A model generated the notes under the pieces. That model made no database searches. It was not told where the DNA came from and saw only the letters and a list, made by a program, of their open reading frames with translations. Below, one piece after another: positions 1 through 23,993 of a stretch of 23,993 nt of DNA. A program made the translations under genes and the position numbers. This stretch comes from an uncultured delta proteobacterium (GTDB lineage Bacteria; Desulfobacterota; Binatia; UBA9968): NCBI GenBank assembly GCA_963840855.1, contig CAWJBB010000004.1, positions 1 through 23,993 on the forward strand. Direction: 5' to 3'. Each line of letters opens with the position of its first letter. Position 1 is the stretch's first letter.

Positions 1-1
1 C

Positions 2-175
2 CTGATCGCTGAGCTGATCCGCCGTGATCTCCCCTATTACGATCCGGCCATCGGCAAAGAAACCGTCGCCAACATGAATCGCTTCGCTCAGGATATCGGA
101 CTACTCTTGGCATCTGTGCCCTATGAGGGCGTAGTCGCCGCCGAGTTCAACCATTTGTGGAACGAAACGGTTTAA
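2..175 (+). CDS. 3' end (partial) of a probable ABC transporter substrate-binding protein, NitT/TauT-like
   Basis: Frame 2 is open from the window edge: LIAELIRRDLPYYDPAIGKETVANMNRFAQDIGLLLASVPYEGVVAAEFNHLWNETV*. It resembles NitT/TauT binding-protein C-termini; only 57 aa are visible. Confidence 0.55.
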   Translation: MIAELIRRDLPYYDPAIGKETVANMNRFAQDIGLLLASVPYEGVVAAEFNHLWNETV

Positions 176-177
176 TT

Positions 178-194
178 TTGGCACGAATTAAGCA
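178..194 (+). promoter_or_regulatory. Putative sigma54 (-24/-12) promoter upstream of the ECF sigma gene
   Basis: TTGGCACG-AATT-AAGCA: perfect -24 box, GG-N10-GC spacing; the -12 box is AAGCA instead of TTGCA. Confidence 0.5.
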
Positions 195-333
195 AAAGTT
201 TCAATACTATAGAGACGTTAGGTCAAGTGAAAACTGAATCTGTCAATGGGCCTCAACCGGCCGCTACCGGAAATCAACACCGGGCCGGGTTCGATGGCGC
301 CGATCGGCACTTGCTATATGGAACAAATTTTCG

Positions 334-361
334 GGAACCTTTTTCTGAATAAGCAGTCAAA
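334..361 (+). promoter_or_regulatory. Putative ECF (sigmaE-type) autoregulatory promoter
   Basis: GGAACCT-N16-TCAAA versus the sigmaE consensus GGAACTT-N16-TCAAA, with a T-tract after -35; it ends 16 nt upstream of an in-frame GTG at 378. Confidence 0.65.
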
Positions 362-377
362 TAAATCGGAAGCGATA

Positions 378-953
378 GTGTCTGGCGGGATCAGTGACGC
401 GGAATGCGTCCGGCGCTTGCAGCAGGGTAACACGGAAATCTTCGCAACCCTGGTGGAACGACACCAGAAGACGATCTTTAATCTTCTATACCGCATGCTC
501 GGCGATTATGATGACGCGGCAGAGGTTTCCCAGGAAGCGTTTCTTTCGGCCTACCGCTCCATCAAGAGTTTTCGCGGCGACGCGAGTTTTTCGACATGGC
601 TTTACCGTATTGCGGTCAATCATGCGAACACTCGGCGCAAAAGCGCGACCCTCTGGCAACAACGCATGGCCTGGATGGAATCCATGGAGCCAGCGGGCGA
701 TGGCGGGCCCGACCCCGCCGATGCGCTTGAGCAAAAAGAGATGCGCGAACGTGTCCAGGCGGCATTGAACAGCTTGGAGTCGGACGATGCCACGATCATT
801 TTGCTCAGAGACCTCCAAGACGTTCCCTATGAAGTTGTTGCCGATATGCTGAAAATTCCCATCGGCACGGTGAAGTCACGGCTTCACCGCGCGCGCCGGG
901 CGCTCAAGGCCCGGCTTACGCCCTATTTCAAAGCAAGAAGGACGCCAAAATGA
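378..953 (+). CDS. ECF RNA polymerase sigma-70 factor (RpoE/SigW-like)
   Basis: Region 2 (DAAEVSQEAFLSAYRSIKSFRGDASFSTWLYRIAVN) and region 4 (YEVVADMLKIPIGTVKSRLHRAR). Start moved from 246 to GTG 378, giving 191 aa downstream of the ECF promoter. Confidence 0.92.
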   Translation: MSGGISDAECVRRLQQGNTEIFATLVERHQKTIFNLLYRMLGDYDDAAEVSQEAFLSAYRSIKSFRGDASFSTWLYRIAVNHANTRRKSATLWQQRMAWMESMEPAGDGGPDPADALEQKEMRERVQAALNSLESDDATIILLRDLQDVPYEVVADMLKIPIGTVKSRLHRARRALKARLTPYFKARRTPK

Positions 954-2100
954 ACTGCGATGAAATCCAAGCTCAACTCTCGGAATACCTGGATCGCTCC
1001 CTTGGCGCGGCGCCGATGGCGCTAGTTGAAGAGCATCTCGCGGCCTGTCCGTCATGCCGGGAGGAAACTGAACTACTCAGCGAAACCATAGGCCAGGTTG
1101 CCGTGCTGCCAACAGTGGAACCGCCGCTTGGATTTACCCAGCGTGTTATGGCCCATGTGCGGGAGATCGAACCGCAACCGGCATTATGGCGCCGGCTCTT
1201 TTTGCCGCTACGCCAAAGATTACCGGTACAAGCGACGGCGCTGGTTATGCTTGGCATTTTAGGTGCTTATCTCCTGCAAAAGGAAGAAATGCACAAACAA
1301 TTAACAGCCATACAGCCTGTCCAAGTCACCGACGGCATCAAGCAAGACAGTGCGCCAGCGCGCCAAGACCTTCCTGTTCCGCCAACGACGAGTACAAGTA
1401 AAACGAATGCCTCAGCCAAGCGCGCCACCGGCGAGTCCACAAAACAACCGGCATCGTCGCGCGACCCTCAACCAGACTCAATAGCGCGCCGCGAGCGCGT
1501 CCGACTACCGGAAGTCCGGCGTCCAAATCGACGGACAGCTTACGGCCCGCGACCCCGGTAGCCGCGCCCGAACCGGGCGATAGAGCGGCACCTATGATCT
1601 CCGGGACACCGGTAGCTAATCATGTTTCCTCTCAAGGAGGCGGAGGTTTGGGCACGCTGGCTTTCCCCTTTGAATCGGACCCCGCGACCGCTTTTAGATC
1701 GGCGTCTTCGGCCATAGTGCCTTTCGCAGATTATGAGTTGGTTGTCAGGCGCCACGGCCGCCAACCGGCCGAGTCGCGTGGCGACGTTACGGACGCAGTG
1801 CGTAAAGCAGAGATGAGCCAGGCCGCCGAACGTCCATCGACCACCCCGCGCGCCATCGACCATTTGATGGCCGCCATTCCCGACCAGGCCCGCCCACAAA
1901 CTATCTGGGTGACCGTGCCGAAAAATCTATACGAACAATTTAAAAAAGAACTTCACGCTCTGGGAACCATCGAGTCGGAAACCCAAGTTCCGCTCTTACG
2001 CGATCAGACGGCCGCGCAGACAGATGGCCAAATCCGCGTGAAGCTGACAGCCATGCCCGGGGCCGATAGCCCAACGTCAAATCCGCCCGCCAGCCGGTAG
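950..2100 (+). CDS. Zinc-binding (zf-HC2/ZAS) transmembrane anti-sigma factor, apparently split by one frameshift near 1495-1500 (ORFs 950-1561 and 1594-2100)
   Basis: MNCDEIQAQLSEYLD...EHLAACPSC (HxxxCxxC) plus a TM segment (ATALVMLGILGAYLL), overlapping the sigma gene stop. The frame of the 1594 ORF is open from 1402 and reads as a P/S/T/A linker (PTTGSPASKSTDSLRPATPVAAPEPG). Confidence 0.75.
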
Positions 2101-2160
2101 TCCGGTCACATTAGCATCCTCAACGAATGAGCCGGGTGCGGGCAGAAAAGGCCATCATCG

Positions 2161-2649
2161 TCAGCCAACGAAAAGCGTGAACTTCGCGCCGTTGAGATTG
2201 GTGAGAGGTTTGGGATTGAGTAAACGCCGGTCAGAAGAGAGTACGCGCTGGGCAATTTCCCAATTGACAGGCGGTAGAGGATTCAGTTCACGAATTTGGT
2301 CTAGAGTAAAATAATCCGCATGATCTACTTCATGACCATCCGCGATAGGCTCGCCGCTAACGGGCTTTAACAGCAAGACAACGTAAATGCCGTTGCCGGA
2401 GTCCGGATCGTAGCGGCTCCGCAGCCCCAAGACCGCCTCCACTTCGGCCGTCACACCCGCCTCTTCCTGAACTTCACGAACAACCGCTTGTTCAATGGTC
2501 TCATCCGGCTCGATGAAACCACCCGGCAGCTGCCAGTTGCCGCGGCCATGTCTCGACGCCCGCCGGACTAACAGTAATTGGCCGTGTCGCACCACGGCGC
2601 CGCCGACGCCGATGTTGTAACCCGTGTTATACCGTATTGGAATGGCCAT
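2161..2649 (-). CDS. Nudix hydrolase
   Basis: Nudix box GGFIEPDETIEQAVVREVQEEAGV. Confidence 0.92.
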   Translation of the reverse strand: MAIPIRYNTGYNIGVGGAVVRHGQLLLVRRASRHGRGNWQLPGGFIEPDETIEQAVVREVQEEAGVTAEVEAVLGLRSRYDPDSGNGIYVVLLLKPVSGEPIADGHEVDHADYFTLDQIRELNPLPPVNWEIAQRVLSSDRRLLNPKPLTNLNGAKFTLFVG

Positions 2650-2663
2650 GCGGGTCTTCGCCC

Positions 2664-3842
2664 TTAGATCTTCAATTGAAATAATCTCTGAGCATTCTTC
2701 CAGCGAATCAGTTCTTTATGCTCTTCTGAAATCTTCGCGTTATCCTTAAGAAGCCGGACGTCTTCGAATTTCATCCTTCCGCCGGGATCGTCATGGGGGT
2801 AATCGGTGGCGAAGAGAAAGCGCTCCGCGCCGAGAAACTGGACGGCCTCCGGCAGCTCCGGTTCCTCGGTTTCAATGGTGAAATAAAAGTTATTTTTAAA
2901 GTAATAACTTGCCGGCTTCTTGTTCTTTTCCAGAAACTGACTCGCCGGCAGGATTGCCCGCGCCCGGCGAAGCTTCTCGCCGATCTTGGATAGTGCGCGA
3001 TTCGACAAGGGCTCTTCCTGGTCGTCGTAATCCACTGGCGGTGCTTCCAAAACTTTGTCCAGGCGCTCCACCAGTGGTTTGATAAAGGATGTCCCGGCCT
3101 CGGTGTAAATAAACTGTAATTTTGGCAATGCGTCGAGCAAGCCGCTGGTAAATAGCGACACCAGACTCATCTGCCCTTCTTGGGGCGCGAAAACATAGAG
3201 CCCGTCACGCTGAAACGGCAGGAGATTGCTGATACGGTGGCCATGCTGAACATTATGGAGATAGAGCGGCATCGCCAAATCCTCAGCCTTTTCAAAAAAC
3301 GGCCAAAGCTCGCGACGACTCCCGAGGGGCTCGCCGTAGGGATGTTCTTTCACCGGAAAAACTTTGTCCAGAACCGCGCTCTTGAAACCTTGTTCCTTAG
3401 CCCATTCTAGCTCGCGGATGGAAGCTTCGACGTCTTGCAACGCCACGAGCGCGACACCGAGAATTTTCCCGGGAAACTCGTTCATGATGCGCAGCATCGC
3501 TTCATTATGGGAGCGCGCCATGCTCGCCGCTAATCCGGGTTCGATGAGATAGGACCACCAACCGGAGAACTGGGGCAGAACAATATGCATCTCGATGCCT
3601 AATCGCCTCTCGTAATCCGCCATGCGCGCCTCTAGGTCCCAAAGACTGCGAAACATGGCGCCGGAACCCGGCGCGCCCAGTGGACTTGTGCCTGCCACCT
3701 GCGGCGCATCGCCGGGAAAATCGACGTCTGAATAGAGGCCGGCTTGATCGAATTGAAGTACCGGCCTATGGGAACTCAGCTTGCCACCAACGCCGTCAAA
3801 GGCGTCCCGTGGCATCAAGTGGGTATCGCAGTCAACAATCAA
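2664..3842 (-). CDS. Amidohydrolase-2 family protein (LigW/ACMSD-like TIM barrel)
   Basis: IVDCDTH metal motif, PLYLH, EAG and FLFATDYPH motifs. TTG start at 3842 lies 5 nt after GGAGG (the ORF track starts at 3854). Confidence 0.88.
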   Translation of the reverse strand: MIVDCDTHLMPRDAFDGVGGKLSSHRPVLQFDQAGLYSDVDFPGDAPQVAGTSPLGAPGSGAMFRSLWDLEARMADYERRLGIEMHIVLPQFSGWWSYLIEPGLAASMARSHNEAMLRIMNEFPGKILGVALVALQDVEASIRELEWAKEQGFKSAVLDKVFPVKEHPYGEPLGSRRELWPFFEKAEDLAMPLYLHNVQHGHRISNLLPFQRDGLYVFAPQEGQMSLVSLFTSGLLDALPKLQFIYTEAGTSFIKPLVERLDKVLEAPPVDYDDQEEPLSNRALSKIGEKLRRARAILPASQFLEKNKKPASYYFKNNFYFTIETEEPELPEAVQFLGAERFLFATDYPHDDPGGRMKFEDVRLLKDNAKISEEHKELIRWKNAQRLFQLKI

Positions 3843-3914
3843 GACCGCCTCCAAAAACTGCTAATTTTCCTTTTATAGGGCGGTCGTGACTGCGAAGTCA
3901 AATTGAGAAATGAG

Positions 3915-3938
3915 CGCGGCGGCCGATGGACCGCCGCG
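3915..3938 (-). terminator. Possible terminator hairpin after the 3977-4483 gene
   Basis: CGCGGCGG-N8-CCGCCGCG perfect 8-bp stem; weak U-tract. Confidence 0.3.
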
Positions 3939-3976
3939 TGAAGGAAGAGCGAAAGCTTTGCATCAAGCTTCAGGTA

Positions 3977-4483
3977 TCAGTCATACCAAAAGCCACCAAC
4001 CCGTCGATCGAAGTCCCGAGAACCACGCCTGTAGTCTTGTCCCCGATCCCAGCGGTTGTTGTTATTCCACCAACCCCAACCGGTTTCACGGTAGTCATGC
4101 CGGCTGTAACCGTATCGATGATTGTCATAGCCGTATTTGTCGAGATCGCGGCGAAGTTCCGCATGGTCCTCGCGGATTTCGCGCCGGTCCTGGAAGATTT
4201 CCTGCCGCCCCTGCCGCACTTCGTTGCGTAATCGCTCTATCTGCGCCGGGCTCCTGCCCCTCCGATAAGCTCGCTGAAGCGCTTCTCGGTCACGGTTGTA
4301 TTCTCGAATATCCCTGCGCAACTCCGCGCGGTCTCTCCGAATCTCCGCCACATCGCCGCGTATTTCCGCTCGCGCTACCCGCTCTCTGTGTCTGCTCCGG
4401 GCCTCCGCCGATATCGGACTCGCCAACGCTATCAACGAAATTATCGCCGCAGTTAAAAACACTCTTGCGTTAGTTTTTCTCAT
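3977..4483 (-). CDS. Secreted hypothetical protein with Arg/Asp/Glu-rich heptad repeats and a Trp/Tyr/Gly-rich tail
   Basis: AAGGAGG RBS; signal peptide MRKTNARVFLTAAIISLIALASPISAEA; repeats EIRRDRA/ELRRDIR/EIREDHA/ELRRDLD. Confidence 0.8.
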   Translation of the reverse strand: MRKTNARVFLTAAIISLIALASPISAEARSRHRERVARAEIRGDVAEIRRDRAELRRDIREYNRDREALQRAYRRGRSPAQIERLRNEVRQGRQEIFQDRREIREDHAELRRDLDKYGYDNHRYGYSRHDYRETGWGWWNNNNRWDRGQDYRRGSRDFDRRVGGFWYD

Positions 4484-4501
4484 AGGCGCCTCCTTATCCG
4501 G

Positions 4502-4531
4502 TTAGACGGCGCTGGTTGAAAAACGTTAACA
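4502..4531 (-). promoter_or_regulatory. Putative ECF-type promoter for the secreted repeat protein
   Basis: Minus strand reads TGTTAAC-GTTTTT...CGTCTAA; the AAC-N18-TCTAA spacing is the same as in the 334-361 promoter. Confidence 0.45.
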
Positions 4532-4560
4532 ACGAAACGGGGGAGATACTCCGTCGACTG

Positions 4561-4619
4561 CCGTTCAAGTCGTTCAAAAGGTTCCAATCGTTCCAAACGT
4601 TTTGAACGGCTTGAACGAT
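4561..4619. repeat. ~9-bp tandem/inverted repeat (GTTCAA / TTGAAC family), copy 1
   Basis: cgttcaagt cgttcaaaa ggttccaat cgttccaaa cgtt ttgaacggc ttgaacga. Confidence 0.7.
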
Positions 4620-4640
4620 TAGTTAGAAGGAGCCGCCCCC

Positions 4641-5172
4641 ATGAGCGTAAACCCCGCCTACGATCCAACCGACCCGCGTTACTACGATGGGAAAGACCTT
4701 CGCGCTGAGACCGAAAGGATTTTCAGCGTCTGTGCGGATTGCCGTCTCTGCGTGCGTGCAAAGTATCCTGGGAATTCATAAAGACAAGAAGCTGCCGCCC
4801 TCGCCGCCGAGGGAAAACTAAATAAAGAATTCAAAACCGGCGCGGGCGACGTCAATTACCACATGCCATGCCACCTGCGCGCGCAGAACGTCGGCTATAA
4901 GACCCGACGATGTGCTTTCGTTACTGGCCGATACGAAAGTCAAAGTCGTCGAAGAATGCTCCGGTCATGACGGCACCTGGGCGATGAAGAAAGAAAACTT
5001 TGAGGCCTCGCTCAAATGGGGGAAACGCGCCTTCGCGCAGATGGCCGAGGGCGAGCCGGACATTACCTGCTCCGACTGTCCGCTGGCGGCGATTCAGCAA
5101 GGCACCGGCCGCCGCCCATTGAATCCTATACAATTAGTGACGAAGAGCTATCGCGGGGAAAAAATCTCCTGA
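4641..5172 (+). pseudogene. Internally deleted GlpC-like (CCG-domain) Fe-S oxidoreductase remnant
   Basis: AAGGAG RBS and MSVNPAYDP...CADCRLCV, then QSILGIHKDKKLPP in another frame, then YHMPCHLRAQNVGYKT, a frameshift, and ECSGHDGTWAMKKE...CSDCPLAAIQ. Collinear fragments total only ~530 bp. Confidence 0.82.
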
Positions 5173-5199
5173 ACTAACCGAAGCTTACTAACGCGCAGA

Positions 5200-5967
5200 T
5201 CAACCCTCGGCTGCCTGCGGTTCAACCGTCCCCGAGCAGCCGACCATCTCGCGCCGTAGCCCGCACACCTCCGCCACTTCGTCGCGGTAGGCCAGCCAAT
5301 GCTCCAAGGCTTCGTGCATCGCCCGCACCACAGCGCCGCGCCGGGTTGGCGTCACATGCTTGAGAATAGACTCCCAGGCCGCGCTGCGGTGATTGCCCTC
5401 GACTTTTCGGTGGGCTCGCGTGAGGGCCAGATGCTGCAAGGGCAGGCCGTAATGTTTAACCAACGGATGCTCGTTTAGCGAAGGCATCGGCGGGACCAGG
5501 TTTGCAGGCCCGATGGCCGCTCGCTCATCCTTGGTTCCTTCGATAAAGATAGTAACGACCGCCGTGGCGATCTCCCACCCGTAATGTTGCGTCGCTTCGT
5601 CGAGGAAACTACGATACCGCTGCGCAGCCGCGAGTAATTGCACGTTCTCAAACCGTTTAAGGTCCATTCCTAAGCCTCGTGGGTACTCCAAGAACAATTC
5701 AGGATGGGGGCTCCCTGCCGCCAGCCCTCCGGTTTCTTCTTCGTAAAGATTTTCCGAGAGGCTGCGGCGCACCGCCGCGATTGGACATCGCACATAGGCC
5801 CACCCCACCATGACCGGGAAGTCGCGAACATAGGCACCGTATTCCTGCTCGAAGTGAAAATGAAGGCGGTCCTTTGGCACCCTGCCATTGGTAAACGCCG
5901 GCCACGCCCAGTGATCCTTGCGCTCCATTACAGCCAATAGCTGCTCGCGAAAAGTATCCCGATCCAT
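5200..5967 (-). CDS. Heme-oxygenase-like diiron protein (CADD/PqqC/TenA-like)
   Basis: ENLYEEETG...HPELF, IFIEG and HRKVEGNH carboxylate/His motifs; GGGAGG RBS. Confidence 0.78.
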   Translation of the reverse strand: MDRDTFREQLLAVMERKDHWAWPAFTNGRVPKDRLHFHFEQEYGAYVRDFPVMVGWAYVRCPIAAVRRSLSENLYEEETGGLAAGSPHPELFLEYPRGLGMDLKRFENVQLLAAAQRYRSFLDEATQHYGWEIATAVVTIFIEGTKDERAAIGPANLVPPMPSLNEHPLVKHYGLPLQHLALTRAHRKVEGNHRSAAWESILKHVTPTRRGAVVRAMHEALEHWLAYRDEVAEVCGLRREMVGCSGTVEPQAAEG

Positions 5968-6018
5968 GATCGCCCTCCCGCTGATTTAATAATCAGTAAC
6001 CGCAACCTATTTTGCACC

Positions 6019-6034
6019 GCAACGCTCGTGCCAA
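6019..6034 (-). promoter_or_regulatory. Sigma54 promoter for the CADD/PqqC-like gene
   Basis: Minus strand TTGGCACG-AGCG-TTGC matches the TGGCACG-N4-TTGC consensus, about 50 nt upstream of the ATG. Confidence 0.8.
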
Positions 6035-6154
6035 CAGCTAAGGCCGCAATTTTTCAAGAGAAGGCAGCGCCCGAATCGGGCAAAACGGTCAGATTGGGAA
6101 GAACGTTACTTCAACTGCGAAGCAGCTAGGCAAACTTGCCCCGGCAAGCAAGAG

Positions 6155-6244
6155 GTTCAAAAGTTCAAATTGTTCAAGTGGTTTAACGCAGCCCGTATGG
6201 CTTGGAGAAGGCTTGAACGTTTGAACGATTTGAAATACTTGAAC
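6155..6244. repeat. GTTCAA / TTGAAC repeat family, copy 2 (inverted arms)
   Basis: gttcaaaa gttcaaatt gttcaagtg gtttaa ... ttgaacgt ttgaacgat ttgaaatac ttgaac. Confidence 0.7.
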
Positions 6245-6288
6245 AGGCTGGCCCCCTAGCATTCTTTGCCGCGCGAATTTCTCTGGGG

Positions 6289-7647
6289 TTAGTTACCGGC
6301 CGCCTTGGTGCGCATGGTGACAAATTCTTCCGCCGCAGTCGGGTGGATACCAACGGTCGCGTCAAATTGGGCCTTGGTCGCGCGGCAGTTAAGCGCCACC
6401 GCCAAACCTTGGACAATCTCTCCCGCTTCCGGGCCGACCATATGGCAACCCAACACCCGGTCGGTGGTCCGGTCCACCACCAGCTTCATCATCGTGCGCT
6501 CGTCGCGGCCGCTGAGTGTGTGTCGGAGCGGACGAAACAGGGTGCGGTAAATATCGACGTGGTAATTTTGCTGGCGTGCTTGCTGCTCCGTGAGGCCGAC
6601 GGTGGCACAGGTGGGAGTGCTGAAGACCGCGGTGGGAACGTTCTCGTAGCCAGGCCTGGTTGGTTTGTTGTTAAATAGCGTATTCGCCACGGCCATGCCT
6701 TCGGCTATGGCAACCGGCGTCAACATCATTCGGTCGGTACAGTCGCCGATCGCATAGATACTATCGACGCTCGACTTCGAGAAATCGTCAACGATGACGG
6801 CGCCGTTATCCTTTAGTTTTACCCCCGCGTTTTTCAATCCTAGATCAGGCGTGTGCGCCGCGCGCCCTGTGGCAAAAAGAATCTGGTCCGCTTCAATCAT
6901 GCTGCCGTCGGTGAGCGCAGCGCTCAGCTTGCCATTCACTTCGTCAATTCTTGTGATTTGCGTCTTGAACCGAAGATCAATCTGACGCTTGCGCATTTCC
7001 CCGGCCAAGGTAGAGCGAATGTCGTCGTCGAAGCCGCGCAGAAAAAGCTCGCCGCGATGGAGCTGCGTCGTATGCGCGCCGAGGCCATGAAATATGCCGG
7101 CAAATTCGACACCGATATAACCGCCCCCGACGACGATAATCTTCGCCGGCAGCACCGGCAAATAAAATGCCTCATTGGACGTAATGGCGTACTCTGACCC
7201 GGGAAACTTCGGCACCCTCGGCCAGCTACCCACGGCGACGAGTATATATTTCGCCGTGAACCTCTTGCCATCGACGGTCACCGTATGCGGATCGATGACC
7301 TCGGCGTGGCTTTCGACGATTTCCACGCCGGCATCGCCAAGAAGCTTGCGATAGATGCCGTTGAGACGGCGAATCTCTTGGTCCTTGTTGGCGATCAACT
7401 TGGCCCAATCGAAACGCCGCTTCCCCACCGTCCAGCCGAATTCCGCGGCGTCGTCAAAATCCTCGCCGTAGTGCGACGCGTAAACCAACAGCTTTTTTGG
7501 AATGCAGCCAACATTGACACAAGTGCCGCCGAAATAGCGCTCCTCGGCTACCGCAACTTTGGCGCCGAAGGACGCCGACATCCGGCTGGCGCGCACGCCG
7601 CCGGACCCCGCGCCGATGGTGAACAGATCAAAATCATAATGAGCCAT
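6289..7647 (-). CDS. gor: Glutathione-disulfide reductase
   Basis: GAGSGG FAD motif, GGTCVNVGCIPKK redox disulfide, GGGYIGVEFA, C-terminal GIHPTAAEEFVTMR; GAGGTG RBS. Confidence 0.93.
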   Translation of the reverse strand: MAHYDFDLFTIGAGSGGVRASRMSASFGAKVAVAEERYFGGTCVNVGCIPKKLLVYASHYGEDFDDAAEFGWTVGKRRFDWAKLIANKDQEIRRLNGIYRKLLGDAGVEIVESHAEVIDPHTVTVDGKRFTAKYILVAVGSWPRVPKFPGSEYAITSNEAFYLPVLPAKIIVVGGGYIGVEFAGIFHGLGAHTTQLHRGELFLRGFDDDIRSTLAGEMRKRQIDLRFKTQITRIDEVNGKLSAALTDGSMIEADQILFATGRAAHTPDLGLKNAGVKLKDNGAVIVDDFSKSSVDSIYAIGDCTDRMMLTPVAIAEGMAVANTLFNNKPTRPGYENVPTAVFSTPTCATVGLTEQQARQQNYHVDIYRTLFRPLRHTLSGRDERTMMKLVVDRTTDRVLGCHMVGPEAGEIVQGLAVALNCRATKAQFDATVGIHPTAAEEFVTMRTKAAGN

Positions 7648-7666
7648 GCGACCTCACCTCTGTAGG

Positions 7667-7724
7667 GGTCTAGAGTCTAGTGCCTCGGTTCTCGACTTAG
7701 CACTAGGCTCCAAACTCTTAGACC
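7667..7724. repeat. 7-bp AGTCTAG / CTAGACT repeat family, degenerate inverted copy
   Basis: ggtctag agtctag tgc ... gcactaggctccaaactcttagacc. Confidence 0.5.
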
Positions 7725-7926
7725 TTTTGTTTCACACCTGCGCCATTCTGGGATTTGCGTTCCCGGTATCAGGTGAATGAGACCCTTGACGCGAAACTCC
7801 CAGTTCTCTTTTAGCAACCACTAAAATAGGTAGCATCCGCCACCCGAAAAGTCTTGCGCGACTCTTTGACAGCGCGTGCCGATTCGTGAACAATGGCGCA
7901 ACCGGTCGATTTCTGCTTAGAGCAAC

Positions 7927-9213
7927 ATGTCACAATCAACCGCACGCACCGCCGCCGGAGGGCAGCGCATCCTTGAAGCCATCAGCGCGCTCCGCCACCG
8001 AAATTACCGTCTCTATTGGTTCGGCCAACTATTTTCCGTGCTGGCGCAGAACATGGAACATGTCGCCCAGGGCTGGCTGGTGTTGGAGCTGACCAATTCT
8101 CCTTTAGCCCTCGGAGTTACGGGCCTGGCCCATGCGATCCCGACAATTACCTTGACATTGATCGGCGGCGCGATTGCCGACCGCGCCGACCGCAGGCGCA
8201 TCATGATCGCCTCCCAGTGCTGCACGGCTCTTATGTTTCTGATTCTTGCGGTGCTGGTGCTGACCAATCTCGCCGCGCTCTGGCATGTCATGGTTTTAGC
8301 GTTTATCTCCGGGAGCATCCGAGCTTTCGACAGGCCCAGCAGGATGGCCCTACTGCCGCAAATGGTACCCAGGGAGGATATTCCAAACGCGGTTGCCATC
8401 GGCGGCACGATCTGGCAATTATGCCGTCTCGTTGGACCGGCCGCAGCCGGCATTTTGATTTATCTTTTCGGCGTCGGCCCGACGTTTTTCACCTGTTGTT
8501 TGGCGTCGTCCACCGCGGTCAGTCTCTGGCTCGCCATTCGCGCGGACCAGCCCGCGCTCGCGGCCAGCGCCGGCGGTTTACGCAAAAATATGCTGGACGG
8601 CGTTCACTTCATCCGCAACAACGAACTCTTCTACACGTTCATGGGCATGACGTTCTTCAACAGCGTTTTCGGCATGTCTTATTTGATCTTGATGCCGGTG
8701 TTCGCGCGCGACATTCTCAATGTCGGTTCCCAGGGATTCGGCTTCCTGCAAACCGCCGGGGGCGCCGGCGCGCTGATTGGCACATTGGCAGTCGCCTATT
8801 TATCCGACGCGCGCCGCCTACCCCTGCAAGCAGCGCGCGGCGCCGCTCTGTTCGGCGTGCTGCTGCTCCTTTTTGCCTATTCACGCGCCTTTCCGTTCTC
8901 TTTGGCCTTGGCCTTCGTGCTCGGAATGTCGGGCCAGTTCTACATCACAGCTATAAACACAGTTTTGCAACTCAACTTACCCGAGCAGTTGCGCGGCAGA
9001 GTCATGGGAGTCTATGGTTTGACCTGGGACTTGATGCCGGTTGGCGGAATGGTGGCCGGAACCATCGCCGAATTCGCCGGCGCCCCCGCTGCGGTAGCGG
9101 TGGGCGGGGCGTTCGTGTCCGGGCTCGCGCTCTGGGTCATCTCCATCGCAACGCGATTCGGTGCCGAGGAACGAAGCGAAGGGAAGGAAAGCGCGTCGAT
9201 AAGATCGGGGTGA
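7927..9213 (+). CDS. MFS transporter (EntS/MFS_3-like)
   Basis: ALRHRNYRLYWFGQ start, motif A GAIADRADRRRI, PEQLRGRVMG, about 12 hydrophobic segments. Confidence 0.92.
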   Translation: MSQSTARTAAGGQRILEAISALRHRNYRLYWFGQLFSVLAQNMEHVAQGWLVLELTNSPLALGVTGLAHAIPTITLTLIGGAIADRADRRRIMIASQCCTALMFLILAVLVLTNLAALWHVMVLAFISGSIRAFDRPSRMALLPQMVPREDIPNAVAIGGTIWQLCRLVGPAAAGILIYLFGVGPTFFTCCLASSTAVSLWLAIRADQPALAASAGGLRKNMLDGVHFIRNNELFYTFMGMTFFNSVFGMSYLILMPVFARDILNVGSQGFGFLQTAGGAGALIGTLAVAYLSDARRLPLQAARGAALFGVLLLLFAYSRAFPFSLALAFVLGMSGQFYITAINTVLQLNLPEQLRGRVMGVYGLTWDLMPVGGMVAGTIAEFAGAPAAVAVGGAFVSGLALWVISIATRFGAEERSEGKESASIRSG

Positions 9214-9218
9214 AGTTT

Positions 9219-10205
9219 ATGGCTGAGAAGAAAGCCAAGAAAGCGCCGGGGGGGCCAAAGAAACGCCGCAAACTCGCCGGCAAAGCCATCGCCCTCGAAG
9301 CCAAAGAACTCCTCGACGCGCCGGCGCCGGGCAATGTGAGCGCGCTGCAAGAGACGATAAAAACCGACGGCGGCACCGTGCTCGCCTCGTACCGCGACCC
9401 CTTCGGCGGCAAGTGGCTGGTGCTGGCCGCGCTGCCGATTGAAAAAGTCGAGCCCACCCCCTATCAGCGCAATCTCTCTGATACCCACGCGCGTAAACTG
9501 GAAACGGTCATCGCTAAACTCGGCCGCTTCCTTGATCCGATTGTCGTCGTGCGCAAGGAAAGCAAAGAAAGCACCACCCGTTACTGGACGCCCAATGGCA
9601 ACCATCGTCTGTCGGCGATGAAAACCCTCGGAGCGAAAAGCATCGTCGCCATTGTCGTTCCAGAAGCATCCACCGCGTATCAAATCCTCGCGTTGAATAC
9701 CGAGAAGGCGCATAATCTGCGCGAGCGGGCGCTGGAAGTCATCAAGATGTACCAGGAACTGGCGACCCTGGATGACGTGACCGAGGAAGCGTACGCGCTG
9801 GAATTCGAAGAGGCCGCGCTGATCACCCTCGGTCTCTGTTACCTCGAAAACGGCCGCTTCAGCGGCGGTGCCTATCACCCGATCTTGCGCCGATCGGACC
9901 AATTTATAAAAAAGTCGCTCCACGCGGCGTTGGCAACGCGCCGCGAACGCGCCAGCGCCCTGATCGATCTGGATAAGACCGTAGTTGAAAAAGTCGAAGC
10001 GTTAAAGGCGAAAGGAATGACGAGTCCCTATCTGAAGAGTTTTGTCGTCGCTCGCATCAATCCGATACGCTTTAGGCCGAAAGACGCCGCGCCGCTTAGT
10101 TTCGATGAGGTCATGGAGCGTATGACGAAAGCCGCCGAGAAGCTCAACGTCGAGAAAGTCAAAGTCGAAGATCTCGCGAAATCCGGCGGCGCACCTGAGG
10201 ATTAG
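9219..10205 (+). CDS. ParB N-terminal (ParB/Srx-like) domain protein, 328 aa
   Basis: Likely start is ATG 9219 (MAEKKAKK), 5 nt after the MFS stop. Motifs LPIEKVEPTPYQR, FLDPIVV, PNGNHRLSA (GxxRxxA), ILALNTEK. Confidence 0.8.
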   Translation: MAEKKAKKAPGGPKKRRKLAGKAIALEAKELLDAPAPGNVSALQETIKTDGGTVLASYRDPFGGKWLVLAALPIEKVEPTPYQRNLSDTHARKLETVIAKLGRFLDPIVVVRKESKESTTRYWTPNGNHRLSAMKTLGAKSIVAIVVPEASTAYQILALNTEKAHNLRERALEVIKMYQELATLDDVTEEAYALEFEEAALITLGLCYLENGRFSGGAYHPILRRSDQFIKKSLHAALATRRERASALIDLDKTVVEKVEALKAKGMTSPYLKSFVVARINPIRFRPKDAAPLSFDEVMERMTKAAEKLNVEKVKVEDLAKSGGAPED

Positions 10206-10350
10206 TCGAGAAGCGACAAGAGCTCAATGATGACCGGCAGTGAATTCAAGATCCTGGCGAATCTCAAATCGAATTGTCGCAAACGTCTCACAATAACCTT
10301 GGGCGAGTGTTTTGGTTGAATCACTCGATTTTGATCCTAGCGTTCCAACC

Positions 10351-10371
10351 AGAAACTTGGAACTAGAAACT
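10351..10371. repeat. Short 7-bp tandem repeat (AGAAACT/TGGAACT x3)
   Basis: agaaact tggaact agaaact, next to the Rieske gene stop. Confidence 0.4.
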
Positions 10372-10374
10372 AAC

Positions 10375-11508
10375 CTAACCCTGCGGATACGTCGGCACCA
10401 TGTCTGGCCGGTAAACCCATGTTTTGACCGGCCTGCCCTCCGCAAGGTTTCGCAGCTCCCGCTCCCAGATCTTGCGCAGGAGAAATACGCCGCGGTCGCT
10501 GCGGCCGAGGTGCTCTTTGCCGCGATCGGCGATCACGCCCTGGCCCGTCTGCGCCACTTCGTCTTCAAGCATGACGAAGTCGATCCGCTTCGGATCGACT
10601 TCGCTGAGCCGAAGCTTTCCGGCGAGTATCGCCCGGACTAACTCCGGGCGATCTCGTTCGACCTTTGCGCGCATCCGCCGCCGTTCTTCGATCCACGCCC
10701 GGCCGCGTTCGCCGGTAAGCGCAATCGCACGCACTTCAAAATGAGAATGGCTTTCATCGTCCACAGGGACTTTGAATACCAGAACGTCGGCCCGCTTGAT
10801 CGCCGGATCGACCACCTGGCCGTTGATAAGGTTGATGTTAGGCATGCCGAAGAAAAAGGTGAGATCCTTGCCGTCGGGATATTTGACGTAGCGTTTGATA
10901 CCCCACTCGGATTCTTCGACGGAAATGATTGGATCACCAAGCACGACGTGATCCTGCGAGGAATCGCGGTGCCGTTGGTGCACGAAGCGCACATGGGCGT
11001 TGTCGAGGGAGTTATCGATGTTGTTAAAATAGTTGCAAATCCTTCGCAGTCCAGCGACGTCGAGGGAGATATCCGGGCTTTCAAATTTCGCATAACGCGG
11101 CAACGGCGGAGGCTCTCCCGCTCCGACATAAGCGAAGATAAGCCCGATGTATTCTTGCACCGGATAGCCGGGAATGCGGACCTTGGCCGCGAACGATGGT
11201 TCTTCCGCCGGCTGCTCTATACATTGTCCCGAGCCGTCGTATTTCCAGCCATGATAAAAGCAGCGGATACACTCCCCTTCGACCGAACCCACAGAGAGCC
11301 GCGTTCCCCGGTGCGCGCAGCGCGGCCCCACTAGATAGGGAGTGCCGCTGTCGCCACGATACAGCGTAAAATCGTCACCCATAATTCTGACTGGCAGCGC
11401 TTGGCCGGCCGCCAGCTCATAGGAGCAACAAATCGGCTGCCAGAACATGCGTAAATAACGCCCCGCCAAAGTTCCCGGGCCCGTATGCACGAAATCTGTT
11501 AGCTCCAT
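10375..11508 (-). CDS. Rieske non-heme iron oxygenase alpha subunit (phthalate 4,5-dioxygenase/LigXa-like)
   Basis: CAHRG...CFYHGW Rieske motif; DNSLDNAHVRFVH mononuclear iron motif; EDEVAQTGQG...EHLGRSDRGV. Confidence 0.92.
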   Translation of the reverse strand: MELTDFVHTGPGTLAGRYLRMFWQPICCSYELAAGQALPVRIMGDDFTLYRGDSGTPYLVGPRCAHRGTRLSVGSVEGECIRCFYHGWKYDGSGQCIEQPAEEPSFAAKVRIPGYPVQEYIGLIFAYVGAGEPPPLPRYAKFESPDISLDVAGLRRICNYFNNIDNSLDNAHVRFVHQRHRDSSQDHVVLGDPIISVEESEWGIKRYVKYPDGKDLTFFFGMPNINLINGQVVDPAIKRADVLVFKVPVDDESHSHFEVRAIALTGERGRAWIEERRRMRAKVERDRPELVRAILAGKLRLSEVDPKRIDFVMLEDEVAQTGQGVIADRGKEHLGRSDRGVFLLRKIWERELRNLAEGRPVKTWVYRPDMVPTYPQG

Positions 11509-11627
11509 ATGTCACTCCGGCGCGGTCCCCGCCGCGCAAACCGCTCTCGTTGCCGTCTTAGACTATTACTTAGACACATTTTCTGGTGCGCCAATTCTAA
11601 AATGATAAATTGACAAGACAAGATGAT

Positions 11628-11914
11628 CTCACCACGAAGTGTGTCATGAGCTTACGCTCGCCCACAGAGAATGAAAGTGGAGGATTCCCCTTCGTAGCCC
11701 GGATGGAGCAAAGCGTAATCCGGATTTCTTCATTCACGCACGCCGTTGCCTCTGCCACGCCCCATGTCACCTTCCTGGATTCCGCTTCGCTCCATCCAGG
11801 CTACAATTCTAAAGCCCATCCTCACGCCCCGTATTTTCTATAGAGGCACGAAGCGCACGACGGGTTTGGATACTATTTTCTCAAACTTCGTGACCTTCGT
11901 GGATTCGTGGTGAG
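11628..11914. repeat. Nested palindromic element: outer CACGAAG/CTTCGTG inverted repeat interrupted by a ~205-bp insert
   Basis: CTCACCACGAA (11628-11638) is the exact reverse complement of TTCGTGGTGAG (11904-11914). The left arm resumes at ~11846 (gcacgaagcgcacga). Confidence 0.7.
11694..11804. repeat. Inverted pair of GTAG-family REP sequences (REPIN-like)
   Basis: GTAGCCCGGATGGAGCAAAGCGTAATCCGG, and reverse-strand GTAGCCTGGATGGAGCGAAGCGGAATCCAGG. Confidence 0.8.
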
Positions 11915-11993
11915 TCTCCGTGCAATGATGCCGGTTTCAAAGTATGGCGATCATAGGTTATTCGCCGGCTGGATGTCCAGCAAGTAATTACGC

Positions 11994-12057
11994 AGTCTAG
12001 AGTATAGAGTCTTGAGTCTCGCGTTAACACCAGACCCCAGACGCTAGACTCGAGACC
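11994..12057. repeat. 7-bp AGTCTAG-type x4 / CTAGACT-type x4 inverted tandem repeat
   Basis: agtctag agtatag agtcttg agtctcg, spacer, ccagacc ccagacg ctagact cgagacc. Confidence 0.7.
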
Positions 12058-12195
12058 TTGGGCGTGCGCCTCACGGCACTTGACGCAAACTCAATACAAG
12101 TGCTTAGATCGGTGGCAATCGGCGTGCTATTCAGGAGCTACTGATAACAGCGCCGCAATGGCGCTTTGCGGGTCATCCGAACGAAGGAACAAACC

Positions 12196-12924
12196 ATGGC
12201 TGAAAAGGAATATCTCGTCGGCACGGTGCGTCCAACGAATCGTCCGGAGGCGGGCCAAGAGCTGGATCTCGACACTTTGATACCGGAAAAGATCAAGTTC
12301 GTCGCGCTGACGATGAACTTCACCAGCGGCACCGCAGAAGAGTTCAGCAAGTCGATGCCAGGGTACGAAACCAAGGTGGCGGAATTGGCGAAGATGGGCG
12401 CCCACCTGGTTCGTCCCAGCGGCGCGCCGCCCTTCATGCTTCTGGGCTACTTGCGCGAACAGGAACTCATCGCCAGCTGGGAGAAAAAATACGGCGTGCA
12501 AATGTTCACGTCGGGACAAAACCACGTGCACGCTCTGCGCACCCTGGGGATTAAGAAATTTGTCGGCGCCAGCTATTTTCCCGAGCAGATGAACAACATC
12601 TTCGCGCGCTATTTTACCGACGCGAAGTTTGAAGTGCTGTCCATGGAAGGCATTGACTCGCCATTCGCCGATGTCCCCAAGGTGCCGGCGACGGAGATTC
12701 TCGAATTCATGCAGCGTATCGCCGCCAAACACAAAGAGGCCGAAGCCATTTATATGCTCGGCTCGGCGTGGAAGACCCTCGAGATCATCGAACCGTTGGA
12801 AAAGTCCACCGGGTTGACCGTCGTGCACGCCGGCCCGGCGCGCTGCTGGGAGACGCAACTTCGTTTAGGCGTGCGCCATCCGATCAAGGGATACGGAAAA
12901 CTACTCGCCGAGATGCCGAGCTAG
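12196..12924 (+). CDS. Asp/Glu racemase-fold protein (maleate isomerase/arylmalonate decarboxylase-like), canonical catalytic Cys not seen
   Basis: ALRTLGIKKFVGASYF, IEPLEKSTGLTVV, GYGKLL family hallmarks; ATG 12196 after AAGGA. Confidence 0.8.
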   Translation: MAEKEYLVGTVRPTNRPEAGQELDLDTLIPEKIKFVALTMNFTSGTAEEFSKSMPGYETKVAELAKMGAHLVRPSGAPPFMLLGYLREQELIASWEKKYGVQMFTSGQNHVHALRTLGIKKFVGASYFPEQMNNIFARYFTDAKFEVLSMEGIDSPFADVPKVPATEILEFMQRIAAKHKEAEAIYMLGSAWKTLEIIEPLEKSTGLTVVHAGPARCWETQLRLGVRHPIKGYGKLLAEMPS

Positions 12925-12947
12925 ACACTCGCAACCTTCTCTATGAC

Positions 12948-13099
12948 GAGACCGTGTCGCAAATCCGTTCATGGTTTCCTTCGACTTCGCTCAGGACAGG
13001 CTGGCTCACCACGAACGAATGATGTCACTTCGAAATTCAAACACTTAGCCGTTCGTCCTGAGACCTCGAAGGGCCGACGGCCAATTGCGACATAGTCTC
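12948..13099. mobile_element. 152-bp MITE-like element with terminal inverted repeats and internal palindromic repeats
   Basis: GAGACCGTGTCGCAA / TTGCGACATAGTCTC (13 of 15 complementary), flanked by GAC on both sides. Interior: ccgttcatggt..cttcgacttcgctcaggac..caccacgaacg and ccgttcgtcctgag..tcgaagg. Confidence 0.65.
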
Positions 13100-13110
13100 G
13101 ACAGGAGAAA

Positions 13111-14166
13111 GTGTTAAGTAGGGAAAGAAATTACATAATGCAATCTCGCCCATTCTTAACAGGTCTAGTTAGCGCGGCCTTCATTTTGTTGACGCAAGGA
13201 AGCCGTCTTTTCGCCGGCGCGCCTTACTACGAAGGCAAAGCGATTCGCATCATCGTCGGCACTTCGCCGGGCGGCGGTTACGACACTTACACGCGTCTGA
13301 TCGCGCGTCACTTTGGCAAATATATTCCCGGCAATCCGACCATTATCGTCGACAACATGCCGGGAGCCGGCGGCACGTTGTCGGCCAACCATCTGTTCAA
13401 AGTCGCCAAAGGCGACGGCCTGACCATCGGCCACTTCGTCGGCGGACAGTTTTTGCAGCAATTGCTCGGCCGCCCCGGCATCGAGTTCGACGCGCTCAAG
13501 TTCGAGTATATCGGCGCGCCGGCGCAAGATCATTTCGTGTTGGGCATCGCCAAGGCGAGCGGTGTTACGACGATAGAGCAGTGGCTCGCGTCGAAGACGC
13601 CGCTAAAATTCGGCGCCATCGCACCGGGGGACGGAACTTACGACATCCCCAAAGTCGTGGAAGCTACTCTCGGCCTGCCGATTCAATTGGTGTCAGGCTA
13701 TAAAGGCACGGCGCCGATTCGTCTCGCCTTTAATAGCGGTGAAGTCGCGGGCCTAAGCAACTCCTGGCAGTCATTTCGTTCCACCTGGCGCAACGAGTTG
13801 GAGAGTGGCGAAGTCATAATGGTGGTGCAGGTCAGTCTCAAATCTCACGCCGACTTGCCCAAGGTGCCCTTGGCGGTAAACTTCGCCAAAACAGAGGACG
13901 CCCGCAAGCTGATCGCCGCCGTGCTTCAATCCCATGGCGCTGCGGTGCGCCCGTATCTGCTCCCTCCCGGGACATCGAAGAACCTGGTCGGGATTCTGAG
14001 AAAAGCGTTTGACGAGACGATGAAGGATCCGGGGCTTCTCGCCGAAGCCGCCAAAGCTAACTTGGAATTCAATCCCGGCACCGGCGAAGAGTTGGAGAAC
14101 AACGTCAGGGAGTTGCTTCGTATGGATGCGCCGCTAGTGGCAAAGCTCAAAGATATTTTGAAATGA
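13111..14166 (+). CDS. Tripartite tricarboxylate transporter substrate-binding protein (TctC/Bug family)
   Basis: Signal peptide; IIVGTSPGGGYDTYTRLIARH, IVDNMPGAGG, GYKGTAPIRLA, GEV motifs. Confidence 0.92.
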   Translation: MLSRERNYIMQSRPFLTGLVSAAFILLTQGSRLFAGAPYYEGKAIRIIVGTSPGGGYDTYTRLIARHFGKYIPGNPTIIVDNMPGAGGTLSANHLFKVAKGDGLTIGHFVGGQFLQQLLGRPGIEFDALKFEYIGAPAQDHFVLGIAKASGVTTIEQWLASKTPLKFGAIAPGDGTYDIPKVVEATLGLPIQLVSGYKGTAPIRLAFNSGEVAGLSNSWQSFRSTWRNELESGEVIMVVQVSLKSHADLPKVPLAVNFAKTEDARKLIAAVLQSHGAAVRPYLLPPGTSKNLVGILRKAFDETMKDPGLLAEAAKANLEFNPGTGEELENNVRELLRMDAPLVAKLKDILK

Positions 14167-14189
14167 CCGATGCGCTTATTTTTTCACAG

Positions 14190-14999
14190 CTACCCTCTCA
14201 GAAATTCTCTCATTATGCCATGCACCTTTTCCGGTTCGGTGTATAAGTAGCTGTGACGCTCGCCAGAGAGAACCACCAGCTTGGAATTCGGGATACCTTG
14301 AGCGAGAAGATCCGCGCCCGCCCGGTGCGACATATCGCTGACCACGAAATGATCGTCATCGCCGACCAATATTAGCGTCGGCACGTTGATGTCTTTGAGC
14401 CGCTCGCTGGTGTCGTGCTCCTGACGCGCCAGCACGTGGCGGAAGTAAAATTCCACCGGGCACAGATTGGCCATGCGCACCTGGAGATATTTTTCGATGC
14501 GATTCATGTGATTGCGCGCGTACACCTCGGTCCAGCCGACGACGATGGTGTGATCCCGCACATACTTCTCATAACCCCACTCCACCATCTCTTTAGCGAT
14601 GCGCAGGGGAATACCCCGGTCACCCGGATGCGCCGCACCGCTGGAGGCGAGAATCAGCTTGCTGACCTTGCGCGGATAATTTAGGGCGAGGAGCTGCGCG
14701 ACTCTGCCGCCCATCGAATGGCCGCAGACGACGGCGCCTTCAAGACCGAGATGATCCAGCACTGCTGCCGCATCGTCCGCAAACATTTCCGTGCTGTATT
14801 TGGCCGACGGTTTGCCGGACAATCCCGTGCCGCGATAATCGAGGATCACGACACGGTGGTCACGCGAGAATTCCGGAACCTGGTACAGACTCCATACCGC
14901 GCCGTCGCAGGCGGTCTCGCTGAGAAAAACAAACGGTGTGCCTTGTCCGGACGCTTCGTAATAAATTTCTACCCCATCTTTGGCTTTGATGTGCGGCAT
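14190..14999 (-). CDS. Alpha/beta fold hydrolase (PcaD-like)
   Basis: DYRGTGLS, GHSMGG nucleophile elbow, PTLILVGDDD, C-terminal His (ERHSY). Confidence 0.9.
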   Translation of the reverse strand: MPHIKAKDGVEIYYEASGQGTPFVFLSETACDGAVWSLYQVPEFSRDHRVVILDYRGTGLSGKPSAKYSTEMFADDAAAVLDHLGLEGAVVCGHSMGGRVAQLLALNYPRKVSKLILASSGAAHPGDRGIPLRIAKEMVEWGYEKYVRDHTIVVGWTEVYARNHMNRIEKYLQVRMANLCPVEFYFRHVLARQEHDTSERLKDINVPTLILVGDDDHFVVSDMSHRAGADLLAQGIPNSKLVVLSGERHSYLYTEPEKVHGIMREFLRG

Positions 15000-15781
15000 G
15001 ACCTTCTCTCCTTGTTGTCAATCCTAGATAGACCAGAAGTCCGGTCGGTAACAAGTGATCCGTTGCGCCAAATCAGGGTCTCGTCAATGTCGTGTTGAGC
15101 GGATGAAAACCCCTTTACAAAGGGAGACTATTGACAGCCATCGGCCATTTCCTCTATGCCTCAACCCAGCAAACCCATTAACCGAGGCAATTTATGGCGA
15201 AGCGTTACGTCGACTGCGACGGTCATGTCATGGAAAACTTTGACGAGCTGATCAAGTTCGTCGGCGATCCGTTCAAAACCACCGGGCACATGAATCCGCG
15301 GCGCGTCCTGCCGGCGCTGGACCGCTTTCACACGCCGCGTTTGGAGGAACGCAAGCCCGGCACCTTCGATCCCACCGTGGGACCTGAGAAGTGGCTCATG
15401 TTTCTCGAAAAAACCGGTTTGGAGTCCAGCGTGCTTTTTCCCACCGATGGCCTGGCTTACGGACAGGTGGTATTTCCTGCCTGGGCCATCGCTTACGCCA
15501 AAGCCTACAACGACTGGTTGCACGACAAATATCTCAAATTCAACTCCCGGTTGAAGGGAATCGCTTTGATCCCGCTCCAAGATGTGCCCAGCGCGGTCAC
15601 GGAGCTTAGGCGCGCTGTGAAAGAGCTGGGTATGGTAGGCGCGATGCTGCCGTCCAATGGCCTCACCCCGCATCTGAGCGCAAAACATTTCTGGCCCGTC
15701 TACGAAGAGGCGGAAAAACTCGATTGCGCGCTGGCCGTGCACGGCGGCTGTTACGGTGACCTGGGTTTTAATACTTATACC

Positions 15782-17164
15782 CACTCTTGTCCAAATTAAG
15801 TTTTAGCAGTTGAGCCTCCTGTGGGTGTATATGTGGGTGATGTCGAAGTCATCCACTCAACCCACCAAAAACAAGGAGGCTCAACATGAATCGATTCTGT
15901 AGCATGTTCAGTCAAATTCTCCAACTTTTTCCTCGATCCGACTTTCAGTTGCTGGTTAAGGAGACCAAGGCCGAGAGGCATGCCCGCGGCTTTAGCTGTT
16001 GGGATCAGTTTGTCTCCATGCTGTTTTGCCAACTGGGCCGTGCCCACTCGCTTCGCGAGATCTGTAACGGGCTTTTAAGCTGTGAAGGGAAACTTTCCCA
16101 TCTAGGGATCGAGGAGGCTCCTAAACGCTCTTCGTTAGCCTATGCTAACGGACATCGTCCTTGGGAACTGTACCAAAAAGTATTTTTCGGGTTGCTTCAA
16201 CGCTGTCGCGAAGCGGGACCCTTCGCAAAGAAGTTGCGCTTTAAAAACAAGCTGGTCAGTTTAGACTCCACGGTGATTGACCTGTGCATCAGCATCTTTG
16301 ACTGGGCGCAATTTCGCCGCACCAAGGGAGCCATCAAGCTGCACTTGGTTTTGGATCACGATGGGTATCTGCCTTGTTTTGCGGTGGTCACGGAGGGAAA
16401 GGTTCATGATGTCAAGGTGGCTCACACGCTTTATTTCGAGCCGGGCACGGTGGTAGTGGATGATCGGGGCTATAATGACTACCGCTTGTTTGGTATGTGG
16501 AGCGAACAGGGAGTCTATTTTGTCACCCGCATGAAGGACAACGCCCTTTATGAAGTGATCGAGAATCGCCCGATGCCCAAAAATCGCTCTATCCTAAAGG
16601 ATCAGATCATTATTTTGAGTGGTGAGGGAGCCTGGGATAAATGTCCCTACCCATTGCGGAGAATCGAGGTATGGGACGCGGAAAAACAACAGGTTCTTGT
16701 CTTTCTCACCAATCACGATCAGTTCGCAGCCACTACCATTGCCGCCATCTATAAGGACCGCTGGCAGATTGAGTTGTTTTTCAAAGCGCTTAAGCAGAAC
16801 CTCAAGATCAAGACTTTCGTGGGAACTTCCGCCAATGCGGTTAAGATTCAAGTGTGGACGGCACTGATTGCCATGCTGGTTCTGCGCTATCTTAAGCTTA
16901 AGTCCAAGTTCTCCTGGTCGCTTTCCAATCTGGTGGCCTTGCTGCGGATGAACTTGTTCACCTATCGAGACTTGTGGGCTTGGTTGAACCAACCCTTTGG
17001 GACTCCTGCCCAAGCTGAGGCACCACACCGCCAGGAGGCTTTTTCGTTTGTCTAATTCGGACAGCACAACGGGGGTCTGGTTCTAAAAAGACAAAAACCT
17101 TGTCCAAATACGACGTAAAATCAATGGCGACTAGTCTAAACCCCGGCTAATTTGGACAGCAGTG
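15782..17164 (+). mobile_element. IS4-family insertion sequence, 1383 bp
   Basis: TIRs CACTCTTGTCCAAATTA / TAATTTGGACAGCAGTG (15 of 17); 9-bp TSD ACTTATACC at 15773-15781 and 17165-17173. Confidence 0.95.
15886..17055 (+). CDS. IS4-family DDE transposase (DUF4372 N-terminal domain + DDE_Tnp_1)
   Basis: LDSTVI, DDRGY and the YKDRWQIELFFKALKQ (YREK) signature; AAGGAGG RBS. Confidence 0.95.
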   Translation: MNRFCSMFSQILQLFPRSDFQLLVKETKAERHARGFSCWDQFVSMLFCQLGRAHSLREICNGLLSCEGKLSHLGIEEAPKRSSLAYANGHRPWELYQKVFFGLLQRCREAGPFAKKLRFKNKLVSLDSTVIDLCISIFDWAQFRRTKGAIKLHLVLDHDGYLPCFAVVTEGKVHDVKVAHTLYFEPGTVVVDDRGYNDYRLFGMWSEQGVYFVTRMKDNALYEVIENRPMPKNRSILKDQIIILSGEGAWDKCPYPLRRIEVWDAEKQQVLVFLTNHDQFAATTIAAIYKDRWQIELFFKALKQNLKIKTFVGTSANAVKIQVWTALIAMLVLRYLKLKSKFSWSLSNLVALLRMNLFTYRDLWAWLNQPFGTPAQAEAPHRQEAFSFV

Positions 17165-17861
17165 ACTTATACCGTATTTCCCGCCACCCGGGCCCTCGGC
17201 ATGCCGGTGCCGCTGGCCATCGCGGCCACCGGCATGATCGTCGATGGCGTATTCGATGCCTTTCCCAATTTGCGCGTCGGTTTCTTAGAGGGCGGCACGA
17301 GCTGGATCCCGATGGTGCTCGACCGCCTCGAACGGGAGTTGGAATACGGCGGTCTGCGCATCAGGCGCAAACCCTTGGATTACTTTACCGGTGGCAAGAT
17401 CTTCGTTGGCTGCGAGGGCAACGAGAAGGCGCTAGCCTACGCCATCGAAAGGGTCGGTCCGGAGCCATTTATGTTCGCGTCCGATTTCCCGCACGAGATT
17501 TCCCTCGACAATTGCATGGACGAAATCGACGAAATCGTCGAGCGCAATGATCTGAAAGCAGAGCATAAGGGTGCGATCCTAGGCGACAACGCCCGGCGGT
17601 TTTATAAAATTTAGTAGGCCGCTGAAAAAGACTCATTTGCTTCATTGCGCTCAATCGCCGCGCGAAAATCGTGCTCGTTTCTCGCGCTAGCTATCGCCAG
17701 CTCGCCCGGAATGACGATTGAATTATGTAACCAATTTCAGGGACACCATACTTGCCTAGCACCTAGACGATCTGACAAGGATTTACGATGCTTAAAGGTT
17801 ATCGCGTTTTCGACGCTGACACCCACGGCTCCATCAACCCGAAGATCACGTCGCCGGCCAA

Positions 17862-17924
17862 TTCCAGTCGTTCAAATCGTATTCGGACGGCTTGAACGTT
17901 TTGAACATTTTGAACGGCTTGAAC
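17862..17924. repeat. GTTCAA / TTGAAC repeat family, copy 3
   Basis: gtcgttcaaatcgt...ggc ttgaacgtt ttgaacatt ttgaacggc ttgaac. Confidence 0.7.
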
Positions 17925-18030
17925 TCCGTTTAGTGCTGTCGGTCGGTCCCCACCCCTTCCCATCCTTTCGCGCTTAGGCTAAAACAGCCATCCGTAGGCA
18001 AGAGAAGCTGTCATTTCAAAGGAGTTCTAC

Positions 18031-18744
18031 GTGCCAGGTTGGAAAGCGCGCATCGGTTATCTGTCGCCATCGGTTTTTGAAACGCCGTCGGACTGGGATC
18101 TCATCCTGCCGAAAGGCTTTACCATCGTCTCGTCGGGCTTGAACGTCCAAGCCCATACCACCGAAGAATTCAATAAAGCCATCGACGCGCTGGGTACCGG
18201 ACTCGGGATATTCAAAGCCGAAGAATGCGACGCCATTCTTATGGGCGGCATCACCTTGGGCACGCAGCGCGGCTACGCCGCCGAACAGGAGGTGGTCGGT
18301 AAACTGTCCAGGCAAGTCGGCTTGCCGGTGAGCACGGCCATGAACGCGACGGTGGAAGCGCTCAAGTACCTGAAAGTCAAAACTACGGTGATCGCCACAG
18401 CTTACAAAGAAGCCATCAACCAGGCCGTCAAGAAATACTACGAAGACGGTGGGGTTAAAGTTCTCGCCATCAGAGGGCTGGAAGTCTCCAAGCCGGTTGA
18501 TCAAGCCAAGCTGCCCGATTACGCTTCTTACAAAGTTGCTCGCGAACTGTTCCGCGAGCATCCCGACGTAGATAGCCTATTGATCCAAGGCCGCTGGCGC
18601 TCCGTCGCCCACGTGCAGGAACTGGAAGACGACACGCAAAGACCGGTCGTCGCCAGCACCGCGGCATCTCTCTGGTGGGTATTGCAAACCCTCGGGATGA
18701 AACCCCGCATCGAAGGCTTCGGCAAACTGTTGCGGGAATCATAG
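18031..18744 (+). CDS. Asp/Glu racemase-fold protein (maleate isomerase/arylmalonate decarboxylase-like), canonical catalytic Cys not seen
   Basis: GWKARIGYLSPS, ALKYLKVKTTVIATAY, ELEDDTQRPVVAS, GFGKLL; AAGGAG RBS with GTG start. Confidence 0.85.
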   Translation: MPGWKARIGYLSPSVFETPSDWDLILPKGFTIVSSGLNVQAHTTEEFNKAIDALGTGLGIFKAEECDAILMGGITLGTQRGYAAEQEVVGKLSRQVGLPVSTAMNATVEALKYLKVKTTVIATAYKEAINQAVKKYYEDGGVKVLAIRGLEVSKPVDQAKLPDYASYKVARELFREHPDVDSLLIQGRWRSVAHVQELEDDTQRPVVASTAASLWWVLQTLGMKPRIEGFGKLLRES

Positions 18745-18885
18745 TCCGGTTCCGTTAATTGTGCTCGCAACTCGCCCGATGCTACGCGGGCGTCAAGTTG
18801 CGGAGACGTTGGTAATTCCCCAAGCGAGAAACCCAACGGTGGGGTCTTATGGTCGATGCAAAGGATTTCAATGTAGAGCCAACGC

Positions 18886-19560
18886 TCAGAATACCGCGTG
18901 TGCTGCGCCGCGGAAATCAGTCGGCTCCGGCAGCCCCTTTTTGCGCGCACTCTCTCGCGCTTTCTGATGATTCATGTCCGCCGGAATGAAACGCACTTTC
19001 TTGCCCAAACGCCGTGCTTCAATCAACTCATCTCGAGCTACTTCTCCACCGCCAATCCCGACTACGATATCGCTGTTCTCGACCATCGCGTCAGAGGTAG
19101 GCGACAATCGCTTGGTGCCCTTCAGAAATCCCCCCCACGTCGCGTCTTGCACATAGAACACGTGATCAACGTACGGTGACGGTTGCACGTTATACTGCTT
19201 CGCCTGCGCCGACACGATTCCCGTCGTAACGAACCCCTTGCGTTTGGCGATCTCGTACACACCGCCAATGCCTTCCGGTGTAGCCCCGATATTCACGATT
19301 GTCTTCCCCGGGTCGAACTCGCTAAGAATATGCTCCGCCTGTTTGAGCATTGAAGCTTGATCCTCATAGCCAGCGCCGGAATATCCCACAAACGTCAGTA
19401 GCGCCTTTTTTGTGCCCTGAAAGAAGACCCTGATCTCTTCCCTCGTCGCGTTCTTCACCGCCCCAGTCTGCCCAAAGGCGCTCAGTGCAAAGAGCCATAG
19501 CAATAGCGTGAGCGATAGTGTCCTTGAACGACCGAACGGTTTACATCCCTTCAATATCAT
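18886..19560 (-). CDS. Probable exported SLOG (LOG/Smf-like nucleotide-binding fold) protein
   Basis: LTFVGYSG, IVNIGATPEGIG, TTGIVS and AMVENSDIVVGIGGGEVARDELIEARRLGKKV resemble SLOG motifs; signal-like LTLLLWLFALSAFG. Start uncertain. Confidence 0.6.
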   Translation of the reverse strand: MILKGCKPFGRSRTLSLTLLLWLFALSAFGQTGAVKNATREEIRVFFQGTKKALLTFVGYSGAGYEDQASMLKQAEHILSEFDPGKTIVNIGATPEGIGGVYEIAKRKGFVTTGIVSAQAKQYNVQPSPYVDHVFYVQDATWGGFLKGTKRLSPTSDAMVENSDIVVGIGGGEVARDELIEARRLGKKVRFIPADMNHQKARESARKKGLPEPTDFRGAAHAVF

Positions 19561-19675
19561 CAGCGGGCCTGTTCTTCCTTGTTTACTTTACCGACGAAAG
19601 CCGCGTTGCGGATATAGAATTCCACTTCACCGCACCAGCGCATATGACTGCTCTGCTCTACGACACCGCTGGGGA

Positions 19676-20275
19676 CTACGCCTTAAGTGCTTCCGGGACC
19701 GGCATCTTCAGGGACGTCAAAACTTCCGCCGCCTTCGCCTTTAACGCGGTCGCCTTGGCCATCGCATCCGCCAAGTTGCCACCCTTGGAAGCGTCGGTCG
19801 CCGCGCTCCATTGCTGCGTGATCTCGGCGAGCCCCGCTTTCGCCCCGACCAGCGTTTCCGCCGTCATACCGGCAGGAAGTTTTTTGCTTTGCGACAAAAT
19901 GTCCACCCGGCTCTTGATCGCTTCCACTACCTTGGGAAACCCGGCGCTAAACCCGCTCCACGCTTTGGCGAGCTCGTCCTTCTTCGCAGCCGCAGCGCTA
20001 ACCACGTCCTTCGCCTTGGAAGTGAGCGCCGGAGCCTCGGACACGACTGCCTTGTAGTCGCTCTTGTTGAATTTCTCCCTAAGCGCGGCGAGCCCAGATT
20101 CGAGCGAGGCAACCTGGTCGGGCACATATTTGCTCGCTTCGCCTTTCGCAGCGTTGACAGCCTCCTCTGCCGCTTTGAGCGCAGTTTCGGCAGGGCCCTT
20201 ATCGCCGGCGCCGCAGCCACTCAGCAGCGCACCGATAAGAATCATGAAAAAACAATTACCAATGGACCGACGCAT
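19676..20275 (-). CDS. Ala/Lys-rich helical lipoprotein, hypothetical
   Basis: Lipobox LLSG-C after a hydrophobic stretch; GGGAGG RBS; amphipathic helices. Confidence 0.8.
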   Translation of the reverse strand: MRRSIGNCFFMILIGALLSGCGAGDKGPAETALKAAEEAVNAAKGEASKYVPDQVASLESGLAALREKFNKSDYKAVVSEAPALTSKAKDVVSAAAAKKDELAKAWSGFSAGFPKVVEAIKSRVDILSQSKKLPAGMTAETLVGAKAGLAEITQQWSAATDASKGGNLADAMAKATALKAKAAEVLTSLKMPVPEALKA

Positions 20276-20305
20276 ACATTCGCCCTCCCGTGCAGTGGTT
20301 TAAAC

Positions 20306-20542
20306 CTATGGAATTCGAAGCTTCTGGCCGACGTTAATCCGATTCGGATCTTTGAGAATGTCGCGGTTTGCTTCGAAGATTTTTGGGTACAGATTGCCGT
20401 CGCCATAGTGCTGTTCGGCGATCTTCCAGAGCGTTTCGCCTTTCTTCACTTCGTGCCACTGCGTGGCGTCGTAGGCATCGGCGCTATCTTCGGATTTTTT
20501 TTCGTCCGTCTCGGTCATTGCCCAGGGATCCTTCTCTGCCAT
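20306..20542 (-). CDS. Stand-alone LysM domain protein (similar to the Kbp/YgaU C-terminal domain)
   Basis: HEVKKGETLWKIAEQHYGDGNLYPKIFEANRDILKDPNRINVGQKLRIP; AAGGAG RBS. Confidence 0.9.
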   Translation of the reverse strand: MAEKDPWAMTETDEKKSEDSADAYDATQWHEVKKGETLWKIAEQHYGDGNLYPKIFEANRDILKDPNRINVGQKLRIP

Positions 20543-20794
20543 AAGACTCTCCTTTCTGGCGGCATAAAACCGACCTTTCTCCTTGTTAGTTAGCGAAACT
20601 ACAAGATTTTACGGTTCCAACCTTCAGAAACCACGTCCCAAACCCTTTTTCCGGGTCGATTCGTTGTCTCCAAGCATAGTTGTAAGGACCTGCTGACACT
20701 ATCAGGCACTGTACGCGCTCGGCGAGCAGCACCTAACCGCCCAACAGGAAATCCTTTGACGCCGCGACATGGTGTCGGCGGCTGCCAAACAAAA

Positions 20795-21079
20795 CTAGGC
20801 TTTCGCCATCGCGTTCTTTATGAAGCCGATGATGACCATCAAGATTCCGCCCCCGACGCCCCCACTCGCGATATTGCCGAGCAGAGAGCCGAAGTCGAGT
20901 CCTCCCCCGCCGGCAGACGCTCCCATGGCTTGAAGAATTACACCACCGAGTCCACCCCCAAGAATTCCGGCGATGGAATTGCCTAGCGTCCCCAAGCTTT
21001 GATCTTTGAGTAGCGCGCCCGCTATGTTGCCGCCGACCGCGCCGCTGATCAGATTAATAATAAGGGTTATGATGTCCAT
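20795..21079 (-). CDS. Small glycine-rich membrane protein (94 aa)
   Basis: MDIITLIINLISGAVGGNIAG...GNSIAGILGGGLGG; ATG 21079 follows AAGGAGGT. Confidence 0.8.
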   Translation of the reverse strand: MDIITLIINLISGAVGGNIAGALLKDQSLGTLGNSIAGILGGGLGGVILQAMGASAGGGGLDFGSLLGNIASGGVGGGILMVIIGFIKNAMAKA

Positions 21080-21297
21080 GAAGACCTCCTTATTTTTCTG
21101 ACTGTGTGACGTGAGACAAGGTGTGGAGTTGTTATCTGTTTGCTGAGTAAACCGGAATGGACAAAACGCCGCCATCAGGAAAACCATGGTTTGAGGGTGC
21201 GAATTTCCTTAGGCCCACCGGCCCTTGGGGACCACCTGCGTCGGCTTGTCAGAAAGAGTGCCCCGCAACAGCAGACTCGATCGACCCCGAAAAAGAT

Positions 21298-21439
21298 CTC
21301 AGTCGCCTACGTGCAGGGACTGGAAGACGACACGGGGAAGCCGGTCGTCTCCAGCACCGCCGCGTCGCTCTGGTGGGTATTGCACGCCAGGGGAATGAAA
21401 CCGCCTATCGAAGGCTTCGGCAGACTCCTGCGCGGGTAA
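21298..21439 (+). pseudogene. Orphan 3' fragment duplicating the end of the 18031-18744 gene
   Basis: SVAYVQGLEDDTGKPVVSSTAASLWWVLHARGMKPPIEGFGRLLRG* versus SVAHVQELEDDTQRPVVASTAASLWWVLQTLGMKPRIEGFGKLLRES*; 111 of 138 nt identical by hand count. Confidence 0.88.
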
Positions 21440-21480
21440 GCGCACCGTTTAGTTTTACTGGATCGCGTCCCAGCGTTTTC

Positions 21481-21564
21481 AGCAGGACAATGAGCAGCAA
21501 GCGTGTTTTGAATCGCGGTGGCCGAGGTGTTCAAAGTCCAGCGGACCGGCTAATGAGAATTTGA
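21481..21564 (+). pseudogene. intI: Relic C-terminus of an integron integrase
   Basis: SRTMSSKRVLNRGGRGVQSPADRL aligns to the IntI C-terminal signature (S/T)TTMIYTHVLNRGGRGVxSPxDxL; the catalytic Tyr position is mutated. Confidence 0.75.
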
Positions 21565-21604
21565 AAATGCGATGTCGCCTCGGGGATAGACTGCGGGCCA
21601 ATAG

Positions 21605-21730
21605 TGGGATAGGCGGCCACGCCGCCAGTAATTGCCAGAAAACGTGGCTTGACTTTCGCGTCGCAAGTAAGCGATACAGTTCAACAAATAATGTTGCAAG
21701 GCCTGCAGACCTGTTTGGGATAGGCGGCCA
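21605..21730 (+). repeat. 15-bp direct repeat TGGGATAGGCGGCCA in the intI-attI spacer
   Basis: Exact copies at 21605-21619 and 21716-21730. Confidence 0.7.
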
Positions 21731-21748
21731 ACAACGGCGCGGTCTAAA

Positions 21749-21769
21749 CGGCTCACTTAATAGTTAGCC
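21749..21769 (+). other. Putative attI site (R box GTTAGCC at 21763-21769)
   Basis: CGGCTCACTTAATA-GTTAGCC: a GTTRRRY-like core opening the first cassette, with no attC-length palindrome upstream. Confidence 0.6.
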
Positions 21770-21789
21770 GTCAGGAGAGTCGACCACCG

Positions 21790-22389
21790 GTGTCCGACAG
21801 AAAGAAGAAATTCGGTGAGCGCGCCACAAGACTCAAGCGAGCGCTCGCGAACGAACAGAAGAAGTACCGCCATATTGAGGACGGTGCAGGGAAACGCTAC
21901 TTGATCGGACCATTTTATGTTCTTGCGGGGGAGTTGAAAAAGGCTCTCGCGCACTACGACTGGTACGAGAAGCACTGTTCGGATGACGTTGGTGAGCCCA
22001 TCCACTACCTTTACTGGGCGTTGGCGCTCTACCGGACTGGCGAGACCAAAAAAGCGACCGCCAAACTTCTTGAAACGATGCTGCAGAACGTCTACCTCTT
22101 GCCAATACTGCTCGGGGCGCCGCCCGATTCGTACGACATCTGGCATGGCTCGAACATGGAACAGCCAGATTACATCACAGAAGCCCCACCGGACTTCCTA
22201 CCTCAGCTGTCGGAGCAGGAGCGTTCGTGGATTGCGGAACAGTTCGACAGTTTTCGCTTCAGGCGCGCTCGCGAAGAGTACGTGGCGACGTACCGCGCGC
22301 TAAAGTATGAAAAGAACGTCGATAACCGACGGCAGATTTTGAGGCGCTGGAATGAGTTCTTGGCTCAGTCGGCAACGATTGACGGCTAA
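21790..22389 (+). CDS. Cassette 1: helical TPR-like hypothetical protein
   Basis: AGGAG upstream; helical pattern GELKKALAHYDWY...YLYWALALYRTGETKKATAKL; the stop codon lies inside the attC R'' box. Confidence 0.75.
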   Translation: MSDRKKKFGERATRLKRALANEQKKYRHIEDGAGKRYLIGPFYVLAGELKKALAHYDWYEKHCSDDVGEPIHYLYWALALYRTGETKKATAKLLETMLQNVYLLPILLGAPPDSYDIWHGSNMEQPDYITEAPPDFLPQLSEQERSWIAEQFDSFRFRRAREEYVATYRALKYEKNVDNRRQILRRWNEFLAQSATIDG

Positions 22390-22446
22390 CATTGCCGTCA
22401 ACGGCGACGGGCCGCAAGCGGTCCGCGCGTTACCTCGACGTTAGCC
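22384..22446 (+). mobile_element. attC site 1 (63 bp)
   Basis: R'' GGCTAAC ... R' GTTAGCC, with imperfect inner palindrome gtcaacggcgacgggccgc-aa-gcggtccgcgcgttac. GACGGCTAAC is the exact reverse complement of the cassette start GTTAGCCGTC. Confidence 0.9.
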
Positions 22447-22470
22447 AGACCAGATTCCCGAGAGACCATC

Positions 22471-23340
22471 GTGACGTCGCTTGACCCTTTCGAGATCGTA
22501 GCATCCGCGCTGACCGCTCGCGCGTTTCTTGAGCCCCTTGGTCCACCGCTACGCGTCGATATGACCTTCGATCAAGCCAACGATCTTCTCGTGTCTGCTT
22601 GGGATGCATCTGACTTCGCATATGAGCCCGTGGATCGAGTCTCATTAGTTTACAGACAAACGCAGCTTGCCGGGTGGTACTCGATGGATATGTATGACAG
22701 CGATCTCGATATCATTGGGGAAGTCGTGCATCCGATTCATCCAGATGAGATTGCCTCAGCCGATACACCGGCCCTCAAGCTCGTTCATATCCTCGCTGAG
22801 CGTCCCAGAAGTGGAATCATCGTCTTTGTACTCGAAGAGGATGCTATCGTAGGCACAGTCTCACCCGAAATGTTTTGGGGGCCTGTCTTTCGCCTGTGTC
22901 TGTTTGCCCTTACGCTCGAACTCGAGGGCGCGGCAGTTGCAGCTGCCATGCGGCATCCTCTAGCGTCGTGGAATGCATTGTCCCCCGGCCGTCGGGCGAA
23001 GGCGGAGGAGATTCGGAAGCGCCTTTGCTCTGCCGAGCATCGTAACAGGCCGTTGATGCATGAAAGAGCACCGCTTGGTCCACTCTTGGCGACCACCTCG
23101 TTTGCTGACAAAGGAACGATTGTCGCAAAGACGAAGCTTTTGGAGGGCTGGACGCTCGACGGCGTTAAATCTCTGTTCGGTCGGGCAGAAAGAGTACGGA
23201 ACTCGTGTGCGCATACTCGAGATACAGTCGACGCGCCGCTCGGGCGCGATGCCAAGGGGGTAGCGGACTTTGTCGATTTATGCACCCGCGCTATCGCGGG
23301 ACTTCGAACGACACAGAGAGATGGCACTGAAGCTGGCTAA
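22471..23340 (+). CDS. Cassette 2: degenerate CBS-pair plus C-terminal HEPN-like domain protein
   Basis: CBS-like segments (LTARAFLEPL, ASADTPALKLVHIL, FVLEEDAIVGTVS); helical C-terminus LFALTLELE...SFADK...ERVRNSCAH (Rx4H); stop inside the attC R'' box. Confidence 0.68.
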   Translation: MTSLDPFEIVASALTARAFLEPLGPPLRVDMTFDQANDLLVSAWDASDFAYEPVDRVSLVYRQTQLAGWYSMDMYDSDLDIIGEVVHPIHPDEIASADTPALKLVHILAERPRSGIIVFVLEEDAIVGTVSPEMFWGPVFRLCLFALTLELEGAAVAAAMRHPLASWNALSPGRRAKAEEIRKRLCSAEHRNRPLMHERAPLGPLLATTSFADKGTIVAKTKLLEGWTLDGVKSLFGRAERVRNSCAHTRDTVDAPLGRDAKGVADFVDLCTRAIAGLRTTQRDGTEAG

Positions 23341-23415
23341 CAATCGGCTTGAAACGGATCTTCGGACTCGCTCGCTTCGCTCGCTGGCCTCGTCCGTTCA
23401 GCCTTAGTGTTAGCT
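23335..23415 (+). mobile_element. attC site 2 (81 bp)
   Basis: R'' GGCTAAC ... R' GTTAGCT; L arms ggcttgaaacgga / tccgttcagcc with unpaired bases. CTGGCTAAC complements the cassette start GTTAGCCAG. Confidence 0.9.
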
Positions 23416-23453
23416 CTCGGGACGCAAGGTCGCGCCGTAAACCCACGTCGGGT

Positions 23454-23482
23454 TTGCAATATATGCATCATATGCATACACT
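23454..23482 (+). promoter_or_regulatory. Sigma70 promoter with an overlapping operator for the TA cassette
   Basis: TTGCAA-N17-TACACT, with two ATATGCAT copies (23461-23468, 23470-23477) in the spacer. Confidence 0.7.
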
Positions 23483-23488
23483 TGTCTG

Positions 23489-23761
23489 GTGACCGCCATC
23501 TTTGACCCCAAGAAGGACGCCGCAAATCTCAAGAAGCATGGTGCCTCTCTTACCGAAGGCGACGGAGTCTTGAGCGACCCACTGGCGGTGACGATTGAAG
23601 ATAAATCGGCTGAGGGAGAGCAACGGTTTGTCACTCTCGGCACAAACACGTTCGGTTCCCTTAGAGTTGTGGTCTGGACTCCTCGGGACGACGACTTTCG
23701 CATAATCTCGGTTCGGAAACCGACACGGAAGGAAAGAAGAACATATGAAGAAGGAGTATAA
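23489..23761 (+). CDS. brnT: Cassette 3: BrnT family toxin
   Basis: FDPKKDAANLKKHG...EGEQRFVTLG...VVVWTPRDDDFRIISVRKPTRKERRTY. Confidence 0.92.
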   Translation: MTAIFDPKKDAANLKKHGASLTEGDGVLSDPLAVTIEDKSAEGEQRFVTLGTNTFGSLRVVVWTPRDDDFRIISVRKPTRKERRTYEEGV

Positions 23762-23993
23762 TTTTTCCAAGGGCAAACGCGGAGCGGTGATTCCCCAGGT
23801 TGGGAAGACGCGCATCACTATCTATCTCGACGATGCGATCTTGAAGCGTTTCAAGGCTGAGTCCGAGAGAACCGGGAAAGGGTATCAAACCCTCATCAAC
23901 GATGTACTCAACTCCTACCTGGGTCTGAGGGAGAAGCCCCTTACGGCAGAGATGGTGCGCAAGATCGTTCGCGAAGAGCTTTCTGCTCAAAAC
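23745..23993 (+). CDS. brnA: BrnA family (RHH) antitoxin, runs off the window edge
   Basis: Not in the ORF track. MKKEYNFSKGKRGAVIPQVGKTRITIYLDDAILKRFKAESERTGKGYQTLINDVLNSYL...; overlaps the brnT end by 17 nt. Confidence 0.9.
   Translation, partial: MKKEYNFSKGKRGAVIPQVGKTRITIYLDDAILKRFKAESERTGKGYQTLINDVLNSYLGLREKPLTAEMVRKIVREELSAQN

Follow-up and report, generated by a model that had tools for sequence, protein, structure and literature searches.

Probable relic of an inverted-integrase chromosomal integron at a contig end from an uncultured Binatia bacterium

Chromosomal integrons whose integrase gene (intI) points the same way as the cassette array are represented by the Treponema denticola type and have been discussed as the "inverted integron-integrase group" (Cury et al. 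2016, PMC4889954; Wu et al. 2013, PMC3607928). In the survey by Cury et al., this arrangement is described as less common among classical integrons, and the group is described as paraphyletic (PMC4889954). The same survey treats clusters with two or more attC sites but without intI as CALIN, and gives loss of intI from a complete integron as one proposed origin for them (Cury et al. 2016, PMC4889954). A recognizable intI pseudogene was reported near only 15 of 279 CALIN, by a screen in which over 50% of the profile had to be covered (Cury et al. 2016, PMC4889954). The locus described here bears on this question, as integrase loss is a proposed origin of many integrase-less attC clusters and pseudogenes are rare in their vicinity.

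Our analysis concerns one end of a contig from an uncultured Binatia bacterium of soil or sediment, whose MAG comprises 7.1 Mb and is 94% complete with 8% contamination. The contig, termed C4, constitutes the entire 24-kb window, by which we mean the whole stretch of DNA that was analysed. We consider it highly probable (roughly 0.9) that an inverted-integrase chromosomal integron has left its relic at this contig end, with intI lost and attI and the cassette array remaining (Table 1). The intI stub, attI, both attC sites and all cassette ORFs lie on the plus strand, which is the inverted-integrase layout; the assignment is based on this layout, with attI 3' of intI, and therefore places the locus by gene order and not by phylogeny. 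As in described inverted-integrase integrons, the setting is chromosomal, and the cassettes consist of an ORF plus an attC site and carry genes without known function. Unlike in those integrons, only 27 codons of intI are present, and the host belongs to Binatia. The type itself is already known and the locus is a further case of it, in Binatia; a literature search found no paper that joins Binatia with an integron.

A preliminary description of this DNA had listed an integrase remnant on the plus strand, a spacer of ~200 bp, a GTTAGCC core and then the order ORF-attC-ORF-attC. Reading of the sequence finds that order after the core as described, and all of the listed elements are present, either where they had been placed or a few bases away. 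The description also counted at least three cassettes, of which two are complete; the third is only begun, because the contig end cuts the array inside it.

Table 1. Features at the end of contig C4 (positions in the window)
Feature	Position	Strand	Content	Basis
Left flank, 3' fragment of arylmalonate-decarboxylase-family gene	21298-21439	+	last ~45 codons plus TAA stop	blastn, Pfam
intI 3' remnant	21478-21564	+		tblastn, DNA identity to intact relatives
attI	21565-21769	+	spacer of 198 bp (21565-21762) plus core GTTAGCC (21763-21769)	conservation across loci
Cassette 1	21764-22440	+	ORF 21790-22389 (199 aa) plus attC1	
attC1	22384-22446 (63 bp)	+	R'' GGCTAAC, R' GTTAGCC	covariance model R1
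Cassette 2	22441-23409	+	ORF 22471-23340 (289 aa) plus attC2	
attC2	23335-23415 (81 bp)	+	R'' GGCTAAC, R' GTTAGCT	covariance model R1
Cassette 3, incomplete	23410-23993	+	brnT 23489-23761, brnA 23745 to beyond 23993	

The plus strand of 21481-21561 reads SRTMSSKRVLNRGGRGVQSPADRLMRI, which amounts to 27 codons followed by a stop at 21562-21564; the 28 codons reported earlier are these 27 plus the stop. When a full-length relative (the L015 ORF, with 462.4 bits on TIGR02249, whose cut-off is 265) is used as the tblastn query, the stub aligns with IntI residues 326-352 of 352, and 21 of the 27 residues are identical (43.1 bits, E 2e-7). This search, which the preliminary description had proposed as a check, yields 21481-21561 as the sole significant IntI match in the whole window, the next match having an E value of 0.054. 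The catalytic Tyr of MIYTHV is aligned to the second Ser of MSSKRV. Thus, the Tyr codon now specifies Ser (21496-21498), in agreement with the earlier statement that this residue is lost. TIGR02249 itself leaves contig C4 without a match at E values up to 10, and the stub peptide alone (28-39 residues) has no match in NCBIfam or among PDB sequences because it is too short. The remnant is nevertheless specific to IntI, since its 21 of 27 amino acids and 58 of 59 nucleotides are identical to the 3' ends of genes scoring 454-462 bits on TIGR02249.

Identity to intact relatives at the DNA level is 51-58 of 59 nt for 21506-21564 (58 of 59 in the best case), 16-20 of 28 nt for the degraded block at 21478-21505, and about 45-55% for 21443-21477. 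For contigs of metagenome X2 with an intact intI reading, the alignment to the window begins no earlier than 21506. The earlier proposal that intI was almost wholly deleted and then decayed is therefore sound with regard to the deletion, with only 27 codons left. Decay is apparent in the 28 nt that precede the last 59 nt (20/28), but not in those 59 nt (58/59). An attempt to tie the block at 21478-21505 to a three-recombinase element that interrupts intI on contig C1 of the same genome was abandoned, as the junction sequences are unrelated.

The abrupt step in identity at 21505/21506, from 20/28 to 58/59 (P ~5e-5 for at least 8 mismatches in 28 at 5% divergence), could also be taken as the end point of a recombination instead of a deletion, with the integrase tail and attI having been copied or moved in as a unit through homologous recombination between integron copies or through another mobile element. 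The presence of three attI copies in the genome and of two 5'-truncated gene fragments in series before attI would be compatible with such an event. However, relic copies in other genomes start at various points (query 25 to about 193), which fits independent deletions and not a unit with a fixed end. Moreover, an in-register likeness to intI persists in the 28 nt ahead of 21506 (20/28, P 3e-7 at p = 0.25), and neither a transposase nor terminal repeats are found at the junction. We regard transfer as a unit as quite unlikely, and favor an integrase gene truncated in place.

The fragment that precedes the stub lies outside the integron. It is a paralogue of the intact gene at 18031-18744, with 82% identity over 135 nt to 18600-18734 (blastn), and matches the Pfam Amdase profile at positions 187-228 of 228 (E 3.5e-4). 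Because a decarboxylase fragment stands before the stub, the DNA ahead of the stub has been rearranged. A gene shared upstream of intI was also sought in G086, a genome from another genus of the family, where the ORFs are amidohydrolase-like and not of the decarboxylase family.

Contigs C4, C14 and C50 overlap in one region with ~98-99% identity. The sister contig C50 runs parallel to the window, at 93-98% identity, as far as about 21323; beyond that point it departs from the window and has ordinary genes and no attC. Therefore, the array is variable between strains; no second copy of the downstream region of C50 was found in the genome. Because these three contigs cover the same region, several strains must have been binned together, in a MAG with the contamination given above. 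This situation, coupled with the parting of C4 and C50 at about 21323 and with a junction (21324-21505) that is seen in the assembly, a search for sequencing runs of the source sample having found none (best share of words, 0.23), raises the question of whether C4 is a chimera of a chromosomal stretch and an integron end from another strain or organism. However, the stub adjoins the decarboxylase fragment within the part unique to C4 (21324-23993), no repeat that might mislead an assembler occurs at 21440-21505, and the decarboxylase fragment, at only 82% identity, is too diverged from its paralogue for a k-mer mis-join. Similar tail-only stubs occur in genomes G030 and G051, and a wrong join at 21323 would still leave a truncated intI followed by attI and the array. 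An assembly artefact is accordingly very unlikely, and a relic integron is still the reading that we prefer.

The attI stretch is matched by DNA search in 44 of the 90 genomes of the family, and the stronger of these matches end at query positions 324-334, which correspond to 21763-21773 of the window. In an alignment of 13 loci (A1), similarity ends at GTT and the following bases differ at every locus; the three copies in the bacterium's own genome likewise diverge right after GTTAG. A sharp end of homology at GTT is the behavior expected of an attI site, for which crossover is predicted between G21763 and T21764. The spacer contains three direct repeats of the form GGGATAG(A/G)CNGC, at 21583, 21606 and 21717, where 0.01 would be expected, and an inverted core-like element, GGTCTAAAC, at 21741-21749. 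Two further boxes, TTGACTT (21649-21655) and ATAC (21674-21677), are invariant at 13 of 13 loci in A1. Judged by sequence, the repeats may serve in integrase binding and the invariant boxes may have promoter-like roles; a consensus scan of 21400-21800 reported no sigma-70-type promoter.

The attI1 site of class 1 integrons is a simple site with L and R boxes and the direct repeats DR1 and DR2. The Binatia site resembles attI1 in having the core GTTAG at the crossover, an inverted core-like box upstream, and core-like direct repeats (GATAGGC versus GTTAGGC), a likeness in sequence features. It differs from attI1 in that there is no sequence homology, in its spacings, such as the 13 nt between the inverted box and the core, and in its location 3' rather than 5' of intI. 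Whereas the attI sites of Treponema are described as hard to predict (Wu et al. 2013, PMC3607928), the site here is defined over the 44 genomes noted above. From this locus, an environmental integron clade gains an attI that is comparatively well defined, with a sharp crossover, core-like repeats and invariant boxes.

Textbook attC boxes follow the consensus RYYYAAC/GTTRRRY. Both R boxes in the window differ from this consensus at one position, and pattern scans for the textbook boxes missed both sites because the boxes here are GGCTAAC/GTTAGCC. The sites were assessed with a covariance model, termed R1, that we built from 16 sites outside the window and that is distinct from the model of IntegronFinder. 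In R1, 85.2% of cells are paired, and the covariation score was equalled by 0 of 500 shuffles. The model detects both sites of the preliminary description: attC1 as 22379-22451 on the plus strand with 26.2 bits (E 1.8e-4; 11.4 bits on the minus strand), and attC2 as 23330-23420 on the plus strand with 69.9 bits (E 7.3e-15; 10.3 bits on the minus strand). No further attC was found in the 24-kb window, where no other R1 match is better than E 0.6. Among 80 loci with related intI genes, all 69 attC matches are either downstream and on the intI strand or upstream and on the opposite strand; because only these two layouts occur, the strand calls of R1 are meaningful. Related Binatia sequences underlie R1 as well as the attI comparison, and the score of attC2 partly reflects near-identity, because this site is 92% identical to one of the R1 seed sites. 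The attC1 match is weak, and at 26.2 bits it fails a threshold of E 0.01 in a whole-genome search.

Folded without constraints, the bottom strand of attC2 brings both its R boxes and its L boxes into pairing, and a single T bulges out. For attC1, the unconstrained fold favors a competing local hairpin in which R'' is buried; when its R boxes are forced to pair, a single imperfect hairpin with 23 pairs forms (-14.0 kcal/mol). Bottom-strand folding energies of the two sites are not significant relative to shuffles (z -1.21 and -1.67), and folding energy was discarded as a test for attC, with z-scores of -0.9 to -2.4 that provide no discrimination. A different estimate comes from TAAC...GTTA pairs of 47-147 bp in length with 6 of 6 complementary boxes, of which the 7.1-Mb genome has 182. 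Thus, 0.064 pairs are expected in 2.5 kb, and the probability of two is ~0.002. A hand-written stem scorer gave no match anywhere, known sites included, and was discarded. An Rfam search of 20000-23993 produced no attC family or other relevant match; one snoRNA match (E 0.24) was taken as chance. A genome-wide scan for AAC...GTT hairpins with constrained folding was unspecific, as 356 of 14,996 candidates passed and were mostly ordinary palindromes. The same scan pointed to more GGCTAAC-type sites on contig C26.

Like a CALIN, the locus contains two or more attC sites, here on one strand within 4 kb, and no functional intI; the intact intI of a complete integron is absent. Unlike the CALIN definition, it includes a recognizable attI. 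The preliminary description had anticipated a CALIN call by automated tools. For IntegronFinder such a call is plausible, because an intI pseudogene is picked up by its screen only where over 50% of the profile is covered. For the same reason, the 27-codon stub would escape the pseudogene screen reported by Cury et al. (2016, PMC4889954). The formal definition of CALIN, two or more attC sites in the absence of intI (Cury et al. 2016, PMC4889954), would equally suit an attC cluster that arose by cassette insertion at a secondary, non-attI site and that never was an integron platform. However, ahead of the array stand the family's conserved attI and the final 27 intI codons, ordered and oriented as in intact relatives, and such an origin is extremely unlikely in comparison with loss of the integrase from a complete integron.

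Intact relatives of this kind, for which the preliminary description had suggested a search, were found in five genomes (G086, G057, G031, G052 and the unpublished G040), where a full-length intI of the same direction lies directly before the same spacer. In G052, intI, attI and attC are all on one strand. Besides the window, 21 attI loci were classified: five have a full intI, two a partial gene of at least 150 aa, two only a tail resembling that of the window (G030 and G051), nine none, and three are cut by contig ends. IntI scores above the TIGR02249 cut-off in 33 of the 90 family genomes; the 84 rows of this search include ~17 C-terminal-only fragments and 28 full-length genes without stops. 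Integrase decay is common in the family. In the bacterium's own genome, contig C21 carries half an intI, from which the N-terminal half is absent and which is followed by the same spacer, and the copy on C1 is without its normal C-terminus (it matches positions 1-298 of the 315 in the model) and has three other recombinase genes directly beside it.

Among the nearest IntI relatives, 30 loci have attC matches; the array is downstream in the same direction at 18 of these and divergent at 12. The earlier statement that co-oriented integrases are less common thus agrees with what Cury et al. (2016) report for classical integrons, but not with the nearest relatives of this integrase. The locus and its relatives form a clean graded series from intact integrase to half gene to 27-codon stub to attI alone. 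It shows one way in which an integron becomes a CALIN, with last stages that standard screens would miss. The locus itself is a clear, if ordinary, case of integron decay.

These comparisons are consistent with the following sequence of events. The ancestral order would have been that of the intact relatives: intI first, next an attI of ~200 bp with the GTTAG core at its end, and after it the cassettes, each of them closed by an attC hairpin. Circular cassettes presumably entered when IntI recombined attI with the bottom strand of their attC in its folded form, the crossover falling between G and TT in the core. A deletion or rearrangement may then have removed all of intI except the last 27 codons, in which the catalytic Tyr is no longer present, whereas attI and the cassette array would have stayed in place. 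With intI lost, the locus could not move its own cassettes and would be a frozen array unless integrase is supplied from elsewhere.

Supply from elsewhere is the basis of an alternative that differs from the relic reading only in current activity. The locus might be alive, as an orphan platform of attI plus array that is under selection and is served in trans by an integrase encoded elsewhere or transferred, such that cassettes are still inserted, excised and expressed. Relative to G086, both attI (163/185) and the final 59 nt of intI (58/59) show good conservation, although this may simply reflect recent common descent or transfer. Orphan attI sequences are numerous, with several in some genomes (four matches each in G086, G057 and G005), and, in addition to the 33 genomes with IntI above the cut-off, at 9 of 19 attI loci (4 of them not R1 seeds) an attC lies no more than 1.5 kb downstream, on the same strand as attI. 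Mobilization of CALIN cassettes in trans is also raised by Cury et al. (2016, PMC4889954). However, no intact IntI was seen in the bacterium's own genome (94% complete), where the C1 and C21 copies are both truncated, and the attI sequence of the window was not found near the C1 gene. We therefore consider a platform served in trans rather unlikely, and a relic the better description.

A broader proposal is that the Binatia integron is a distributed system. Several copies per genome of the conserved attI of ~200 bp, with its three core-like repeats and its invariant promoter-like boxes, would outlast the neighboring integrase because they are still in use: a single IntI, resident or incoming, would act on them in trans, and cassettes would be docked and expressed there. 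We view this idea as doubtful. If it were true, the series of 5'-truncated intI genes would reflect selection that keeps attI and the array while shedding redundant integrase copies.

Sedentary chromosomal integrons of the Vibrio type have large arrays, homogeneous attC repeats and toxin-antitoxin cassettes, and most of their cassettes are of unknown function. The relic shares with them the chromosomal setting, a type II toxin-antitoxin cassette and a majority of cassettes of unknown function. It differs from them in that its two attC sites are dissimilar (63 and 81 bp) and its integrase points in the opposite direction. The cassette 1 protein has TPR-like leads only and belongs to no Pfam or NCBIfam family. 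The cassette 2 protein, which likewise has no Pfam family, contains an RNSCAH motif, and its nearest Atlas clusters are CBS-bearing and RiboL-PSP-HEPN-named. Cassette 3 encodes a type II toxin-antitoxin pair (Pfam BrnT_toxin, 82 bits with a cut-off of 34.5; BrnA_antitoxin, 39.1 bits with a cut-off of 26.1), which may help hold the array in place. A palindromic stretch at ~23450-23485 in this cassette appears promoter-like; a scan reported no promoter there. No resistance genes are present at the locus, which has no clinical bearing.

The TAA stops of the cassette 1 and cassette 2 ORFs lie inside the GGCTAAC boxes. Each of these cassettes begins with a sequence complementary to its own R'' end, as had been noted previously: 22440-22448 pairs with 23333-23341 over the reported 9 bp in cassette 2, and 21763-21773 pairs with 22380-22390 in cassette 1 over 11 bp, rather than 10. 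Contigs of other metagenomes break at the predicted crossovers, as befits cassettes that are mobile units independent of one another, with their limits at the G/TT of R' boxes. Cassette 1 is covered by a 944-nt contig of X2 (21763-22400) and a 1085-nt contig of X13 (21752-22395), both with unlike flanks. A contig of X3 matches exactly from 22440, the start of cassette 2, behind a different attC-like sequence, and a match to an X13 contig begins at 23409, the start of cassette 3. The core of attC2 (23338-23404) is found in many contigs with diverse flanks. For attC1, similarity to its homologues in X2 and X13 is lost after ~10 nt of the site, a point against this site. No continuation of the array beyond 23993 was found; the R'' expected for cassette 3 gave three forward matches in the genome, none of which is an attC-like end of this cassette. 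One contig each in X2 and X13 reaches past an end of the searched stretch.

The right end of the window carries the remains of an integron, and comparison with related genomes supports its identification as a relic of the known inverted-integrase kind. An integrase gene stub is followed on the same strand by an attI site and three cassettes, the last of which runs off the contig (see the feature table). Formally, the locus would count as a CALIN. A literature search found no papers naming both Binatia and integrons.

Features of the relic integron and of the other attI copies in the source genome
Feature	Position	Strand	Evidence or description
Decarboxylase-family gene fragment	21298-21439		last ~45 codons; directly upstream of the intI stub
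intI 3' remnant	21481-21561	+	reads SRTMSSKRVLNRGGRGVQSPADRLMRI, then stop
attI	core GTTAGCC, 21763-21769	+	comparative; 198-bp spacer from intI stop to core
attC1	22379-22451	+	R1 26.2 bits, E 1.8e-4; - strand 11.4 bits
attC2	23330-23420	+	R1 69.9 bits, E 7e-15; - strand 10.3 bits
Cassette 3			BrnT 82 bits, BrnA 39.1 bits; cut by contig end
attI copy 2	contig C21		behind half an integrase gene (TIGR02249 positions 169-315)
attI copy 3	C21:27012-27199 (locus L011)		stands alone

The stub was compared with a 352-codon ORF of a related genome that matches all 315 positions of the integron-integrase model TIGR02249 (462.4 bits; cut-off 265). A tblastn search of the whole window with this protein aligned residues 326-352 to the stub (21/27 identical, E 2e-7) and gave no second significant match, the next best having an E value of 0.054. 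The tyrosine of the full-length protein's MIYTHV motif is aligned with serine. Thus, both the plus-strand integrase remnant and the loss of the catalytic tyrosine, as put forward in the preliminary description, hold. At the DNA level, positions 21506-21564 are identical at 51-58 of 59 nucleotides to six loci carrying full or partial intI, versus just 16-20 of 28 for positions 21478-21505. The latter segment is in register with intI (P ~3e-7 by chance) and is too diverged relative to its neighboring DNA (P ~5e-5 at 5% divergence). Identity to the intI loci is near chance level at 21443-21477, and contigs from another metagenome that read an intact integrase begin to align with the window only at 21506. 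This step could reflect decay in place, filler DNA where a deletion was joined, or the end point of a recombination event. The adjacent decarboxylase fragment is 82% identical to an intact paralogue at 18031-18744. The presence of two 5'-truncated genes in series suggests more than one rearrangement.

The spacer of ~200 bp and its core had been proposed as a putative attI, and this proposal is borne out by comparison. The spacer is present in three copies in the source genome, all of which part right after GTTAG. The solitary copy is not preceded by any integrase remnant, and no attC was detected in the 7 kb that follow it; just past its core begins an ORF that has a ribosome-binding site of its own. 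A DNA search found attI matches in 44 of 90 family genomes, and the stronger ones stop at query positions 324-334, which correspond to 21763-21773. In an alignment of 13 loci, TTGACTT, ATAC, the GGGATAGGCGGCC repeats, and CTAAAC..GCTCACTTAATAGTT are invariant, and past GTT all loci differ. Conservation up to the predicted crossover, followed by unrelated cassettes, is the signature expected of an attI site.

The sequence GGGATAG(A/G)CNGC occurs three times in attI, versus 0.01 expected in the window, and includes GATAGGC, which is one base from the core GTTAGGC. Direct repeats are also a property of attI1, and by analogy the three repeats are putative accessory integrase-binding sites. TTGACTT and ATAC, both invariant, resemble promoter boxes, but a consensus scan reported no promoter. 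In two relatives, an identical sequence (GAACTAAACCGCTTCGCGG…) stands straight after the attI GTT (L015/L034 in G086, L019 in G082). Downstream of it in G086 lie a 288-aa tyrosine recombinase and an ORF of 395 aa, the latter a suspected IS91-type transposase. Insertion of a mobile element at the attI core seems to have taken place in these genomes.

Retention of the integrase gene at attI is graded across the family. We considered 21 other attI loci, selected as the top DNA matches to a query with the intI tail included, such that the proportions are biased. Five have a full-length, co-directional intI directly before attI (G086, G057, G031, G052, and the unpublished G040), as had been sought in front of the same spacer. 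Partial genes of at least 150 residues remain at two loci and only the tail, as in the window, at two more (G030, G051); nine have no intI remnant, and three are cut by contig ends. TIGR02249 exceeds its cut-off in 33 of 90 family genomes, and the 84 rows returned by the family search include 28 full-length matches without stops and ~17 fragments of the C-terminal part only. These fragments, together with the graded attI loci, indicate that erosion of intI from the 5' side, with its 3' end and attI kept, is recurrent in the family. The window stub is the far end of this series. The family-wide conservation of attI and the graded loss of integrase are the parts of the finding worth retaining. 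The otherwise full-length G052 gene (L023) has an in-frame insertion of eight codons, TTMILRLRSGQVYTHV, immediately 5' of the catalytic tyrosine codon.

The attC sites were evaluated with a covariance model, R1, built from 16 attC sites in arrays of three source-genome contigs (C21, C26, and C58) and five relatives, with none from the window. In its alignment 85.2% of cells are paired, seven pairs are changed on both sides, and the covariation score was reached by none of 500 shuffles. With filters off, R1 matches both proposed sites on the plus strand, and no further hit in the window falls below E 0.6. Because attC2 is 92% identical to one seed, its score partly reflects near-identity. attC1 is a weak site; it misses E 0.01 in a whole-genome R1 search. 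Its free fold favors a local hairpin, and forced pairing of its R boxes yields one imperfect hairpin of 23 pairs. Neither site has a significant folding energy. The TAA stops of both cassette ORFs lie within GGCTAAC. Each cassette start is complementary to its own R'' end, over 11 bases for cassette 1 (one more than first counted) and the 9 already noted for cassette 2, as would be expected for G/TT crossover. Additional CALIN-like arrays in the source genome are represented by six attC sites on C26 (10259-19778), four on C58 (58768-67561), and single sites at C27:176950 and C85:137522, all with no integrase nearby.

In no public run were more than 23% of the words sampled from 21100-23993 present, and the stretch was compared with contigs from four runs, each of a different study. 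A 944-nt contig from run X2 matches 21763-22400 at ~96% and is unlike the window on either side, and a 1085-nt contig from run X13 matches 21752-22395. The match of a 1112-nt contig from run X3 begins exactly at 22440, after a different attC-like sequence. Many contigs share the attC2 core (23338-23404) and then continue with differing GTTAG junctions and unrelated DNA; other contigs span attI and part from the window after 21765. Therefore, sequence context in nature switches at the predicted crossover points. Oddly, the X2 and X13 copies of cassette 1 cease to resemble the window ~10 nt past R'', such that the inner part of attC1 (22395-22446) varies between cassettes that are otherwise 96-98% identical.

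Cassette 1 encodes a 199-aa protein that matches no Pfam or NCBIfam family and has only TPR-like leads in Atlas, a protein-cluster resource. The 289-aa product of cassette 2 likewise matches no family. It contains a HEPN-like RNSCAH motif, and the Atlas clusters nearest to it either have CBS domains or bear the name RiboL-PSP-HEPN; this possible HEPN/CBS connection is a lead only. The preliminary description counted at least three cassettes; the third is present, but incomplete. Just 5' of its brnT, a palindromic ATATGCAT-C-ATATGCAT (23450-23488) between TTGCAA and TACACT is a probable promoter and operator belonging to the cassette itself; no promoter was reported there by the consensus scan.

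The contig (23,993 bp, 55.8% G+C) belongs to a 7.1-Mb metagenome-assembled genome of 93 contigs with 94% completeness and 8% contamination. The window is repeated on contigs C14 (to 10502) and C50 (to ~21323, with gaps), mostly at 98-99% identity and at 93% over the final 0.8 kb; therefore, several close strains were binned together. Past 21323, C50 continues with ordinary chromosomal genes; a search of this part found no attC, and thus the integron is strain-specific. No intact integrase was seen in this genome. The C21 copy is without its N-terminal half, and the sole copy above the TIGR02249 cut-off, on C1, covers model positions 1-298 of 315 and ends abnormally (…MIYYAQTVVMRSEVP) directly past the catalytic tyrosine. 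An integrase for the window array could lie in the 6% of the genome that the assembly lacks, or be gained by transfer. However, because none was seen intact, the array is most likely frozen. Adjoining the C1 gene, on the other strand, are three tandem tyrosine-recombinase ORFs (C1:42288-46880; L013, L001, L005, L007). On their far side is a second C-terminal piece of intI, whose last residues are …MVYYAQWMVM. TATTATGCGCAG is present at both junctions. The arrangement suggests that a mobile element with three recombinase genes inserted into intI.

The co-oriented layout had been called the less common one. The inverted type is indeed known, from accounts of Treponema and others (PMC4889954, PMC3607928), but it is commoner than the classical layout among the nearest relatives of the window's integrase. 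When R1 was applied to the surroundings of related integrase genes (80 loci in many phyla), 69 hits were obtained in 30 loci. Every hit is downstream on the integrase strand in 18 of these and upstream on the opposite strand in the other 12, which are mostly Proteobacteria as judged from their record titles. None of the 69 hits falls outside these two layouts, which validates the R1 strand calls.

Two repeats lie elsewhere in the window. An element of ~230-290 bp at 11625-11916 recurs, with 84-96% identity, on nine or more other contigs (C30, C79, C67, C7, C45, C81, C2, C32, and C17); it could be a miniature mobile element or the end of an insertion sequence. A 1.38-kb segment (15782-17164) covers a 389-aa ORF and matches the opposite strand of C39:59183-60563 at 99% identity; it could be an insertion sequence of which two copies are present.

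Follow-up and report, generated by a model that had tools for sequence, protein, structure and literature searches.

The window, by which we mean the whole stretch of DNA analysed here (23,993 nt) and which is the whole of contig C4, carries near its end a short integron gene cassette whose single gene encodes a 289-residue protein with an N-terminal CBS pair and a C-terminal HEPN-type domain. The features of the locus are as follows.

22384–22446, + strand: attC site of the preceding cassette, with R'' GGCTAAC at 22384–22390 and R' GTTAGCC at 22440–22446
22441–23409, + strand: integron gene cassette, 969 bp, one ORF, delimited by BLASTN against metagenome contig L030 and by the borders seen in soil contigs
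22471–23340, + strand: CBS–HEPN gene, 289 aa, GTG start, TAA stop
22510–22875, + strand: predicted CBS pair (Bateman module), residues about 14–135, from Pfam matches on homologs, PDB profile matches, Foldseek, VIA and column counts
22876–23337, + strand: predicted HEPN-type all-helical domain, residues 136–289, from VIA-align, sub-threshold Pfam HEPN-clan matches and hhalign
22924–22926, + strand: invariant Glu152, the last E of LELE (residues 149–152) in the first HEPN helix, present in 76/76 sequences of alignment A2 and placed in the predicted dimer interface
23197–23214, + strand: RNSCAH, an R-N-x-x-A-H (Rx4H) HEPN motif, residues 243–248, predicted to be catalytic from its conservation and its place in the predicted interface
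23335–23415, + strand: attC site of the CBS–HEPN cassette, an inverted repeat with R'' GGCTAAC at 23335–23341 and R' GTTAGCT at 23409–23415
23489–23993, + strand: next cassette, a BrnT toxin/BrnA antitoxin pair (Pfam BrnT_toxin, 3.8e-23; BrnA_antitoxin, 9.7e-10)

A conserved gene in a mobile integron cassette

Judged by its conservation, the ORF at 22471–23340 is a real gene. Its product matched 256 cluster representatives at E ≤ 1e-3, and half of these (128) also at E ≤ 1e-10, which puts the family at a minimum of 256 clusters at 50% identity; there are 21 close homologs, and the N-terminus is kept among homologs. Conservation counts given below refer to alignment A2, which holds 76 diverse, near-full-length homologs with 20–75% identity to the query. 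The protein itself drew no match from Pfam (E ≤ 1), NCBIfam or PADLOC, the last in a 2023 version that predates the CBS–HEPN defence system DS-11. An AlphaFold2 model of the 289-residue chain has a pLDDT of 92.6.

The original prediction had called the gene cassette-borne, and comparison with other contigs bears this out. BLASTN of the metagenome contig L030 against the window aligned L030 positions 103–1080 with 22439–23414 (95.1%, 978 columns) and found nothing alike outside that segment, the flanks being unrelated; homology is thus confined between attC R' cores, and the attC site at 23335–23415 is conserved together with the gene. Soil contigs from runs X1, X3 and X18 break at the same points, diverging before 22438–22440 and, for several of them, behind 23404–23413. 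The 5' boundary of the cassette corresponds to the G|TT of the R' core GTTAGCC (22440–22446). The type of attC found at 23335–23415 occurs on many different soil contigs, including 15 contigs of X1 at place 23368. Contigs from metatranscriptome libraries (X17, X18) cover 22438–22551 and 23150–23405 with 95–99% likeness, a coverage that we do not count as expression since DNA can occur in such libraries.

The cassette is compact. The gene's stop codon (TAA, 23338–23340) lies inside the R'' core of its own attC site, just as the TAA stop of the upstream ORF sits inside the R'' GGCTAAC at 22384–22390. Only 30 nt of leader precede the gene, too short for a promoter of its own, and no promoter-like site was found on the + strand in 21100–23993. 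The attC cores GGCTAAC/GTTAGCC were missed by the strict pattern RYYYAAC...GTTRRRY and recovered by relaxed scans. On the bottom strand, the site at 22384–22446 folds with R'' and R' paired, its energy being not unusual against shuffles (z −0.75); the site at 23335–23415 forms a hairpin whose R boxes pair and whose inner stem is bulged and L-box-like, and its energy is likewise not unusual (z −1.2). Because of these ordinary folding energies, the case for a cassette rests on the comparison of contexts. For a first GTTAGCC core, at 21763–21769, no convincing R'' partner was found.

Upstream of the CBS–HEPN cassette lies a gene for an unrelated 199-residue protein, and in the BrnT/BrnA cassette downstream, which belongs to the surroundings and not to the CBS–HEPN unit, brnA is truncated by the contig end. 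On contig C4 the integron integrase model TIGR02249 found nothing; it matched a full IntI on contig C1 (442 bits against a cut-off of 265) and a partial one on C21. The window is therefore either an integrase-less attC array or a piece of an array that lies at the end of a contig. We conclude that the CBS–HEPN gene, whose source is a soil bacterium, is mobile and cassette-borne and is seen in several unrelated contexts.

Domain architecture and predicted homodimer

The N-terminal half had been read by eye as a degenerate CBS pair, and by profile and by fold that is what it is. PF00571 (CBS) matches 31/76 homologs at E ≤ 0.01, a number that rises to 51/76 at E ≤ 5. When the family profile was compared with the PDB, solved CBS-pair proteins were matched over profile positions 14–137, among them 5awe_A (5.4e-5) and MgtE (2yvy_A, 1.3e-4). 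Foldseek with the full-length model returned four matches at E ≤ 1e-3, all of them CBS-pair proteins, and VIA aligned the same model with many CBS pairs (Z 7–8.2, rmsd about 3 Å, 110–125 residues aligned). Archaeal CBS hibernation factors rank among the query's CBS matches.

The ribose-binding motif of CBS domains is G-h-h-[ST]-x-x-D. In CBS2 of the query the corresponding stretch reads G128-T-V-S131-P-E-M134: G128 is shared by 74/76 homologs, and position 134 is Asp in 49/76, giving G-x-x-[ST]-x-x-D, and Met, as in the query, in 4/76. In CBS1 the query retains both G68 (66/76) and D73 (45/76). Without the usual ribose-binding Asp of CBS2, the ligand site of this protein may be altered. The description 'adenylate-sensing', given to the protein earlier, is therefore tentative, Met134 standing where those 49 homologs have Asp.

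By a rough estimate, a protein of this length could well contain an R-x4-H string by accident; what lifts RNSCAH above chance is its conservation across 76 diverse homologs. E152, R243 and H248 occur in all of them (76/76), N244 and A247 in 71/76 each, so the reading of LELE and RNSCAH as an upstream Glu with an HEPN Rx4H motif, and the expectation that Rx4H would be conserved among homologs, have both held. Catalytic HEPN families show this pattern. The motif is located at the end of a model helix (229–247). R174, T209, D213 and K214 are nearly invariant too and are specific to the family.

HEPN proteins head the VIA matches. The best match of the full-length model is the HEPN toxin 7ae2_A (Z 8.5, rmsd 3.7, 132 aligned); for a model of the HEPN domain only, VIA-align against 48,161 chains ranked 2hsb_A first (Z 8.9, 3.3 Å, 103 aligned) and 7ae2_A second (Z 8.6, 2.9 Å, 105 aligned), Z values of 7–9 being within the range that helical bundles reach without kinship and below the safe level for them. 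Further domain-only matches are 5yep_B (8.0), AbiA 8oz7_A (7.7), the sacsin HEPN domain 3o10_A (7.5), AbiF 8vz6_B (7.1, 140 aligned), 8xdj_A (7.1) and 4nqf_B (7.0); five rows of the top 15 are titled HEPN, and AbiA and AbiF are also present. With hhalign against three Apea domains, RNxxAH fell in register with RNxxxH (P 0.0015, with a probability of only 16%), and the control, the N-terminal part against Apea-type HEPN domains, gave P 0.44. Pfam HEPN-clan families matched homologs below threshold at E ≤ 5 (Apea 5/76, Abi_2 4/76, RiboL-PSP 3/76, Swt1 2/76, Csm6_HEPN 1/76); none attained its cut-off with the query or any of the 76 homologs, the best E being 8.4e-4. We conclude from sequence pattern and model together that the C-terminal half is an HEPN-type helical domain.

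Several searches with this half gave leads that we set aside. Foldseek with the HEPN domain alone returned no match at E ≤ 1e-3; its rank 1 was an unrelated talin domain (E 0.48), and its best HEPN row was AbiF 8vz6_A (E 0.84). A PDB sequence search with an 8-row C-terminal profile found no HEPN protein and only two chance G-alpha matches. The sole non-CBS lead of the full profile, a CRISPR-associated protein (8y7f and others; positions 221–272), was too weak at E 0.4–0.7. In the ESM Atlas, residues 136–289 scored at best 0.86 with an unnamed cluster and 0.81 with a Swt1-like HEPN cluster, both too low to count as more than a lead.

The original description of HEPN was that of a domain binding nucleotides, and the C-terminal half might be a non-catalytic helical domain that binds only a ligand or a partner, its Rx4H likeness being structural and not enzymatic. 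The modest fold scores, the lack of a significant Foldseek match for the domain alone and the failure of every Pfam HEPN model to attain threshold are in keeping with such a domain. We nevertheless think it very improbable, because E152, R243 and H248 do not vary, and N244 and A247 hardly vary, among homologs as little as 20% identical to the query, and because the motifs of two copies face each other in the predicted dimer.

That dimer was predicted with a score of 0.46 against 0.00 for the best control; the mark for a dimer was attained by 20 of 30 proteins solved as one-chain pairs and by 1 of 23 solved as single chains. At least 68% of contacts agreed between runs, with a partner pLDDT of at least 79. 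The predicted interface is made of residues 136–153 and 243–248 from both copies and includes E152 (152–153); R243 of one copy contacts residue 247 of the other, and the RNxxAH motifs of both copies are predicted to face each other there. The prediction may owe its passing score in part to a resemblance to HEPN dimers of known structure. A dimer model and Foldseek had been put forward as ways to check both folds: the homodimer is indeed predicted and the CBS pairs are recovered, but Foldseek gave no HEPN match at E ≤ 1e-3.

The family and its published relatives

The family is sparse and its surroundings vary. Of 400 other genomes in the phylum, 7 have a match that extends into the HEPN half, a patchy distribution, and tblastn found no match in plasmid and phage collections. 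Flanking ORFs differ among the related loci scanned (L011, L012, L013, L017, L031, L032, L033, L035 and L036): a PGI gene upstream and an HD-domain gene downstream in L012, a 3-hydroxyacyl-CoA dehydrogenase gene in L011, MlaD in L013, and RecQ and Kelch genes on either side of the homolog in L031. Apart from L030, no attC-like pair was seen beside homologs in the other 14 related loci scanned, nor by eye in L031; the family is therefore not only cassette-borne. No longer fused forms (507–2000 aa) appeared at E ≤ 1e-3, which is weak evidence, and some longer family members have CBS matches at about 108–187. With one ORF in its cassette and variable flanks and neighbours, the gene is a single-gene unit that has no obligatory partner.

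A defence context, for which PADLOC and the neighbourhoods of homologs had been suggested as places to look, did not appear: PADLOC has no match to the protein, and none of 10 neighbours of distant homologs matched it (0/10), several being housekeeping genes. These surroundings bear on an alternative in which the CBS pair reads the energy or nucleotide state of the cell and the HEPN RNase trims RNA in stress or dormancy, phage being uninvolved. Distant homologs do lie among housekeeping genes (PGI, 3-hydroxyacyl-CoA dehydrogenase, MlaD), and ligand-regulated RNA stability is what Anantharaman et al. proposed for CBS–HEPN and CBS–HD–HEPN proteins (PMC3710099). We regard such a physiological role as unlikely for the query, whose copy is a mobile cassette found in several unrelated contexts and next to a toxin–antitoxin cassette; the sparseness of the family is more what one would expect of an accessory gene than of a core regulator, and the sole tested protein of this architecture, in the published account, is a defence gene (PMC13092281).

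That protein is DS-11, a one-protein CBS + HEPN system from DefensePredictor that is anti-phage in E. coli (PMC13092281; bioRxiv 10.1101/2025.01.08.631726). As described there, defence is abolished when either Y157, a tyrosine of the CBS domain, or the catalytic residues of HEPN are mutated, and the published model is of a predicted dimer in which a CBS ligand is proposed to control the HEPN nuclease (PMC13092281). Compared by published description and not by sequence, the query resembles DS-11 in being a single protein with CBS and HEPN parts and a predicted dimer. It differs in coming from a soil metagenome-assembled genome, in being cassette-borne and in having no CBS2 Asp. According to the description, Y157 lies within the CBS domain of DS-11, whereas the CBS pair of the query ends near residue 135; we conjecture that DS-11 is longer at its N-terminus, like some of the longer family members. 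By title and abstract, among the papers found from 2023 onwards on HEPN, CBS and phage only the two versions of the DefensePredictor work concern such a system, and the design has, by the same account, been validated as phage defence once so far, in E. coli (PMC13092281).

CBS–HEPN and CBS–HD–HEPN fusions had been noted in 2013 by Anantharaman et al., with alr3009 and gi 118580987 among the examples, the proposal being that they link the sensing of nucleotides with the degradation or stability of RNA (PMC3710099). By architecture, the query shares with them the combination of domains and an Rx4-6H motif of the active type. In that paper's treatment the fusions are noted as architectures only, some with an added HD domain that is absent from the query, and the passages on them describe no mobile-element or integron context, unlike the cassette-borne query (PMC3710099). 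The novelty implied by the original prediction was therefore too high: the CBS–HEPN architecture and, on the published accounts, its defence role are already in print (PMC3710099, PMC13092281), and the query is a further example.

HEPN toxins of HEPN–MNT pairs are dimeric RNases with an Rx4H motif. Those among our matches (7ae2 and 8xdj, and 5yep, which we take to be the HEPN toxin of such a pair) are the best structural matches of the query's C-terminal domain. They are stand-alone proteins of about 130–140 residues neutralised by a separate MNT nucleotidyltransferase, whereas the query has its CBS pair in cis and no partner gene; an MNT antitoxin gene is absent beside it, the cassette having one ORF and the neighbours encoding the 199-residue protein and BrnT/BrnA. 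Toxin–antitoxin cassettes stabilise the arrays of chromosomal integrons, and the query could conceivably be a self-contained addiction toxin, an HEPN toxin restrained in cis by its CBS pair that keeps the cassette array in the genome. Direct contact with the BrnT/BrnA cassette and the likeness to HEPN toxins of HEPN–MNT pairs (7ae2_A, 8xdj_A and, as we take it, 5yep_B) would suit it. We consider it quite improbable, since the 969-bp cassette has no antitoxin-like second ORF, no MNT-type partner occurs among the scanned ORFs flanking homologs, and a single stable polypeptide offers no obvious route to post-segregational killing.

HEPN-bearing integron cassettes are reported to defend Vibrio: Taranis, Esos and the HEPN AbiU2 cassette of V. 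mimicus (10.1101/2024.07.02.601686; 10.64898/2026.03.17.712381). As these are described, they resemble the query in being short integron cassettes with an HEPN effector, and they differ in their HEPN families and N-terminal parts (AbiJ-like, AbiU2), in having no CBS and in their Vibrio hosts.

A proposed sensor–effector

We favour, with moderate confidence, a self-contained sensor–effector in which the CBS pair gates a homodimeric HEPN RNase that aborts phage infection, carried as a promoterless 969-bp cassette. The protein would most likely act as a homodimer whose interface brings together the first HEPN helix and the R-N-x-x-A-H motif of each copy into a composite RNase site, close to the invariant Glu152; the N-terminal helix and the CBS pairs would add to this interface. 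RNA cleavage would be switched on by a change in dimer geometry when the CBS pair takes up or gives up a small ligand; by analogy with DS-11 and with other CBS proteins, the ligand is presumably an adenine nucleotide or one of its derivatives. Cleavage would arrest the cell and so abort the infection. The gene, its two folds, the unvarying motif residues and the mobility of the cassette are shown by the analysis; the homodimer is a prediction of the model, and RNase activity, gating by a ligand and an anti-phage role are what we infer. The gene moves between attC sites as a promoterless cassette, here beside a BrnT/BrnA cassette in a soil bacterium. The single-gene anti-phage RNase originally proposed thus fares well in its structural calls and in agreeing with the model published, as described, for DS-11, but less well in PADLOC, which matched neither the protein nor any of the 10 neighbours.

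The subgroup of the query has Met in place of the CBS2 Asp together with near-invariant R174, T209, D213 and K214, and for this reason we also considered that the soil family may read a different signal, or that its CBS pair may dock on a cellular machine, such as the ribosome, on the pattern of the archaeal CBS hibernation factors among its CBS matches; HEPN would then cut a specific translation RNA, and the system would be armed only when the integron reshuffles the promoterless cassette into an expressed position. We see this as a long shot. Under the sensor–effector reading that we favour, family members that keep the CBS2 Asp and others that lack it are natural variants in which to look for the ligand that would gate the RNase.

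The CBS–HEPN sensor–effector design, as predicted here, circulates in soil bacteria as a compact 969-bp integron cassette. Pfam, NCBIfam and PADLOC do not see its family, which comprises no fewer than 256 clusters at 50% identity, and a family profile would allow defence-finding pipelines to annotate it. If the protein is the anti-phage system that we think probable, the cassette would be a further case for integron arrays storing defence genes beyond Vibrio.

Gene, domains and predicted dimer

The original prediction described a CBS + HEPN reading frame bearing LELE and RNSCAH, and we recovered it at identical coordinates. The assembly that carries it comprises 7.1 Mb in 93 contigs, and the window is all of one of these, contig C4 (23,993 bp).

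Features of the CBS-HEPN cassette and the cassette that follows
22471-23340, + strand: CBS-HEPN reading frame, 289 aa, GTG start; LELE is residues 149-152 and RNSCAH residues 243-248
22441-23409, + strand: CBS-HEPN cassette, 969 bp with a 30-nt leader; bounds from context comparison
23489-23761, + strand: next cassette, BrnT toxin
23745-23993, + strand: next cassette, BrnA antitoxin, overlapping BrnT and open at the contig end

The protein had no matches in Pfam (E ≤ 1), PADLOC or NCBIfam. A word-indexed search returned 21 homologs at E ≤ 1e-3, and an exhaustive search of 1.84 billion cluster representatives matched 256 of them at E ≤ 1e-3; of these, 128 reached ≤ 1e-10 and 10 reached ≤ 1e-30. 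We conclude that this is a real, conserved gene despite the absence of family matches. We aligned the query with 75 matches from both searches that cover most of its length (76 rows, 20-75% identity to the query), excluding fragments and rows aligning to only part of it. The proposed upstream Glu and Rx4H motif held up: E152, R243 and H248 are invariant (76/76), and N244 and A247 are each present in 71/76. In an alignment of closer homologs the motif is broken in two rows, both truncated or out-of-frame fragments. Alongside this invariance, we regard a non-catalytic C-terminal domain as barely credible. Columns conserved at 90% or more are G128, L170, R174, T209, D213 and K214. The last five (residues 170-214, nt ~22978-23112; 73-74 of 76 rows) lie outside the Rx4H motif, include none of the confident interface residues of the predicted dimer, and could contribute to substrate binding or CBS-HEPN coupling.

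The degenerate CBS pair was borne out. Scanned member by member, PF00571 matched 31 of the 76 proteins at E ≤ 0.01 and 51 at E ≤ 5, and the alignment profile matched solved CBS-pair proteins over positions 14-137 (5awe_A, 5.4e-5; MgtE, 1.3e-4). CBS1 retains G68 and D73. The second CBS motif in the family has the usual G-x-x-[ST]-x-x-D form, with G128 in 74/76 rows and an Asp134 in 49/76, whereas the query and its closest relatives carry Met134; 'degenerate' is therefore apt, and the ligand site may be altered. The AlphaFold2 model built with the alignment is confident (pLDDT 92.6, pTM 0.88); its N-terminal half is of beta/alpha type, and its C-terminal half consists of helices alone. Foldseek searches of the PDB with this model returned CBS pairs exclusively, including all four matches at E ≤ 1e-3, whereas the HEPN half modelled separately (residues 135-289, eight sequences, pLDDT 84.7) gave nothing significant, with AbiF 8vz6_A at rank 2 (E 0.84).

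VIA, a search independent of Foldseek, placed HEPN proteins on top. With the full-length model, the top match was the HEPN toxin 7ae2_A (Z 8.5, rmsd 3.7 Å, 132 aligned), and CBS pairs were interspersed with the HEPN entries 1wwp_B, 2hsb_A, AbiA 8oz7_A, 8xdj_A and sacsin 3o10_A. With the domain model, the HEPN protein 2hsb_A (Z 8.9, 3.3 Å, 103 aligned) and 7ae2_A (Z 8.6, 2.9 Å, 105 aligned) led, followed by 5yep_B, Roquin 4txa_A, 1ylm_B, 1wwp_B, AbiA, sacsin HEPN and 1ufb_A, then 8xdj_A, AbiF (140 aligned), 4nqf_B and 1jog_A, with Csm6 and Cas13h1 lower. Five of the top 15 titles name HEPN and two are Abi proteins; we take 5yep_B, 1ylm_B, 1wwp_B, 1ufb_A, 1jog_A and Roquin to be HEPN-type. By the tool's own warning these Z values lie within the range that helical bundles can reach, so the fold alone is insufficient for the call. 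Besides CBS, the only recurring Pfam families on the 76 proteins were HEPN-clan models, all sub-threshold (HEPN_Apea 5, Abi_2 4, RiboL-PSP 3, Swt1 2, Csm6_HEPN 1). Aligned by hhalign with three HEPN domains of Apea type, taken from other genomes in the phylum, the C-terminal columns gave P 0.0015 (probability 16%; N-terminal control P 0.44) and placed RN..AH opposite RN...H. Taken together, fold enrichment, the invariant E...R-N-x-x-A-H and the clan-consistent weak matches make the HEPN assignment well supported.

Two-copy folding passed its mark, scoring 0.46 against 0.00 for the best control; among proteins of solved structure, 20 of 30 one-chain pairs attain this mark, compared with 1 of 23 single chains. 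Contact agreement between runs was at least 68% and partner pLDDT at least 79. The predicted interface comprises helix 136-153 (including E152), residues 243-248 of both copies, the N-terminal helix 6-18 and CBS part 47-52, and R243 contacts residue 247 across the dimer axis. As modelled, this arrangement is the HEPN way to a composite RNase site, although likeness to HEPN dimers already solved may account for part of the score.

Cassette borders and surrounding integron features

The CBS-HEPN reading frame and the one before it both terminate in GGC-TAA-C, an attC R'' core enclosing the stop codon, with GTTAGC 60-80 nt after each. The R boxes paired when the attC bottom strands were folded, with unremarkable energies. 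Context comparison was the decisive test of cassette status. Metagenome contig L030 (1,229 nt) aligns with the window at 95.1% identity over 22439-23414 alone, from R' core to R' core, with unrelated flanks on both sides; contigs from soil runs X1, X3 and X18 diverge immediately before 22438-22440, and others beyond 23404-23413. These breakpoints therefore delimit the cassette and confirm the predicted integron setting. No promoter-like site was found near it on the + strand, and its GC content (0.563, genome 0.562) is not anomalous.

In a comparison covering X1 and X3, this cassette's attC was present on many different contigs, 15 of them in X1, where the attC region (23316-23443) had a summed contig depth of 120 against 9 for the gene. 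This attC is therefore one sequence type common to many cassettes of these soil communities.

The upstream cassette (21763-22446) has one 199-aa reading frame (21790-22389) without a family in Pfam, PADLOC or NCBIfam; its stop codon also lies inside a GGCTAAC R'' core, and it is unlinked to the CBS-HEPN gene because the upstream sequence of L030 differs. Just 5' of the first GTTAGCC core (21763-21769), within a ~600-nt stretch lacking a convincing gene, two perfect 15-nt direct repeats, TGGGATAGGCGGCCA, begin at 21605 and 21716; the region (21605-21769) may be the remains of an attC, or else an attI-like site whose repeats bind integrase. The BrnT/BrnA toxin-antitoxin cassette downstream is of a kind that chromosomal integron arrays typically hold, and the brnA part has a related copy in X3 (~90% likeness; record 19, 28 differing letters over 23702-23993). 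Contig C4 carries no integron integrase. The same assembly has a partial IntI on contig C21 and a full one on C1 (45987-46880, minus strand, 442 bits), beside which several other tyrosine-recombinase-like matches lie on the opposite strand (whole region 42288-46880); no GGCTAAC/GTTAGC-type attC pairs were seen adjoining it. Elsewhere in the window, a DDE transposase gene (DUF4372 + DDE_Tnp_1, 15886-17055) precedes a reading frame whose match to the Amidohydro_2 profile is confined to its C-terminal half (positions 144-289), which suggests that an insertion sequence has cut an amidohydrolase gene (15886-17611).

Distribution and proposed function

In a sample of 400 other genomes of the phylum, the alignment profile matched 53 (E ≤ 1e-5); matches extended into the HEPN half in only seven (G015, G147, G230, G282, G356, G164 and G312), the rest being generic CBS proteins. 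Pattern-based scans found one genome locus (L009, an Acidobacteriota MAG) and seven metagenome loci. Neighbours vary from locus to locus, among them Kelch, RecQ, metallo-beta-lactamase fold, PEGA, 3-hydroxyacyl-CoA dehydrogenase, PGI, HD-domain and MlaD proteins, which supports the proposal of a single gene with no fixed partner; an addiction-type toxin is, in our estimation, distinctly improbable. Searches for longer fused forms found none, which is weak evidence, and no homologs were found in phage and plasmid collections. At one distant locus (L012), PGI lies upstream and an HD-domain gene directly downstream (2204-2776), recalling the CBS-HD-HEPN fusions described in PMC3710099.

That paper (Anantharaman et al. 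2013) catalogues fusions of HEPN with CBS, some of which include HD as well, and suggests ligand-regulated RNA degradation. PADLOC matched neither the protein nor any of 10 homolog neighbours, and these gave no defence-island signal. A physiological regulator of RNA stability nonetheless seems unlikely to us. HEPN-bearing integron cassettes defend Vibrio, according to 10.1101/2024.07.02.601686 and 10.64898/2026.03.17.712381. The DefensePredictor study validated DS-11, an E. coli system whose one protein carries CBS and HEPN domains; our protein is likened to it by architecture, both being one polypeptide. AlphaFold3 predicted a DS-11 dimer with ATP, defence was abolished by Y157A in the CBS domain and by HEPN catalytic mutants, and the authors concluded that the nuclease is under the control of an adenine derivative yet to be discovered (PMC13092281). 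The sensor-effector mechanism of the original prediction is thus, by that account, a model already published for this architecture.

The original interpretation is correct for the domains and the mobile context, and its functional part proceeds by analogy. The protein was so far unannotated, its kind already known; it is probably a ligand-gated dimeric RNase that would act in phage defence or abortive infection.
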